Shown: positions 1-64,000, numbered from the stretch's first letter. The stretch: DNA of 64,000 nt from a bacterium (GCA_963674965.2 CAXXFL010000003.1:128001-192000), one strand, 5' to 3'. Numbers and translations are program-made. Notes: generated from the sequence alone by a model not told the origin.

Positions 1-304
1 TAAAGGTCCCGGCCACGTTCTCGGCCTGGAAGCCCCTGGCAATCGCGTCGGGATCGGCCTCCTTGCCGTGGTATCGAAGAGCCATGGCAACGGCGGCGGG
101 ACCGCACTCGTAGGGTTTCTGCTCGATAAAGGGAACGGGCAGGAGCTTGCCCGCCCTCGGGTCCTGCCTTAAAATTTTTCCCGGCTTCGACTCGGCGGCC
201 GCGGGATATGGTTTGTCCACGCCTTCAGCGGCCGCTCCCGACAATAAGGCGGACAGAAAAAAAAGGACGAAAAACGAGGACGCCGTCCTTTCGATCTTAT
301 TCAT
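1..304 (-). CDS. C39-family (papain-like) cysteine peptidase-like secreted protein; C-terminus runs off the window
   Basis: Translated by hand from ATG at 304: MNKIERTASSFFVLFFLSALLSGAAA (signal peptide)...LPVPFIEQKPYECGPAAVAMALRYHG, the VP..Q...CGPA motif of C39-like peptidases. Absent from the ORF track because there is no stop in the window. Confidence 0.75.
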   Translation of the reverse strand, partial: MNKIERTASSFFVLFFLSALLSGAAAEGVDKPYPAAAESKPGKILRQDPRAGKLLPVPFIEQKPYECGPAAVAMALRYHGKEADPDAIARGFQAENVAGTF

Positions 305-323
305 CCGGCCGGCTCCCATCGCC

Positions 324-893
324 TCAGGGCTTTGCCGCCCTTTTCAGCTCGGACGCGGTAAACAGGGACCTGACCTCGAGGCCCTCTTTTTCGATGGCCT
401 CCCGGCCGCCTTCCTCCCGGTCGACCAGGGCGGCCACTCCCACCGCGGCCGCGCCCGCCTCCCTGGCCGCCTCCGCCGCCTGGAGGGCCGAGCCTCCCGT
501 GGTGATCACGTCCTCGAGGATGACGGCGCGGTGACCCGCCTCGAGGCGTCCCTCGACGCGGCGGCCCCTGCCGTGCTCCTTTTTCTCCTTGCGCACGATA
601 AAGCCCATGAGGGGCTTGCCCTCGCGGAAACTCTCGGCGATAACCGAGGCCGTGACCGGGTCGGCGCCCAGGGTCAGGCCTCCCGCCGCGTCCGCGTCCA
701 TGTCCCGGATGAGGTCGAAGAGCAGCTCGCCCACCAGGACCGCGCCCTCGGGATCGAGGGTGGTGGTCCGGCAATCGACGTAGTAGTCGCTCTTCCTGCC
801 GGAGCTGAGCGTGAACTCCCCCAGCTTGAAGGATCGCTCGAGGATGATTTCCATCAGCCTCTTCCTCGCGGCGCCAAGGTCTTTTCTATCCAT
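324..893 (-). CDS. pyrE: Orotate phosphoribosyltransferase
   Basis: GEFTLSSGRKSDYYVD, RKEKKEHG and the PRPP-binding motif ILEDVITTGGS. Start placed at ATG 893. Confidence 0.95.
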   Translation of the reverse strand: MDRKDLGAARKRLMEIILERSFKLGEFTLSSGRKSDYYVDCRTTTLDPEGAVLVGELLFDLIRDMDADAAGGLTLGADPVTASVIAESFREGKPLMGFIVRKEKKEHGRGRRVEGRLEAGHRAVILEDVITTGGSALQAAEAAREAGAAAVGVAALVDREEGGREAIEKEGLEVRSLFTASELKRAAKP

Positions 894-962
894 TTCCGTT
901 CCTTTAAACAAGCGGCCCGCCGTCAATAAAAGCGGCGGCGGGCCGGCTTCGGTCGGGCCGAC

Positions 963-2798
963 TTACTCGACCGTCACGCTTTTGGCCAGGTTCCTGGGCT
1001 GGTCCACGTCCGTCCCGTTCAGGACCGCCACGTGATAGGCCAGGAGCTGGAGCGGAACGGTCAGGAGTATGGTCTCGAGCTCGGGCTCGGTCTCGGGCAC
1101 GACGATTACCTCCTCGGATTTATGTTCCACCTTGTCCTCGTCGCCCGGGTTGACCAGCGATATGATCATCCCGTCCCTGGCGGCCACCTCCTCGAGGTTG
1201 CTGATGAGCTTGTCGAGCATGACGTTGCGGGTTGCCAGCACCACCACCGGCATGCGCTCGTCCACCAGGGCAATGGGACCGTGCTTCAGTTCTCCCGCCG
1301 GATATCCCTCGGCGTGAATGTAGGAAATTTCCTTGAGCTTGAGCGCCCCCTCCAGGGCGATGGGGAAATTGATGCCCCTGCCGAGGAAGAAGAAGCCCGG
1401 CTGCTTGTAAAAACGCCTGGACAAGGCCTCGATCCGGCCGGCCTCCTTTTTCAGGGTTTCCTCCACCAGGGTGGGCACGTGGAGGGCGGCCTCCATTTTC
1501 TTGCGGGCCTCATCCCTGGAAAGCGTTCCCCTGGCGATGGCCCAGTGAAGGGCCAGGAGGTACATGACCAGGAGCTGACAGGTGAAGGCCTTGGTGGAGG
1601 CCACGCCGATCTCCGGTCCCGCCCTCGTGTAAATGACCTCGTCGGACTTGCGAGCGATGCTCGAGTCCATCACGTTGCAGACCGCGATGACCTTGCAGCC
1701 TCGCCTCTTTCCCTCCTCGAGGGCGGCCAGGGTGTCCGCCGTCTCTCCCGACTGGCTGATCAGGATCAACAGGGTGTCGGGTCCGACCAGGGGGTCCCGA
1801 TAGCGGAACTCGCTGGCAATATCCACGCTCACGGGCACTCGAGCCAGTCTCTCGATCATGTAGCGCCCGGCCAGTCCGGCGTGCCATGCCGTGCCGCAGG
1901 CGACGATGGCGGCGTTCTTAAATGAGGCCAGTTCCTCCTTGGACACGGAGAAGTCCTCGAGGGTGATCTCGGCGTCCTCGAGGGATATCCGGCCCGCCAG
2001 GGTGTCGGCCAGGGCCCTTGGCTGCTCGAAAATTTCCTTGAGCATGAAGTGCTTGTAGCCGCCTTTTTCCGCCATGGCCGGCGTCCACTGGATGTCGCGC
2101 GGCTTTTTCTCCAGCGCCTTGCCCTCGGCGTCCTTGACCGCAACCGAGCCGCTGGTGACCACGGCGTACTCGTTGTCCTCCATGACCAGCACCCGCCTGG
2201 TGTGGGCGATAAGGGCGGGCACGTCCGAGGCCACCAGGTTCTCTTCCTCCCCCAGCCCGATGACCAGGGGCGAGGCCACCTTGGCCGCGATGATCTTGTC
2301 CGGCTCGTCGGCCGATATGACCACGATGGTGTAGGCGCCCTTGAGCCTGGCCATGGTCCTGCGCGAGGCCGTCTCGAGGTCGTCGCCGCCTTTCATGTAA
2401 CCGTCGATCAGGTGCGCTATGACCTCGGTGTCGGTCTCCGAGCTGAACCGGCTCCCGTTTCCGATCAGGTCCTTCTTGAGGGCGGCGTAATTCTCGATGA
2501 TCCCGTTATGGACCACGGCCACCTTGTTCACGCTGTGGGGGTGGGCGTTCTCGTCGGAGGGCTTCCCGTGGGTCGCCCACCTGGTGTGACCTATCCCGGC
2601 CTTGCCCGAGACGGGCCGCTCCTGAAGCTCGCGCTCGAGCTCGGAAAGTTTTCCCTTGCAGCGGCGAACGTCCAGTCCGCCGTTCCATATCAGCGCCACT
2701 CCCGCCGAGTCGTAGCCTCGATACTCGAGCCTTTTCAGGCCGTCCATCAGTATCTTGCCGGCGTCTCTTTTACCTATGTAGCCTACTATTCCGCACAT
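963..2798 (-). CDS. glmS: Glutamine--fructose-6-phosphate aminotransferase
   Basis: MCGIVG N-terminus with catalytic Cys, GHTRWATHG, SQSGETADT, ELKHGP and the C-terminal PRNLAKSVTVE. Confidence 0.98.
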   Translation of the reverse strand: MCGIVGYIGKRDAGKILMDGLKRLEYRGYDSAGVALIWNGGLDVRRCKGKLSELERELQERPVSGKAGIGHTRWATHGKPSDENAHPHSVNKVAVVHNGIIENYAALKKDLIGNGSRFSSETDTEVIAHLIDGYMKGGDDLETASRRTMARLKGAYTIVVISADEPDKIIAAKVASPLVIGLGEEENLVASDVPALIAHTRRVLVMEDNEYAVVTSGSVAVKDAEGKALEKKPRDIQWTPAMAEKGGYKHFMLKEIFEQPRALADTLAGRISLEDAEITLEDFSVSKEELASFKNAAIVACGTAWHAGLAGRYMIERLARVPVSVDIASEFRYRDPLVGPDTLLILISQSGETADTLAALEEGKRRGCKVIAVCNVMDSSIARKSDEVIYTRAGPEIGVASTKAFTCQLLVMYLLALHWAIARGTLSRDEARKKMEAALHVPTLVEETLKKEAGRIEALSRRFYKQPGFFFLGRGINFPIALEGALKLKEISYIHAEGYPAGELKHGPIALVDERMPVVVLATRNVMLDKLISNLEEVAARDGMIISLVNPGDEDKVEHKSEEVIVVPETEPELETILLTVPLQLLAYHVAVLNGTDVDQPRNLAKSVTVE

Positions 2799-2911
2799 GC
2801 CTTTATTACTCCAGTCGGTCCGGGCCATCCATCTTCGGACCCGGCCAAGAAAAAGCGGCGGCTCGATTTTTCAACCCGGAAAACCCTCTCCGCCCCGCTT
2901 TATGACTTCCC

Positions 2912-4318
2912 CTAGCGCTTTTTGTTTCCCTTTTTCTTCTTCCGGGCGGCCCGCTTTTTCGCGGCCCATCCCTCCTTGACGGTGGTGGGCGGACGGGTCA
3001 TGACCAGGGAGTCGGCGGGCACGTCCCTCGTTACGGTCGACCCGCTTCCAATATAAGCCCCGTCTCCTATCTTGACCGGGGCCACCGCCTGGGTGTCGGA
3101 ACCGATGAAAACCCCGTCGCCGATTATGGTCTTGTGCTTGTTCACGCCGTCGTAGTTGCAGGTGATAAAGCCGCAACCCACGTTGACTTCGCTTCCCACC
3201 TCGGCGTCCCCGCAATAGGTGAGATGGCTGAGCTTCGAGCCCTTCCCGATGACGGCCTTTTTCGTCTCCACGAAGTTGCCTATGCGGGCGTCGGGACCGA
3301 TCACGGAGCCGGGCCGGAGGTGGGCCATGGGCCCGATCTGAACTCCGTCGCCCACCTTGCTTTGCTCGAGCGCCGAGCCCGACTTGACCGTGACCCCCCG
3401 GCCGATGACGCAGTCCTCGATCCTCGAGTTCATCTGGATCACGCAGTTGGGACCGATGACCGTGCGGCCGGACAGCCGGGCTCCCGGCTCGATGACCGTG
3501 TCCGGCCCGATGGTTACGCCCGGCTCGACGTGGGTGGTCTCCGGGCACTCGAAGGTCACTCCCTTTTTCGCCAGGTCCGCGATGACCCTGAGCCTCATCA
3601 CCCCGGCGGCGGCGGCCAGGTCCATCCGGTCGTTCACGCCCATTATTTCCTCGGCGTCCTTCACCGTCGAGGAGGCGACTTTTTGCCCGCTCTCGACGGC
3701 CATGGCCAGGAGATCGGTAAGATAATATTCGCCCTGCTTGTTGTTATTGGTCAGACCCCGAAGCGACTTCCGGAGGAACCCGTCCTCGAAAACGTAGACG
3801 CCGGGGTTCATCTCATGTATGAGCCTTTGATCGGCGGTGCAGTCCTTGTGCTCGACTATGGCCCTGACCTCTCCCTTTTCGTCTCTGACGATCCTGCCGT
3901 AGCCGCCGCAATCGTCCAGGACGGCGGTCAAGAGGCTCATGGCGGCGCGTTTCCTCCGATGGGCGCTTATAAGGTCCTTGATCGTCTCGGGACGAAGGAG
4001 GGGGCAGTCGCCGTAAAAGACCGCCACGTCTCCCTTGAACCCCTTCAGCGCGGGCATGGCCGCCATAACCGCGTGTCCCGTGCCCAGTCGTTCCCGCTGG
4101 AGGGCGAATAAAACCTCGTCCTTTTCCAGTTCCTTTTTGACCCGTTCCGCCTGGACCCCAATCACCACGACCGTCATCTCGGCCTTGAGGGACCTGGCCG
4201 TCTCGATCGAGTATTTAATCAGTGGTTTACCCAGCAGTGGGTGCAGGACCTTGGCCAGGCCCGACTTCATTCGGGTCCCTTGTCCGGCGGCCAGTATTAC
4301 CGCGGCCAGTTTTTTCAT
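2912..4318 (-). CDS. glmU: Bifunctional UDP-GlcNAc pyrophosphorylase / glucosamine-1-phosphate acetyltransferase
   Basis: LAAGQGTRMKS, LGTGHAV, EYYLTD, hexapeptide repeats, GNFVETK and CNYDG. Adjacent to glmS. Confidence 0.98.
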   Translation of the reverse strand: MKKLAAVILAAGQGTRMKSGLAKVLHPLLGKPLIKYSIETARSLKAEMTVVVIGVQAERVKKELEKDEVLFALQRERLGTGHAVMAAMPALKGFKGDVAVFYGDCPLLRPETIKDLISAHRRKRAAMSLLTAVLDDCGGYGRIVRDEKGEVRAIVEHKDCTADQRLIHEMNPGVYVFEDGFLRKSLRGLTNNNKQGEYYLTDLLAMAVESGQKVASSTVKDAEEIMGVNDRMDLAAAAGVMRLRVIADLAKKGVTFECPETTHVEPGVTIGPDTVIEPGARLSGRTVIGPNCVIQMNSRIEDCVIGRGVTVKSGSALEQSKVGDGVQIGPMAHLRPGSVIGPDARIGNFVETKKAVIGKGSKLSHLTYCGDAEVGSEVNVGCGFITCNYDGVNKHKTIIGDGVFIGSDTQAVAPVKIGDGAYIGSGSTVTRDVPADSLVMTRPPTTVKEGWAAKKRAARKKKKGNKKR

Positions 4319-4509
4319 TTATCCAGCTTACCTCCACCTTCGGCTTAATGCAGTATAATATAGAGACCGGTCTTTTCCAACGGGGCAAAACAAGCGCGAG
4401 GCCCGGCTTGTCATTTTCCAAGCCTTCGGTTAACTTGTTGTATGCGTTCCCAAACGACCTTATGGATGGCGCGGGCGGGCTATACAAAGGGGAAGATGGA
4501 GGGACGAAA

Positions 4510-5397
4510 ATGAAGAGGATTTTATTGGTTGTTCTTGCCGCGGCCCTATTCGCGCCCTTGGGCGCTACGCCTGGCGGGGGGGAGAGTTGCGACGCCCTGG
4601 TGGCCGAGTCTGAAAAGCTGTGGATGAATAACGACTTCGACGCCAGTGACCGGAAGATCGAGGAGGCCATGAAGATTTGTCCGGGGCGGGCGGAGCTTTA
4701 CTGGCGCAAGGCCAGGAACGAGTTCGACCGCATCGAGACCATGCCCCGCGACAAGAAGCCCCCCAAGGAGGAACTGGTCAAGCGGTACGAGGGCATGGAG
4801 GAACTGGCGCTAAAATGCATGGAACTGGAGCCGGACAACGGCGACTGTTACCTTTGGAAGAGCGTGGGCCAGGGAAGGCGCGGCACGACCCAGGGCATTC
4901 TCAGCTCGCTGGGGGAGATCAAGTCGCTCGAGAAAAACCTTCTCAAGGCGGAGGAGTTGGCGCCCACCTACAGGTCTGAGGACGGGGCGGCCAACTCGCT
5001 GGGCGACATATACAACGCCCTTGGCCAGTATTACAGGGTGCTTCCCGAGTGGCTGTGCGTATTCGGGCTGAAACAGATTTTCGGCTCCTGCGGCGACCTG
5101 GAGAAGTCGGTCGAGTACCAGCGCAAGGCCGCGGCCCGGGAGCCTCAAAGAATAGAATACGCCAAGGAACTGGGCGTCAGTCTCATATGTTACGGCCAGA
5201 AGCGAGACGAGCCCGACAAAATAGAGGAGGGCAAGAAAATCCTCAAGGCCCTCCAGGATTATCCCGAGATAAAGTCTTACGACAAGATAGACAAGGAACA
5301 ATCGTTAATGGTGGCGGCTGACCCGTCCCTGGCCTGCGGCTACAGCAGGGACGCCCAGCAGGAACAGAGCAAGGACGCTTACGACAAGCAAAAATAG
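4510..5397 (+). CDS. Secreted TPR-like protein (RMDN/TatT-like helical repeat)
   Basis: Signal peptide MKRILLVVLAAALFAPLGA. Helical repeats AELYWRKAR, LEPDNGDCYLW and KAEELAP, with several Cys. Confidence 0.65.
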   Translation: MKRILLVVLAAALFAPLGATPGGGESCDALVAESEKLWMNNDFDASDRKIEEAMKICPGRAELYWRKARNEFDRIETMPRDKKPPKEELVKRYEGMEELALKCMELEPDNGDCYLWKSVGQGRRGTTQGILSSLGEIKSLEKNLLKAEELAPTYRSEDGAANSLGDIYNALGQYYRVLPEWLCVFGLKQIFGSCGDLEKSVEYQRKAAAREPQRIEYAKELGVSLICYGQKRDEPDKIEEGKKILKALQDYPEIKSYDKIDKEQSLMVAADPSLACGYSRDAQQEQSKDAYDKQK

Positions 5398-5540
5398 TCG
5401 TTTGGATATTTTCCAGCCTTGAGCGCCGGGGCCGGTCCCGGCGCTCGAAACAGTAAACGCTTCAAGACGGCGGGTCGCGTCCGGGCGAGTGGAACGTCCG
5501 GCGGGGAGAGGCCGCGTCTCGAGGAGACCGGGGAGGAGAA

Positions 5541-8500
5541 ATGCGGGGTAAAAGACTGTGGCTCGCGGCGGCCCTATTGGCGCCGGCGATCCTGGCGGCG
5601 GGATGCGTCAAGCAGGCGGTGATGCTTCAAAAGGGGAAGGACTGCCCCTACAAGGTTTACGTAATCCTCGGTTTTCACGCCAACATGTACCACTCCTGGA
5701 GGGGAGACACTCCCGACGAGGCCGGCTTTGGCACTGATATCAGGATCGTGCGCGAGATAATCAGGATGCTCGACGAGGCCAACGCCCGGGGCCTGGACGC
5801 CCGCGGTTACTGGGAGGGCGAGAACCTTTTCACCTGGGAGGACATAGTCAGGAAGAACGCGCCGGATATAATCGAGGATATCAGGCGGCGGGTGGATGAC
5901 GGTCTTGACGAGGTGGCGCCGGCCCCCTACAGCAACACGGTTTTCTCGGGGGTCACCGAGGAGGAGATGAGGGCCGTGCTCAGGTGGTCGATCACGAACC
6001 CGAGAGGATCGGGCGTAAAGGACCTTTTCGGCGATTACGCTCCTCTTCTCAGGCCCCAGGAGGGCATGTACGCCACGGGGCAGATACCCATACTCAAGGA
6101 GGAGGGGATCGAGGGGCTGATACTGGCCTACTCTTCCTATCCCTTTACCACCTTCACCAATTTCGTGGCCCCCCTTCCTCCCGAGCAAAGGTACAACCCC
6201 ACCTGGATGCGGGACGCGGACGGGGGCGATAAAATCCTTCTTTTCCCCTGCGTGTCGGCGGGCGACGTGGTGGATTTCATCTCCCTCGAGCGCTGGATGC
6301 TCGACCTTCGCGAGATGCAGGTAAGCGGCGAGGTCAACCGCGACATGGTCATCCACTTCAACTTCGACGCCGACGCCGAGACCTGGCTGCCCATGCTGGG
6401 CGAGGCCCTGGGCTTTATTCCCAACGCCGGCGGGCTGCCCGAGTATATCAAGTACGTCAACAAGTACGACTGGGCGGAGTTCTCCACGCCGGGGGAATAC
6501 GTGGCTAGCCACGAGCCGGTGGGAGAGGTCATGATCCGCCAGGACCTGGCCGACGGCGCCTGGGACGGATACTATTCTTGGTTCGAGAAGTACCCCAGCC
6601 ACGTGATATGGACCGCCCTCGAGAAGTCCAGGCTCTACGCCGCGTGGAAGCGGGCCCTCAAGGGAGAAAACGACCAAAAGAGCGTTGACGAGCTGATGGA
6701 GGACAAGGACTCCGGGTTCAGTCTCCGGGTGGCCGGGCTCTCGACCACGCACTTCGGCATGAGCACTCCCATGGTCAACGAGGAAAGGCAGGCCGCGGCC
6801 ATGGACATAGTGGACCGGGCCCAGGCGGTCGAGAAAAAAGCCCTTGCGGCGGAGGCCGGGGAAAGAAAGGACCACGAGGCGCCTCCGGAAACGCTTTACT
6901 CCTTTCTCATCAAGGACCACCGGACCGAGGGCGAGAGGACGTTCAGCCTGAACCGCCTTCCCGTTATCCTGCCCGAGACTTCATCCGGCCTTTGTCTTAT
7001 GGACGGGTCGGGCGAGAAGAGGAGTTACTCCCTGGTCAACCTCGAGGAGCTTCCGGACGGACGGCTGGCGGCCGAGCTTCTGGTCCCCCTCGAGCTGGCC
7101 CCCCTGGAGGAAGTCAGACTGCGCCTTAACCGGACGCGCTCGCTCGATTCCGCGCCCGCGGGGTTGTCCTCCCGTCCGGTATATCGGGACCGCCTGAAAA
7201 ACGGCCGCGTAGAGATCATATTCGACGAGCAAACGGGAATATCTCATCTTGGCCTGGACGGCGTCGAGATAGGCGGCCCGGACTTTCTCACGCCCTTTAT
7301 CACCTACAGGTCGGAGAAGAAGCCGGCCACCTATGAAGGGAAGGGCTGGAAGATCGAGTCCGAGTCGGGCGAGACCTGGCAAGACCTTGAAAGGACGCGC
7401 CTTACGGCGTCCATCCCCTTCGATACGCCCGACGGCGGGGCATGCGTCGCGCTCGAGGTCGAGTTCACGGCCGTCAAGGACAAGCCCTGGCTCATCGCCG
7501 ACGTCTCGGTCGATTACCCTTACACCACCAAGCGCGACCTTCTTCATACCATGCAGCAGAAGCTGAGGAGATATCTCGACCTTCGGTGGGTCGAGGTCGC
7601 GCCCTTCGAGCTTAGGCCCGCGCTCGATAGCGACCTGGCCGACCCCGTCAGGGTTTGGAAACACAACTGGCTCGGCGTGACGAGCTATTACGACGTGGAC
7701 TACGCGGATATCAACCGCAAAAACGCGGAGCTCGATTCCTTCAACCACCAGGTAACCGCGGGATGGGTGGCGGTCACCGACAAGAAGAAAGGGTTATTGC
7801 TGTCGCAAAGCGCCGAGGCCCTTTCGTCCTGCGCCTTCTGCCCCATGAGAACGAGGATGGAAGGGAGCGCCCAGACCCTCCGGCTGAACCCCTTTGGCAG
7901 CTATCACGGCGAGCAAATGGACTACTCCCACATGGGCGGCAACGGCCTGGGCACGGACATCACGATGATAGCCGGTCCGGCCCTTCGCCCGAACGGTCCC
8001 TCTTACAACGGCATGAAGGAGGAGTTCTCGCTGATGCTGGCGCCTTACGCGGGCGACGCTCCCCCCGAGGAGCTCCAGGCCGAGGCCATGGCCTTTTTTC
8101 ATCCGCCGGCGGCTTTATATCTTAAGACGCCCGAGGGAGTCGAGGCATCCGTAAAGGAGGACGTCGAGGCGGCCGTTCATGAAGCCAGGAGGAGGGGCAG
8201 GCTTTCCGATCCCGGTCCCTTGCCCGCGCCCCTGGCCTTTCTGGTCAATCCCACGGAAGAGGCCGCGCACGTGGTATGGGACGAGCCGGAGGACCCCCGC
8301 GTCGAGGGGTACGAGGTCCAGTACCGGGCGGCCGGTGAGCCGGAATGGAAATCGGAAACCGCGGGCCGGGACAGGAGGCTTCAGGTGGCCGATCTCGAGA
8401 ACGGCCGAAAATACGAGTTCCGCGCCCGCTCGGTGGGAACGGGCAAGCAAAGCGAATGGACCGAGTCCCAGATTTGCGAGATCGGTCCCGTGCCGGAGGG

Positions 8501-8600
8501 CGGCATCCTGGATATCGCCTCCGGGGCCAGCCCCAAGCTGGCCTTGAAGACGCTCTATTACATGAACGTTCATTTCCTGACCACGCCGAAAAAGCCCTGA
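5541..8600 (+). CDS. Large lipoprotein: GH38/GH57-like (deacetylase-type barrel) N-terminal domain, beta-sandwich region, C-terminal fibronectin type III domain
   Basis: Lipobox LAAGC. N-terminal GFHANMYHSW and FNFDADAETW resemble glycoside hydrolase/deacetylase barrels. FN3 motif VVWDEP...GYEVQYR...LENGRKYEFRARSV...SEWT. Confidence 0.6.
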   Translation: MRGKRLWLAAALLAPAILAAGCVKQAVMLQKGKDCPYKVYVILGFHANMYHSWRGDTPDEAGFGTDIRIVREIIRMLDEANARGLDARGYWEGENLFTWEDIVRKNAPDIIEDIRRRVDDGLDEVAPAPYSNTVFSGVTEEEMRAVLRWSITNPRGSGVKDLFGDYAPLLRPQEGMYATGQIPILKEEGIEGLILAYSSYPFTTFTNFVAPLPPEQRYNPTWMRDADGGDKILLFPCVSAGDVVDFISLERWMLDLREMQVSGEVNRDMVIHFNFDADAETWLPMLGEALGFIPNAGGLPEYIKYVNKYDWAEFSTPGEYVASHEPVGEVMIRQDLADGAWDGYYSWFEKYPSHVIWTALEKSRLYAAWKRALKGENDQKSVDELMEDKDSGFSLRVAGLSTTHFGMSTPMVNEERQAAAMDIVDRAQAVEKKALAAEAGERKDHEAPPETLYSFLIKDHRTEGERTFSLNRLPVILPETSSGLCLMDGSGEKRSYSLVNLEELPDGRLAAELLVPLELAPLEEVRLRLNRTRSLDSAPAGLSSRPVYRDRLKNGRVEIIFDEQTGISHLGLDGVEIGGPDFLTPFITYRSEKKPATYEGKGWKIESESGETWQDLERTRLTASIPFDTPDGGACVALEVEFTAVKDKPWLIADVSVDYPYTTKRDLLHTMQQKLRRYLDLRWVEVAPFELRPALDSDLADPVRVWKHNWLGVTSYYDVDYADINRKNAELDSFNHQVTAGWVAVTDKKKGLLLSQSAEALSSCAFCPMRTRMEGSAQTLRLNPFGSYHGEQMDYSHMGGNGLGTDITMIAGPALRPNGPSYNGMKEEFSLMLAPYAGDAPPEELQAEAMAFFHPPAALYLKTPEGVEASVKEDVEAAVHEARRRGRLSDPGPLPAPLAFLVNPTEEAAHVVWDEPEDPRVEGYEVQYRAAGEPEWKSETAGRDRRLQVADLENGRKYEFRARSVGTGKQSEWTESQICEIGPVPEGGILDIASGASPKLALKTLYYMNVHFLTTPKKP

Positions 8601-8611
8601 GCGAGGAATAG

Positions 8612-10075
8612 ATGACGAAATCCAAAACGGTAAAGTGGATAGGCCTGGCCTTTTTGGGCACGATTGCCTGCCTCGCCTTCGCGGTCCCGACGCTCGGGGG
8701 GGCGGGCGCGCCGGAGGATTACCCCGAATACGGGCTGACCTCCATCTTCAGGGACGATTTCCCCTTTATCATTCCAAAGGGACTGCCCAGCCAGGTGTCC
8801 CTGCCTCCTCCCAGGAGGGGATGCGGCGTGAAGCTTTTATGCACGGGCTACGACGCTCACGAGGCCCGTCTTCGCGCGCTGAAGGACTCGAGGCGCTCGG
8901 TGCGCGTGCAGACCTACATCTTCACGGGGGACGAGGCGGGCAAGGACATGGCGAGAAGGCTGAGGCGAAAGCGCCGCCTGGGCCTTGACGTCCGGCTTAT
9001 CGTGGACGCCTATACCAAGTTCAAGGCGGCCGACAGGAGGGTTTACGCGGACCTCGAGCTGAACGGGGTGGAGGTGATGGGCTTCGAGCCGATATATCTT
9101 TTGGGCAAGGCCGTCGGCAAGCCTCTCAGCGTGGAGGACGTTAACATGCGCTTTCATGAGAAGTACTGGGTGGTTGACGACGTGGTGGCCTTTATGGGCG
9201 GGACCAACGTCGCCAACGAGTACTTCCGCTACGGCGACGCGCCCGAGGACCAGTGGCGGGACCAGGACGTGATGCTCACGGGCCAGGTGGTGGCCGACGT
9301 GGCCCGGGCCTTTGACGAGAACTACGAGTATTTCAAGGAAAGGAGGGAGCGCCGCCTTCCGACCAACCGTTTCGCGGACTGGGCCCGTCTGTGGTGGAAG
9401 ATCAGCAAGGACTCGCCCATCCCGCTTGACGACCTTGTCCGTCCCCTCGAGATAGACCCCTCGTCGGAGGAGATGGACGACGACTCGGCGGCGGTAAGGT
9501 TCATCCGCCACCGTCCCCGCATGGGGGAGGATTATATTTACCAGGCTTACCTCCACCTGCTGGGAGCGGCGGAGGAAAGCATTATTATCGAGAACGCCTA
9601 CTTCGTGCCCAACCGCGCCCTTATCAACACCCTGATCGAGGCCAGGGAGAGGGACGTCCGGGTGGTGGTGATTACCAACTCGGAGGCGACCAACGACGTC
9701 TCCGGCATGCAGCCCCTCAGCCGTTACGTCTACCTTCCCCTCATCGAGGCCGGCGTCGAGGTTTACGAGTGGCGGGGCCTCCCCGGCAACGTCGGCTCCG
9801 GCAGCCTTCACGCCAAGTGCGCCGTCATCGACGGAAGGGTCTCGGTGGTGGGCTCGTTCAACCTGGACCCGAGGAGCGTCAAGCTGAACTCGGAAAGCGT
9901 GGCGCTCATCGACTCGGAGAAGGTCGCCTCCTCCCTGGCTTCATACATCGAGAATTCCGACCTGCCCGACTCGGACCGGATAGGCCTGGAAAAGGCCAGG
10001 GAGTGGAGAAACCCCAAGAAGGCGGGCGATCAGTTAAAGCTCATGTTCGGCATGACCCTGGAGGACTGGTATTGA
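8612..10075 (+). CDS. Phospholipase D / cardiolipin synthase-like protein
   Basis: Two HKD motifs (HEKYWVVD...GGTN and HAKCAVID...GSFN), WRDQD, NAYFVP and an N-terminal signal or anchor. Confidence 0.9.
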   Translation: MTKSKTVKWIGLAFLGTIACLAFAVPTLGGAGAPEDYPEYGLTSIFRDDFPFIIPKGLPSQVSLPPPRRGCGVKLLCTGYDAHEARLRALKDSRRSVRVQTYIFTGDEAGKDMARRLRRKRRLGLDVRLIVDAYTKFKAADRRVYADLELNGVEVMGFEPIYLLGKAVGKPLSVEDVNMRFHEKYWVVDDVVAFMGGTNVANEYFRYGDAPEDQWRDQDVMLTGQVVADVARAFDENYEYFKERRERRLPTNRFADWARLWWKISKDSPIPLDDLVRPLEIDPSSEEMDDDSAAVRFIRHRPRMGEDYIYQAYLHLLGAAEESIIIENAYFVPNRALINTLIEARERDVRVVVITNSEATNDVSGMQPLSRYVYLPLIEAGVEVYEWRGLPGNVGSGSLHAKCAVIDGRVSVVGSFNLDPRSVKLNSESVALIDSEKVASSLASYIENSDLPDSDRIGLEKAREWRNPKKAGDQLKLMFGMTLEDWY

Positions 10076-10087
10076 TTTTGGAGGCGG

Positions 10088-12577
10088 TCACTTGTCTTGT
10101 CGGGATGGACCTCGAGCCGGGTCCGGAAGGTATCTGAAGATCACCCAGCGACCGTCGTCGTATAAAGGCTCGAAATGCCCGGGGTCGCGGTATAATTTTC
10201 CCACCGCTTCCGGATGGCCGCAGGCGAACCCCCGCAGTTGATACAAAGGGTCCCGGTTGATTATGACGCCCTTGGCGTTGAAGCGGCCGAGGATTTCTCT
10301 TACTCTTTCCATCTTGGTCCGGTGATCGAAAAACTCGGCCTCGAGGAGCCGCCGCTCGTCCTGGTCGGCCACGCCCGTGCCGGGCTTGTGCTGAACCGCC
10401 ACGAACTGCGGCAAATACGCCGTAAGCCGGTAGCCTGTCCAGGCGTCGGTGAATAAGACGTCGTCTTTGCCGAACCATCCGGACTCCTTTATCGCCTGGA
10501 AGGGAGTAGACTCGTAGATCAGGGTGTCCTTCGGGTACTTTTCGGCTATGGCCATCGACTTCCTTAAAAGGTCGTTGTAATAGGGGACGCCGCTCTTTAT
10601 CCGAGCGCATCCGAAGGCGATCGCCATCGAGAGGCAAAGGGTGAGGGCCACGTGGGCCAGCGGACGCCTGGCCTCCTGGACCACGAGGCTCGCCGCCGCG
10701 TGAACCAGTATGGCCGCGGGCAGGAAGGAGAAAATGGCTCCCAGCCGGAGCAGTCTTCTCAGGTAGCCCATGCTGAAATATTCCGAGAAAAGAGTGGCGA
10801 GGACCGGGTGAAAGCATATGAGGGGAACGGCGACCAGCGCGGCCAGGGCGATGGTGGGACCGTGCTTTCCCGGCCCACCCATCCTGGAGAAGGGCGGAGC
10901 CAGGAAAAAGGCCGGCGCGTTTTTCCTCCTCCTGGATAGATACCAGAGCAGAGGGAGGCCGGCGTAACCGAGAAGGTAAATCGGATAGAAGGTCACGTTG
11001 GGGTTGTCCAGGCTGAGCAGGAAGGGGTTGAGCGTGAACAGACCCGAGGTGATAAAGGACCGGTACGGGTTCCTGCCGAACTGGGCCCAGTTGGTGGCCG
11101 CGTCGATGGCGGACTTCCGGGCCAGAACGTAGGGCGAGGCCACTACCAGACACAGTAACGCGATGGACAGGGCGAGGACGGCCGCGAACCACAGGGAATT
11201 GGACTCTTTGGATCCCCGTTTCCTGTAGGGCCAGACGATGGCCGCCAACAATAGTGAAGGGATTAAAACGAAAAACGCCGCGTAGACCCAGGGAGAAAAA
11301 TCCGCGCCCCCGCCGAGGAGGGGCGTGAACCCTTCCAGGTCCTTTGTATGGGACTTGACCAGGAAATTGGCCAGGGCCAGCGCGAGAGGAGCGGCCATCA
11401 TCGCCGAGACCGCGGCTACTCCGACCTTTTTGCCGCCTTTCCAGGCGGACCCGTAAGCGGTCCACAAGCCCAGTCGTTCAAGCAGGGTAAGGCCGGCGAA
11501 GGAAAGCACGGTGACGTAGAAACACAGTCCCCACAGGACATGCGTTATGGACATGCCCAGGACGGCCAGGGCGAGACCGAAAAATATCTCGAAGAAAAAC
11601 AGGCAGGCCACGCCCCGGGTTTCCATGGTGACGGCGAATAAATGGACGCAGGCGGGAAAGACCAAAAGCCACTGGCTGTCCGCCGGATAAAAGGAGGCCC
11701 GGCCCAGAAAGACGAGTCCGCCGTAAACGACGTGGTAGGAAACGTAGAGGAAGAAAGAGGTCCGGCCCAACTCGACGCCCAAAAGCCGCGAGGCCATGGC
11801 GTAAAAGGCAAGCGCCGCCGCGGGTATGACCGCGAACCCCGATTTCGCGTATAGCTCGATGGGTCCTATCTCGAAGAGCCTGGAGATCATGGCCCACTGC
11901 AGGGCCCAGACGTTGTAGGAGTGGATGGGGTCGGGAGGAGCGTCGGCGTAAGCGAAGTGGGCCAGGGACGCCGCGTTCCAGGCAACGAGCTTGTTAACGG
12001 CCGAGATATAGTTGAAGTAGTCCCAGTCGATCATGGTCCCCCGAAACGACCCGATCCAGGCCGCCGCGGCCGCCAGGAGGACCGTCACCGCCATGACGCC
12101 CAGTTTATTCAATGGTGAGACGGATAAGCCCCTGAGGCCGAGCAGGTAAAACGGGGACTGCGACGCGAGGGCCAGGACGCAAAGGATGCATATGACGGCA
12201 ATCTCGAAGGCCGTCACGAAAGCAAGGCCCACTCCGAAATAGTAGGCGGCCAGTCCCGGAAAGGCCCAGACTCCCATGGACAGGGCCACGCTGAGCGGTA
12301 TCCTTTCCAAAAGGTCGAGCGGCTTATAAGGGAAAAGAAAGCACTCCAGGAACCAGCCTGGCGCGATGAAGAAAAGATAAAAGCCCAAAAGGGCCTTGAT
12401 CTCCCCGGGCGGCCCCAGGTCGAGGAAGGCCACCAGGAGCGCGGGAATAAGGGGCGCTCCTCCCGCCAGCGCCATTAGGGGCCGGGTGGAAAGAGTAAAG
12501 CCTATTCCACCGTCTTTTTTTTCGGGTATCCCCGGCCCGGCGTAATGAAGCGCCGGGCGTTTGGATTTATCCTCCAT
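10088..12577 (-). CDS. Polytopic membrane protein, possibly a GT-C-fold glycosyltransferase
   Basis: 829 aa with many hydrophobic helices, an acidic loop DWDYFNY after the early TMs and a soluble C-terminal domain. Function is inferred. Confidence 0.55.
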   Translation of the reverse strand: MEDKSKRPALHYAGPGIPEKKDGGIGFTLSTRPLMALAGGAPLIPALLVAFLDLGPPGEIKALLGFYLFFIAPGWFLECFLFPYKPLDLLERIPLSVALSMGVWAFPGLAAYYFGVGLAFVTAFEIAVICILCVLALASQSPFYLLGLRGLSVSPLNKLGVMAVTVLLAAAAAWIGSFRGTMIDWDYFNYISAVNKLVAWNAASLAHFAYADAPPDPIHSYNVWALQWAMISRLFEIGPIELYAKSGFAVIPAAALAFYAMASRLLGVELGRTSFFLYVSYHVVYGGLVFLGRASFYPADSQWLLVFPACVHLFAVTMETRGVACLFFFEIFFGLALAVLGMSITHVLWGLCFYVTVLSFAGLTLLERLGLWTAYGSAWKGGKKVGVAAVSAMMAAPLALALANFLVKSHTKDLEGFTPLLGGGADFSPWVYAAFFVLIPSLLLAAIVWPYRKRGSKESNSLWFAAVLALSIALLCLVVASPYVLARKSAIDAATNWAQFGRNPYRSFITSGLFTLNPFLLSLDNPNVTFYPIYLLGYAGLPLLWYLSRRRKNAPAFFLAPPFSRMGGPGKHGPTIALAALVAVPLICFHPVLATLFSEYFSMGYLRRLLRLGAIFSFLPAAILVHAAASLVVQEARRPLAHVALTLCLSMAIAFGCARIKSGVPYYNDLLRKSMAIAEKYPKDTLIYESTPFQAIKESGWFGKDDVLFTDAWTGYRLTAYLPQFVAVQHKPGTGVADQDERRLLEAEFFDHRTKMERVREILGRFNAKGVIINRDPLYQLRGFACGHPEAVGKLYRDPGHFEPLYDDGRWVIFRYLPDPARGPSRQDK

Positions 12578-12657
12578 GCTCGAAGCTCGGCTCCATGTTC
12601 GTGGATGATATTGTCCCTTTATTCATTGCTTGATCCACGCTCCATATCTTTTTGTCC

Positions 12658-13952
12658 TTATTTTTTGAAACGCATGGACACGGAAAGGGAGTGGGCCAGA
12701 AGCCCCTCGATCTCGGCGAAGCGCTCGACGGGACCGGCGATGGACTCGAGCGCCTTTTTCGAGAGCGTGGTCACGGTCTGGGTCTTCATGAAGTCGGACA
12801 CCCCGAGGGGGGAACTGAACCTGGCCGTTCCGCCTGTGGGCAGGACGTGGTTGGCCCCCGCCATGTAGTCCCCCGCGGGGGCCGGCGAATATGGGCCCAT
12901 GAAAACGCTGCCCGCGTTCTTGATCCTGGCGAGAAAGCGGCGAGGCGATTCCATCATGATCTCGAGGTGCTCCGGCGCGATGAGGTTTACGACCTCGGCC
13001 GCTCCCTCCTCGTCGCGAGCGATCACGGTGAAGATGGACTGGGCCGAGCTCTTGAGGCCCTCGTTGACCGCGCCCAGGGTTTTGACCACCGACTGGAGCT
13101 CGACTTCCACCCTTTCGGCCAGCTTGGGGGAGGTGGTTACGAGGACGGCGGATGAGTCTCCACCGTGCTCGGCCTGGGCCGCCATGTCCAGGGCGATGAG
13201 CCCGGCGTCGGCTTTGGCGTCGGCCGCCACCGCCACCTCGCTGGGACCGGCGATCGAGTCGATGCCGCACATGCCCCTCGAGTGGGCGATCACCTTGGCG
13301 GCGGTGACCCATATGCTTCCCGGCCCCACGATCTTGTCGACCCTGGGGACCGAGCTCGAGCCCGAGGCCAGGGCCGCCACTCCCTGCACTCCTCCCACCT
13401 TATGCACCGAGTCCACGCCGGCTATGCCCGCGGCCGCCAAAACGTGCGGACTCGAGACGCCGCCGGGCCAGGGGCTGATCATGACCAGCTTTGACACGCC
13501 CGCCAGCCTGGCGGGGATGGCGGTCATCAGGACCGTCGAGGCCAGGGGAAAACGTCCGCCCGGCACGCACAGGCCCACCCGCTCGATGGGCAGGAAGCGC
13601 TCCTCGATGACCGTGCCGTCGCCGCCGTTATATTTCGTGTTCGCCGGTTTTTGCGTCTGGTGGAAGGCCTTGATCCGGCGGGCCGCCAGCCGCATGACCT
13701 TGAGGTCGGATGGACCCACGGCGTCCATGGCCCTTTTAATCTCGTCCCCCGTCACCCTGGTCCGTCCGGGGTATATCTCATGGGACTCGAGCTCGCGTGT
13801 CCACCTGGCGAGGGACTTGTCGCCGCCGCGCTCGACGTCCTTGAATATCTCGTCCGCCCTCTCCATGACCTCGGCGGGAATTTCCTGGGCGGTCCTAAGC
13901 AGGCGAAGGAGCTTTTCGTCGAAGCCCGGGTCCTTTTGGATTAGCGTCAGCA

Positions 13953-13953
<1 letters not shown>
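12658..13953 (-). CDS. hisD: Histidinol dehydrogenase
   Basis: VPGG, DKIVGPG, AGPSEV, QAEH, APEHLE, GDYMAGANHVLPT and EGLLAH. The ATG at 13953 overlaps the murA stop (TAATG). Confidence 0.95.
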
Positions 13954-15224
<1,271 letters not shown>

Positions 15225-15339
15225 ATATCGTCTCCCGTGGTTACTTCTTCACTAATCCGAGAATCCAGGATATCCGGTCTTTGGCGCCTCCACAAGAAGG
15301 ACCGGCCATGAAAGGACCGGCCGCGGGCCATGTTCCCGT

Positions 15340-16236
15340 TCACGCTCGTCGAAAAATTACTATCCTCGGGATGCCCTGCAGATCGTTCCTGATCTTTTCC
15401 AGGACCAGGCCCTTGCCGGCCAGCGCTCCCATGGCTTTCTCCTGGCCCTCGCCTATCTCGAGGAAAAGCCTTCCTCCCGGCCTCAGCATGGGCGGGGTTT
15501 CTTCAGCCAGGCGCCGGATGAAATCGAGACCTTCCTCTCCCCCGTCCAGCGCCAGCCGGGGCTCGTGGTCCCGGACCTCCGGCTGCAGCTCGGCGATCGT
15601 GGCGGAGGGCACGTAGGGGGGGTTGCAGGTGATATGGTCAAAGGGCGCCAGGTCGGCGGCCGCCTCGAGTCCGTCGCCCGCGAGAAACCTTATCCTGTCC
15701 GCCAGGCCCAGGGCGGCCGCGTTTTTCGTTACGGCCTCCCCCGCCGTCGGGTCGAGGTCCACGGCGACGGCCTCGACCAGGGGAAGAGCGTGGAGTATGG
15801 CCAGGGGTATGGCGCCCGTGCCGGTCCCGATATCCAGGATGACCCTGCCTTTCAGCTCGGCCTTTTTCAGGACGGCCAATACCTCGTCCACCAGGAGCTC
15901 GGTCTCGGGCCGGGGAATGAAGCGGCCGGCGGGAACGGACAGGGTTATATCGTGGAATTCCTTGAATCCCAGGATATAGGCGGCGGGTTCCCGGTTTCTT
16001 CTTCTTTTCACCGCCTGGCGGAACCTGGCCAGGCCCTCCTCCCCGGGCAGTTCCTCATAGCGGGTGTATAGCTCCACCCTCTTCATGGAAAGGCTGTGGG
16101 CAAGCAGAATCTCCGCGTCCAGGCGAGGGGAGTCGATCCCCTTTTCCCTGAAGTCGGCCTCCGCCCATTTCAGCAGCTCCCCCACCGTCCATTCGCCCGG
16201 GCGGGGCCGCGCTGACCGGTCATCGGTTTGGGTCAT
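15340..16236 (-). CDS. prmC: Release factor glutamine methyltransferase (HemK)
   Basis: PRLDAEILL, IPRPETE, DIGTGTG, NPPY and EPRLALDGG. Confidence 0.95.
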   Translation of the reverse strand: MTQTDDRSARPRPGEWTVGELLKWAEADFREKGIDSPRLDAEILLAHSLSMKRVELYTRYEELPGEEGLARFRQAVKRRRNREPAAYILGFKEFHDITLSVPAGRFIPRPETELLVDEVLAVLKKAELKGRVILDIGTGTGAIPLAILHALPLVEAVAVDLDPTAGEAVTKNAAALGLADRIRFLAGDGLEAAADLAPFDHITCNPPYVPSATIAELQPEVRDHEPRLALDGGEEGLDFIRRLAEETPPMLRPGGRLFLEIGEGQEKAMGALAGKGLVLEKIRNDLQGIPRIVIFRRA

Positions 16237-16277
16237 GACTTGGCCTCGCGGAGCGCGCGCGGAAATCCGGGGACCCA

Positions 16278-16315
16278 ATAAAAAGAACGACGCCCGGCCA
16301 TGCTCGTCGGGCGTC
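16278..16315 (-). terminator. Probable intrinsic terminator downstream of the porin pair
   Basis: Minus strand GACGCCCGAC-loop-GCCGGGCGTC hairpin followed by GTTCTTTTT. Confidence 0.6.
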
Positions 16316-16338
16316 GCGAGATTTCGACGTGGTCCGGA

Positions 16339-17550
16339 TTATTGCCAGACCTGGACCTGGATAAGGAGAAGGTCATTGTCCTGGGCCGCGAATTGCGGGT
16401 TATAACCGGGAGCGCTCGGGTCGGCCGCGGGGGAGCCGACGCTGATATCGTTGGCGTCCTCCTGCTTGAACACGTAGTTGAGCGAGAGCTCCGCTCCCTG
16501 GGCGAATCTCCAGTTGGCGCCGAGGGTTAGCCAGTTCGCCTTGTCGTTGAGGCTGGTGGGCACGGTGGGACCGTCCTTGGAGTCGGGATCGAGCTCCTCG
16601 TAGCGGGCCAGCAGTTCCAACTCCGGCATGAGCCAGTATCCGACCGTTACCTGCCATCCGTACCAGCCCACGTCGGCGTATTCTCCATTCACGTCGAGCT
16701 GGCCGTCGGCGATGATGCCGGTGGCGTAGTCGGCCGTTACCTCGAGGTTGTTGGCCGAGTAGGAGCCGTACATATACCACAGGGTCAGGGTTCGAAGCTC
16801 GACGTCTCCGGTGGACGGGTATCCCTGATCGTAGTCCTCCCCCCAGTAGGCGGCCGAGACCGAAAGCTCGTCGTTGGGGGAGAAGGTGAAGATCACGCTG
16901 GTGGCGTTGGCGACGTTCTGGTCGTTTTGCGCCATGCCGCCGGGCATGATCCCGTTCCAGAAACCGACGTCGAGTTGGACCATATAGGGAGGGGTGACGG
17001 TAATGTTGACGCCCGCGTTTTGCCAGGTCGAGAGGTCCCTGGCGACGGGCATGTTCCCGAACAGGGCCGTGGTCATTCTCGATCCGTTATTGAGGAGGGG
17101 ATACTGGATCAGGTCCATGTCGTTGACCCTCCTGGGCATATAGTTGGTGATATTGGGGATGAAGGTCCCCAGCTTGACGTCGGTCCACGGGACAATCTTG
17201 GAGAAGGTCATGGAAACCTGGCGCACGCCGATGGTTCCCACCTCTCCCGGGTTGGGCCTTCCGGCCAATCCTCCCGCCTGGGTCTCGCTCGAGTAGGTGG
17301 CGGCCAGCTCGACGTTATAGGAGAGGTTGTCCGCCAGCACTCCGTCAAGGGTGACGTCCACGAGGGAGGTGGTGAAATCGTCGCGCCCGGGCCAGGCGGT
17401 CTCGGAATCCCGCTGGGAATATCCCCACAGCCACTTGACCGCCGCGCCGAGTTGAATCTTGCCCGCCTCGGTCCGTACGTCCTGGGCCGCGGCCGGCAGG
17501 CAGACGAACAAGGCCAGAAAAACGACGGCGCCGTATTTGTAAAACTTCAT
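16339..17550 (-). CDS. Outer-membrane beta-barrel / porin-like protein (paralog 1)
   Basis: Signal peptide, alternating aromatic/hydrophobic strands, ARYEELDP and the C-terminal strand LLIQVQVWQ. Confidence 0.75.
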   Translation of the reverse strand: MKFYKYGAVVFLALFVCLPAAAQDVRTEAGKIQLGAAVKWLWGYSQRDSETAWPGRDDFTTSLVDVTLDGVLADNLSYNVELAATYSSETQAGGLAGRPNPGEVGTIGVRQVSMTFSKIVPWTDVKLGTFIPNITNYMPRRVNDMDLIQYPLLNNGSRMTTALFGNMPVARDLSTWQNAGVNITVTPPYMVQLDVGFWNGIMPGGMAQNDQNVANATSVIFTFSPNDELSVSAAYWGEDYDQGYPSTGDVELRTLTLWYMYGSYSANNLEVTADYATGIIADGQLDVNGEYADVGWYGWQVTVGYWLMPELELLARYEELDPDSKDGPTVPTSLNDKANWLTLGANWRFAQGAELSLNYVFKQEDANDISVGSPAADPSAPGYNPQFAAQDNDLLLIQVQVWQ

Positions 17551-17635
17551 TTTATCCTCCTGATTGGAACTATATAATTATCCGACTAGCGGCGGGCCTG
17601 TCAAATTCCCCCTTGAATCGAACAAATATCCCGGC

Positions 17636-18817
17636 TTACTGCCATACCTGGAGCTGGACCCTGAAGTAGTCGTTGTTAACGTCCTGAAAGCGTCCCCCCA
17701 CTCTTCCCTTGTAAACGTCCGCCTTGTCTCCCTCTTCCACGGGCATGACGAAGTTCACCGACATATCGGCGTGATCGTTGATACCATAGGTAAGTCCAGC
17801 CGTCCATCTCGTTATCTGGTCGAAGCGGCTCCTCGAGAAGGTGTCCTCCCTGTCCGCGTCGTTGGGATCGATCCATTCCCAGCGAAGAAGAACGGTCCAG
17901 GCGTCGAAAAAGCGCCATCCCAGGTCCGCGTGGCCCCCGATGGACCTCAAGTCCATCCTGTCCCCGCTCATGGTCGTCTGGTAATCGCTCAGTATCAGGT
18001 CGGTCCACTCGAAGGTCGCCCATATCCGGTCGACGCTTACCCTGGCCCCGCCGATCCAGGCGTCGGCGTCGAGTTCCTCCGGCTGGTTCCCGCCGCTTAC
18101 GTCCTCTTCAAAGTCCTCGTGCATGTAGGAGCCCCAGAAGGACACCGGGCCGGAGCCCAGCTCGATACGGCAGCCCCAGGCCTTGCCCTTGTCCAATCCG
18201 CCGCCGAAAGTCTCCGGCTCGGAGTTGGCGTTTCCATCCGGCATGTAACCGTTGAGATAGAAAAAGGAGGTCTGAATCCATTCGGCGGGATGGAAAATAT
18301 ATTCGGCCCCCGCGTTTTGCCAGCCCATGGACCGGAAGGCTTCGTCGGTGTGGATGAGGGGCAGGTCCACGAAGTCCCAGGAGCGGGCGGGCGCGTCCTG
18401 GTAATATCCCCACCCCGGCCTGAAGGTACCCACTCTGATGGTGGAATAAGGCACGAGATCGACCAGGTCTATTACCGCCGTCCTGACTCCCACCGTTCCC
18501 ATCTCGAAGGGGGAACTCTCGACCGTTTGGCCCTCGCCCGTGATGGGATCGAGATACAAGCTCTGGTTGGCCACGAGCTCGATCTCGTAACGGACGTTGT
18601 CCCCGAGCTCGCCGGCGAGGTCGATGCCCACCCACCGGAGTCCGCCCTCGGATATGCCGTCAACCCCGCTTTGCTCGTTTTCGTCCCTGTGGGTGTAAAC
18701 GGCCTTGATTAGCACGCCGATCTGGATTACGCCTTGCTCGACCGACGCCGGCTCGGCCGCGGCCGTTCGGGTCAGAAAAAGGGCCAGAAGCAGAGCGGCC
18801 AGTATGGTTCTGGTCAT
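17636..18817 (-). CDS. Outer-membrane beta-barrel / porin-like protein (paralog 2)
   Basis: Signal peptide. Shares GTVGVR, WQNAG, RWEWIDP and the C-terminal QLQVWQ with its neighbour. Confidence 0.75.
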   Translation of the reverse strand: MTRTILAALLLALFLTRTAAAEPASVEQGVIQIGVLIKAVYTHRDENEQSGVDGISEGGLRWVGIDLAGELGDNVRYEIELVANQSLYLDPITGEGQTVESSPFEMGTVGVRTAVIDLVDLVPYSTIRVGTFRPGWGYYQDAPARSWDFVDLPLIHTDEAFRSMGWQNAGAEYIFHPAEWIQTSFFYLNGYMPDGNANSEPETFGGGLDKGKAWGCRIELGSGPVSFWGSYMHEDFEEDVSGGNQPEELDADAWIGGARVSVDRIWATFEWTDLILSDYQTTMSGDRMDLRSIGGHADLGWRFFDAWTVLLRWEWIDPNDADREDTFSRSRFDQITRWTAGLTYGINDHADMSVNFVMPVEEGDKADVYKGRVGGRFQDVNNDYFRVQLQVWQ

Positions 18818-18839
18818 GGAGAAGTATCCTCCCTTATTC

Positions 18840-19862
18840 TTACTCGCCGGCGGCTTTGCCTTCCTCTTTGGGGGAGGAGGGCTTGCCCGGCTTGCTCAGA
18901 CATTTTAACACGAATTTCTCGACCGAGTCCGCGTCGTAAATCCTGACGTCCGCCGGAAGACGGCCGAGGGGTATCTCCGCGCGGGCGGCCGATTTGTGTC
19001 CTCCCGCGCTCCCGTACTCCGAAAAGTGTATATTGGCGATCTTGCCGGCGTCGCGTCTCATGCTTCGAGACCTGAAGATTATTACCAGTTTTTCCATGCT
19101 GAAGCACGAGATGGCCACGAACTGTATCCCGGAGACGCGCACGAAGAAGTCGGCCAGAATGACCGCGATGTCGGGAGAATCGGGGGCCCCCACGTGGATA
19201 ACGGCCCGCCTCGAGACCACCTCGAGCCGGTGGAGCGCGAAGTCGAGGTATTGGAGCTGCTTATAAGGTATTTCCGCCTGCTCGATGAGCCGGAGCACCC
19301 TGTAGTTTACCTTGGGAAAAAGCTTGGAAAAGGCCAGAGCGTCCGCTTTGGTCACGTGCCTTTGAAAATGGTCGGTGTCGGTGATGATGCCGTAACAAAG
19401 GGCGGTGGCCATGCCGGCCCCGATCCGTATCTTTGCCCTCTCAAGATATCCGGTCATCATGGTGCTGGTGGCTCCCATGTCAGGCCGGATATCGGCGTAG
19501 CCGTACTCGAAACCGGGAGAGATGGGATGGTGGTCTATTACGAAGTCCCAGCGGGGAACGGACACCTCGGGAAACTGGTTGGCCTGGCCGTCGACGAGGC
19601 AAAGACAATTGTATCCGGAGAACATGCCCTCCTTGTATTGGACGGTGGGAATCCGCAACAGCTTGACCATGCTGCGGTTTTCCAGGCGCTTGATGCTCTC
19701 GTGGATCACCACGTCGGCCGCGCTTTTGTTCTTTTTGAATAAATGGACCAAAGCCCAGGCGCTGGCCAGGGAGTCGGGGTCCGGATGAATTAATATGGCG
19801 GCCTTTTTATCCGGACCCAGGTGGGGTTTCAGTTTATCGTAGTATCCTTCCGGCACGGCCAT
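18840..19862 (-). CDS. DHH/DHHA1 family phosphoesterase (NrnA-like)
   Basis: HPDPDS, VDG, IDHH, TDT and the C-terminal AGGH. Confidence 0.88.
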   Translation of the reverse strand: MAVPEGYYDKLKPHLGPDKKAAILIHPDPDSLASAWALVHLFKKNKSAADVVIHESIKRLENRSMVKLLRIPTVQYKEGMFSGYNCLCLVDGQANQFPEVSVPRWDFVIDHHPISPGFEYGYADIRPDMGATSTMMTGYLERAKIRIGAGMATALCYGIITDTDHFQRHVTKADALAFSKLFPKVNYRVLRLIEQAEIPYKQLQYLDFALHRLEVVSRRAVIHVGAPDSPDIAVILADFFVRVSGIQFVAISCFSMEKLVIIFRSRSMRRDAGKIANIHFSEYGSAGGHKSAARAEIPLGRLPADVRIYDADSVEKFVLKCLSKPGKPSSPKEEGKAAGE

Positions 19863-19922
19863 ATCATATACTTAAGTCATTCACCCCGCAAACGGGAAGG
19901 CCCCCCACTCCCGTCGGCGGCT

Positions 19923-20465
19923 TTATTGGCCGAAGGTCTCGGCCAGCGACTCCTCGTATTGCTCGAGCACCCGGTCGCTGAAAAGGACCATGGTCACCCG
20001 ATCGAGTTTTCCCGGGTTCTTCTCCAGGAAATCGGATATGGCCTTCAGGGCCAGGCGGGAGGCCTTGTCCGCGGGAAAGCCGTAGGCCCCGGTCGAGACG
20101 CTGGGAAAGGCCACGGTCCTGGCCCCGTTTTCAACGGCCACCTCCAGGCTTCGCCGGTACGAGGAAGTTAAGGTGGACTCCTCGTTATTGCCCCCGCCGC
20201 GCCAGATGGGTCCCACCGTGTGGATTACCCACCGGGCCGGCAGGCGCCCGGCCCCGGTAATCTTGGCGTCGCCCGGCCGGCATCCGCCCAGCTTTTTGCA
20301 CTCGGCCAGAATCTCGGGGCCTCCGGCGCCATGTATGGCCCCGTCCACTCCCCCGCCGCCGAGGAGGGAGGAATTGGCCGCGTTCACGATGGCGTCGGCC
20401 TCTTCCCTGGTGAGGTCCCCCTTCTTCAGGGCAAGGACCGATTCCCCGATCTTTATCTCCCTCAT
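19923..20465 (-). CDS. ymdB: Macro-domain O-acetyl-ADP-ribose deacetylase (YmdB-like)
   Basis: GDLT, IVNAANSSLLGGGGVDGAIH, VIHTVGP and STGAYGFP. Confidence 0.92.
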   Translation of the reverse strand: MREIKIGESVLALKKGDLTREEADAIVNAANSSLLGGGGVDGAIHGAGGPEILAECKKLGGCRPGDAKITGAGRLPARWVIHTVGPIWRGGGNNEESTLTSSYRRSLEVAVENGARTVAFPSVSTGAYGFPADKASRLALKAISDFLEKNPGKLDRVTMVLFSDRVLEQYEESLAETFGQ

Positions 20466-20485
20466 GCGTTCCTCCCGTTGGCGCG

Positions 20486-21226
20486 CTACTTGTCCTCGGG
20501 CCGCTCGATTTCGAGCTTTTTCCCTATGGCCTTCTCGACGGCGGCCTTGAGGGAAGCGTCGGAATAGCCCGTCATGGTCCCGTTGACGTAGAAGGTCGGC
20601 GTGCCGTCGACGCCCAGGTCCTTTCCCATCTCCACGCGCTTTTTTATCTTTTCAGAGTGTACTCCCTCGCTTAAGGCTTTTTCCATTTTTTCCTTGTCAA
20701 GGCCCAGGGAGGGGCAGGCCTCGAGGATTTTCTTTCTGATCGTCTTGATTTGATTCTCAAGGTTCTGGACGCTTCCCGGCCTTCCATGAGGGAAGAGGTC
20801 TTCCTGGTTCTCGAAGACCCAGGCCTGGAACTCCCAGAACTTTCCCTGCTCCTGGGCCTCGGCCGCGGCCTCGTGGGCGGTCATGGAATAAGGATGGAAG
20901 GCGAAAGCGTCGGGCATGGTGGTTGTAAGGGGCCGGTCCATCCAGACGAGCCGGACCTCCTCGGGGGCGGCCTTCCAGTAAGACTCGGCGATCTTGGCCA
21001 TGCGGGCGCAATAGGGGCACTGGAAATCGGAGAACTCCACTATCACGGCCTTGGCGTCATTGGGCCCCTTGGCGGGGCAAGTCGGGTCGAAAAGCAACTC
21101 GTCCGGGACCTTCCCGTCGCCTCCGGCTTTTTCCTTGGTTGACCCGGACCGCGATATAAGCGTCCCCGAGGCTATAAGAAAACAAACGAGAAGGGCCGTG
21201 GCCCAAACTTTTCCATTGACCTTCAT
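20486..21226 (-). CDS. DsbA-family thioredoxin-fold protein
   Basis: EFSDFQCPYC, QGKFWE, cis-Pro GTPTF and an N-terminal anchor. Confidence 0.9.
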   Translation of the reverse strand: MKVNGKVWATALLVCFLIASGTLISRSGSTKEKAGGDGKVPDELLFDPTCPAKGPNDAKAVIVEFSDFQCPYCARMAKIAESYWKAAPEEVRLVWMDRPLTTTMPDAFAFHPYSMTAHEAAAEAQEQGKFWEFQAWVFENQEDLFPHGRPGSVQNLENQIKTIRKKILEACPSLGLDKEKMEKALSEGVHSEKIKKRVEMGKDLGVDGTPTFYVNGTMTGYSDASLKAAVEKAIGKKLEIERPEDK

Positions 21227-21228
21227 TA

Positions 21229-22002
21229 TTATTCCTCCTCCATGATAGAGACCATTTCATCGTGAATAAGCCCGTTGGTGGCCAGCATTTTTTTCGAGTA
21301 TATGTCGGTGGAGGCGCCGGAAAGGCCGGTCCATTTGCCCCCCGCTTCCTCGAGGATCAGGGTCCCGGCGGCCACGTCCCATGCGTTGAGGCCTATTTCC
21401 CAGAACCCGTCGAACCTTCCCGCGGCCACGTAGCAAAGATCGAGGGCCGCGCTGCCGTCCCTCCTCAGGGACTGGGCCTCGGGCAGCACCTTGAGGTAGG
21501 GCTGGAGGGTCCTCTCGAGCATCTCCCCCTTGTGATAGGAAAAGCCGGTGCAGACGAGGGAATCCTCGACCTTGCCGGTCTTGCTGACTCGAATCCTTTC
21601 ATCGTTAAGGAAGGCGCCCTCTCCCCGTATGGCGTGGAAGGTCTCGCCCGCGGCCTCGTCCCGGACCAGGCCGACCTTGACTTCGCCCTTTACCGCCAGG
21701 GCGATGGAAACGCAAAACCTCTTGTAGCCGTGGGCGTAGTTGGTGGTCCCGTCCAACGGGTCCACTATCCAAAGGTAATCCGAGCCGCCTCCCGACTCGC
21801 CTCCCTCCTCGGCCAGGAAGTCATGGCCGGGAAAGCGACTCGAGATCAAGTCCAGGATTACCTTCTCGCATTTGATATCCACCTCGGTAACGAGATTGGA
21901 CCGGCCCTTGAAGTTGATCTGGAAGGACCGGTTAAGGCTTTCCATTTGGATGGCTCCCGCTTTCGCCGCGGCCTCCCTGGCCGCTTCCAGGTACTGGTTC
22001 AT
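21229..22002 (-). CDS. suhB: Inositol monophosphatase family protein (SuhB)
   Basis: WIVDPLDGTTNYAHG, GSAALDLCYVAAGRFDG and WDVAAG. Confidence 0.92.
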   Translation of the reverse strand: MNQYLEAAREAAAKAGAIQMESLNRSFQINFKGRSNLVTEVDIKCEKVILDLISSRFPGHDFLAEEGGESGGGSDYLWIVDPLDGTTNYAHGYKRFCVSIALAVKGEVKVGLVRDEAAGETFHAIRGEGAFLNDERIRVSKTGKVEDSLVCTGFSYHKGEMLERTLQPYLKVLPEAQSLRRDGSAALDLCYVAAGRFDGFWEIGLNAWDVAAGTLILEEAGGKWTGLSGASTDIYSKKMLATNGLIHDEMVSIMEEE

Positions 22003-22038
22003 ATCAGGGTCCCTTCACTTCGAGCGTTGACGTCAGTT

Positions 22039-22926
22039 TTACAAAGCCCTCCACTCGTCGGGCCTAAGCATGGCGCCTCGAGGGTCGGCCAGGGCCGAGT
22101 CGATTATTTTTACCAACCTTTCCTTGTCCCGGTTAAGGGTCCCCTTGAGGGGCAGCCAGTTGCTGGCGTGGTTGGTCCGAAAGACCGTGTTCTTCATCTC
22201 CGAACCCTCGATGAGGCCCCTTAGTTCCCTGAGTATCTCGAATTTATTCGGCCACTGGAAATCGTCTCCCATCTTTTGGGCGAAGTGGTCCTCGAGGGGG
22301 CCCAGCATGAGGGTAAGGGCCGAGGCGTACTCGGGCTGGAGGGAATTCAAAAGTCCCGCCGTCATGGCCGCGTGCCTCTCGCTTCCTTTCCTTCCCGCCA
22401 GTCCCAGGAGCACGGTGACGGACACCTCGAAGCCGGCCTCGTGGGCCTTGGCCACTCCCTCGATCATGCTCGAGGGGGTACCCTTCTTCTTGACCTTCTC
22501 GAGCACCTCGGGGTCGCCCGACTCGACGCCGTAGTAGAGCATGGTCAGGCCCGCCTTCCTTATGGCGTTCAATTCCTCCTGGCTCTTTACGATCAGGTTG
22601 AGGGGGTTGGCGTAGCTCGTGACCCTTTCCAGGCGGGGGAAGCTTTTATACAGGTAGTCGAGTATCTCCAGGAGCTGGGAAGTCCTTATTACCAGGGCGT
22701 CGCCGTCGGCCAGGAACACGCGGGGCGCCGTCGGCCACTGGCGGACGCAGTAATCTATGTCCCTTTTTATCTCGCTTACCCGCCTTATCTTGAAGCGCTT
22801 GCCCTTGTACATGAGGCAAAAGAGGCAGGCGTTGGCCGAGCAGCCGCGGGTCGCCTGGATGATGAGGCTGTTGGCCTCGGACGGCGGCCGGTAAAGGGGC
22901 ATGTCGTATTCCATGGCGTAACTCAT
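22039..22926 (-). CDS. Radical SAM protein (uncharacterised YRPPSEA family)
   Basis: YRPPSEA, Cx4Cx2C (CSANACLFC), FLADGDAL, GVESG and NHASN. Confidence 0.85.
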   Translation of the reverse strand: MSYAMEYDMPLYRPPSEANSLIIQATRGCSANACLFCLMYKGKRFKIRRVSEIKRDIDYCVRQWPTAPRVFLADGDALVIRTSQLLEILDYLYKSFPRLERVTSYANPLNLIVKSQEELNAIRKAGLTMLYYGVESGDPEVLEKVKKKGTPSSMIEGVAKAHEAGFEVSVTVLLGLAGRKGSERHAAMTAGLLNSLQPEYASALTLMLGPLEDHFAQKMGDDFQWPNKFEILRELRGLIEGSEMKNTVFRTNHASNWLPLKGTLNRDKERLVKIIDSALADPRGAMLRPDEWRAL

Positions 22927-23142
22927 CTCTCCTCCGGATCGGGGGGACGCCCCCCCGGCGGCGGAAAATTATGGACCGCCGCGTATCATAGTGTAGCGGC
23001 AAACTCCGGCAAATAACACCCGCCGGCCCGGACCGGAGACCGGACCCGCGGCCGGCGCGCGTCTTTTGTCCCGCCCGTTGTATTTCGACGGCGGCCCGTG
23101 TAATATCTTCCAAACGATATAAAACCATGAAAGGAAAAAGCC

Positions 23143-23463
23143 ATGTCGGATTCCGACCTGGAGAGGGCCAAAGAGGGGTTCCTGGCCAAGGCCAAAAAGT
23201 ACGCGGGCAAGATACCCTTCATTCCCGACGCGGTGGCCATGTACTACTGCATGCTCGACCCGGAGACCCCGCTTTGGGCCAAGTCCACCATCGCGGCGGC
23301 CCTGGTTTACTTCATCGTGCCCTTTGACGCCATACCCGACGTGCTGGGCCCCATCGGGTTCACCGACGACGCGGCGGTAATCGCGACGGCCCTGGCCACG
23401 GTCGAGAGGTTCGTCACGGACGAGCATCGGGGTCGGGCGAAAAAGTGGCTCGCGGGCGAGTGA
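23143..23463 (+). CDS. YkvA/DUF1232 family protein
   Basis: AALVYFIVPFDAIPDVLGPIGFTDD signature. Confidence 0.88.
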   Translation: MSDSDLERAKEGFLAKAKKYAGKIPFIPDAVAMYYCMLDPETPLWAKSTIAAALVYFIVPFDAIPDVLGPIGFTDDAAVIATALATVERFVTDEHRGRAKKWLAGE

Positions 23464-23473
23464 GGCGTTGGTT

Positions 23474-23920
23474 ATGAAGATAAAGAGAGCGTTTATCAAG
23501 GTCCTGATCAGGATGGCAATGGCGGACAAAAAGCTGGTGCTGGGGGAGTTCCAGGTGCTTAAGAACCTCCAGGCGGACCTGGAGTTTTCCGACGTCGACA
23601 TAGCCCTCCTTATCAAGGAGGCGGAGAACCAGACCCTCGAGGAGATCATCGCGCCCATCCACAAATATGAGGACAGGCTTTTCACGGTCCAGCACGCTTA
23701 TTATCTGGCCACGGTGGACAAGGAATTCCACGAGGAGGAAAAGGCCCTGTTCAAGGAGCTTTTGGAGAATTTCCAAGTCACCAAGGAGGACCTGGACAGG
23801 GTGGGGCGCTCGGCCGTCAAGATAGCCGAGGGCCGCTACGACGCGCTTACCGATCCCGACCTGGCCTATCTCCACAACAATTACATGCAATCCACCTTGT
23901 CGGGAGACCTTTTGGACTGA
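23474..23920 (+). CDS. TerB-like / DjlA N-terminal domain protein
   Basis: MAMADKKLVLGE and LATVDKEFHEEEKALF match the TerB-type ADG....E repeats. Begins 10 bp after the DUF1232 gene. Confidence 0.6.
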   Translation: MKIKRAFIKVLIRMAMADKKLVLGEFQVLKNLQADLEFSDVDIALLIKEAENQTLEEIIAPIHKYEDRLFTVQHAYYLATVDKEFHEEEKALFKELLENFQVTKEDLDRVGRSAVKIAEGRYDALTDPDLAYLHNNYMQSTLSGDLLD

Positions 23921-23954
23921 CCGATATCTTGCCGGTTTTTTCCTTGTTGGCGGC

Positions 23955-24860
23955 TCAGTCGCACTTGGACTCGGGCGGGTAGACGTAAAGAGAGGCTTTC
24001 GGGAAGTCCTCGGGCAGAAAGACCAGGTCCTTGTCCAGCTTGGTGAATCCCTCCCGGCCGAGGTTGACCTCGAGGTGATAGGCCGTGACCTTGCGCTCGA
24101 AGAGCCACCTTTTCTTGTAGGTCGGGTCGAAGGTCAAAAAATCCACGGCCGCCACCGTCTTCCCGTCCCCCTTTTCCGGTCCCGAGCAGATGATCGACTC
24201 CTCGTTGTAACCCACGCAGTCCTGATAGGCGATGGCCGAGGGGGAGGGGGCCTTGTCGATTACCGTCCCGTCCCTGGACAGCACGTAGGCCTGCCTGGCG
24301 TCCCAGTTAAAGGCGACTATTTTATCGCCCATGGCCGCGACGGCCCCCAGGTGGTCGCTCACGATAAAGGAGGACTTGACCCGCAGGGACTCGGGGTCGA
24401 TGGCCATCATCTCGGACTTGGCCCCGATGGGCCGGTAATGGGCCGATGCGACCCACAGGGTCCCCGTCTCGTCCACGTCGATCCCCGAGGGGTGGTACAT
24501 CGAGTCCCGCGTCAGGTCGAGGACCTTGGGCGCCTCGAGTTTCGAGCCGGCGGCCGGGAAACCCTCGGGCCTCTCGTAGCGGTAGAGCAAGGCCTTTTTT
24601 TCGCCGCGCTCGACGCAGGTCGCGAAAACGTACTTGTCGGTAATGGCCAGTCCCTGGGCGTGACACTCTCCCGTGGCCGGCAGCGGTATAACCGACTTGG
24701 GTGGAGAGCAGTAAAAGGCCGTCTCGGACAGGTCGAAGGCGCAGGTCTTCTTCCCCATGGCCGGATCGAGGGCGGCCAGGACAAGGGCCAGGGCGACAAT
24801 AGCCGAAGCCGCGGCGGCGAAGGTATTATAAGTCAAGTCATTGGTTTTGAGCTTCATCAT
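23955..24860 (-). CDS. Secreted beta-propeller-like protein (DUF6454-like)
   Basis: Signal or anchor sequence plus HAQGL, YHPSGID, DHLGAV, NWD and YQDC motifs. Confidence 0.55.
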   Translation of the reverse strand: MMKLKTNDLTYNTFAAAASAIVALALVLAALDPAMGKKTCAFDLSETAFYCSPPKSVIPLPATGECHAQGLAITDKYVFATCVERGEKKALLYRYERPEGFPAAGSKLEAPKVLDLTRDSMYHPSGIDVDETGTLWVASAHYRPIGAKSEMMAIDPESLRVKSSFIVSDHLGAVAAMGDKIVAFNWDARQAYVLSRDGTVIDKAPSPSAIAYQDCVGYNEESIICSGPEKGDGKTVAAVDFLTFDPTYKKRWLFERKVTAYHLEVNLGREGFTKLDKDLVFLPEDFPKASLYVYPPESKCD

Positions 24861-24888
24861 CAATCCCTTGCGCGTTGGGATTCGTGGC

Positions 24889-25674
24889 TCAGTCCAGGTC
24901 GAACTCAGCCACGATGGGGGTGTGGTCGGATGGCTTCTTGGCCTTGCGGGGGGCCACGTCGATATAGGCGTCCCGTGATTTTTCCGCGATGGCCCGCGTT
25001 CCCAGGATATGGTCTACCCGCCAGCCGGCGCCCTTGGCGACCGCGTCCTTTACCCGGTAGTCCCAGAAGGAGTATTGGCCCTCCCCGGGCTTATGCTTGC
25101 GAAAGACGTCCTCGAAGCCCCACTCCATAACTTTTTCCAGCTTTTTTATCACCTCGGGGTGGTAATCCACGTGGCCGAGCAGCCGCTTGGGGTCGTGGAC
25201 GTCGATCGCGGTGGGGGCCACGTTCAAGTCGCCCACCCATAAAAGCTTGTCGCCGGGGGAATAGTTCTTTTGGAAATAGGCCAGGAGACGGTCGAACCAT
25301 TTCAATTTGTATTGGAAGTAGTCGCTCTCGGCGTCCCTTCCCTGGGGCACGTAGGCGTTGACCAGGTGGACCCCATCCACCACCGCCGCGATCAGGCGGG
25401 TCTCGTCCGAGTCCTTGCTCCCGCCCAGGCCGTACCTTACGTCCTCGGCCATGGACTGGGAAATAATGGCCACCCCGTTATAAGCCTTCTCGCCCCGGAA
25501 AGCCACGTTATACCCGGCTTCCCTGATGGGGTCCTCGGGGAAGTCCTTGTCCTGGACCTTGGTCTCCTGGAGACAAAAAGCGTCGGGCTGATGCTTGTGA
25601 AGCCAGTCCAGCAGGATGGGCATCCTGCTCCGGATGGAGTTGACGTTCCAACTCGCTATTTTCCAGGTCCCCAT
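24889..25674 (-). CDS. xth: Exodeoxyribonuclease III / AP endonuclease
   Basis: SWNVNSIR, LQETK, YNGVA, GDLNVAP, WRVDH and SDHTP. Confidence 0.96.
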   Translation of the reverse strand: MGTWKIASWNVNSIRSRMPILLDWLHKHQPDAFCLQETKVQDKDFPEDPIREAGYNVAFRGEKAYNGVAIISQSMAEDVRYGLGGSKDSDETRLIAAVVDGVHLVNAYVPQGRDAESDYFQYKLKWFDRLLAYFQKNYSPGDKLLWVGDLNVAPTAIDVHDPKRLLGHVDYHPEVIKKLEKVMEWGFEDVFRKHKPGEGQYSFWDYRVKDAVAKGAGWRVDHILGTRAIAEKSRDAYIDVAPRKAKKPSDHTPIVAEFDLD

Positions 25675-25702
25675 TTTTCACCTTTCGCGAACGCGGCGCG
25701 GG

Positions 25703-26926
25703 TCATCGTTTTTGCGCCGCCATCAGCACGTGGCCGTATATCGCCGCTCCCAGGGCCACTCCCTCGTCGGGCATGATCTGGTCGTAAATAATATCGCCGA
25801 AAACCTCCCGCAGGCGCTGCTTGATCTTGGGCATGCGCGTCTGGCCGCCAACCAGAAGCATGGCGTCCAGCTTGAGGTTGGGGTCCAGGGTCCGGGCGTT
25901 CTCGATGGTATCGAGGGCCACGGAGATGGTTTTCTCGATCAGGTTGGACATGAGGTAATCGAGCAGGTCCCGGGAGAGCTTGACGTCGATGTCAACCTTG
26001 GGGTCTATCTCGGGTATGACCTTGGACACGTGGATAAGGGTCTGGGGGGTGTCCGAGAGCGCGATCTTGGATTTCTCCGACTCCGTCTTGATGGCCCGCA
26101 GGATGTCCTTGTCCGTGATGCTGATACCCTCACGGTAATTGGCGCCGTCGGCGAAGGTCTTGTTGCGCGTGGATATCTTGAACTCGCTCAAAAGGTAGTC
26201 CAGGATGCCGTGATCGAAATCGTCTCCCCCCAGCCAGGGCTCGCCCATGGTGGCCAGCTCGTCGTATCCTCCCGGCACCCTCCGGAAAACGGAGAAGTCG
26301 AAGGTACCCCCGCCGAGGTCGTAAACCGCGATGGTGTGCTCGCCCTTGTTCTGATACCCGAAGGCGTAGGCGCTGGCCATGGTCTCGTCCAGGAGGCCGA
26401 TGATGTTGAACCCCACCTTTTCCGCCACCTGCTTGATGGCCGTGGAGTACCTGGTCTTCTGCGTGGTGGGCATGGTGATAACCACGTCCTCCATGGGCTC
26501 CTTGAGAAAGGTCTCGCTCATCTGCTTCAAGTAGCGGAAGATGTAAGTGGCTATGTCGATGGGCGTGGCCGTCAGGTCCATCTCGTTGATGCGCACGAGG
26601 ATGTCCATCTCGTGGCTCTTGGCGTTGGGGTCCTTGTCCAGGATGTAATAATACTTCTCCTGGGCGATCTTCACGTCATCCGACTCGTAGCTGCGGCCGA
26701 TGAAGCGCTTGATCGAGTGGATGGTGCAAAAGGGGTTTTCCACGTACTTGGACTTGGCCGCCCGGCCCACCATGACCCTGACGTTCCCCCCCTTCTGGTA
26801 GAAGTAAACCACCGAGGGAACAAGTTTGTATCTTTCCTTGTCCAGCGCCACCTTGGGCTTGCCCTGGTCCAGGTAGGCGACGCAGGAGTTGGTCGTACCG
26901 AAATCTATACCGAAAACCCGGCCCAT
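25703..26926 (-). CDS. Hsp70-family protein, nucleotide-binding domain only
   Basis: GIDFGTTNS, VYDLGGGTFD, LGGDDFD, LVGGQTRMP and PDEGVALGAA. Ends directly after the NBD (407 aa). Confidence 0.88.
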   Translation of the reverse strand: MGRVFGIDFGTTNSCVAYLDQGKPKVALDKERYKLVPSVVYFYQKGGNVRVMVGRAAKSKYVENPFCTIHSIKRFIGRSYESDDVKIAQEKYYYILDKDPNAKSHEMDILVRINEMDLTATPIDIATYIFRYLKQMSETFLKEPMEDVVITMPTTQKTRYSTAIKQVAEKVGFNIIGLLDETMASAYAFGYQNKGEHTIAVYDLGGGTFDFSVFRRVPGGYDELATMGEPWLGGDDFDHGILDYLLSEFKISTRNKTFADGANYREGISITDKDILRAIKTESEKSKIALSDTPQTLIHVSKVIPEIDPKVDIDVKLSRDLLDYLMSNLIEKTISVALDTIENARTLDPNLKLDAMLLVGGQTRMPKIKQRLREVFGDIIYDQIMPDEGVALGAAIYGHVLMAAQKR

Positions 26927-26946
26927 TTTTCCTCCCGATTATGCCG

Positions 26947-27429
26947 TTATTTCTGGCTGGCCATCCGGATGATCTCGTTGGCGATGGCCAGCCTTTCCGT
27001 CGTCTCCCGCAGGCGGTGGGAAAGGACCATCGTAAGCCTCCGGTAAATCTTGAAGGCGATCTCATGGTCGTTTTGCATGAGGTCCATGAAGTATTCCTTT
27101 TTGATACGGAACAACTTCACCTCGGTCCTGGCCCTGACCGTGGCCGAGCGGGGCTCGCCCTCCACCAGGGCCATCTCCCCGAAAAGCTCGCCCTCCCCGA
27201 GAACGGCCACCACCGCCTCCTCGTTGGAGTCGTCCTCGGGCTTGTCCACCACCACCTCGACCTCGCCCTCCCGGACGAGGTACATGGCGTCGCCCGCCTC
27301 ACCCCTTTTAAAGACCTTGCCCCCCGCGTTCAGGCTGACCTTCTGAACAAGGTTCGAGACCTTGATCAGCTCCGAGTTGGAAAGGTCGCGGAAAAGAGGT
27401 ATCTTTTTCAAAAGCTCGAAAGGTTCCAT
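26947..27429 (-). CDS. Stand-alone cyclic nucleotide-binding domain protein
   Basis: IPLF, GDAMYLV..GEVEV and the phosphate-binding cassette FGEMALVEGEPRSATV. No HTH domain. Confidence 0.9.
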   Translation of the reverse strand: MEPFELLKKIPLFRDLSNSELIKVSNLVQKVSLNAGGKVFKRGEAGDAMYLVREGEVEVVVDKPEDDSNEEAVVAVLGEGELFGEMALVEGEPRSATVRARTEVKLFRIKKEYFMDLMQNDHEIAFKIYRRLTMVLSHRLRETTERLAIANEIIRMASQK

Positions 27430-27512
27430 GGATCAAGACCTCCCGTGTGACCGTGTCAATCATATAATAATATGACTTATAACGCGAAACTGTCAACGCA
27501 AGGAGAATAATC

Positions 27513-28823
27513 ATGAAAGGAAAGGCACAAGGGCTGGCCGCGTATTTAACGTTAATCCTCGCGACAATGCTTCCCGCCACGCCCGCCCGGACGGACGGAT
27601 GTTTTTTACCAAAAACTTCCCGGGTTGCCACGAGCTTCGACCAACTGGCGGTTATGGTCAAGACGGAAGATGACGTGACCATGACCCTCTCCACGCAATA
27701 CTCCGGGGACGGCGAGGATTTCGCCTGGATTATACCCGTAAAGGGCCTCTTATCGCCGGGACGCGTATATGAGGCGCCTGAAGATTTGTCCGCGGTATCT
27801 TTTCTGAGCACTTATTCGGCCCCTGAAATCGAGTGGTTATACGAGACGAGGAACTTCGCCGGGGGCGCTTTAGGCATGATGATGGCCGGCCGCGGCCTAA
27901 GCTCCGTCGCCGTAATAGACGGACTGTTGACCGATAACTATGAAGTAAGCGTATTAAAGGCGAAGGATAAGTCTTCCCTTGTCGATTGGCTTCTTGACAA
28001 CGGCTACTCCGTGGCCCCCCGGACGGAGGGCGTATTGGGAGAATATATCCGGGAGGGCTGGTCGTTCGTGGCGGTTAAGATTCGAGCAAGGGCAAGAGGC
28101 GAAAAACGAGGATATCCGCGTCCAATATGCGTCCGTTACAAGAGCGAGGACCTGGTTTTCCCTCTTCGCGTATCCTCGGTCAGCACCAAAGAGGAAGTAA
28201 GAGTAATCCTGATGATCATCGGCGAGAGCACCTTTTCCTCATCCAACTTTGGAATGGGCGAGATGGTCTACAGAAAAGAGGTGGGAAAGCTATACGACGA
28301 GGAACTTTTCATGAGATGGGCGCTGAAAGACAGCCTGGCCTGGACGGGAAAACCCATTGCCGTCACTTTCGCCGGCCGACTTCCCCCCATGGATATCAAG
28401 GAACCGTTGGGAATCCTGGAGGAATACGAGATTCCTTCATGGGCGCTTGACGACCCTGAAGCGCTCAAGCGCTACCTCGAATTCGACCCTGACGAACCTT
28501 TACCCTCGCAATGCATCGATGATTTCTGGGCGCGTATTTTCAGCGCGAAAAGACAATATTTTACCATCCCCATGCAAGGCGAGTGGGGCAGAGCAAGAGG
28601 AGGAGAACCCGCAATCCGGTGGCTTAGAGTGAGTCATAATTGCAATTCTCTGGAATGGCCGGAAAATTTCTGGCTTGGCCGCCTGGACCGGGACAAGACC
28701 TATTACCTTACCAGGTTGGAAACGATCATGACCCCTGACCAGATGATAGACGACGTCCACCTCGAGCCGGATGAGGAAAATAGAAGTTTTGCCGTAAAAT
28801 TTAAAGCCAAACGGGAATACTAG
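27513..28823 (+). CDS. DUF2330-like secreted protein
   Basis: Signal peptide followed by DGCF, DFAWIIPV, LVDWLLDNGY, GWSFVAVK, FPLRVSS and YLTRL. Confidence 0.7.
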   Translation: MKGKAQGLAAYLTLILATMLPATPARTDGCFLPKTSRVATSFDQLAVMVKTEDDVTMTLSTQYSGDGEDFAWIIPVKGLLSPGRVYEAPEDLSAVSFLSTYSAPEIEWLYETRNFAGGALGMMMAGRGLSSVAVIDGLLTDNYEVSVLKAKDKSSLVDWLLDNGYSVAPRTEGVLGEYIREGWSFVAVKIRARARGEKRGYPRPICVRYKSEDLVFPLRVSSVSTKEEVRVILMIIGESTFSSSNFGMGEMVYRKEVGKLYDEELFMRWALKDSLAWTGKPIAVTFAGRLPPMDIKEPLGILEEYEIPSWALDDPEALKRYLEFDPDEPLPSQCIDDFWARIFSAKRQYFTIPMQGEWGRARGGEPAIRWLRVSHNCNSLEWPENFWLGRLDRDKTYYLTRLETIMTPDQMIDDVHLEPDEENRSFAVKFKAKREY

Positions 28824-29122
28824 AAGGAGCAAGGGTAACAATCCGCCGGCAATACAATATCTTTCCGATTCGGCCCGAGTCGTTAGTTTTCTTTTAACGA
28901 GCGTTTTTATTTTCACGAGGCCTTATAATGTGCTATTATTTTTTGTAACGGACACGTAGTTTGCTAATCCATATCGGCGAGGTTAAATATGTATATGGCC
29001 TTGCGGGATATCTCAGTAGTTTTCGAAAAGCAGGAAGTTTTCCGAACTAGCCGTTTACTACCCAAAAATCAGATACCGCCGGAGAATTCGCGCGTGCATG
29101 AAACAAAAAATGGAGATTGCCA

Positions 29123-29587
29123 ATGACCACCGTATCAACCACCTCCGACGTGGAGTCCGTCCTTTCGGCCTTTGAAAGGTCCAGGGAGAACCTCATACCC
29201 ATCCTTCAGGGAGTGCAGCGGAAAGAGGGGTTTATCTCGGAGGACGCGCTCATCAGGATCTCCGAATACCTCGAGCTGTCGCCCAACGACGTTTACGGAG
29301 TGGCCACCTTTTACGCCCAGTTCAGGTTCCTGCCTCCCGGCAAGTGCCAGATCAAGGTCTGCCAGGGAACGGCCTGCCACGTGAGGGGAGGAAAGAACAT
29401 CCTCGACGCCGTCGTCAAAAAGCTGGGCATCAAGCCGGGCGAGACCACGGAGGACCTCGAGTACAGCCTCGAGCGGGTGGCCTGCTTCGGGTCCTGCGCC
29501 CTGGCCCCGGTGGTGGTCATCGACGACAAGGTCTACGGCAGGATGAGCCCGAAGAAAACCGAAGAGCTTATAAAGGATCGCAAATGA
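29123..29587 (+). CDS. nuoE: NuoE/HydC-like [2Fe-2S] subunit
   Basis: LIPILQ, VYGVATFYAQF, CQGTACHVRG and CFGSCALAP. Confidence 0.93.
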   Translation: MTTVSTTSDVESVLSAFERSRENLIPILQGVQRKEGFISEDALIRISEYLELSPNDVYGVATFYAQFRFLPPGKCQIKVCQGTACHVRGGKNILDAVVKKLGIKPGETTEDLEYSLERVACFGSCALAPVVVIDDKVYGRMSPKKTEELIKDRK

Positions 29588-32500
29588 GCTTCACGCGCAT
29601 GAAGGAAAAGGCGAGGCTGGAGTGGGACGACTTCTCCAGCGAGGGAAGACCCCGCGTGCTCATAGGCTCGGCCACCTGCGGCCGGGCCGCCGGAGCTCTC
29701 GAGGTCCTCGAGGTTTTCCGCGACGAGTTCCGGAAGCGGGGCATGAGCGACGAGGTCAAGATTTACGAGGTCGGCTGCCTCGGCCTCTGCTACGCCGAGC
29801 CGCTCGTCGAGATCAAGGACGCCAAGGGCCTCCGGGTCCTCTACCGGGGAGTCATGCCCAGGACCGTGCCCAAGCTGATCGAGAAGCACGTCCTGAACGG
29901 CGAGCCCCACGAAAGGCGGGCCATGGCCGTCATGGGAGAGGGCCAATTAAAGGACGTTCCCTCCTTCGCCGACCTTCCCATGATCCAGAACCAGGTCAGG
30001 ATAGTCCTGCGCAACTGCGGGAACATCGACCCCACCAACGTGGACCACTACGTGGCCAGGGGAGGATACTCCGGCTTCGAGAGATGCCTCGCCATGTCCC
30101 CCGAGGAGGTGATCGAGGAGATGAAGGCCTCGGGCCTCCGGGGCAGGGGAGGGGCCGGTTTTCCCACCGGGCTTAAATGGTCCTTCGCCCGCAAGACCAA
30201 AAGCGACGACAAGTACGTCGTGTGCAACGCCGACGAGGGTGACCCCGGGGCCTTCATGGACAGGTCGGTCCTGGAGGGAGACCCCCACGCCGTGCTGGAG
30301 GGAATGCTTATCGCCGGCTACGCCATCGGCGCCAACCATGGATACGTCTACTGCCGGGCCGAGTACCCCCTGGCCATCGAGAGGCTCAAGATCGCCATCT
30401 CCCAGATGAAGGAAATGGGGGTCTTGGGCGAGAACGTCATGGGAAGCGGCTTTTGCTTCGACGTGAAAATCAAGATGGGCGCGGGGGCCTTCGTCTGCGG
30501 GGAGGAAACCTCGCTCATGGCCTCGATCGAGGGCCAAAGGGGCATGCCCCGCTCCAAGCCGCCCTTTCCCGCCGTTTCCGGACTCTTCGGCAAGCCCACC
30601 AACATCAACAACGTCGAGACCCTGGCGGCCGTTTCGGCCATCATGGAAAAGGGCGCCCAGTGGTACGCCGGGTACGGCACGGAGAAGAGCAGGGGGACCA
30701 AGACCTTCGCCCTGGCCGGCAAGATCAACCGCACCGGGCTCATCGAGGTCCCCCTCGGCATTCCGCTCTCGACCATCATCTTCGACGTGGGAGGCGGCAT
30801 CCTCCACAACAAGAAGTTCAAGGCCGTACAGACGGGCGGGCCCTCCGGCGGCTGCATCCCCCCCGAGCATCTGAACCTTCCCGTTGACTACGAGAACCTG
30901 GCCGAGGTCGGGTCGATCATGGGCTCGGGCGGCATGATAGTGATCGACGAGGACTCCTGCATGGTGGACGTGGCCAAGTACTTCCTGGGCTTCACCGAGG
31001 ACGAGTCCTGCGGCAAATGCGTGCCCTGCAGGATGGGAACCCAGCACCTGCGCCGTATCCTCACCGATATTACCGAGGGCAGGGGACATATTAAAATGCT
31101 CGACCAGATGCAGCTCATCGGCGACACCATGAAAAAGGGTTCCCTTTGCGGCCTGGGCCAGACGGCGGCCAACCCGGTCCTCAGCACCCTCCGTTATTTC
31201 AAGAACGAGTACGAGGCCCATATTTACGACCACAAGTGCCCGGCGACGGTATGCGCCGAGCTTTTCCTCAGCCCCTGCCAGCACGCCTGCCCCATCGAGA
31301 TGGACGTGCCCGCCTATATCGCGCTGGTCCGGGCGGGCCGGCTCGAGGACGCCTACCGGGTCCTGAAAAGGACCAACCCCTTCCCCAGCGTGTGCGGAAG
31401 GGTCTGCGGGCATTACTGCCAGAAGAAATGCCGACGGGCCCAGACGGACGAGCCGGTGGCCATTCGCGCCCTCAAGCGCTTCATCACCGACAACGCGCCT
31501 CATCCCAGGGCCGAGAAGATACCCGTCACGAGAAAGGAGAGGATCGCCGTCATCGGCGCCGGTCCCTCCGGCCTGACCTGCGCCTACGAACTGAGGAGGC
31601 GGGGCTACGAGGTGGTCGTGTTCGAGGCCTCGCCCAAGCCGGGCGGGATGCTGAGATGGGCCATCCCCGACTACCGCCTGCCCCCGGAAATCCTCGAGAA
31701 GGAAATCCAGGAAATAGTTGACATGGGAGTCGAGATCAGGACGGGCATCAAGGTGGGCGACGTGGAGAGCCTCGAGGCCCTGGACCGGCGCTTCGACCAT
31801 ATTTACCTGGCGGTGGGCGCGCAAAAGAGCGTTCCCCTCATGATACCCGGAGAGGACGCCGGAGGAGTGTACGGCGCCATCGAGTTTTTGAAGACGGTCA
31901 ACGCCGGGACGCCGCCGCCCGTGGGCAGGAAGGTGGCCGTGGTCGGCGGCGGCAACTCGGCCATCGACTCGGCCCGCTCGGCCGTAAGGCTGGGGGCGGA
32001 GGACGTGACGCTTTACTACCGGCGCGAGGAAAAAGAGATGCCGGCGCTTCAGGAGGAGATCGACGCGGCCCGCGAGGAGGGCGTCAAGTTCGAGTTCCTG
32101 TCCAGTCCCACCAGGATCATCGAGGCGGGCGGCAAGGTCAAGGGCCTCGAGCTGGTCCGGATGAAGCTGGGCGAGGTTGACGGGAGCGCCAGGAAGCGGC
32201 CCTTCCCGGTCGGCGGCTCGGAGTTCACCATCGAGGCCGACTCCATAATCTCGGCCATCGGGCAGGAGGCCGACCTCGAGTTCGGGCCCGGCAGGAGGCG
32301 CATGGGCGTCGAGTTCGTGTCCAACCGAATCAAGGTGGACAAGAAGGGAAGGAGCCAGAGCACCAAGGTGTGGGCCGGAGGCGACGTGGTCACCGGTCCG
32401 GCCATGGTTATCGACGCCATCCAGGGAGGAAGGGACGCCGCCATGGCCATCGACGAGTCCATTCGGGACCAGAACGGGGAAGAGCTGTGGAGGGAGACCC

Positions 32501-32679
32501 CCGACGGGATCGAGATACCCTACTTCGAGGCCGCCGGGGAGATGGAAATGGTCCGGATACCCATGGCCCCCGCCAAGGAGAGGGTCAAGGACTTCAGGGA
32601 GGTCGAGAAGGGCTACTCCAAGGAAGAGGCCATGCTCGAGGCCTCCCGCTGCCTCCGCTGCGACTTCCGTGGAGAGTGA
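29584..32679 (+). CDS. NuoF/HydB-like FMN/NAD(H) subunit fused to a GltD/NfnB-like FAD-NAD(P)H oxidoreductase domain
   Basis: The ATG at 29584 overlaps the nuoE stop. NuoF part: GLRGRGGAGFPTG, CNADEGDPGAFMDRS, GAGAFVCGEETSL, TGGPSGG, ESCGKCVPC, LCGLGQ, EAHIYDHKCPATVC. GltD part: PCQHACP, CGRVC, IGAGPSG, GGGNSAID, YRR, AGGDVVTGP, EASRCLRC. Confidence 0.92.
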   Translation: MSFTRMKEKARLEWDDFSSEGRPRVLIGSATCGRAAGALEVLEVFRDEFRKRGMSDEVKIYEVGCLGLCYAEPLVEIKDAKGLRVLYRGVMPRTVPKLIEKHVLNGEPHERRAMAVMGEGQLKDVPSFADLPMIQNQVRIVLRNCGNIDPTNVDHYVARGGYSGFERCLAMSPEEVIEEMKASGLRGRGGAGFPTGLKWSFARKTKSDDKYVVCNADEGDPGAFMDRSVLEGDPHAVLEGMLIAGYAIGANHGYVYCRAEYPLAIERLKIAISQMKEMGVLGENVMGSGFCFDVKIKMGAGAFVCGEETSLMASIEGQRGMPRSKPPFPAVSGLFGKPTNINNVETLAAVSAIMEKGAQWYAGYGTEKSRGTKTFALAGKINRTGLIEVPLGIPLSTIIFDVGGGILHNKKFKAVQTGGPSGGCIPPEHLNLPVDYENLAEVGSIMGSGGMIVIDEDSCMVDVAKYFLGFTEDESCGKCVPCRMGTQHLRRILTDITEGRGHIKMLDQMQLIGDTMKKGSLCGLGQTAANPVLSTLRYFKNEYEAHIYDHKCPATVCAELFLSPCQHACPIEMDVPAYIALVRAGRLEDAYRVLKRTNPFPSVCGRVCGHYCQKKCRRAQTDEPVAIRALKRFITDNAPHPRAEKIPVTRKERIAVIGAGPSGLTCAYELRRRGYEVVVFEASPKPGGMLRWAIPDYRLPPEILEKEIQEIVDMGVEIRTGIKVGDVESLEALDRRFDHIYLAVGAQKSVPLMIPGEDAGGVYGAIEFLKTVNAGTPPPVGRKVAVVGGGNSAIDSARSAVRLGAEDVTLYYRREEKEMPALQEEIDAAREEGVKFEFLSSPTRIIEAGGKVKGLELVRMKLGEVDGSARKRPFPVGGSEFTIEADSIISAIGQEADLEFGPGRRRMGVEFVSNRIKVDKKGRSQSTKVWAGGDVVTGPAMVIDAIQGGRDAAMAIDESIRDQNGEELWRETPDGIEIPYFEAAGEMEMVRIPMAPAKERVKDFREVEKGYSKEEAMLEASRCLRCDFRGE

Positions 32680-32703
32680 TCCCAAAAAAGGAGCAATGAG
32701 CAG

Positions 32704-35226
32704 ATGACGGAAATAACGCTCACCATAGACGGCCGGTCGGTAACGGTGGAAAAAGGCAAGACCGTTCTCGAGGCCGCCAGGTCCGCCGGCATAGAGATAC
32801 CCACCATATGCGCCCATGAGGACCTGCCTCATTACGGCTCGTGCCGGATGTGCATCGTCAACATCGAGGGCGTAAGGGGATACCCGACCTCCTGCACCAC
32901 GCCCGCCGAGGACGGCATGGTGGTAAGGACCCAGACCGAGGAACTGAGGAGCCTGCGGGCGCGTATTCTCGAGCTCATGCTCTCGGGCCATCCCAACTCC
33001 TGCCTGGTCTGCGACCACCGGGAGGACTGCGAAAGATTGAGGCCCAAGCCCACCAAGTCGGGACGCGCCACCAGGTGCGGGGTCTGCTCGAACCGGGACG
33101 AGTGCGAGATTCGAGGCATGACCTTCCAGCTCGAGCCAGAGTACGAGCTCGAGCTCGCCACCATATACAAGGAAAGGGCGGTCGAAAAGTACGACCCCTT
33201 CATGGACCGCGATTACAACCTCTGCGTCCTGTGCGGGAGGTGCTGGAGGATTTGCGAGAAAATTCACGGCAAGCCCGCCATCTTCATCATCAACCGGGGA
33301 AAGAACGCCAGGCCCGGGACTTATTTCAACAAGAGCCACGTCGAGTCGGGATGCACCTTCTGCGGCGCCTGCGTGGACATCTGTCCCACCGGGGCCCTGT
33401 CCGACCGCTACGCCAGGTGGTACGGCTTCCCCGACGAGGAGGTCAAGTCCACCTGCGTGCTCTGCGCCGAGGGATGCCCCATCTGGACCCAGGTCTCGGA
33501 GTTTAAGACCGTGGCCAACCGCATGACCGGCTTCAACCGCGAGAAGAGGCTCTGCGCCATGGGCAGGTTCGCCTACGCCCAGTTGGTCAACTCCCCCGAC
33601 CGCCTGCTTCGGCCGCTGGTCCGGGAGAACGGCGAGCTTATTTCCGTGGACTGGGACGAGGCGATAAAGCGGGCCGCCGAGCTTCTTACGGGATGCAGGG
33701 GAGACGGCTTCGCGGTCATCGTGAGCGCCTCCGAGACGCGCGAGACCCGTTTCCTTTACAAGCGCCTGGCCAGGGAAGTTATGAAGGGACACATGATCAA
33801 CGTTCCCTTTGGCGGCTGCCTCGACGACGCCGAGCCCCGCGAGCTGGTGGCCGACCTTAAGTCGGGCAAGATAAAGTCGGTCATCTGCGCGGGCAACTAT
33901 CTCGACCCCGAGACGATCTCCCTTATCGAGGCCCTGGTGGTGGTCGATTTCCTTCCCTCTCCCTTGCTCGAGGCCGCCCACGTGGCGCTGCCCGCGGCGG
34001 TCCTGTCGGAAGTGGAGGGGACCTTCAAGGACCATCTGGGAGAGATCAAGGCCGTCATCAAGTCCAGCGTGGCCCCCGGCCAGGCCCGGGGCGGATGGCG
34101 CGTGGCCAGGGACCTGGCCAGGGCGCTGGGCGGAAAAGGGTTCGACGACGAGTCCCCCCGCGCCGTGACTCCCGACGTGGAAAAGGACAGGCCGCCCAAG
34201 GCCCCGAAGGTCTCGCCCCGCGACGGCCTCGACGCCCTGCCCGTGAGGTTCAGGGGACATTACATCGCCGACGCGGTTTGCGCGCTCGAGTCCATGGGCC
34301 TTCCCACCGCCCCGAGGACCAAGGCGGACCAGGCTTCCGCCGGCGGCTTCCTGGTGGTCGAGAAGGAGGAGCCCATCCCCAACTTCCATTTCCTCAAGAT
34401 CGAGGCCCCGGCCGTTGCGTCCTACGCCAAGCCCGGCCAGTTCGTGATCGTCATGACCAGGGAAACCTCGGAGCGCGTTCCCTTTACCCTGGTGGACTGG
34501 GACGCCGGGGAGGGGACCATTACCCTCGTGGTCGAGGAAGTGGGACGCTCGAGCCGCGAGGTGGCGGCCCTGAAAAAGGGAGACCGGATCGCCCACGTCA
34601 CCGGTCCTCTCGGGCTTCCCTTCCCGATCGAGAAAAAGGGGACCGTGGCCCTGGGCGGCGGCTGTTACGGCATCGGCGCCATCTATCCTATCGCCAAGGC
34701 CCTCAAGGAGGCGGGCAACAAGGTTATTACGACCCTCGAGGCCTCGAGCCATTACCTTCTTTACTGGGCCGATAAAATAGCCGCGGTCAGCGACGAGTTC
34801 CACGTGGCCACCAAGGACGGAAGCGAGGGCAGGAAGGGCGGCGTGCAGGAGGTCTTCATGGACCTTATCGAGAGGGGCGAGAAAATCGACGCCTTCGTCG
34901 CCATTGGCTGCACCTTCATGATGCGCATGGTCAGCGAGAAAACCAGGGACTCCGGAGTGCCGACCTACGTGGCCCTCAACCCCATCATGGTCGATGGGAC
35001 GGGCATGTGCGGCGCCTGCAGGGTTTCCATCGCCGGCGATACCAAGTTCGCCTGCGTGGACGGCCCCATTTTCAACGGCCACGACGTGGACTGGGACGAG
35101 TTGTTCTCGAGGCGGGGCGCCTACGGCGTGGTCGAGATCGAGGCCCTGCCCCAGGACGCGAAAATCAAGGGAGAGGGCGGACACAAGTGTCACGGCTCCT
35201 GCTCCCGCGACGACCATCAACGCTAA
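32704..35226 (+). CDS. NuoG/HydA-like iron-sulfur arm with a truncated molybdopterin-oxidoreductase scaffold, fused to a C-terminal NfnA/SudB domain
   Basis: N-terminal part: IPTIC...GSCRMC...TSC, HPNSCLVC, CVLCGRCWRIC / CTFCGACVDICP, CVLCAEGC...LC, DRLLRPL. C-terminal part: KPGQFVI, ERVPFT, GPLG, LNPIMVDGTGMCGACRV, FACVDGP. Confidence 0.9.
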   Translation: MTEITLTIDGRSVTVEKGKTVLEAARSAGIEIPTICAHEDLPHYGSCRMCIVNIEGVRGYPTSCTTPAEDGMVVRTQTEELRSLRARILELMLSGHPNSCLVCDHREDCERLRPKPTKSGRATRCGVCSNRDECEIRGMTFQLEPEYELELATIYKERAVEKYDPFMDRDYNLCVLCGRCWRICEKIHGKPAIFIINRGKNARPGTYFNKSHVESGCTFCGACVDICPTGALSDRYARWYGFPDEEVKSTCVLCAEGCPIWTQVSEFKTVANRMTGFNREKRLCAMGRFAYAQLVNSPDRLLRPLVRENGELISVDWDEAIKRAAELLTGCRGDGFAVIVSASETRETRFLYKRLAREVMKGHMINVPFGGCLDDAEPRELVADLKSGKIKSVICAGNYLDPETISLIEALVVVDFLPSPLLEAAHVALPAAVLSEVEGTFKDHLGEIKAVIKSSVAPGQARGGWRVARDLARALGGKGFDDESPRAVTPDVEKDRPPKAPKVSPRDGLDALPVRFRGHYIADAVCALESMGLPTAPRTKADQASAGGFLVVEKEEPIPNFHFLKIEAPAVASYAKPGQFVIVMTRETSERVPFTLVDWDAGEGTITLVVEEVGRSSREVAALKKGDRIAHVTGPLGLPFPIEKKGTVALGGGCYGIGAIYPIAKALKEAGNKVITTLEASSHYLLYWADKIAAVSDEFHVATKDGSEGRKGGVQEVFMDLIERGEKIDAFVAIGCTFMMRMVSEKTRDSGVPTYVALNPIMVDGTGMCGACRVSIAGDTKFACVDGPIFNGHDVDWDELFSRRGAYGVVEIEALPQDAKIKGEGGHKCHGSCSRDDHQR

Positions 35227-35250
35227 CCTAACCTGGAAGCGAGCGAGAAC

Positions 35251-36726
35251 ATGAACGACGAGGATAAAAAGAAGAAAAAGGAAAGAGTTCCACGACAGCC
35301 CATGCCCGAGCAGGACCCCCGCAGCCGGCGCAACAACATGAGTGAGGTCCCCTACGGCTACTCGCCCGAGACGGCCATGCTCGAGGCCTCCCGCTGCCTC
35401 AACTGCAAGAAGCCCAAGTGCGTCGAGGGATGCCCGGTGAACATCAACATCCCCGGCTTCATCAGCCTCATCGCCGCGGGCAAGTTCATCGAGGCCGAGG
35501 CCAAGCTCAAGGAGCAGACGGCCCTGCCGGCGGTCTGCGGCCGGGTCTGCCCGCAGGAGTCCCAGTGCGAGTCGAGGTGCATCCTGGGCAAGAAGCAGGA
35601 ACCCGTGGCCATTGGCCGGCTCGAGCGCTTCGCGGCCGACTACGCCCGGGAAAAGGGCGAGTTCAAGAAGCCCGAGATGGCCCCTCCCACGGGGAAGAAG
35701 GTCGCCGTCGTCGGGGCCGGACCCGCCGGCATCACCGTGGCGGGCGACCTGGTCCGGTGGGGACACGAGGTGGTCATGTTCGAGGCCCTGCATCTGCCCG
35801 GCGGGGTCCTCATGTACGGCATACCCGAGTTCCGCCTGCCCAAGGCCATCGTCCAGCACGAGATCAATAACTTAAAGGCCCTGGGCGTGGCCATCCACGC
35901 CGACCACGTCATCGGCAAGACCGAGACCGTCGAGGAACTTTTCGACCTGGGCTACGACGCCATCTTCGTGGGATCGGGCGCCGGGCTTCCCATGTTCCTG
36001 AAAATCCCCGGGGAGAACGCCATCGGCGTTTACTCGGCCAACGAGTTTTTAACCAGAATAAATTTGATGAAGGCCTACGATTTCCCGCGTTACGCCACGG
36101 CCCCCGTCAGGGCGCGCCACGTGATCACCGTGGGCGGCGGCAACGTGGCCATGGACTCGGCTCGCAACTCGATCCGGCTGGGGGCGAAATCGACCATCGT
36201 TTACAGGAGGAGCCGCGAGGAGATGCCGGCCCGGGCCGAGGAAGTCCATCACGCCGAGCAGGAGGGCGTCGATTTCCACCTCCTTACCAACCCCGTCAGG
36301 ATACTAACCGACGACAAGAACCGGGTCACCGGAATGGAGTGCCTGAAAATGGAACTGGGTGAGCCGGACGACTCGGGCCGGAGAAGGCCGGTACCCGTCG
36401 AGGGCAGCAACTTCGTCATCGAGGCGGACACGGTGATCATCTCGATCGGCAACCGACCCAACCCCCTCATACCACAGACCACTCCCACCCTCGAGACCAC
36501 CAGGTGGGGAACCATCGTGGCGGACGAGGAATCCATGGCCACCTCCATGGAGGGCGTCTTCGCCGGAGGCGACGTGGTCTCGGGCGCGGCCACCGTCATC
36601 AGCGCCATGGGCCAGGGCAAAAAGGCGGCCCTCAGCATCCATCGCTACCTAATGGACGCCGACCCCCCCGGCTATGAAAAACCGGAAAAGGAAGAGGAGA
36701 AAAAAGAAGCCGCCGCCGGGGCCTGA
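35251..36726 (+). CDS. nfnB: NfnB / SudA-type large subunit (often annotated as homotetrameric NADPH glutamate synthase)
   Basis: EASRCLNCKKPKCVEGCPV, CGRVCPQESQCE, GAGPAG, YGIPEFRLPK, GGGNVAMD, YRRS and GGDVVSGAATV. Follows an NfnA domain. Confidence 0.88.
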   Translation: MNDEDKKKKKERVPRQPMPEQDPRSRRNNMSEVPYGYSPETAMLEASRCLNCKKPKCVEGCPVNINIPGFISLIAAGKFIEAEAKLKEQTALPAVCGRVCPQESQCESRCILGKKQEPVAIGRLERFAADYAREKGEFKKPEMAPPTGKKVAVVGAGPAGITVAGDLVRWGHEVVMFEALHLPGGVLMYGIPEFRLPKAIVQHEINNLKALGVAIHADHVIGKTETVEELFDLGYDAIFVGSGAGLPMFLKIPGENAIGVYSANEFLTRINLMKAYDFPRYATAPVRARHVITVGGGNVAMDSARNSIRLGAKSTIVYRRSREEMPARAEEVHHAEQEGVDFHLLTNPVRILTDDKNRVTGMECLKMELGEPDDSGRRRPVPVEGSNFVIEADTVIISIGNRPNPLIPQTTPTLETTRWGTIVADEESMATSMEGVFAGGDVVSGAATVISAMGQGKKAALSIHRYLMDADPPGYEKPEKEEEKKEAAAGA

Positions 36727-37224
36727 CTTGGATCGCCATTTTGGTTCCCCGATAAGTCCCGTAGGGACGGCGGTCTATAGCCCAGGGTGAAGGCCGCGAT
36801 TGGCGGCCGAAACCCTGGGAGAAGATGACGATAAACAAATGAGTCCAAAAGGGACGGCGAAAATGAGGAAAGGCCCGGTAAAATACGGCCATCTTCCTGG
36901 CTGGAAATTTTGCGCCGCGCCTTCAGCGCTCGGGTTCTTGCTTGATCTCATACCCAGGGTTACGGACGCGGAGCGCGTCCTCCACCCTGGGCTGTAGATC
37001 ATCGCCCCATCCGGGGCTTTAAAGGAGCGAAAAGAGAGCGGTGGCCCGGCAGGTTTTCAAGAAACCGAGCGTGGTACCTCGAATCGGGATGGGCTGCGGG
37101 CCCGGATAGCTTCGCAAGAAACCGTTCGGGGCTTTGCGGGAGCGACAAGGACGGGGCGCCATCGGTATTCAATTTTCAAAGAGCAAGGCGGGTCGCGCCG
37201 CCGGGGCCTGACTTGGATCGCCAT
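36711..37224 (+). repeat. 29-bp perfect direct repeat pair (36711-36739 and 37196-37224)
   Basis: CGCCGCCGGGGCCTGACTTGGATCGCCAT occurs twice. The first copy contains the nfnB stop codon. Confidence 0.9.
36756..37018. repeat. REP/MITE-like palindromic element (inverted doublet of CCCAGGGT...ACCCTGGG hairpins)
   Basis: Hairpins at 36781-36819 and 36953-36991. Outer inverted repeat CTATAGCCCAGGGTG (36775-36789) / CACCCTGGGCTGTAG (36983-36997) matches at 14/15. Short flanking hairpins GTCCC-GTA-GGGAC and GCCCC-ATCC-GGGGC. Confidence 0.65.
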
Positions 37225-38238
37225 GCCGTCATCGCGTGAAAGCCGCGGGACGCCGGGTGACCCGTCCGGTTTCGTAAGAAACCGCGCGGGTCCCGCGAAG
37301 CGGGATGGGTACGGGGCCGCGTATTTCTCGTTACCGCGTATTTCCCACCTGCCCATACACCTATCCGGCTCCACCGGCCCCGGGCGGTTTTTGGCAAAAC
37401 CGGCCGGGGCACCCCACCAAGGCGATCGTCCTTTGCCAAAGGCCAGACAAGGACCGTCACGGGGGCGGGCGCAGTCGGACTCGAGGAAGTCAGCGCGAAA
37501 GACCGGCCAGCCGGATTTTTCGATCATCGATGCCATCGCGGCAAGGCCGCCGTCGCTCTCGACTTCAGCCAGATAGGGATTGCCTTTGACAGGACTGTAA
37601 ACCGGGCCGCGTAAAAGATAGACCAGGAGCAGGAACTGGAAAGCCTCGAAATCTTCGTCGGCGTGGGCCCGGGCGTAATAAAAACCGTCGATCAAAAGGG
37701 CCGGGCCGAAGCTGAAGGCCAGGTCGAAGGCGCGCTCGCGAGGAACGAACATTTCATCAAGGCCGGCGATGACCTCGTCCGGCACGTCCACAAGATAGTC
37801 GGGAACTTTGGCGGTCCTTAGCCACGTCTGTATTTGATAGCCCACGTGCTCCGGCTCGGGCGGGGTCCCGAAAAATCCATGGTCGAACTCGTCAAGCTCC
37901 TTCAACCCGGCTTTCACCGCCGGGCACTCGGGGCAAGTCGAGAGCCAGCGGCGGCATTGTATGGTCATCTCGCCGGACCGGGTCTCGGATAGTTTGATGA
38001 GGAAATTGCGGGCCAGGACGCGAGCGATCCGCTTGAACTTCACCGTGGACAGGCCGCACCGCTTGGCCCAGGCCCCGGCGGGCAAAGTCAGGGCCCGGTT
38101 CTCCTCCCCCTCGGCCCGCTCGGCCAGAATCTCGATAAGATAATAGTAAAGCCCATAACCCTCGAGCCCGCACCTCTTCATCACCTCGCTCTTGGCCCAG
38201 TCCCGGCCCGCGTCCACCTCATGCTTGAACCATCGCAT
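37057..38238 (-). CDS. DUF4373 / Lin1244-like N-terminal domain protein (phage replication-protein-like); C-terminal third doubtful
   Basis: MRWFKH...CGLEGYGLYYYLIEILAE N-terminus with a GAGGAG RBS. The tail reads through the repeat region and looks non-coding. Confidence 0.55.
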   Translation of the reverse strand: MRWFKHEVDAGRDWAKSEVMKRCGLEGYGLYYYLIEILAERAEGEENRALTLPAGAWAKRCGLSTVKFKRIARVLARNFLIKLSETRSGEMTIQCRRWLSTCPECPAVKAGLKELDEFDHGFFGTPPEPEHVGYQIQTWLRTAKVPDYLVDVPDEVIAGLDEMFVPRERAFDLAFSFGPALLIDGFYYARAHADEDFEAFQFLLLVYLLRGPVYSPVKGNPYLAEVESDGGLAAMASMIEKSGWPVFRADFLESDCARPRDGPCLAFGKGRSPWWGAPAGFAKNRPGPVEPDRCMGRWEIRGNEKYAAPYPSRFAGPARFLTKPDGSPGVPRLSRDDGMAIQVRPRRRDPPCSLKIEYRWRPVLVAPAKPRTVSCEAIRARSPSRFEVPRSVS

Positions 38239-38871
38239 GTTCTCCTCCTCGCAAAAAATGCCCTTCTATATATGGCGAAACGGGTGCATTTTTGTGGAGC
38301 GCCGGTTGACGAAATGCTGGGTTTACGCGCCCGCGATTATATACCGTTATGGTTAATTACATAATTCCGGGAGGTAAGGGGCGCCGAAAAAAATATCGTC
38401 TATCCCTAATTTACGACTTCAATTCCATCTCCGCTCGACGGTAAAACCCGGCCGTATAATAAATCAGGGTCGCCCACGCGTTTTGCGTGGGTGAGCGCGG
38501 CGAACGGGCTGAGCGTATAAAGGTTGATCGCATGTTGATTATACTCCTAGTGGCCTCGACACGGAGAGGGATGAGGCCTGAAAAGTGGGAGGAACTCAGC
38601 CCGCGGCTTACGCCGCCCATGCAGCACGCATAGATGGGCCACCCTTCCCTTTATCGACCAGGGTATCTGGGGACAGCATACCTTCTTAATAGTGGTAACA
38701 ATAAATATGATTAAGCGCAACGGGTAGCACACACATAGCTTGTGTGTGTTCGTCCTCAGGGAGCAGGACAGCATGTAGAGCATATGCTTGCAAGCATCTT
38801 CATGGGATCAGGCTGAACGTTTCTGACGCCAATCGTATTTAACGGACCTTTTTCAAGTGGAGGAGCTAAAA

Positions 38872-39640
38872 ACAATCCGTGCTTAAATAAAAAATCCGTG
38901 AGAACGGGACGTTATAATGTTATCAATCACAATAACCATCACTAAGGAGGTGAAACCATTATGACACAAGGCGTTCTTCCTTTCCATTACGAGTAGGCAA
39001 AAGTTGACGAGGGCTCGACTTCCCATGCGGGGCTTCCGGTCTACCTTGATCTTTTCGAGGCGTTCGGCCTTCGCGAGTCTCTCGACCGTCACGTTGGCGC
39101 TCGAGGCGAGCAGGCGCGCTCGGTGATGAAAGGCGACCTGGCCGGGGGCAAACTCCCCTCCGGCGATTTCGGCGAGAACGCGGCCTGGTGGATGTTCATG
39201 ATCCTGGCCTACAACCTTAACGCGGCCATGAAGGGCCTGGCGCTCGGCCAAGGCTTTCGGCGCCGGCGGATGAAGGCCGTCCGCTTCCACCTGATCAACT
39301 TGCCCGGCCGGGTGGCGAGCGGCTCCCGCCGTCTGAAAGCGCGCCTGGCCGAGGGCCATCCTTCGTTTCCGTTACCTCTGTCGGCGAGGCTTAACATCCT
39401 CGAACTCGCGGCCCCGAGTTAGCTCGACAACCCCTTCTCCGCCCGCCTTAATCGTCAACCTTTGGCCTGCCTACGTCGCCGGCCTCGGCCGAGTTAGCCC
39501 ATTCGGACATTTTCGGCCCCCATCTCGATTTTTTACGTGGAGGCGACAATTAAAATTCGTCTTCTTCGAGAAATTCGCGCCATCCTGGCCGCAACGCACG
39601 CCTCCGAAAGGTGGTGAAGGGATTAGGCGGTGGATTATGG
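38872..39640 (+). mobile_element. Non-autonomous IS1380-family element (ends approximate)
   Basis: Contains the transposase remnant. Candidate ends AATCCGTG... and ...GGTGGATTATGG share only a weak inverted similarity. Confidence 0.45.
38961..39422 (+). pseudogene. IS1380-family transposase remnant (premature stop plus large internal deletion)
   Basis: RBS AAGGAGG. MTQGVLPFHYE*(TAG 38994-38996)...TSHAGLPVYLDL (N-terminus) is joined in frame to SVMKGDLAGGKLPSGDFGENAAWW...AYNL...RFHLINLPGRV (C-terminus). Most of the catalytic region is missing. Confidence 0.8.
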
Positions 39641-39653
39641 ACGAATATCAGTC

Positions 39654-39682
39654 TTGACGCCGCCGGAGAACGGATTTATACT
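39654..39682 (+). promoter_or_regulatory. Sigma70-type promoter of the tRNA
   Basis: TTGACG (39654-39659), 17-bp spacer, TATACT (39677-39682), 20 bp upstream of the tRNA. Confidence 0.8.
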
Positions 39683-39702
39683 GTTAACTGTACGTAATTT
39701 GC

Positions 39703-39779
39703 GCGCCCTTAGCTCAATTGGATAGAGCGTGTGGCTACGGACCACAAGGTTGGGGGTTCGAATCCCTTAGGGCGTGCCA
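39703..39779 (+). tRNA. tRNA-Arg (anticodon ACG)
   Basis: Acceptor stem GCGCCCT/AGGGCGT, D-arm AGCTCAATTGGATAGAGC, anticodon arm TGTGG-CTACGGA-CCACA, T-arm GGTTCGAATCC and encoded CCA. Confidence 0.97.
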
Positions 39780-39875
39780 TTTTTTTGTCCGCTTTCAAGT
39801 AGTTATAAAAAATCAAGGCCCCAGCGCGGCTGGCTTTCGGGATACATCTCCCGCGTTTTTCTCCGATCAAAGCCA

Positions 39876-40178
39876 TTATTTTTTCCTCAGTTCGTCCATG
39901 GCCTTCTTCTGCATCATCCAGATGAAGAAGTCCGGGCTTAACCTGTTGATGTACCACAAGAACTTAGCCATGCCCGTCACCACGATAGTGGCCTTGTTCG
40001 CCTCGACGCCTTTCAGTATCTGACGGGCGCATTCTTCCGGGGGGAGGGCGTTTGTAAAAGGCTCGAGCATCTTTTCGCGCTCGAGGTTTCGAAGCTCGGT
40101 GGTATGCTTGATGGTCGTGTCGATAATACCCGAGGCCGCGCCAGTGACGATAGCCGTCTTCTCCGCGAAATAATCCAT
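39876..40178 (-). pseudogene. Short-chain dehydrogenase/reductase with an in-frame internal deletion
   Basis: N-terminal KTAIVTGAASGI is joined directly to a C-terminal SDR segment (IDT...PEECARQILKGVEANKATIV). No YxxxK; only 100 aa. Confidence 0.75.
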
Positions 40179-41414
40179 TCAAGGGTTCACCCGAAAATTC
40201 CTCACCCGATGGAAAGTGAGAAAATTGGCGTCGTGAAAATCATGGGCGCCTCCCATCCCGTCGTCGAAGGCGGTGCGGGAGACGAGGATAATGTCGTTCC
40301 CCTCGAATACCCAGTCCACGTATTGAAAGGCGTGCCTTTTAACGTCCGGATGGTGAAGTATGGTCCGCTCGATCTTCCAGTTAACGAGGTCGCTCGAGCT
40401 TATAAGAGTCTGGGCGTTCCGGACCTTAAAGGGGTCGCGACCTCCGGAACAACTCTCCGGCCCGGCGTTGGCCATGGTCCAGTAGCGGTCCGTCCTGGGA
40501 TCATGGCGGATGGTGAACTTCTTGGCCCCTCCAGGAAACTCGATGAAGCCATTTGCAGGATCGAAGGACGCCTCCCGTCCGCCGGGTCCAATCCGAACTA
40601 TGGCCGCCAGTTCCTTTTCACCGCACTGGTCGATCCGAAGGACGTCGACTATTCCTCCATCCGGGGCCTCGACGGCGTTTCCCTCCAGCCACACGCGCGG
40701 CCAGTCGCAAAGGGGCGACCTTCCCACCAGCCATGCCTGGTCGAAAGCCAGCCGCTCGGAAAGGGTCCAGCTATCCGCCCGAAGAAGGTTCGCGTCCTCG
40801 GGCGCCGAGGCCATGAAGGCGCTGAACCTCCGGTCCCAGGGAAAGGGCCCGCTGGTCTTTTCCATGGCCCGCCATAGTCGGCCCTCGTGGACGACGACGG
40901 GCACGGGGGCCGTATGGCTCCAGTCCTTTATTATGAGGCCGCTCTTGTCGTCGCGAGGCGTGGACCAGGACTCGCCCCCGTCGTCGCTTTTCACGATCAC
41001 CGCGTGGCCCATGCACCTCGAGGTACCCATCATGTAGGTCGAGCCGCAATGATGAAAGATGGACGCCCAGAAGAGCCCCTTGACGCCGGACTTGAAACTC
41101 CAAGTATTCCCGCCGTCGATCGAGGAAAAAACCAGGGTGGTCGGGCGGACGTACTCGTTCGACGCGGGCCCGAACAGGTCGCACTTGGCCAGGTAAGTGC
41201 CGTCGGGCAAAATGACGATCCCCGGCGAACCCACGTATTTCATGGTCCGGGCCGGGACGTGATACACGATGGCGCCCGGAACGCCGCTCTCCTTCAAGTC
41301 CTTTGCCCAAGCGGGGTCCCACCGCGGCGTCCCGGCCCCGGCCGGCCCGGCCCACAACGGCAAGGACCCGCCAATCAAGGCGCCGCACGCCGCGAGCATG
41401 TCTCTTCTGTTCAT
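40179..41414 (-). CDS. Tat-exported BNR/Asp-box sialidase-family protein
   Basis: Twin-arginine MNRRDML, Asp boxes SIDGGNTW, SDDGGESW and SSDLVNW, plus FQYVDW. Confidence 0.8.
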   Translation of the reverse strand: MNRRDMLAACGALIGGSLPLWAGPAGAGTPRWDPAWAKDLKESGVPGAIVYHVPARTMKYVGSPGIVILPDGTYLAKCDLFGPASNEYVRPTTLVFSSIDGGNTWSFKSGVKGLFWASIFHHCGSTYMMGTSRCMGHAVIVKSDDGGESWSTPRDDKSGLIIKDWSHTAPVPVVVHEGRLWRAMEKTSGPFPWDRRFSAFMASAPEDANLLRADSWTLSERLAFDQAWLVGRSPLCDWPRVWLEGNAVEAPDGGIVDVLRIDQCGEKELAAIVRIGPGGREASFDPANGFIEFPGGAKKFTIRHDPRTDRYWTMANAGPESCSGGRDPFKVRNAQTLISSSDLVNWKIERTILHHPDVKRHAFQYVDWVFEGNDIILVSRTAFDDGMGGAHDFHDANFLTFHRVRNFRVNP

Positions 41415-41461
41415 GACAACTTAGCTCCTGGCCGGCCCGGCGGCCGCCGCGCGGGAGGACC

Positions 41462-42043
41462 CTATCCGCGAGCCAGCTTCTCCCCCAGCGCCCTGGCCGC
41501 CTTCATCGCCTTGGGGTCCTTTTTCACCAGGGCCTTATCGAAAATCCCGAAGACCGGCAGCTCGCCTTTGACCCTGTATCCCAGGGCCTCGAGGGGCATG
41601 GTCATGGCCTCGAGGGTGAAGCCCATGTCCTTCCTGTTCGGCTGCTCGCATATGGCCGCGGCGACGGCCACGCGTCCCCCTCCAGCCAGCCGGCTCGAGT
41701 AGCCGCGAGGCCGGTCGTCGGTAAAGTCGTAATAACAATAGAGCCGGTCGATAAAGGCCTTCATCAGGGCCGACACGTTGTATTGATGAGTGGGAGAGAC
41801 CAGCGCCAGTGCCCCGGCCTCCTCGATCAAGGGATAGATCAGCTGCATGCCGTCCCTCACCCCCGTGCAGGCCTTGTCCTTGCGGCAACGCTCGCAGCCG
41901 ATGCAGCTCGAGAAATCGTAGTCGCGAAGATGGACCGCCATCACCTCCGCTCCCGCGCTTTTCGCGCCCGCCAGTATTTCCCGCAGGAGAGCGTCGCTGT
42001 TTCCTCCCCTCCGGGGACTTCCGTCAATTCCCAGGACCTTCAT
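41462..42043 (-). CDS. Iron-sulfur flavoprotein / flavodoxin-like (NADPH-dependent FMN reductase family)
   Basis: GSPRRGGNS, CIGCERCRKDKAC, SPTH and MKAFIDRL. Confidence 0.88.
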   Translation of the reverse strand: MKVLGIDGSPRRGGNSDALLREILAGAKSAGAEVMAVHLRDYDFSSCIGCERCRKDKACTGVRDGMQLIYPLIEEAGALALVSPTHQYNVSALMKAFIDRLYCYYDFTDDRPRGYSSRLAGGGRVAVAAAICEQPNRKDMGFTLEAMTMPLEALGYRVKGELPVFGIFDKALVKKDPKAMKAARALGEKLARG

Positions 42044-42137
42044 GATTTGGGCCTCCCTATACACTGGTTTATAATTGTTCCAAGATGATATCGCATCCGG
42101 CCGTGCATATAAAATCCAGACGTAAGGGAGATCGATC

Positions 42138-43346
42138 ATGAGAGTAACCAAACCCAAATTATGGCCAATTGCATTCTTTGCCTGTCTCGCGCTTTTTTCG
42201 GGAATGGCCCGAGCCGAGGCGCCGGCCACGGAGTTCGACGACATGTACGAGGCCGTGGCCGCCTACATGATGGACCCGGCCAACCACCCCGACCTGGCGG
42301 GCGGCGTGGTCAACGTCGAGTACGGGGACGCCAAGGTGTACGGCCCCGCCTGGATATATCTTCGGGACTCGAGCCCCTATTTCGAGGCCGGCCCCGAGGA
42401 ACTGGCCGTGGCCGACGCCATGATCGAGCGCTACCGCGAGTACTTCGACCGCTTCGAGGCCGCTCCGATCAAGTCCCTGACCGGCGACTTCGACGTCCTC
42501 ATGCACGTGGCCATCGGGATCGAGGGCGTGTTCAAGGCTTACGAGCACGACCCGCGTCCAGAGTACCGAGAGCTCATTATCCGTTACCTCGAGTTGGTCA
42601 AGCCCATCGCGAAACGTCCCTCCATCATTTACGACTATCACGTCGAGCCCTACGGCCCGATCACGGTGGTGGCGGGCGGGGCCTGGTTCTACCTTTCCTA
42701 TCCTCTCACCTTTGGAATGGACGACCCCAAAAGCGGGGAATACATGGAAATCGGTCTCGGTATAATCGCCAAGCTGGATAATAGGCTGTTCGACGAGAAG
42801 GAAAAGAAATACCTGTATTCCATCCGGCCCGGGTACGATTTCACCTACGCCTACACCAACATGGTCATGGCCCAGGCCCTGGTCAGGGCTTACGTTCTGA
42901 CCGGTGAAGAACGTTATTACCGGCGCGGCCTGGATATTCTGGAGACCATGGATCGAGACCTTTATCATCCCGGCTATAAGGGCTACATGGCGGCCGAGGA
43001 CCTGGGCAAATACTATCGGCGCTATCGAAAGATCGGGCCGCAATACAACCACGAGTACATGGCCCTTTCCGCCCACAACTACATCGCCTACGCCTGCTTC
43101 GCCTTTTACGAGGCCGGGGGCTTCAAGGACGAACGCCTGCTCGAGATGGCCCGGCGGGCCCTTTCCTTTCAAAAGGAGTGGCTCTGGGACGGGGCGGGAA
43201 GGATCGAGCACGACATCAAGCGCGGCGTGGTGACGGGGCCCGAGGACTACTGCGGCGGGTGCAACCTGCAAACCCTTTACAACGTGGTCCTATTAAAAAG
43301 CGCCATGATGAAGGAGCCGGCCCTAGGGTTGGCCGGACGTCGATAA
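42138..43346 (+). CDS. Secreted (alpha/alpha)-barrel protein, glycoside hydrolase-like (six-hairpin / GH76-like)
   Basis: Signal peptide and helical repeats such as QALVRAYVLTGEERYYRRG. Family assignment is tentative. Confidence 0.5.
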   Translation: MRVTKPKLWPIAFFACLALFSGMARAEAPATEFDDMYEAVAAYMMDPANHPDLAGGVVNVEYGDAKVYGPAWIYLRDSSPYFEAGPEELAVADAMIERYREYFDRFEAAPIKSLTGDFDVLMHVAIGIEGVFKAYEHDPRPEYRELIIRYLELVKPIAKRPSIIYDYHVEPYGPITVVAGGAWFYLSYPLTFGMDDPKSGEYMEIGLGIIAKLDNRLFDEKEKKYLYSIRPGYDFTYAYTNMVMAQALVRAYVLTGEERYYRRGLDILETMDRDLYHPGYKGYMAAEDLGKYYRRYRKIGPQYNHEYMALSAHNYIAYACFAFYEAGGFKDERLLEMARRALSFQKEWLWDGAGRIEHDIKRGVVTGPEDYCGGCNLQTLYNVVLLKSAMMKEPALGLAGRR

Positions 43347-43542
43347 TGGTATACTTTTCTTGACCATCTCCGGCCGCTTTGCTATGATCCAACCACGGTG
43401 GATCGGCATAGGCGATGGGGGAAAGCCGCTCAGGCTAAGCCGTTTCGATCCAATGATATTCCTTTACTAATTGACCGATATTTATCGCTCCGGCCAAGGC
43501 CCGCGAAACCGGGGCGCCATTTCACGGCAAGGAGACCGGGCA

Positions 43543-45663
43543 ATGTCCGCGATTCCCGAGGACTCGCGAGAGGGTAAAGGCATACTCTCCAACCAGGTGT
43601 TTCGAGACCTGGCGACGATAGTGGGCGTCCTTTTGTCCATCGAGGCGGGCGGCGTCCTCTACTCGATCTATATTCTCGGCCTTTACAAAGACGGCCGATG
43701 GTCCTGGTACATCGCGCTCGACGTTTTGCTTTTTATAGCCGTTATGGCGGTCGGAGCTTTCCTGGGAGTGCGGTGGGGAAAGGACGTAAATGTTTTCGGC
43801 GAGCTTGTAAGGGCGGGAGAGCCCACCACCGTCGAGCAGGCCAAAAAGGCGGCCAAGGCCATTTTCGAGTGGCCCAAAAAAGCCGCCATATTTTATTGCC
43901 TGGCTTACTCCGCGGCTTTTATCTTATGTCTCGCCGTTCTTACACGCCTGGGACACATATCGGCGCGGGAATCGGGCGGCCTTATCGCCTTTAAGCTCAT
44001 CGCCATCTTCAGCATGAGCGTGATCGTCTACAGCGCCTGTAAAATGGTCGAGCGTCCCATGCTGGGCGAGGCGGTGGCAAGGCTCTTCGCCGGACGAGTT
44101 TACTCCTGGCCCCATTCCAGGATCGAAATCAGGTATAAAATCTTCGGCGTGCTGGCCATGGTCGCGGCCTACCTGATGTGCGGTTCAGTGCTCATGGGTT
44201 TCAGCCAGGCCAGACGGGCCCGCGCCGCTCAGCTTGAAAGCGATCTGACCTTCTGGCTGGGCCAAGCCGAGGAGTCCCTGAAAAGGCGGGGGCAAAAACC
44301 GGATTTCTCCGGGCTACCCGACAAGATCGGATCGTCGTCAAACCTCGTGGCCGTCTCCTCCTCGGGCGAGATACTGGCCGGTGACGTTTGGGCCCTTACT
44401 CCAGATGAACTCGAGATGATCGTTACCTCCGACGCCAAGGGACCCGTCATCGACAATAAAAACGGCCGCGTGATTATTCTCGGGGACCCTCTCGAGTCGG
44501 GCCATCGCCTCGCGGCGGTGGGAAAGCTTGAAGCCGGCGGCCTTTCCGCCAGGGTCCGTAACGACCTTATCGCGCTTCTCCTGGCCAGCCTGCTGCTGCT
44601 GGCGGCGGCCACCTACATTCTGGTCAACGATATAAACGGTCCCCTTCAGAACGTGCTCGAGTTCCTCCGCGCCATAGCCGACAACGAGACGGGCAAAAAC
44701 CTCAGGGCCTATTCCGAGGACGAAATGGGCGACTTCGCCCGCGAGCTGGCCAGGACCACGGACCTGTTGCGCGACCGCAACCGGAGCATCGAGCTCCTCC
44801 ATCACATCGAGGCCCTGTCCGAGTCGATCGAGATCAACTGCTCCTTTACCAAGAGCGCCGTCGAGGAGCAGGCCGCGGGCGCGCTCGAGCAGGGCGAGGC
44901 CGTTCACGACGCCCTCCAGATTTCGGCGGAGCTGGCCATCACCGCGGGCAGCATCTCCAAAAACGCCAACTCCCTGCTGCGGGACGCGGAGGAAAACCTC
45001 TCCTTTTGCACCGAAAGCCGCGAGCGCCTGACGAGAGTGCTCGAGGATTTGCGGTCCATGGCCGACTTCGTTCACGAGCTGTCCGACGTGGTGGTTTATC
45101 TGGGGAGGAATATCGGCGACGTCACCCTGGGCATGGAGATGATCGAGGAAATCAACGAGCAGCTAAACCTGCTGGCGTTTAACGCCCAGCTCGAGGCGGC
45201 GGGGGCGGGCGAGGCCGGGTCCAGGTTCATGGTCGTGGCGGAGGAAACGGCCAGACTGTGCCGGCGGGCGTTCGTCTCCGCCGAGGCCATCGGCGAGATG
45301 ATCGAGCAAACCAGGGACGCCATGGAACGAGCGGCCGAAACCTCGATGAAGGGCATCGAGATCGTAACCAAAAACGAGGCCATGATCGACGAGATAACGG
45401 CGACGATCGTCGAAATCGACGGGAGGGCGAGAGACTCCGAGGAAACGGCCAGGGGTATAGCGGCCATCACCGCCCAACAGGAGGCGGCCTGCGGCGAAAT
45501 GAACGAAACCATCGAGGGACTGAGCGCGGCGGCCGCTCAGATAAAATCGAACGCGGACAACGTCCTGTCCGCCATCACCAAGCTCGCCACCATGACCGTC
45601 CAGTTGGAAAAAGAGTTGAACGTGGCCAACCGCGACGGGGCCCAAAAGCGGACGATCAACTGA
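43543..45663 (+). CDS. Methyl-accepting chemotaxis protein, multi-TM type
   Basis: Several N-terminal TMs, a HAMP-like PLQNV...EDEMGDFA and the signalling hairpin LNLLAFNAQLEAAGAGEAG...VVAEE. Confidence 0.85.
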   Translation: MSAIPEDSREGKGILSNQVFRDLATIVGVLLSIEAGGVLYSIYILGLYKDGRWSWYIALDVLLFIAVMAVGAFLGVRWGKDVNVFGELVRAGEPTTVEQAKKAAKAIFEWPKKAAIFYCLAYSAAFILCLAVLTRLGHISARESGGLIAFKLIAIFSMSVIVYSACKMVERPMLGEAVARLFAGRVYSWPHSRIEIRYKIFGVLAMVAAYLMCGSVLMGFSQARRARAAQLESDLTFWLGQAEESLKRRGQKPDFSGLPDKIGSSSNLVAVSSSGEILAGDVWALTPDELEMIVTSDAKGPVIDNKNGRVIILGDPLESGHRLAAVGKLEAGGLSARVRNDLIALLLASLLLLAAATYILVNDINGPLQNVLEFLRAIADNETGKNLRAYSEDEMGDFARELARTTDLLRDRNRSIELLHHIEALSESIEINCSFTKSAVEEQAAGALEQGEAVHDALQISAELAITAGSISKNANSLLRDAEENLSFCTESRERLTRVLEDLRSMADFVHELSDVVVYLGRNIGDVTLGMEMIEEINEQLNLLAFNAQLEAAGAGEAGSRFMVVAEETARLCRRAFVSAEAIGEMIEQTRDAMERAAETSMKGIEIVTKNEAMIDEITATIVEIDGRARDSEETARGIAAITAQQEAACGEMNETIEGLSAAAAQIKSNADNVLSAITKLATMTVQLEKELNVANRDGAQKRTIN

Positions 45664-45831
45664 ACGATATCCCGAGTCGCCTCCCTCTCGCTCGCCTGGA
45701 CTTAAGTTTCGGGTTATGCCGCCACCCGGAAGTGGACTCGAGGATCGAGGCCATGATGATAAAAGAGGAAGAGGCGAAAAGACAAAACCCCGGCGGCTGG
45801 ACGTGAAATCGCGATCATTTAAGGCAAGGCC

Positions 45832-46716
45832 ATGGAAGATAAAAGCGGCGAGAAAAGGAATCTCAAGGATCGGATCAAGGAGCTTGTCAAAAAGTCCCTT
45901 AGAATTGCCGCGCTCGTTATCGCGGGCCTTTCGGTTTTCTTGTATTTTTTTCAGTCGATCTACATGTATCGCCCATTGCCGGACATTATCTTGACGCCGG
46001 ATAAGGTGGGCTTGGATTACGAGGACGTTACCTTCACCTCGGAGGACGGAGTGCGTCTTCATGGGTGGTTCTTTGCTCCGAAGAAGGACCCGGTCGTTAT
46101 CCTTTTTTGTCACTCCAACGCGGGTAATATCTCCTACTATCTTGAGACGATATCCATTCTGACCGACCTGGGGCGCGGCGTCTTCATCTTCGACTACCGC
46201 GGCTTCGGTCTCAGCGAGGGCAAGCCTGACGAGGAGGGAACGTACAAGGACGCCAAGGCGGCCTGGAAATATCTCACCCGAGAGCGGGGCCTCGACGAGA
46301 GCCTCATCGTGGTTCACGGCCGATCCCTTGGCGGGGCCGCGGCGGCCTATCTGGCGGCGCATAAAAACCCCAGGGCGCTTATCGTCGAGTCGTCCTTCTC
46401 CTCCTTTCCCGAAGTGGCCCGGGACTATTACCCATATCTGCCCGTGGGCCTCATCGCCAGGTATCAATACCCCACGGCCGAATACGTCTCCCGCTCCGCG
46501 TGTCCCAAACTGATCATGCACGGCCGCGACGACGAGGTCGTGCCCTTTTACCACGGCGAGAAAATATTCAAAGCCGCGAAGCCGCCCAAGCGCTTCGTCG
46601 AGCTGAAGGGAGACCACAACGACGGCTTCAGTCTCTCGGGAGACGTCTATAAAAATTCGATATCGGAGTTTCTTGATTCACTTTCCCCGTCAAAGGCGCG
46701 TATCCGTAACGAGTAA
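45832..46716 (+). CDS. Alpha/beta hydrolase (ABHD13/YfhR-like)
   Basis: LHGWF, FDYRGFGLSEG, nucleophile GRSLG, HGRDDEVVP and GDHND. Confidence 0.9.
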   Translation: MEDKSGEKRNLKDRIKELVKKSLRIAALVIAGLSVFLYFFQSIYMYRPLPDIILTPDKVGLDYEDVTFTSEDGVRLHGWFFAPKKDPVVILFCHSNAGNISYYLETISILTDLGRGVFIFDYRGFGLSEGKPDEEGTYKDAKAAWKYLTRERGLDESLIVVHGRSLGGAAAAYLAAHKNPRALIVESSFSSFPEVARDYYPYLPVGLIARYQYPTAEYVSRSACPKLIMHGRDDEVVPFYHGEKIFKAAKPPKRFVELKGDHNDGFSLSGDVYKNSISEFLDSLSPSKARIRNE

Positions 46717-46753
46717 ATAGACTTATTCCGCCGCCCATGCTCGTTTCATTTAT

Positions 46754-48096
46754 GGTTCTACGTAATTTAGTGTGGGTGAATTGACCGCCCCCGTTCTCTT
46801 TGTCAGAGTAGTTTTAGCAAAAAGCACCAAAACAAGGAGGACGAGATGGCGGTCAAAAAGGATTATATCGATATTATGGTCAACATTCCAGGTTTTTCCG
46901 TTCATCGGGTCAGCACTCATACTTGGGAGGGAGATGAATTCCCCAGCCTGATGATCGAGCTTTCGCGCGATCGCAACGTTTACAAGTGCAGATGCGGCAG
47001 GGAGTTCAGCGCGTATTACGACTGCGACGAACGTTGCGTCCGTGATCTTTCCTACGGCGTCTTCAAGCGGAGTTACCTTTTTTTCTATCAGGTCCGCGTT
47101 GATTGCCCCGACCGCGGAGTGGTCACCGAGAGCCTCGAGTGGACGCTTCCCCGGGTCGAGTACTCGAAACGTCTTGCCGCCGAGGTGGCTTTGGCCTGCG
47201 AGGAGATTCGTAGCCTTAAGGCCGTTGCCGAGCAGTACGGCCTCCACGAGAAGACGGTCAAGGCCATAGACAAGGCCGCGCTGGATGAGCGAGTGCCCGA
47301 TCCGTCCGAGGCTTCTCCCACCGTCATCGGCGTGGACGAGTTTTCCATCCGCCGCCGCCATCGCTACGCCACGGCCGTGATCGACTTCAAGAGCGGTGAA
47401 ATCCCCTACATCGGCCTGGACCGGACCAAGGAGAGCCTGTCCTTTTTTTACGAGGCCCTGGGGCCGGAAAAGTGCGAGAAGATCGAGGCGGTGGCCATGG
47501 ACATGTGGAAGCCTTATGAGGAGGCCACTCGCGAGCATTGCCCTAACGCCGCGATAGTTTACGATCCCTTCCACGTCATTTCGGCTTACGGACGCGAGGT
47601 GGTGGACAAGGTCCGGGTCCAGGAATTCAGGATGGCCCGAGGCGAACGCAAGGAAGCCATCAAGGGCAGCCGCTACCTGCTTCTTAAAAACGCCTCGAAC
47701 CTTGACGTGGAAAGGGGCGAGCACGTTCGGTTGGCCGATCTCCTCCGGCTTAACCGCAAGCTTTTCAAAGTCTATGTTCTTAAGGACGACCTCAAGCAGA
47801 TCTGGAGGTATAAAAGCGAGGCTTGGTCGCGCAAGTGGCTGATGAACTGGTATCATCGAGCGATGAGATCGCGGATCGACGCTTTGAAGAAATTCGCCAA
47901 GAAGCTCAAGGATCACATGCCCGGTCTCATCTCTCATTGCCGTTATCCTATTCACACCAGCCTCATCGAGGGAGTGAACAACAAGATCAAGGTGATAAAG
48001 CGCATTGCCTTCGGCTTCAGGGACATGGAATACTTCTTCCTAAAGATAAGGGGCGCTTTCCATGCTAAATATACCCATACTTAAATACGTTGAACC
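46754..48096 (+). mobile_element. ISL3-family insertion sequence, full length
   Basis: 24-bp imperfect TIRs (GGTTCTACGTAATTTAGTGTGGGT vs reverse-complemented GGTTCAACGTATTTAAGTATGGGT, 20/24). 8-bp TSD TCATTTAT at 46746-46753 and 48097-48104. Confidence 0.95.
46846..48084 (+). CDS. ISL3-family transposase
   Basis: IGVDEF, AMDMWKPY, YDPFHV and EGVNNKIKVIKRIAFGFRD. Confidence 0.95.
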   Translation: MAVKKDYIDIMVNIPGFSVHRVSTHTWEGDEFPSLMIELSRDRNVYKCRCGREFSAYYDCDERCVRDLSYGVFKRSYLFFYQVRVDCPDRGVVTESLEWTLPRVEYSKRLAAEVALACEEIRSLKAVAEQYGLHEKTVKAIDKAALDERVPDPSEASPTVIGVDEFSIRRRHRYATAVIDFKSGEIPYIGLDRTKESLSFFYEALGPEKCEKIEAVAMDMWKPYEEATREHCPNAAIVYDPFHVISAYGREVVDKVRVQEFRMARGERKEAIKGSRYLLLKNASNLDVERGEHVRLADLLRLNRKLFKVYVLKDDLKQIWRYKSEAWSRKWLMNWYHRAMRSRIDALKKFAKKLKDHMPGLISHCRYPIHTSLIEGVNNKIKVIKRIAFGFRDMEYFFLKIRGAFHAKYTHT

Positions 48097-48261
48097 TCAT
48101 TTATATTCCTGAAAGCCATAGAGTCGCCATGACCTCTTTGCTCCTAGGCGCGATTATTCAGAGGCGCTTGGTTGTCGGCTTGGAAAATGTGGCTACTCTC
48201 CGTCCACTATGAAAAGAGTTCGAATGATTTTACCGTAGCTGGATTCTCTTCCTCGAAACGG

Positions 48262-51102
48262 CTAATGGGGCCGTACCGCGGCGCCGCGCCTCACTTTGGA
48301 AACCGCGCGAAAAACCACCGCGCTCGTGGTTAATGCAATGAGGCCCATCGACGAAAGAAAAGCGTAAAGCCCCACCCTGAATTGAATTGGAACGTACTTA
48401 AACGTGACGACGTGTCCGCCTTTTTCCAGGGCTACCGCCTTGGAAACCAGGTCCGCCCTGAATATCCTTAACTCCTCGCCGCTCTCGTTATAGGCCCTCC
48501 AGCCGGGATAATAGGCGTCGGACACCACGGCGTAGGCCCGGCTCGAGACCTCGGCCTTTATCTTGAACGCGTCGTCCGCGATCATCTCGATGGCGACGCT
48601 CTCTTTGCCGGACGTTACCCGGCCGGAAAGATCGGGGGCCCGGGGATCGAGGATTACGGTCTCGATCAGTGGATCGAACCTCGAGGCGTCGCGCATTATC
48701 GAGAGGGCCTCATCGTTATCCATGGCCTTTTTGGTCCGATGTACCAGGCGCGCCCTTTTTATGGCGTCCTTGTTTTCAAGGACCTGGACCCGGTCCCCCT
48801 CGAGGTATTGCAGGGTCTTGCCCCGTTTTTCGACGCGTGGGTCCCACCAGGCCAAAAGGCTTGCCTCTCCCGGCGAGTCCGAGAGCTTCTTGCCTCGTAA
48901 AAAGCCGGGCGGTATGAAAGAAAAATCAAGCGTCGCCGAGCCGGATGACGCCGGGCCAAACGAGCGCTCGACCCTCGTTGCTCCACTCTCTCCGCTCGAG
49001 ACCGCTCGGCTGAACCATAGTTCCGCTGAATCCTGACTTTTGCATATAAGCGAGGTCCAGGAGGTAGCGGACGAAATATGGGAAGGCCCCACCTGACGTT
49101 CCTTCCCGCCCGCTTCTTTCGATGTATCATCGAGTGGCCCAAACACAAGGTCGGCAACGAGTTGATCGCCCTCCGAGAACCTGCCCTCGTAGCCGAACGC
49201 GCCGGGACCGTCGGCTACAAGAGCCGGCCTCCTAATATTTTTCCCTTCTTCGTCTCCAGTTGGGCGATACGCCAGAAGCTCTCGGTCCCACGGCGAAAAG
49301 GGAGCGGGCCTTCTCGGATTGCCCACGTAATCGCTATCTGACAGGATCGGAAAAAGCGACGCCTCGGACAAGGCCATGTCCTGGAGAAAAAAATACTTGA
49401 TGCCCGCCAGGTTGAGGATATGCCTGTTCGTCGAATTGATATAATCCGTTGACTTGAGGTAGTAGGTAAACTTTGACCGCAGCGCCTTGCCGTTTTCAAT
49501 CCTGGCGGAATCTGGACAGAGGGCGGCCAGAAAATAGGCGTGGTTGGCCAGAGGATAGTCGAACCAGGTGTCGGCGCTATATTCTCCAAAGTAGCCCGAG
49601 TCGTGGGGAGGTAGGTCGTAATCCATGGTTGGAGCTATCATCGCGGTCCACGCGTACATCCCCTGTACCCGATAGTCGTTTCCCGCTTCCCTGATATATT
49701 TTTTATAAACCGGGTCCGGCTCGGGAAACTTCATAGTGTAGGAGGAAGAAAAAAGAGTGGCGCCAGAATCGACCGCCACGAGCAGGAAGAGCGCGAGCGG
49801 GCGATACCCGCGAAGGGACCCTATTTTAAGGCAGAGAATGAATCCAATGGATAAAACCAAAAGGATAAAAGCATATATAGGCCCCGGCGACACGACGAGC
49901 GACAGGGCCAGACAAATGGCCCCGAGCGCGATCCATCCGGGCTTTCTATTATCCAACGCCTCGATTAGCGAGTAAAATCCAACCGCCACCCCGAAATAAA
50001 CTGGACCCTGCAGTAACAGCCCCAATTTATAGTGGCGAAAAAAGCTACCGAACACGGGCAGATAATAGGGAATGGCGGCGGTCCCGAGACGTCCTCCCAA
50101 AACGATCGCCAGCACGGCCAGGGACAACCACAGAGCGCTCCGGAACAAAGGCGCTTCTCTTTTGCTCTTAAAGCCGGCGGCGATGAGAACGAGAATCGAG
50201 AAAGGTAGAAAAAGGTTCCTATAGGTCCGGAAAAAAAGACCCAGCGACGCGATGACCGTATCATGAGCTTGGGGAAAAGTCATGGCGTACTCGTTTAAAG
50301 TAAACGCGTCGAGTTTGATCATCCTGGTGGCCATGAGCAAAGTGGGAATAATCTGGAAAAGGCTTAGAATAATGGCCAGCGCCCCGGCCAGGACAAGGAC
50401 AATGAAGGTATTGGCGGATTCCCTTATGGTCATGCGCGCAAAAACCGTCCAAAGAAAAAACAAAGAACCGAACAGATAAGCCCCCTGCACGAGAACCGGC
50501 GGATCACCGGCGATAATGACTAGATATAAAGACACGGCGTTGATCAGGAAACGGCGCGCCGACGGTTTTTGCGCGATGCCAAGGGCCGACCAGAACCAGC
50601 AGAGCCACCAGGGAAGTTGAACGACGACTTGATATACGGACCCCGCCCAAGGCGTAAAACCCGTGGTGACGAGAAGAAACCCGGCCGCCGCCGAGCCCCA
50701 GCGCTCGGCCGTGCCTCTTCTGAAAATCAGATACGCGAAAAGGCCCATGAGGCACGCGTTTATCAAGGAGAACATGGGCATGGAGTCGTTCAAGCCAAGC
50801 GTAAAGGCGTAGAAAGTAACTGGATGCCCCAGGCATCCCAGGTAGAAGGCCAGCGCCGGGCTTCCCATGTGACCATATGGATACCACAATGGAAAGTGCC
50901 CATCCATGATGACGCCGTGGACCATTTTTATGGGCGATGGATACCCGGCCGGCATGTCGAAATGGAAGGCCGTCAGGTCGTGAAAAGACTCGTGAAGAAA
51001 AATCGGTTTTGCGTGAAGGAGCGCTATGCCGGCTATCATCAGCGCGAAGGCGACGTATCGCCCGCTTTCGAGCAACCCGGGCTCTTTAGTATTTTCTTGC
51101 AT
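48262..51102 (-). CDS. YfhO-family membrane protein (putative GT-C glycosyltransferase)
   Basis: GHFPLWYPYGHMGSP, multiple TMs, LNLAGIKY and the C-terminal SDAYYPGWRAY...VTFKYVP. Confidence 0.8.
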   Translation of the reverse strand: MQENTKEPGLLESGRYVAFALMIAGIALLHAKPIFLHESFHDLTAFHFDMPAGYPSPIKMVHGVIMDGHFPLWYPYGHMGSPALAFYLGCLGHPVTFYAFTLGLNDSMPMFSLINACLMGLFAYLIFRRGTAERWGSAAAGFLLVTTGFTPWAGSVYQVVVQLPWWLCWFWSALGIAQKPSARRFLINAVSLYLVIIAGDPPVLVQGAYLFGSLFFLWTVFARMTIRESANTFIVLVLAGALAIILSLFQIIPTLLMATRMIKLDAFTLNEYAMTFPQAHDTVIASLGLFFRTYRNLFLPFSILVLIAAGFKSKREAPLFRSALWLSLAVLAIVLGGRLGTAAIPYYLPVFGSFFRHYKLGLLLQGPVYFGVAVGFYSLIEALDNRKPGWIALGAICLALSLVVSPGPIYAFILLVLSIGFILCLKIGSLRGYRPLALFLLVAVDSGATLFSSSYTMKFPEPDPVYKKYIREAGNDYRVQGMYAWTAMIAPTMDYDLPPHDSGYFGEYSADTWFDYPLANHAYFLAALCPDSARIENGKALRSKFTYYLKSTDYINSTNRHILNLAGIKYFFLQDMALSEASLFPILSDSDYVGNPRRPAPFSPWDRELLAYRPTGDEEGKNIRRPALVADGPGAFGYEGRFSEGDQLVADLVFGPLDDTSKEAGGKERQVGPSHISSATSWTSLICKSQDSAELWFSRAVSSGESGATRVERSFGPASSGSATLDFSFIPPGFLRGKKLSDSPGEASLLAWWDPRVEKRGKTLQYLEGDRVQVLENKDAIKRARLVHRTKKAMDNDEALSIMRDASRFDPLIETVILDPRAPDLSGRVTSGKESVAIEMIADDAFKIKAEVSSRAYAVVSDAYYPGWRAYNESGEELRIFRADLVSKAVALEKGGHVVTFKYVPIQFRVGLYAFLSSMGLIALTTSAVVFRAVSKVRRGAAVRPH

Positions 51103-51164
51103 ACGGAAATATGGTCGCGTTTCTCCGGAGAAGGCCCGGCTTCGGACGGACGGGGCCGGCCGCG

Positions 51165-52253
51165 TTACTTGTATTTATCGAATGGGACTCCTCTTTGCGC
51201 TCCCCTCTCCTCGAACCATTTGGCCTCGTTCTCCGGGGGCGCCACCAGGTCTTTCTCGTCCTTGCGGACCATTTTTATGGCGCCCGCGTCACACGTGCTG
51301 ACGCAAAGTCCGCAGCCGATGCATTTTTCCACGATCACCTTGAAGGCGTCCTCCCCGTCCTCGATGGCCCCAACCTGGCAACGCTCGTCCGCGCAAACGC
51401 CGCAGGAAACGCACTCGTCCGCGTCGATGACCGCGTAGTAATGGGAGTTTACCACCTTGGAAGCCGGTATGCCCATTTCGTTGATGCCGCGAAGCACGCC
51501 GCAACAACATCCGCAACAGTTGCAGATGAAGTAGTGCCCGTTTTGAACGTTCCAGGTCATATGGACCAGGGCCTCCTCCTCGGCCTTTTTCAGGATTTCA
51601 TAGGCCTCCTCCTTGGTTACCACCCGGCCCGTCCAGTCGCCCTTCTCGAAAATGCCCGGCACGGGAGCGAAGGCCATGCACACCTGCGTGGTCCGCTCGC
51701 ACGGATCGCCGAGTATCGCTTTCTCCTTTTTGCAGATGCATTCCATAACCCGGAAGGACTTCGACCTCTCCACTATATTCGAGACCTTCTCGAAGGGAAG
51801 GGCCTCGTGGACCGCGCTTATCTCTTGTTCCACCGGGACCACCTGCATGAGCTGGGGACCGTTGCCAAAGAACTGCTTGCCGAAGGCGTCGCCGTATTCC
51901 TCGACCAACTCGCAAAGCTCGCGGTCCAGGCGATCGAGTTGAAACTCGTAAATCCCGAACACCCAGGGAAGCATCTTGAATATCCTCGTGCCCCCCATGT
52001 CGATCACGAATATCTGACCCTTCTTGCCCATGGCCACGAGCCGCTCCTCGAGGCCCTCGAGCGGACGGCCGGTACGCTCGGCGATCTTTGCGGCCGTCTC
52101 GAAGGTAAGGCGGAGGTCGCAAAAAAGCTCGGCGTCCTCGGGCGAGAAAATCTTCTTTAAAATCTTGATCTCGATCCCGCTCTCGGTGGCGGGAAAACCG
52201 TTGGGCAGAGCGTCAAGAACCTTGGCCAACTCGCGGTAAACCTGATCGGACAT
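51165..52253 (-). CDS. 4Fe-4S dicluster protein with Cys-rich CNCCGCCC domain
   Basis: N-terminal HTH-like region, CICK, CNCCGCCCG, CVSCGVCADERC and CIGCGLCVSTC. Confidence 0.85.
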   Translation of the reverse strand: MSDQVYRELAKVLDALPNGFPATESGIEIKILKKIFSPEDAELFCDLRLTFETAAKIAERTGRPLEGLEERLVAMGKKGQIFVIDMGGTRIFKMLPWVFGIYEFQLDRLDRELCELVEEYGDAFGKQFFGNGPQLMQVVPVEQEISAVHEALPFEKVSNIVERSKSFRVMECICKKEKAILGDPCERTTQVCMAFAPVPGIFEKGDWTGRVVTKEEAYEILKKAEEEALVHMTWNVQNGHYFICNCCGCCCGVLRGINEMGIPASKVVNSHYYAVIDADECVSCGVCADERCQVGAIEDGEDAFKVIVEKCIGCGLCVSTCDAGAIKMVRKDEKDLVAPPENEAKWFEERGAQRGVPFDKYK

Positions 52254-52380
52254 TTTCTCATCCTTTCGCGAGAATACTCGCGTCAATTCATACAAAAGGC
52301 GTCTTTTAAAAATTCAGCTTTATCTTAATATTCAAGGCGGCCACTTTCAAGAGTAAATTCTCCCCCGGCCGCGAGGACCC

Positions 52381-53016
52381 CTAATAATGCTCGAGCATCG
52401 ACTTGTATCTCGTCACCATTTCCTCCACCGCCTTCGCCGAGTCCTCGGTGGCCTGGAAGGTCTTGAGACCGGCGGCGTTTACGATGATATCGGCGGCGTC
52501 CTCCACCGTGAGCTTGCCAACGTGGATTACCAGGTCGAAAAGCTCGGGGCTGGACACGTCGATCCCGTAAAGACTCATGCTCCATCTGGTCCGCTGCTCA
52601 TCGTCCTTCTTTATGTTCCTGAGCGCGTCCTCCCTCGATATCTTCTCACGCTCCATCTCCAGGGCAACCCTGTCGGCCATGTCCGAGATGATTCGCACTC
52701 GGAGGGCGTGACTTATCCCCTTCACGAAATACTGGCCGGCCAGGCCGTGATACACCACGTTGTCCCTGGCGAAACGCTTGAGCAGGGCGTACTGGACGTG
52801 AGCCACGTACTTTTCCTTCTTCTTGCTCACCTTGTCCAGGAAGGTGGGGGAGTCGTGCACGGCCCGGACCAGCTTATCCTCCGGTATGCCGAACTCCTTG
52901 CCCGCCTCCATAATTACCTCGCGAGCGATGCACTCGTATCCAAGACGGGAAGCGACCATTTCCGCCACTTCCTTGCCCCGTCCGTAAGACCCCCTGGATA
53001 TGGTTATTATGGGCAT
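52381..53016 (-). CDS. Cytidylate kinase-like family protein
   Basis: IITISRGSYGRGKEVA, VVYHG and FDLVI. Confidence 0.85.
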   Translation of the reverse strand: MPIITISRGSYGRGKEVAEMVASRLGYECIAREVIMEAGKEFGIPEDKLVRAVHDSPTFLDKVSKKKEKYVAHVQYALLKRFARDNVVYHGLAGQYFVKGISHALRVRIISDMADRVALEMEREKISREDALRNIKKDDEQRTRWSMSLYGIDVSSPELFDLVIHVGKLTVEDAADIIVNAAGLKTFQATEDSAKAVEEMVTRYKSMLEHY

Positions 53017-53077
53017 GTCACTCTCCTATGATGGTTGTCTACCCAACCTTTTAAATTAGCTGAATTATTTTACAAAC

Positions 53078-54094
53078 TCAGCCTTTCGCTATTACTCCGT
53101 TCGGGAAGTCCTCCCAAATCAAGTTTTCCTGTAAAGTGATGTAAATGATCTTCAAAAATTTGCGAGCCAGTGCGATGATGGCCTTGCCCGCGCCGCGCCT
53201 GGCCTTGATACGCTCGTAGAAGCTCGACAAATAAGGGCTGTAACGCTTGGCGATGAGGGCGCATTGGACCAGGGTAGTGCGGCCGAGTTTGTTGCCCCGC
53301 TTCGTGATCCGGCCCGAGCGGCTGGTCTCGTTCGAGTTGCTAACCCGGGGGACGATGCCGAAGTAGGAGGCCAGCTTGCCCTCGTCGGGGAAGTCCTTGA
53401 CGTCAACGATCACCGACAAAAGTATGGCCGAGCCAAGGTCCCCGATACCCTTTATGCTCTTCAAATTCTTGTGACCGGGAAGCTGATTGCCCGAGTCCTT
53501 GATGGCGGCCTCAAGCTCCTTGACCCCGGCGTTCAAGCCCCGAATCTGCTCCACCAGGACGCGGACCTCGGTCTTGACCATGGGGTCGAAAGGTATCTCC
53601 TGCACCGTCTCAAGGCCCTTCTCGCTGGAAAGATATTCCTTCTTCAGGTTGATGCCGTGGGCCGAGCAGATGTTGTTGATCTTGTTCTTCAAGGCCGTGC
53701 GAAGCTTCACCAGCTTGTCCCGGCTTTGAGTGAGGCTTTTAACCTGAGCGTGTTCCTTGTTCGGCATCCTCACCTCCGGCAAAAGGCCCTTGGACAAAAA
53801 CAGGGCAAGGCGTCTGGCGTCGTTGCCGTCCGTTTTGTTGACCGACTCGCTGATGACCTTGAACTGGCGAGGGTTGACAACCACGACGCGGGAAACGAGG
53901 CCGCGAACGGCGTCGTAAAAAAGGCGGACGTTGCCCGTGACCTCAACCGCGATCTCGTCGGACTCGCGAAGCGTCGAGCAAAACTTCTCCAAATCCTCGA
54001 GACGCCAGTCCTTGAGATAGTTCCGTCCGTTCTCGGCCAGGACGCAAGAGGTGAAACAATTCCTGTGCAGATCGATTCCAATGTACCTTCCCAT
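53078..54094 (-). CDS. IS110-family DEDD transposase/recombinase
   Basis: IGIDLH, AVE, VVNP...KTDGNDA, SIKGIG and YFGIVPRVSNSN...ITKRGN. Confidence 0.95.
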   Translation of the reverse strand: MGRYIGIDLHRNCFTSCVLAENGRNYLKDWRLEDLEKFCSTLRESDEIAVEVTGNVRLFYDAVRGLVSRVVVVNPRQFKVISESVNKTDGNDARRLALFLSKGLLPEVRMPNKEHAQVKSLTQSRDKLVKLRTALKNKINNICSAHGINLKKEYLSSEKGLETVQEIPFDPMVKTEVRVLVEQIRGLNAGVKELEAAIKDSGNQLPGHKNLKSIKGIGDLGSAILLSVIVDVKDFPDEGKLASYFGIVPRVSNSNETSRSGRITKRGNKLGRTTLVQCALIAKRYSPYLSSFYERIKARRGAGKAIIALARKFLKIIYITLQENLIWEDFPNGVIAKG

Positions 54095-54119
54095 TTCCTT
54101 ACTCCTCCCTAGAAATAAA

Positions 54120-54285
54120 TTTGATCTAAGGTCGGAGTAGACACGCTTTGAGGGGCCGCCAAACTCCTATACAAGGTCTAGCCTTACGGTGGCGCTCCAG
54201 TCGCGGGGCTGACTAATCTCCTTTACGAGGTCATAAGCCTCACGAAAACGATCCAGCCCACGACCCGCCTACTCCAATAGATCAT
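54120..54285 (-). ncRNA. Candidate IS110 bridge/seekRNA
   Basis: Nested stems GATCTA/TAGATC, GGAGTAG/CTACTCC, GTCGCGGGGCTG/CAGCCCACGAC and CGCCA/TGGCG. The loops contain matches to the flank (ATCTCCTTT) and to the IS end (CAAACTC). Confidence 0.65.
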
Positions 54286-54444
54286 TCCTAACCTAGTTGA
54301 AGTATTTACCACCTCAAAACTCTTCATTCATACCATCTCCTTTCCCCTTCACGCCATAAGGTCCGAAATCAAGAATTCAAAGTATTCATTCGATTCGTTC
54401 AAGCTATCAAATCGGCGGCAAGGACACAAGGCAAGGCCGTAGAA

Positions 54445-56271
54445 TTATTCGTCCCTCGCCCTCGATCGGCCCTTCTTTTTGACCTGCTTGCCGGCTCGGC
54501 GTCCGCCGTTCTTTGTCTCCGGCGACAGCATCCCATGTTGTATAAGCCTTTCCTTGTCGGTCCTGGCCACGTGAATCTTTTTTCCCGCCAGGTCGGTCCC
54601 GGCGTGGTACATGGCCGAGGCCTCCGCGCCGGGAGTGGGGATGAAGCACTGGACCTGACGGGGCCGCCAGTTCCTCTTCCGGAGCCACGCCGCCAGCTCG
54701 AGCATGTCCTTTTCCTCGCATCCAGGAAAGGCGCTTATAAGATAGGGAACGACGAACTGTTTCTTGCCGGCCTTGTCGGAATACTTCTGGAACCTGGCCA
54801 GGAACTTCTCGAACGCCTCCGGCGCGGGTTTCCGCATCAGGGAAAGGACTTTGGGTGAGACGTGCTCGGGCGCGATCTTGAGCTGGCCGCCCACGAATTC
54901 CTCGACCAGGGCCTTGGTATAGGACTCGTCCCTGAGGGCCAGGTCGTAACGCACGCCGCTCGAGACCCGTACGTTCTTCACTCCCCTGATCTTCTTCACA
55001 GCTCTCAAAAGCCCGGCCAACTCGGGCTGGGCCGTTTGCAGGCTCGGGCATATCGAGGGGTGAAGACAACTGGGGCGCTTGCACGCGGTCCGGTCCTCCA
55101 GCTTGCAGGCGGCGCCCCACAAGTTGGCCGTGGGACCGCCCACGTCGCTTATGCTTCCCTTAAAGTCCGGACTTCCCGCCATGTCCTCGGCCTCTCGAAT
55201 AATCGAGTCCTTGCTCCGGGAGGATATGATCCTGCCCTGGTGAAGGGCGATCGAGCAGAAAGTGCAGCCGCCTCCGCACCCCCGGTGAGTGGTGATGGAA
55301 GTCTCGATCATCTTGGCCGCCGGGACCTCGGCGGCATATGAAGGATGGGGAAGCCGGGTGAAAGGAAGCGAATAAAGCTCGTCCATTTCCTCGCCGGTCA
55401 AGGGCGGGGAGGGAGGCGCGAAGTAAACCGTCCTGTCTCCCGAGCGCTGGCTGAGCCAGTGGTCGCCGTGATGAACGTGACGCGAAGTCGCCAGGGCCGA
55501 CGTTATAAGCGCGGCGGGGTCTTCTTCTATTTCCTCGTGAGAGGGAAGAACAACGAGACCGGAGCCGGGCAACGCCGCTTTTTCCACGGCGCTCGAGACA
55601 AACGCCGTTCCCGGAATACCGCGCAACGGGCGGCCGGCGTCGATGGACGGGTCCGCTTCCATGTCTTTTCGCGATAGAGACAACCGCCTCGCTATCTCGG
55701 CGACCGTCCTCTCTCCCATGCCGCAGACCAGGAGGTCGGCCTTGGCGTCGAGCAGGATGGAGCGGCGGACTCGGTCGGACCAGAAGTCGTAATGGCTCGC
55801 TCGCCGGAGCGAGGCCTCGACTCCACCGATGATAAGGGGAAGGCCGGGAAAGGCGGCCCTCGCCAAAGAGGAATATACTATGGTCGCCCGATTGGGCCTC
55901 CTGCCCGCCTTGCCGCCGGGAGAGTAAGCGTCGTCGCTCCGCTTCTTCCGAAAGGCCGTGTAATGGGCCAGCATCGAGTCCATGGCCCCCGCGGTTACGC
56001 CCACGAAAAGCCTGGGCCGGCCCATCGCCTCCAAGCCCGCCGGGCTTTTCCAATCCGGCTGAGCGATTATCCCCACCCGATAGCCCCGGCGCTCGAGCCA
56101 TCGCCCTATTATCGAGGCGCCGAAGGAGGGATGGTCCACGTAAGCGTCACCGGTTATCAGCAGAACGTCAAGTTCGTCCCACCCCAGGCGGTCCATCTCC
56201 CGCCTTGTAGTGGGAAGAAAAGCGGACGCTCCCTTTTTTCTCCCGCCCATCGGCAACCATGATATCATCAA
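54445..56271 (-). CDS. ygiQ: YgiQ-family (UPF0313) radical SAM protein
   Basis: GDAYVDHPSFG, GGVEASLRR..HYDFWSD, HRGCGGGCTFC, DVGGPTAN, SGVRYDL and LKIAPEH. Confidence 0.93.
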   Translation of the reverse strand: MMISWLPMGGRKKGASAFLPTTRREMDRLGWDELDVLLITGDAYVDHPSFGASIIGRWLERRGYRVGIIAQPDWKSPAGLEAMGRPRLFVGVTAGAMDSMLAHYTAFRKKRSDDAYSPGGKAGRRPNRATIVYSSLARAAFPGLPLIIGGVEASLRRASHYDFWSDRVRRSILLDAKADLLVCGMGERTVAEIARRLSLSRKDMEADPSIDAGRPLRGIPGTAFVSSAVEKAALPGSGLVVLPSHEEIEEDPAALITSALATSRHVHHGDHWLSQRSGDRTVYFAPPSPPLTGEEMDELYSLPFTRLPHPSYAAEVPAAKMIETSITTHRGCGGGCTFCSIALHQGRIISSRSKDSIIREAEDMAGSPDFKGSISDVGGPTANLWGAACKLEDRTACKRPSCLHPSICPSLQTAQPELAGLLRAVKKIRGVKNVRVSSGVRYDLALRDESYTKALVEEFVGGQLKIAPEHVSPKVLSLMRKPAPEAFEKFLARFQKYSDKAGKKQFVVPYLISAFPGCEEKDMLELAAWLRKRNWRPRQVQCFIPTPGAEASAMYHAGTDLAGKKIHVARTDKERLIQHGMLSPETKNGGRRAGKQVKKKGRSRARDE

Positions 56272-56317
56272 AAAGCCCGAGCCGGATAGCTCGGGCCGCG
56301 GGCGTTATCTTCCGGGT

Positions 56318-57085
56318 TTAGAGATTTCTAATGGCGAACTTGCCGAAGTCCTTGATGGATTTTCGCATGACGATGGTGGAGAAGTACCTCACGATCCTGC
56401 TGGGCATGTAAAAATCAAAGGAAAGATTAAGGTCGTAGGTGGCGGCCGTCAATCCATCCGACCTGGTGTAAAAGGAATACCGACCCGAGTTTTCCAGGAA
56501 GTCCCCTCCCGCGCCCACCCATGAAAGGGTCAGGTTGGCGTCGTCATAGGAGTACTCGAGAGCGAAGGCAATTTTTCTAACGTAGGCGTTGGCCGTGAAC
56601 TCGACCAGGCGTCCCCTTCCGTTGGAGTACCTCTCCTTTACCGCGGCGCTCTCGTATATTTTCACCCACTCCGGGTATCTCTCGAACTCGGCTATCATGC
56701 GATAGAGGTGATCGGCCGGAGCGTCTATGCCCACCGTATGGGAGGCCTTGTACTTCATCACCGATCCCTGAATATCGAGAAAGGGGAAGTTTTCCTGTGT
56801 CTCCTCATCGAACTCGACCCCCACCAGATATGGCTCCGGGTTCAACGCCTTGCGGGGATTGGCGCTGCAATGGCGGACGGCCCCGCTCATGGTCAGGCTG
56901 GGCGCGCCGTTCTGGAGGACCACGTTGATGGACACGTCGCGCGAGGTATCCAGGGCCTCGGAGCTTAAAAGTCCGATGCCCCGCGAGGAAATATCCCGAC
57001 AGCGCGATGCCAGGGTCAGGCCGTTAAGGTTCATAAAAACCTCATAGTTAACGGCCATGCGGGGATGAGACCTTTTCTCCTCCAT
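56318..57085 (-). CDS. PilZ domain + SRPBCC/START (polyketide-cyclase-like) fusion protein
   Basis: PilZ: EKRSHPR, DISSRG, GAVRH...VGVEF. SRPBCC: IDAPADHLYRMIAEFERYPEW...LSWV...GRYSF. Confidence 0.8.
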   Translation of the reverse strand: MEEKRSHPRMAVNYEVFMNLNGLTLASRCRDISSRGIGLLSSEALDTSRDVSINVVLQNGAPSLTMSGAVRHCSANPRKALNPEPYLVGVEFDEETQENFPFLDIQGSVMKYKASHTVGIDAPADHLYRMIAEFERYPEWVKIYESAAVKERYSNGRGRLVEFTANAYVRKIAFALEYSYDDANLTLSWVGAGGDFLENSGRYSFYTRSDGLTAATYDLNLSFDFYMPSRIVRYFSTIVMRKSIKDFGKFAIRNL

Positions 57086-57240
57086 TTAATTGCCTCCTTG
57101 GAACGTTGTAAAGATGACTAAAAGGACCTGAAAGCGCGGTCTGGGGTCGGGGGCCCTTGCGATATTGTTCGGTGGCCGTCCATGGCTTCAATGTCTCTTA
57201 TTATAAATGACCTGGTTAAAGGCCGCAAGAAAAATCGTCT

Positions 57241-58527
57241 CTAGCCGTCGATTTTATCCATGGTCTCCTTGATGAAGAGGCTGGAAGCGACGGATACGAC
57301 CGATACTCCAAAGAGAATGAGGAAGGCCCTTTTAAAGCCCTCGGGCGCGTAATTGCCGTTCTCCAGTTTCCCCGTGACGTCCAGCACGTGACCCAGCAGG
57401 GGCTGAAGGATGGCCCCTCCCAGAAAGGGGAAAAGGTTGATCAGGCCGACCGAGGTGCCAGCGATCCGGACGGGAAACAATTCCTTGGCCGAGGTAAAGC
57501 CAATTACCACTATCCCGTTGGTAAACACCCCCATGGTGAAGCAAAGAAGATAGAGCTGAAGGGAGTTCATCTCCGTCGTCTTAAAAGCCAGAAAGCCCGC
57601 GCATGCCATGGTCATTATCGCCGCGAAGACCAGGACCGGCTTTCTTCCCTTCACCACCTTGTCCGAGATCAGGCTGAGCAGGGGACTGCCCACTATCATG
57701 CCGAAGGCGTGCATGTTGAGCACGGACGCCGCCCCGTCTCTCGAGTATCCGAATACCTGCATCAAATAGGGACCTCCCCACAGCCCGGCGAAGGCGAAGA
57801 AGATGGAGCAGCCGAAAAAGAACCACAGCGCCAGGGGCCAGAACCTGGGCGTGGTTACCACCACCCGGACCCCTTCCCATAGCCCCGTCTTTTCGGCTTC
57901 CGATCGGGGCGACTCGGGGACCGGCGAGGTCCAGCCCATGTCGGATGGGCGGTCCCTCACCACCAGCCAGATAAGGGCCGTAATCGCCGCGGTGATCCCA
58001 CCCACCAGGATAAAGGACTTCCTCCATCCCACCGCCCCGTTAAGCAGCGCCAGGGGAGTATAGGCCGTAAGGGAGCCGACCCCTCCCATGGCGATCATGA
58101 CGCCGGTCATGCGCGAGAACTCCCGCGCCCGAAACCAAACGGCCAGGGTCTTCATGGTGGGCACGAAAAGCATGGACACGCCCAGCCCCACCATTGTCCT
58201 GCCTATCACCGCCGAGGTCACGGAACCGGACAAGCCCAGTATGATCGAGCCCGCGCAGGCTAAAGTGAAAAAAGACGCGATGGTTTTCCGGGGACCCCAC
58301 GAGTCCGAAAGAAGACCCGCCGGTATCTGCATAAGGGCGTAAGGATAGAAATAAGCCGAGCCTAAAAGCCCGATAAGACCACCGGTGGTCTTAAGTTCCT
58401 TCATCATGTCCTCGGCCACCACCGCCGGGCATAGCCGATGGAAATATACCAGAAGGTACCCGGCGGCCAGCACGACGAAGATAAGCCACCTGTACTCAAG
58501 CGCTTTTTCCAGACCCCGATCTTCCAA
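57241..58527 (-). CDS. MFS transporter
   Basis: About 12 TMs, YFHR and MFS motif A GLLSDSWGPR. TTG start with a GGAGG RBS. Confidence 0.9.
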   Translation of the reverse strand: MEDRGLEKALEYRWLIFVVLAAGYLLVYFHRLCPAVVAEDMMKELKTTGGLIGLLGSAYFYPYALMQIPAGLLSDSWGPRKTIASFFTLACAGSIILGLSGSVTSAVIGRTMVGLGVSMLFVPTMKTLAVWFRAREFSRMTGVMIAMGGVGSLTAYTPLALLNGAVGWRKSFILVGGITAAITALIWLVVRDRPSDMGWTSPVPESPRSEAEKTGLWEGVRVVVTTPRFWPLALWFFFGCSIFFAFAGLWGGPYLMQVFGYSRDGAASVLNMHAFGMIVGSPLLSLISDKVVKGRKPVLVFAAIMTMACAGFLAFKTTEMNSLQLYLLCFTMGVFTNGIVVIGFTSAKELFPVRIAGTSVGLINLFPFLGGAILQPLLGHVLDVTGKLENGNYAPEGFKRAFLILFGVSVVSVASSLFIKETMDKIDG

Positions 58528-58647
58528 TTTTCCTCCCCCGGCGCTCCCGTTCATCTGCAACCCGGCCGCCGCGTCAAAGATGAATTGTACCTTTATCCAG
58601 GTGGGAATCAAAACTGAAGACTCGGCGGGCGAGTAAAGGCCCAGGGA

Positions 58648-59661
58648 CTAGATGGGGGCCTCCTCTTCCCTTACCGTGCCCCTTACCAGAAGCCACACGA
58701 AAAACGGGCCGCCCAGCATGGCGGTTATTACTCCCACCGGAATCTCGGCCGGCGCGATCAGGGTCCTGGCCAGGGCGTCGCAGGCGGTAAGGAAAGCCCC
58801 CCCGAAAAGCAGGGTGGCCATGGACAGGTACTTGTGGTCGGGACCGACCAGGAGGCGGCAGATGTGAGGCGCCATCATGCCCACGAAGCCGATGGGACCG
58901 CAGATGGCCACCACGCCGCCCACCATGAGGGACGAGGCGAAAAAAAGGACGTTCTTGACGAGCGTCACGTTGGCCCCCCTCCCGGCGGCTATTTCCTCGC
59001 CGGCCGTGAGCAGGTTGAGCTCCCGTCCCAGGGCCAGGACCGCCGCCCAACCCACCAGGGCGAAGGGAAGAAGGTTCAGGACCGAGTCGTATCCCACCAC
59101 TCGAAGCTCTCCCATCAGCCAGCGCACGATGCGGAAGGACTGGGTAAAGTCGCTTATATACTGCATGAAAAGGATGAGGCTCGAGAAAAAGAAACTGACC
59201 GCCACCCCCGCCAGAAGCATGGTGGCCGTGCTGAAACCCCGCTTGACTCGCGTAAGGCCGTACACCAGCAGGATCGAAAGGCCCGCCCCCACGAAGGCGA
59301 AGTAGCTCACGCCGCCGATTCCGAGAAGGGAAAAGGACAGGCCCATCCGCACGTATAGGGCCGCTCCCATGGACGCCCCCGACGACACGCCGAGGGTAAA
59401 GGGCGTGGCCAGCGGGTTCCGGAACATGGACTGGAAAGCCAGGCCGCTAAGCGCCAGAGAAGCCCCCGCCAGAAAGGCCGTGAGCGACCGGGGCACGCGG
59501 ATGTTCCAGAAGACGTCCGCGTCCAGGGCCGAGGACGAGAAGGAAAGTATCTCGGCCGGAGAGACGGACTTGAACCCGATAAAGGGAGTGGCCAGGAGCG
59601 CCGCCAGGGCCGCGAGGAAAATCACGGCCATCATGGCCGCCCGAGCTCCTCCCGGTCTCAC
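58648..59661 (-). CDS. btuC: Cobalamin/iron-chelate ABC transporter permease
   Basis: IRVPR, FRNPLATPFTLGVSSGA, GPIGFVG and EIPVG. Lies under a B12 riboswitch. Confidence 0.88.
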   Translation of the reverse strand: MRPGGARAAMMAVIFLAALAALLATPFIGFKSVSPAEILSFSSSALDADVFWNIRVPRSLTAFLAGASLALSGLAFQSMFRNPLATPFTLGVSSGASMGAALYVRMGLSFSLLGIGGVSYFAFVGAGLSILLVYGLTRVKRGFSTATMLLAGVAVSFFFSSLILFMQYISDFTQSFRIVRWLMGELRVVGYDSVLNLLPFALVGWAAVLALGRELNLLTAGEEIAAGRGANVTLVKNVLFFASSLMVGGVVAICGPIGFVGMMAPHICRLLVGPDHKYLSMATLLFGGAFLTACDALARTLIAPAEIPVGVITAMLGGPFFVWLLVRGTVREEEAPI

Positions 59662-60443
59662 TTCCTCTCCATGGGCACGAGAAGCGGACGGTTCGAGGCC
59701 GGGTGAGGAGCGCGGATAAAGGGGACCCCGTATACTTCCTCGAGGGCAAGGCCGGCCGTCAGTTCCTCGATCGTTCCGTCGAATACCACTCTTCCCTCCT
59801 TAAGCGCCGCGGCCTTGGCCCCGTGCTGGACCGCCCCGTTGACGTCGTGGGTAACGGACACCACGGTCACCCCCTTTTCGCGGTTCAGCCGTCCCAGCGC
59901 CGAATGGACTTCCGCCTGGTGGCGGGGATCGAGGAAGGTGGTCGGCTCGTCAAGCAGCATGATCGGGGCCTCCTGTGCCATGGCGGCCGCGATGTATACC
60001 TTTTGCCTCTCCCCACCGCTCAAAGAGGAAAGAAGGCGTCGAGCCAGGTCCTCCGTGCCCGTAAGCGCCATGGCCTCCCCCGCGGCCCGCCTGTCCTCAC
60101 GGCTGAGCGAGGAAAATGGGCCACCGTAAGGATACCGGCTCATGAGAATGAACTCGAGAGCGCTGAAGGGACAATACTGCCCCTCAGACTGGGGAACGTA
60201 GCTGACCGTACGGGCCAGTTCCCTCCTCGAATAATCGAGCGAACGCCGTCCGTGGATCAGTATCTCGCCCGTCCAGCCCGAATGAAGGCGAAGAACGCAC
60301 TTGAGAAGGGTCGTCTTGCCGGCGCCGTTCGGTCCGATAATGGAAAGATAATCGCCCGACTCGGCGGAAAAGGAAACGCCCCGCAGGACGTCCTTGCCCC
60401 CCGTCCTGAAGGAAAGGTCCCGGACCTCGAGGGCCAGGCTCAT
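59658..60443 (-). CDS. btuD: Cobalamin/iron-chelate ABC transporter ATPase
   Basis: GPNGAGKTT, LSGGERQ, LLDEPT and VTHD. Confidence 0.88.
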   Translation of the reverse strand: MSLALEVRDLSFRTGGKDVLRGVSFSAESGDYLSIIGPNGAGKTTLLKCVLRLHSGWTGEILIHGRRSLDYSRRELARTVSYVPQSEGQYCPFSALEFILMSRYPYGGPFSSLSREDRRAAGEAMALTGTEDLARRLLSSLSGGERQKVYIAAAMAQEAPIMLLDEPTTFLDPRHQAEVHSALGRLNREKGVTVVSVTHDVNGAVQHGAKAAALKEGRVVFDGTIEELTAGLALEEVYGVPFIRAPHPASNRPLLVPMERK

Positions 60444-61387
60444 ATCTTCTCCCAGTCGGCCTCGGGATGGATCGCCCGGGACATGTCCTCCACGATACGG
60501 GCGAAACGGGGACCCGGGATCACCGAGTAATCGCCCGACATGACGTAAACCCGGCCGTTCCTCACCGCGCTTACACGCGAGAGAACGTTCCACCCGGCCT
60601 TGACCTCATCGGCCGAAAGGCCCGACTCGGCGAGGTTCGCGCCGAAATCGACGATCACCTCCGGGTCCATCACCAGTATCCCCTCCAAGCCCACCTTGGG
60701 ATACTTGAGGCCGTCACCTTTATAGACGTTATCGCCGCCCGACATTGCGATCATCTCGTCGTAAAAGCCGCCCTTGCCCGCTATGTATACCTCCTCGGCC
60801 GACTCGGGAGTAAGCTCCCGGCTGACCACCACCATCACGCGGGGGCGGTCGAGTCCGGCCGTGAGCTTCCGGACGCGTGCTATCTCGTCCTTAATTCCCC
60901 CCACCAGGCGCGCGGCCTCGTCTTCACGGCCGCAGGCGCGGCCTATAGCGGCGATGGAATCATACACGTGCTCGGAGGACTCGTGCTCCAGGGCCAGGCT
61001 CTTTATGCCCCTCTTCGAGACGAACGAATCCAGGTCCTCCATCTCCGCCGTCATCACCACCAGGTCGGGACGAAGAGTGACGATGGCCTCGTAATTCGGA
61101 TCGATAAGGCCGCCCACCTTGGGCAGGGACTTGACCTCGGGAGGATACTCGCAATAGCTCGATACTCCCACTACGCGGTCGCCAAGACCAAGCGCGAACA
61201 CGACCTCCGTCAAATGGGGGGCGATGGAAACGATCCGGCGGCATTCCGTCTTTTCCGGCCGCGCCGGGTCCTCCTTGTCGGAGGCCAAAGCCTTGCCCCG
61301 GGCCTCGCCCACGCAGCCCGCGAGAAAACACGCCGACGCCGCTAAAAGGAGCGCCGGCCCAAGGCGATTATCGAGTGTCTTTTTCAA
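60440..61387 (-). CDS. btuF: Cobalamin-binding lipoprotein
   Basis: Lipobox FLAGC, RIVSIAPHLTEVVFALG, YCEYP, PNYEAI and PGPRF. TTG start inferred from the RBS. Confidence 0.88.
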   Translation of the reverse strand: MKKTLDNRLGPALLLAASACFLAGCVGEARGKALASDKEDPARPEKTECRRIVSIAPHLTEVVFALGLGDRVVGVSSYCEYPPEVKSLPKVGGLIDPNYEAIVTLRPDLVVMTAEMEDLDSFVSKRGIKSLALEHESSEHVYDSIAAIGRACGREDEAARLVGGIKDEIARVRKLTAGLDRPRVMVVVSRELTPESAEEVYIAGKGGFYDEMIAMSGGDNVYKGDGLKYPKVGLEGILVMDPEVIVDFGANLAESGLSADEVKAGWNVLSRVSAVRNGRVYVMSGDYSVIPGPRFARIVEDMSRAIHPEADWEKI

Positions 61388-61534
61388 GCTTCCATCTCCC
61401 AGGGTCGTCCCGCCGGGCGAGGACATAAGGAAGGCGAACGAAAAAATCCCCGAGTCTTAAAGACCCGGGGACGCCGTATTCCGTCCGCCTCGATAAATAA
61501 TCCCGCCCGTTTCCCGAGGCTTCCCGTGTTATTT

Positions 61535-61690
61535 CGAGCAGGTCTTCTGGCTTCCGGCTCATCCTACCGGCCGCGCCTTCCCATCTTGATAGACAGTGGC
61601 CATCGCGGCTTTCGTCCCCGGTCACAGCGGCGGGTCCGCTACGGTTTCGCACCGTATTCCCTTTTAACGCCCAGCGGGCGACTCGCGTAT
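61535..61690 (-). promoter_or_regulatory. Cobalamin (B12) riboswitch
   Basis: Minus strand AAAAGGGAATACGGTGCGAAACCGTAGCGGACCCGCCGCTGT...GCCACTG...GGGAAGGC...AAGCCAGAAGACCTGC contains the B12 box. Upstream of btuF. Confidence 0.95.
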
Positions 61691-61697
61691 AAATTAT

Positions 61698-61726
61698 ATA
61701 ATAGGCCGTTAGGCCCGTTCAGTCAA
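61698..61726 (-). promoter_or_regulatory. Sigma70-type promoter for the riboswitch-btu transcript
   Basis: Minus strand TTGACT, 17-bp spacer, TATTAT immediately upstream of the riboswitch. Confidence 0.7.
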
Positions 61727-61772
61727 GATGGCCCGACGCGAATTGTCGGGCCCAGCCGGACCCGCCTTCGCC

Positions 61773-62675
61773 TTAAATAAGGCTGGTCGAGAAATACCTC
61801 TCGGCCCTGTCGGGAAGGACCGTCACCACCCTGAGGCCGTTGCCTATCTTCTCGGCCAGACGGAGAGCGGCCCAGACGTTGGCGCCCGAGCTGGTCCCCG
61901 CCAGGATGCCCTCGAGGCGGGCTATGCGGCGGGCCTCGTCCACGGCGTCCTCATCGCTGACCGTGATCACCTCGTCGATCATCTCCACGTCGAGCACCGC
62001 GGGGATGAACCCGTCCCCTATGCCCTGAATCTGGTGCAGGCCCGGCTCCTGGCCGAGGATGGCCGCCGAGTTCCTCGGCTCCACCGCCACCACCAGGATT
62101 TTCGGGTCCTTTTCCTTGAGGAACCGGCCCACGCCCTGCAGGGTCCCGCCGCTGCCCACGCCCGCCACGAAGGCGTCGATTTCGCCCTCCATCTGCTCCC
62201 ATATCTCGGCGGCCGTCTGGCTGTAATGCGCGCGGGGGTTGCCCTCGTTCTCGAACTGCTGGGGCACCCAGACGTTGGGGTCGGCGTCCCGCATCTCGTA
62301 AACCTTTCTGAGGCAGCCCTCGAGGCTTTCCTCGGCCGGCGTCAGGATCATCTCCCCGCCAAGGGCGCGGATGATCTTCTTCCTCTCCTCGCTCATGTTC
62401 TCCGGCATCACGATGGCAACCCGGTAGCCCTTCTGTACGCCCACCAGCACCATGCCTATGCCCGTGTTGCCCGAGCTGGCCTCGACGATGACCGAGCCGG
62501 GACGCAGAGCGCCCGCCTCCTCGGCCTCCTCGATAAGCAGCTTGGCAACCCGGTCCTTGATCGACCCGCCCGGGTTTAGAAGCTCGAGCTTGGCGAAGAT
62601 GTTCTTATCCGACAGTCTTTTCAGTTTCACCATGGGCGTTTGGCCGATGGCGTCCAAAACGGATTCCAGGTACAT
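61773..62675 (-). CDS. cysK: Cysteine synthase (CysK-like)
   Basis: IGQTP, KLELLNPGGSIKDR (PLP Lys), SSGNTG, GVGSGGT, HQIQGIGDGFIP and ERYFST. Confidence 0.9.
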   Translation of the reverse strand: MYLESVLDAIGQTPMVKLKRLSDKNIFAKLELLNPGGSIKDRVAKLLIEEAEEAGALRPGSVIVEASSGNTGIGMVLVGVQKGYRVAIVMPENMSEERKKIIRALGGEMILTPAEESLEGCLRKVYEMRDADPNVWVPQQFENEGNPRAHYSQTAAEIWEQMEGEIDAFVAGVGSGGTLQGVGRFLKEKDPKILVVAVEPRNSAAILGQEPGLHQIQGIGDGFIPAVLDVEMIDEVITVSDEDAVDEARRIARLEGILAGTSSGANVWAALRLAEKIGNGLRVVTVLPDRAERYFSTSLI

Positions 62676-62707
62676 CTGGGTCTCCTCGATAGGGGCGAAG
62701 GGGCGCC

Positions 62708-63487
62708 TCAGGATAGCTTGAGCCCGTCCTCCACGTATTTGCGGCCCTTGCTCGAGAGCTTGAAACGAACGGTCTTGCCCTGGTCGTGCTTGGCTATGAA
62801 GCCCGACCGCGTGGCGTGGTTGATCACCCGGTCGATGTTGTCGCCCGGGTCCTGGGACACGGCGCGGTAACATCTTTTGATCTCGGCCACGGTGAAGTCC
62901 GAGCCCTTGCCCTGGGTCTCCATGTAATGGCCGTAAACCATGACCCGGTCGTGATGGGTCCGGGGCTTAAGGTCCTCGTTGACCTTGCCCAGCTCCTCCG
63001 ACCGCACCCGGGGCGCGCGGCGCCGGGCGATAAACTCGGGCGGGGGCGGGGCCTTCTCGGCCGCTTCCCGCCTCGGTTCTCGAGGCGTCTCCTTTTCGTC
63101 GCAGATGGCCTCGGTGATGTCGTCAGGGCTCATCTGCCCTATCGAGTGCCGGGTGTATTCCTCGTGGACCTCGGTCGAGCTGAGGCTCGGCCGCTTGGGC
63201 TCCGAGAAAACGCGGGAGGGCGCGAACGGCCTGTCCATCCTTCCCGGCTGGGAAGGAGCGGAAGCGGGCTTGCCCTGAAACGAGCCGTTTTTCTGCTCCC
63301 TTGGGGGAGGGGCCGAAGGCGGACGAGGGGGAGGGGCGGGGGCCTTTTCGGCCGGGCCGGCCTCCTTGTCAAGACGAGCCAGGACCCGCATGATAAAGGG
63401 CTCGTATTGATGCATCTGTGACTCGACGAAACCCGGGTCGCCGGAAAACTCGACCGTGAACAATTCGCAGGAAAATTTGAACTCCAT
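62708..63487 (-). CDS. Hypothetical protein with a Pro-rich linker and C-terminal winged-helix-like domain
   Basis: Short N-terminal domain (VEFSGDPGFV), low-complexity linker and C-terminal FTVAEIKRCY...GFI...FKLSSKGRKYVE. Confidence 0.6.
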   Translation of the reverse strand: MEFKFSCELFTVEFSGDPGFVESQMHQYEPFIMRVLARLDKEAGPAEKAPAPPPRPPSAPPPREQKNGSFQGKPASAPSQPGRMDRPFAPSRVFSEPKRPSLSSTEVHEEYTRHSIGQMSPDDITEAICDEKETPREPRREAAEKAPPPPEFIARRRAPRVRSEELGKVNEDLKPRTHHDRVMVYGHYMETQGKGSDFTVAEIKRCYRAVSQDPGDNIDRVINHATRSGFIAKHDQGKTVRFKLSSKGRKYVEDGLKLS

Positions 63488-63614
63488 TTCTGATTCCTTT
63501 TTCTGGGGGTGCGCCTCGGCCCGAAGGCGGACGGACGTCATTATACGCTTATAATTTATCATGTTACGGCGGACGTTACAAGGAGGACAAAAAAACCTTT
63601 AAATACGGCCAACC

Positions 63615-64000
63615 TCAGGGAGGAAATTTGGCGAGCCTCGAGCCGAACAAATGCGTAGACAAATATCGGTCTCCCCCGTCGGGAAAAACCAGGACCAGGG
63701 TCGAGCCGGCCGCGAGGTCACGGGCCGCCTCGAGAGCGCCCCACAAAGCAGCGCCGCTGGAAATGCCCACCAAAAGGCCCTCCTCCATGGCCAGCCGCCG
63801 GGCGTACTCGAAGGCGCCCTCGTCCCTTACCATGATGGTACGGTCGATACGGCCGTGGTAATACAAGCCGGGACACATCGACTCCTCCATGTTCTTAAGG
63901 CCCGGTATGTGATGGCCCTTAACCGGCTCGACGGCTATGGCACGGACCTTCGGCTCCTTTTCCTTCAAGTAGCGGCTAACGCCCATCAGAGTGCCCGACG
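63615..64000 (-). CDS. Cysteine synthase family protein (CysM-like), 5' truncated by the window edge
   Basis: GTLMGVSRYLKE, HHIPGLKNM, EEGLLVGISSGAA and PDGGDRYLST. Confidence 0.88.
   Translation of the reverse strand, partial: SGTLMGVSRYLKEKEPKVRAIAVEPVKGHHIPGLKNMEESMCPGLYYHGRIDRTIMVRDEGAFEYARRLAMEEGLLVGISSGAALWGALEAARDLAAGSTLVLVFPDGGDRYLSTHLFGSRLAKFPP

Follow-up and report, generated by a model that had tools for sequence, protein, structure and literature searches.

A conserved four-gene operon predicted to join an NfnSL transhydrogenase to a Bfu/Stn-type module

Nfn and Bfu/Stn-type machineries are welded together in one conserved operon of four co-oriented genes (g1 to g4, positions 29123-36726, plus strand) in the window, the whole stretch of 64,000 nucleotides of bacterial DNA analysed here (GCA_963674965.2, CAXXFL010000003.1:128001-192000). 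Judging from their sequences, the four products probably make up one soluble Fe-S flavoprotein complex, BfuC - BfuB::GltD - BfuA::NfnS - NfnL, which would act as an NAD(H)/NADP(H)/ferredoxin oxidoreductase, a redox balancer of the transhydrogenase type. Anaerobes balance NADH, NADPH and ferredoxin with two known kinds of enzyme, and the operon appears to unite them. In the literature Nfn and Stn/Nfn-Bfu are treated as unrelated and almost mutually exclusive ways to connect these three pools (PMC7483475, PMC10482914, PMC12018979). A sequence-only reading of the same DNA had left room for the architecture being already characterised or for the NuoG::NfnS fusion being peculiar to one assembly. 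No description of the four-gene arrangement was found in a full-text literature search that included the Bfu, Nfn and Stn papers, and the arrangement is common in genomes: full-length protein clusters with the fusion number at least 120, and 37 genome loci carry it.

Domains were assigned with Pfam and NCBIfam profiles at E ≤ 0.01. The first gene, g1 (29123..29587, +), encodes a NuoE/BfuC-like thioredoxin-like [2Fe-2S] protein of 154 residues, scoring 171 bits against PF01257 (2Fe-2S_thioredx) and 156.6 bits against NF005722, and its translation carries CxxxxC...CxxxC, the four-Cys pattern of the C1 [2Fe-2S] cluster that marks BfuC in the sense of Schut et al. (2022). Its stop codon overlaps the start of g2 as ATGA. 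The second gene (29584..32679, +; 1031 residues) encodes NuoF/BfuB with a GltD-type NADPH/FAD domain joined to it, g3 (32704..35226, +; 840 residues) a NuoG-like Fe-S arm that continues into NfnS (NfnA), and g4 (35251..36726, +; 491 residues) NfnL (NfnB); gaps of exactly 24 nt separate g2 from g3 and g3 from g4, with AGGAG 11 nt upstream of g3. In the AT-rich gap of 299 nt upstream of g1, a search for sigma-70-like sites returned two against 1.3 expected from shuffles, and the weak match at 28910..28939 (+; 9 of 12 hexamer positions) is only suggestive of a promoter. The coordinates, overlap, gaps and domain order agree with the sequence-only reading. None of the domains Fe_hyd_lg_C, NiFe or Molydop_binding was found in the four products, which bears out its claim that no H-cluster, NiFe or Mo/W catalytic subunit is encoded, and the operon has no catalytic H-cluster, NiFe or complete Mo-pterin module. 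Its estimate of about four flavins and more than ten Fe-S clusters was also about right, our tally for the complex being FMN, three FAD and, from conserved Cys motifs, 12-14 Fe-S sites.

The core of the B subunit (g2 residues 1-557; 29584..31254, +) finds its best PDB matches among bifurcating B subunits, namely 7t2r_B (710 bits), 9bov_B, 8oh5_B, 9n5u_B and 7q4v_B. Pfam places Complex1_51K at residues 181-351 and NADH_4Fe-4S at 462-546, followed by Fer4_20 (554-638) and Pyr_redox_2 (653-949). The BfuB features of the Bfu family that are present comprise the FMN/NADH site, the B1 [4Fe-4S] cluster (C476/C479/C482/C522), the His/Cys B2 (Zn) site and the GGPSG loop, kept as GGPSGG. C459/H546/C552/C557, invariant in 80 sequences, line up with the Zn ligands given for Tsi NfnB, and the N-terminal Cys pattern is that of StnB and Tsi NfnB, where the corresponding B5 site holds [2Fe-2S] in S. 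ovata and Zn in T. sibiricus (PMC12018979). The GltD domain (residues 563-1031; 31270..32679, +), with two [4Fe-4S] clusters, FAD and an NADPH site predicted from PDB matches, motifs and an AF2 model, begins seven residues past this intact Zn hinge, where other Bfu proteins have the ferredoxin-docking B3/B4. It scores 397 bits against 9bov_A, 376 against 9n5u_A and 340 against 8oh5_C, compared with 332 against 4ylf_B, and has a Lys (K631) at the position of StnC K170 and an Arg at that of R239; both K631 and the NADPH motif GGGN..D..R / YRR are invariant among the 80 g2 sequences. The CxxCxxCxxxCP pair of the B3/B4 ferredoxin-like domain is absent from g2. The GltD part is of the non-bifurcating Stn/Nfn-Bfu type and stands in place of B3/B4, and the AF2 model is compact (pTM 0.88), with pLDDT ≥92 at the junction. 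With the docking position of ferredoxin taken up by an NADPH domain, the window's version of the Bfu core may not bifurcate at all. Ferredoxin-docking B3/B4 is a defining feature of the Bfu family, and one that the window's Bfu core does not have.

The first part of g3 (residues 1-545; 32704..34338, +) is a NuoG/BfuA-like Fe-S arm, with Fer2_4 (2-78), NADH-G_4Fe-4S_3 (85-110), Fer4_Nqo3 (165-232) and a weak match to Molybdop_Fe4S4 (246-293). It carries motifs for the A1 [2Fe-2S], a His-ligated A2, A3/A4 and A5 clusters, together with an extra invariant CxxCxxxxxC. The molybdopterin match covers only the first ~80 of 353 model positions, and this domain is truncated and non-catalytic. The NfnS domain, with a-FAD and [2Fe-2S], follows (residues 549-816; 34348..35151, +) and is matched by PRK06222 (NfnS-like; 551-816) and DHODB_Fe-S_bind (759-796). 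The sequence-only reading had expected the arm profiles and DHODB_Fe-S_bind to occur in one polypeptide with FAD_binding_6; all were found except FAD_binding_6, which had no match at E ≤ 0.01. Against the PDB the NfnS domain scores 276.6 bits with 5jca_S and 242.9 bits with 4ylf_A, and it retains the MVDGTGMCGACRV...FACVDGP motif. The AF2 model of g3 is confident and compact (pTM 0.69; pLDDT 77-98 for residues 241-540), and Foldseek aligns its NfnS domain to 5jca_S with a TM of 0.91 and its arm to NuoG/BfuA, FdsA and NiFe-HydA folds. The FAD/NAD-binding PyrK-like fold and the Asp plus three-Cys [2Fe-2S] site of NfnSL are present. Binding of NAD(H) is putative; the NAD loop reads GGCYG, against GGGVG in two solved NAD-dependent NfnS, and GGCYG is also found in all of the best 120 stand-alone NfnS matches listed. 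The product of g4 matches TIGR01316 at 604 bits (cut-off 472) and is identical to 4ylf_B (Tma NfnB) in the motifs PVAIGRLERF, with the Glu ligand, and GIPEFRLPK, with the flavin Arg. Two [4Fe-4S] clusters, the Glu on the proximal one, b-FAD with its nearby Arg and the NADPH site can all be recognised, and g4 has the features of a bifurcating b-FAD subunit. A complete NfnS and NfnL pair is tethered to the NuoEFG/HydABC-like module, as had been proposed, with NfnS covalently part of g3.

By comparing the 37 loci we found that the gene order is always NuoE-NuoF-NuoG::NfnS-NfnL, and that at least five phyla share both the fusion and this order. The four-gene synteny anticipated by the sequence-only reading is complete at 28 loci; NfnL lies downstream at 34, NuoF upstream at 34 and NuoE at 30, all misses being at contig ends. 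The 34 NfnL, directly downstream of the fusion, are 72-78% identical to g4, and the other three loci have ≤602 nt left. Since no flanking gene family is common to more than seven of the 37 loci, the four genes form a self-contained unit. In a 94-row tree a clade of their own, with SH-aLRT 100, unites 36 of the 38 rows for B subunits encoded beside NuoG::NfnS, and the cofactor ligands are invariant over 121 g3 and 80 g2 sequences, including C769/C772/C784 of the NfnS domain and the Cys/His ligands of the arm (120-121 of 121). The loci belong to Desulfobulbales, Syntrophobacteraceae, Desulfonatronum, Phycisphaerae, Acidobacteriota and Riflebacteria, so that sulfate reducers and syntrophs are among the hosts, as are Planctomycetota, Acidobacteriota and one small candidate phylum; many hosts are sulfur-cycling Desulfobacterota. 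The 'NfnAB' of the Desulfobulbus and Syntrophobacter genome and proteome papers may thus belong to a larger complex of the Bfu type. In the window's own phylum the fusion occurs in four of 13 genomes and a stand-alone NfnS in four others. Local frame breaks were seen at two related loci, in NuoF (L016) and in NfnL (L028).

The operon exists in two forms. In the commoner, form 1, an ordinary BfuB has all B1-B5 motifs, no GltD, and two CxxCxxCxxxCP motifs of a ferredoxin-binding 2x[4Fe-4S] domain where g2 has GltD; of the 31 complete B genes at related loci, 29 keep this B3/B4 domain. In the second form, known from the window and some eight further clusters, the Stn-type GltD with its Lys cluster ligand stands in place of B3/B4. 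The NuoF::GltD fusion is itself present in at least 120 full-length clusters listed, and it is a reusable module, paired in relatives with FdhA (L079-L081) or [FeFe]-HydA (L077). The sequence-only reading had overlooked the type of the GltD domain, the replacement of B3/B4, the commoner form without GltD and this reuse of NuoF::GltD. The BfuB::GltD fusion shows that Bfu enzymes can have an NADPH port in place of their ferredoxin port, and this bears on how their low-potential branch works.

Among known systems, the window shares with NfnSL (NfnAB) clear NfnS and NfnL homologues having the same Asp/three-Cys [2Fe-2S], Glu-ligated proximal cluster and flavin Arg. It differs in the GGCYG loop and in that NfnS is neither part of a free two-subunit heterodimer nor of an S-L fusion, but is the C-terminal domain of an 840-residue NuoG-like Fe-S protein, joined to its 545-residue arm and encoded with NuoE and NuoF; none of the four Nfn fusion patterns A-D in the passages of Liang et al. 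(2019; PMC6405883) is of this kind. With Nfn-Bfu/StnABC (Sporomusa ovata, 8oh5; Caldicellulosiruptor saccharolyticus, 9bov; Thermococcus sibiricus, 9n5u) it has in common the NuoE/NuoF core, the N-terminal Cys pattern, the GGPSG loop, the Zn hinge and a GltD-type NADPH domain with the Stn-specific Lys ligand, and a Cys-rich segment of the g3 arm aligns with that following Stn's GltD insertion. Stn, however, has three subunits only, with GltD inserted in the NuoG-like A subunit, while its B keeps B3/B4 and there is no NfnS or NfnL; as the sequence-only reading had stated, it has no NfnA homologue, just as Nfn has no HydBC homologue (PMC10482914). The window instead has GltD at the C-terminus of B and a whole NfnSL added. 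Like the Bfu family (HydABC, NiFe-HydABCSL, Fdh- and Wor-Bfu), it combines a BfuBC-like core with a BfuA-like arm leading to a third module, but its BfuB is without B3/B4, which Schut et al. (2022; PMC9304861) regard as an invariant of true Bfu enzymes, and none of the types in Section 5 of that paper has NfnSL as third module. Two bifurcating modules in one complex have been proposed for Bam-Bfu, the class II benzoyl-CoA reductase (Bfu and HdrA; PMC9304861), and for the HdrA::NfnB fusions of ANME-1 (HdrA and an NfnB-like insert; bioRxiv 10.1101/2021.09.25.461819); in both, double bifurcation is only proposed, and the modules and substrates are others, with no Bfu plus NfnSL.

The sequences show in g2 a bifurcating-type FMN/NADH site with the B1 cluster and Zn hinge, and in g3 a NuoG-like cluster chain that ends in the attached NfnS domain. 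By homology with HydABC/Stn, the N-terminal arm of g3 would be the docking site of NuoE and NuoF, and NfnL would dock on NfnS, as in NfnSL. The C1 cluster of g1, presumably mobile, would pass its electrons on to the clusters of GltD, putting NADP(H) in ferredoxin's place on that branch, and ferredoxin would react at the NfnL clusters. At ≥80 bits the only NfnS-like gene in the window's genome is that of g3, and no Stn-type A subunit was found there; with no other NfnS in the genome, the operon probably takes on the role of Nfn in the cell, connecting the pools of NADH, NADPH and ferredoxin. It counts against this reading that, for several wirings, the net reaction calculated with E' of -280 mV (NADH), -380 mV (NADPH) and -500 mV (Fd), the values in PMC9304861, is energetically odd.

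That the family is a serial two-stage electron-bifurcating machine is a doubtful though conceivable extension. The NfnL b-FAD would split NADPH electrons, and the low-potential ones would skip ferredoxin and travel along the NuoG-like wire to the Bfu flavin/cluster site for a second split. In the common form this would amount to 4 NADPH + 3 NAD+ + 2 Fd(ox) = 4 NADP+ + 3 NADH + 2 Fd(red), with a calculated equilibrium ferredoxin potential near -680 mV, against about -480 mV for ordinary Nfn. The opposite wiring, with the arm feeding NfnS, would be a 'low gear' in which ferredoxin from a weakly reduced pool drives NADPH formation (about -413 mV in form 1 and about -430 mV in the window's form, by calculation). 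Either would give an NADPH:NADH:Fd ratio unlike that of every known transhydrogenase. If the halves are wired in series, the operon offers a tractable soluble system in which to ask whether two bifurcation sites cascade, and with what stoichiometry; the window's BfuB::GltD would then provide a natural experiment, NADP(H) having taken over from ferredoxin on the low-potential branch of Bfu.

The two halves might also exchange no electrons, an ordinary NfnSL being carried on a diaphorase scaffold for co-localisation or stability while NuoE/NuoF::GltD/NuoG-arm works independently as an NAD(P)H module, either Stn-like or non-bifurcating. This would fit with NfnS and NfnL keeping all canonical motifs (44-55% identity to solved NfnSL), with the non-catalytic molybdopterin-like remnant that joins NfnS to the arm, and with the A5 cluster of Tsi NfnABC, which is ≥20 Å from the others and thought idle (PMC12018979). 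We consider it unlikely, given the retention of fusion and gene order across phyla and the dedicated clade of B subunits. The arm itself lacks a catalytic site, yet its A1-A5 ligands are invariant, and a wire to nowhere would hardly be conserved; the pLDDT of 77-98 at the junction (470-540) argues that NfnS is not on a floppy tether.

Alternatively, NADPH may replace ferredoxin altogether in the BfuB::GltD version, leaving a plain NADPH:NAD+ transhydrogenase or a module confurcating NADH and NADPH. The exchange of the B3/B4 docking domain for an NADPH/FAD domain points this way, as do the relatives with FdhA or [FeFe]-HydA, where a formate or H2 enzyme driven by NADH and NADPH would make sense, and wiring the arm to the NfnL clusters gives a calculated net 3 NADPH + 3 NAD+ = 3 NADH + 3 NADP+. 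It nevertheless seems quite improbable, because NfnL retains both [4Fe-4S] clusters and bifurcating-type ligands, orthologous form-1 operons keep the BfuB ferredoxin domain, and a machine of 2500 residues and 13 clusters is hard to credit for exergonic hydride exchange.

Service of another acceptor by the NfnSL-like module, as an NAD(P)H-dependent reductase of polysulfide or sulfur, after the older annotations of SudAB and Nso, or of some other small molecule, is very unlikely: the fusion is annotated 'sulfide/dihydroorotate dehydrogenase-like' in its sources, many hosts cycle sulfur and StnC relatives were first reported as NADPH sulfur oxidoreductase, but such names derive from homology and SudAB and Nso have since been reinterpreted as Nfn-type enzymes (PMC10482914, PMC7483475), the operon has neither a further catalytic domain nor a conserved neighbour, and Planctomycetota, Acidobacteriota and Riflebacteria have the fusion too. 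An assembly or gene-calling artefact is refuted by the at least 120 clusters from independent sources for each fusion, by the co-occurrence of both fusions in two further genomes (G004 and G005) and by the confident models over both junctions.

Both gene fusions of the operon, NuoF::GltD and NuoG::NfnS, are real and widespread. The first of its four genes, g1 (29123-29587, + strand, 154 aa), is NuoE-like (PF01257) and is followed by g2 (29584-32679, +, 1031 aa), the start ATG of which lies within the stop of g1 as ATGA. An AGGAG precedes g3 (32704-35226, +, 840 aa), and g4 (35251-36726, +, 491 aa) completes the set, with spacings of exactly 24 nt both between g2 and g3 and between g3 and g4. 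By Pfam and NCBIfam, g2 combines the NuoF domains Complex1_51K and NADH_4Fe-4S with a GltD module, made up of Fer4_20 and Pyr_redox_2, on their C-terminal side. The arm of g3 is NuoG-like, with Fer2_4, the His-cluster motif, Fer4_Nqo3 and a weak Molybdop_Fe4S4, and its match to the Molybdopterin model is limited to the N-terminal ~80 of 353 positions. At its C-terminus is an NfnS-type module (PRK06222, 333 bits, and DHODB_Fe-S_bind), and g4 is an NfnL (TIGR01316, 604 bits for a cut-off of 472). The ORFs and domain matches bear out the four + strand genes and the domain order of the sequence-only reading, as well as its claim that there is no H-cluster or NiFe catalytic subunit; no H-cluster, NiFe or Molydop_binding domain was found by Pfam or NCBIfam in the four genes. 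An antisense ORF of 1970 aa (29947-35859, - strand) spans g2 to g4. The family matches are all on the + strand, and this ORF is no gene but a shadow of GC-rich coding sequence.

In a word-indexed protein search with g3, 7999 candidates were scored and 2306 had E<=0.001. The best 120 of these have lengths of 789-861 aa and are 55-66% identical to g3 over 92-100% of it; all contain both PF13510 and PF10418, and among their sources are Desulfonatronum, Desulfobulbus, Omnitrophica, Phycisphaerales and Vicinamibacteria. The corresponding search with g2 gave at least 120 NuoF::GltD proteins of 971-1054 aa, covering 91-100% of the query, with Syntrophales, Abyssubacteria, Poribacteria and Spirochaetota among the sources listed. 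When one genome per species was scanned, 37 loci with a relative of g3 were found. NfnL, 72-78% identical to g4, lies directly downstream in 34 of the 37, and NuoF and NuoE lie upstream in 34 and 30 respectively. All four genes occur together in 28/37 loci, each absence falling at a contig end. The earlier concern that the NuoG::NfnS fusion might be confined to the window's assembly is therefore settled by at least 120 full-length proteins and 37 genome loci, and the four-gene synteny proposed as a check is indeed conserved. Flanking families, whether neighbour genes or regulators, recur at 7 of the 37 loci at most, so the four genes form a self-contained, conserved unit. The NfnL gene of locus L028 (9726-10971) and the NuoF gene of L016 (5102-6820) have local frame breaks, possibly sequencing errors of those assemblies.

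The cluster ligands of g3 are kept in 120-121 of 121 sequences. They comprise A1 (C36/C47/C50/C64), A2 (H96/C100/C103/C109), A3/A4 (C174/177/180/184 and C217/220/223/227), A5 (C251/254/258/284) and the cluster of the NfnS domain (C769/772/784). An extra CxxCxxxxxC (C125/C128/C134; window 33076-33105) lies after the His-ligated cluster and before the dicluster domain and is invariant in 121/121 fusion proteins. Its counterpart in Csac NfnA is the Cys-rich segment downstream of the GltD insertion. The motif may be a further cluster site or a relic of a GltD insertion site. Against Pfu NfnI-S the NfnS domain reaches 276.6 bits, and its model has a TM of 0.91 with 48% identity in the structural alignment; the remainder of the g3 model has the folds of NuoG, FdsA and NiFe-HydA. 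Residues 241-540, which include the stretch joining the arm to NfnS, have pLDDT values of 77-98. In g4 the motifs PVAIGRLERF and GIPEFRLPK are identical to those of Tma NfnB. The cofactor motifs across the operon are those for FMN and three FAD, with one Fe-S site in g1, 3-4 (plus Zn) in g2, 6-7 in g3 and two in g4. This tally of four flavins and 12-14 Fe-S sites agrees with the estimate of about four flavin sites and more than ten clusters made before.

The putative NAD loop of the NfnS domain (residues 651-656, window 34654-34671) reads GGGCYG; it is GGGVG in Pfu and Tma NfnS. The change cannot be taken as a sign that NAD binding was lost on fusion, as the same type of loop is present in the 120 closest shorter or stand-alone NfnS matches listed. 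With the protein of the window these make 121 rows, and every one has G-C-[YF]-G. The loop is therefore a trait of a subfamily, and points to one that is so far unstudied.

The NuoF part of g2 is most similar to the B subunits of bifurcating enzymes (7t2r_B, 710 bits, then 9bov_B, 8oh5_B and 9n5u_B). It retains the GGPSGG loop and has the Cys pattern seen at the N-terminus of StnB and NfnB, and C459, H546, C552 and C557 align with C437, H524, C529 and C534 of Tsi NfnB, which are described in PMC12018979 as the ligands of the Zn(B2) hinge. The GltD part is closest to the NADPH domains of Nfn-Bfu and Stn A subunits (9bov_A, 397 bits; 9n5u_A, 376; 8oh5_C, 340), with a weaker match to Tma NfnB (332 bits). 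Its Lys631 sits at the position of StnC Lys170, the special ligand of the cluster beside the non-bifurcating FAD, which is a glutamate in NfnL (PMC10482914 and PMC12018979). Neither Lys631 nor the NADPH motif (GGGN..D..R, YRR) varies among 80 NuoF::GltD sequences. The last Cys of the hinge is separated from the first Cys of GltD by 7 residues; in operons with an ordinary B subunit there are 12 between the hinge and B3. The AF2 model of g2 has a pLDDT of 90.4 and a pTM of 0.88, with residues 541-570 at 92 or above. Ferredoxin docks to BfuB at the B3/B4 domain, which receives its electrons from the swinging C1 cluster of BfuC. We infer that the GltD clusters of g2 occupy the place of B3/B4, which would put NADP(H) at the usual ferredoxin reaction site. 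Prediction of a complex between g2 548-1031 and g3 1-300 from separate alignments scored 0.00 twice (mark 0.32) and is neutral on docking.

The operon occurs in two forms. Of the 31 loci in which the B gene is complete, 29 are of form 1; here the gene is 612-632 aa long and has at its end the two CxxCxxCxxxC(P) motifs of the ferredoxin-like B3/B4 domain found in bifurcating BfuB. Cultured hosts of form 1 include Desulfobulbus rhabdoformis DSM 8777 (L015) and Desulfogranum japonicum DSM 18378 (L033). Form 2, with a 1031-aa NuoF::GltD as in the window, is found among the loci only in L014, and also in eight further protein clusters (P0122-P0129) that are 69-76% identical to g2 in the N part and 57-67% in the GltD part. 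A recent exchange of B3/B4 for GltD in the lineage of the window had to be revised in light of the B-subunit tree (94 rows, IQ-TREE, SH-aLRT support). The trees of the B subunit and of GltD omit L014 (the gene of P0123), L016 (broken frame), L058 (the gene of L006), the truncated L068 and two of every three rows of P0130-P0240. The B subunits adjoining NuoG::NfnS number 38, and all but two of them fall in one clade (SH-aLRT 100). In it the rows of form 1, 27 in number, make up a nested group (96), the nine form-2 rows are basal or unresolved, and its sister group consists of four NuoF::GltD proteins. Form 2 may be the older state. In the GltD tree the nine form-2 domains are monophyletic (95). 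The direction of the exchange is not fixed, since the closest GltD relatives of the form-2 proteins are not the same as their closest NuoF relatives. The B subunits of two form-1 loci, L012 and L035, share 52-55% identity with g2 and belong to another clade, among other canonical BfuB; apparently the B gene was swapped there and NuoG::NfnS and NfnL were kept.

NuoF::GltD is also a reusable variant of the B subunit, as within the window's phylum it is paired with other catalytic modules. NuoE and NuoF::GltD are followed by a complete FdhA of 894-896 aa at three loci (L079:7740-13523, L080:7088-12871 and L081:804-6589) and by a [FeFe]-hydrogenase HydA of 575 aa at another (L077:1563-6422). This suggests formate dehydrogenases and hydrogenases with an NADPH domain instead of the ferredoxin domain of BfuB, and we found no description of either type in the accessible portions of the Bfu, Nfn and Stn literature. 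The FdhA of L086 (10231-12909) is split into 348 and 539 aa inside the Molybdopterin domain, which may reflect a selenocysteine TGA.

In the same phylum NuoG::NfnS is present in 4 of the 13 genomes of the collection, all from one family; form 2 is present in G004 and G005 and form 1 in G007. In another four of the 13, NfnS is a separate protein of 288-305 aa. The window's own genome (6.5 Mb, seven contigs, 97.6% complete) is unusually rich in Bfu-like modules for one genome, with at least five NuoE/NuoF modules besides the operon. Six sets, some with a NuoG-like gene, lie at C1:393966-396720, C1:579320-582621, C1:1460467-1463295, C1:1602376-1605251, C5:339096-342021 and C7:861792-864834. There are six further GltD-type genes. 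By visual inspection of the translations, the three largest look like two HdrA genes with a GltD/NfnB-like insert (C6:513218-516631, -, 1137 aa; C2:371170-374550, +, 1126 aa) and a GltD fusion with an RnfB-like N-terminus (C5:813102-815321, -, 739 aa); on this inspection none of the three looks like a Stn-type A subunit. HdrA with an inserted NfnB/GltD-like domain has been reported for ANME-1 archaea (bioRxiv 10.1101/2021.09.25.461819). In acetogens Stn and Nfn are almost mutually exclusive, according to Kremp et al. (PMC7483475). In S. fumaroxidans, Sfum_2150-2151 are reported as NfnAB, detected with fumarate only (PMC5947623). In the window's genome g3 is the sole NfnS-like gene at 80 bits or more; with no second NfnS, the cell's NADH/NADPH/ferredoxin balancing would probably fall to the complex.

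The four products, about 2516 residues together, would form one complex, in which NuoE and NuoF bind the g3 arm as in HydABC and Stn and NfnL binds NfnS as in NfnSL. NADH would react at the FMN, NADPH at two sites, the GltD-FAD and the NfnL b-FAD, and ferredoxin at the NfnL clusters. The stoichiometries that follow are our own arithmetic from E' values of -280 (NADH), -380 (NADPH) and -500 mV (Fd) (PMC9304861, Table 1). If the arm passed electrons to NfnS, form 1 would catalyse NADH + 6 Fd(red) -> 4 NADPH and form 2 NADH + 4 Fd(red) -> 3 NADPH, and to keep NADPH at -380 mV ferredoxin would have to stand at about -413 and -430 mV respectively; for an ordinary Nfn (NADH + 2 Fd(red) -> 2 NADPH) this value is about -480 mV. 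Were the arm to feed the NfnL clusters, form 1 would perform a serial bifurcation, 4 NADPH -> 3 NADH + 2 Fd(red), reaching about -680 mV, and form 2 a plain NADPH:NAD+ exchange with no ferredoxin involved. The alternatives predict distinct, measurable stoichiometries. Serial or re-geared bifurcation is the boldest reading and a rather unlikely one.

The operon is a new combination of known modules, with an inferred function. NuoG::NfnS, an NfnSL-linked Bfu enzyme and NuoF::GltD are not described in section 5 of Schut 2022 (PMC9304861), nor in the available portions of Liang 2019 (PMC6405883), Kumar 2023 (PMC10482914), Xiao 2025 (PMC12018979), Kremp 2020 (PMC7483475), Poudel 2018, Leavitt 2016, Sedano-Nunez 2018, Sewell 2017, Chadwick 2021, PMC12221290 and PMC11829005. 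As far as could be seen from these partial texts the operon is uncharacterised; the supplementary table of Bfu operons of Schut 2022 may list such operons.

The neighbours of the operon are unrelated to it, with a DUF2330 gene, a cNMP-binding protein and an Hsp70-like gene upstream and convergent genes without a family downstream. An ORF at 25616-27046 (+) matches PF10712, 'NAD-specific glutamate dehydrogenase', with 127 bits and overlaps the Hsp70-like gene (25703-26926, -; PF00012, 273 bits); the PF10712 match looks like an antisense shadow. No terminator-like site was found on the + strand after g4. Two long GC-rich inverted repeats seen by eye in the gap behind g4, at 36782-36820 and 36953-36991 (+), which both start with CCCAGGGT and end with ACCCTGGG, may be REP-like elements or T-less terminators.
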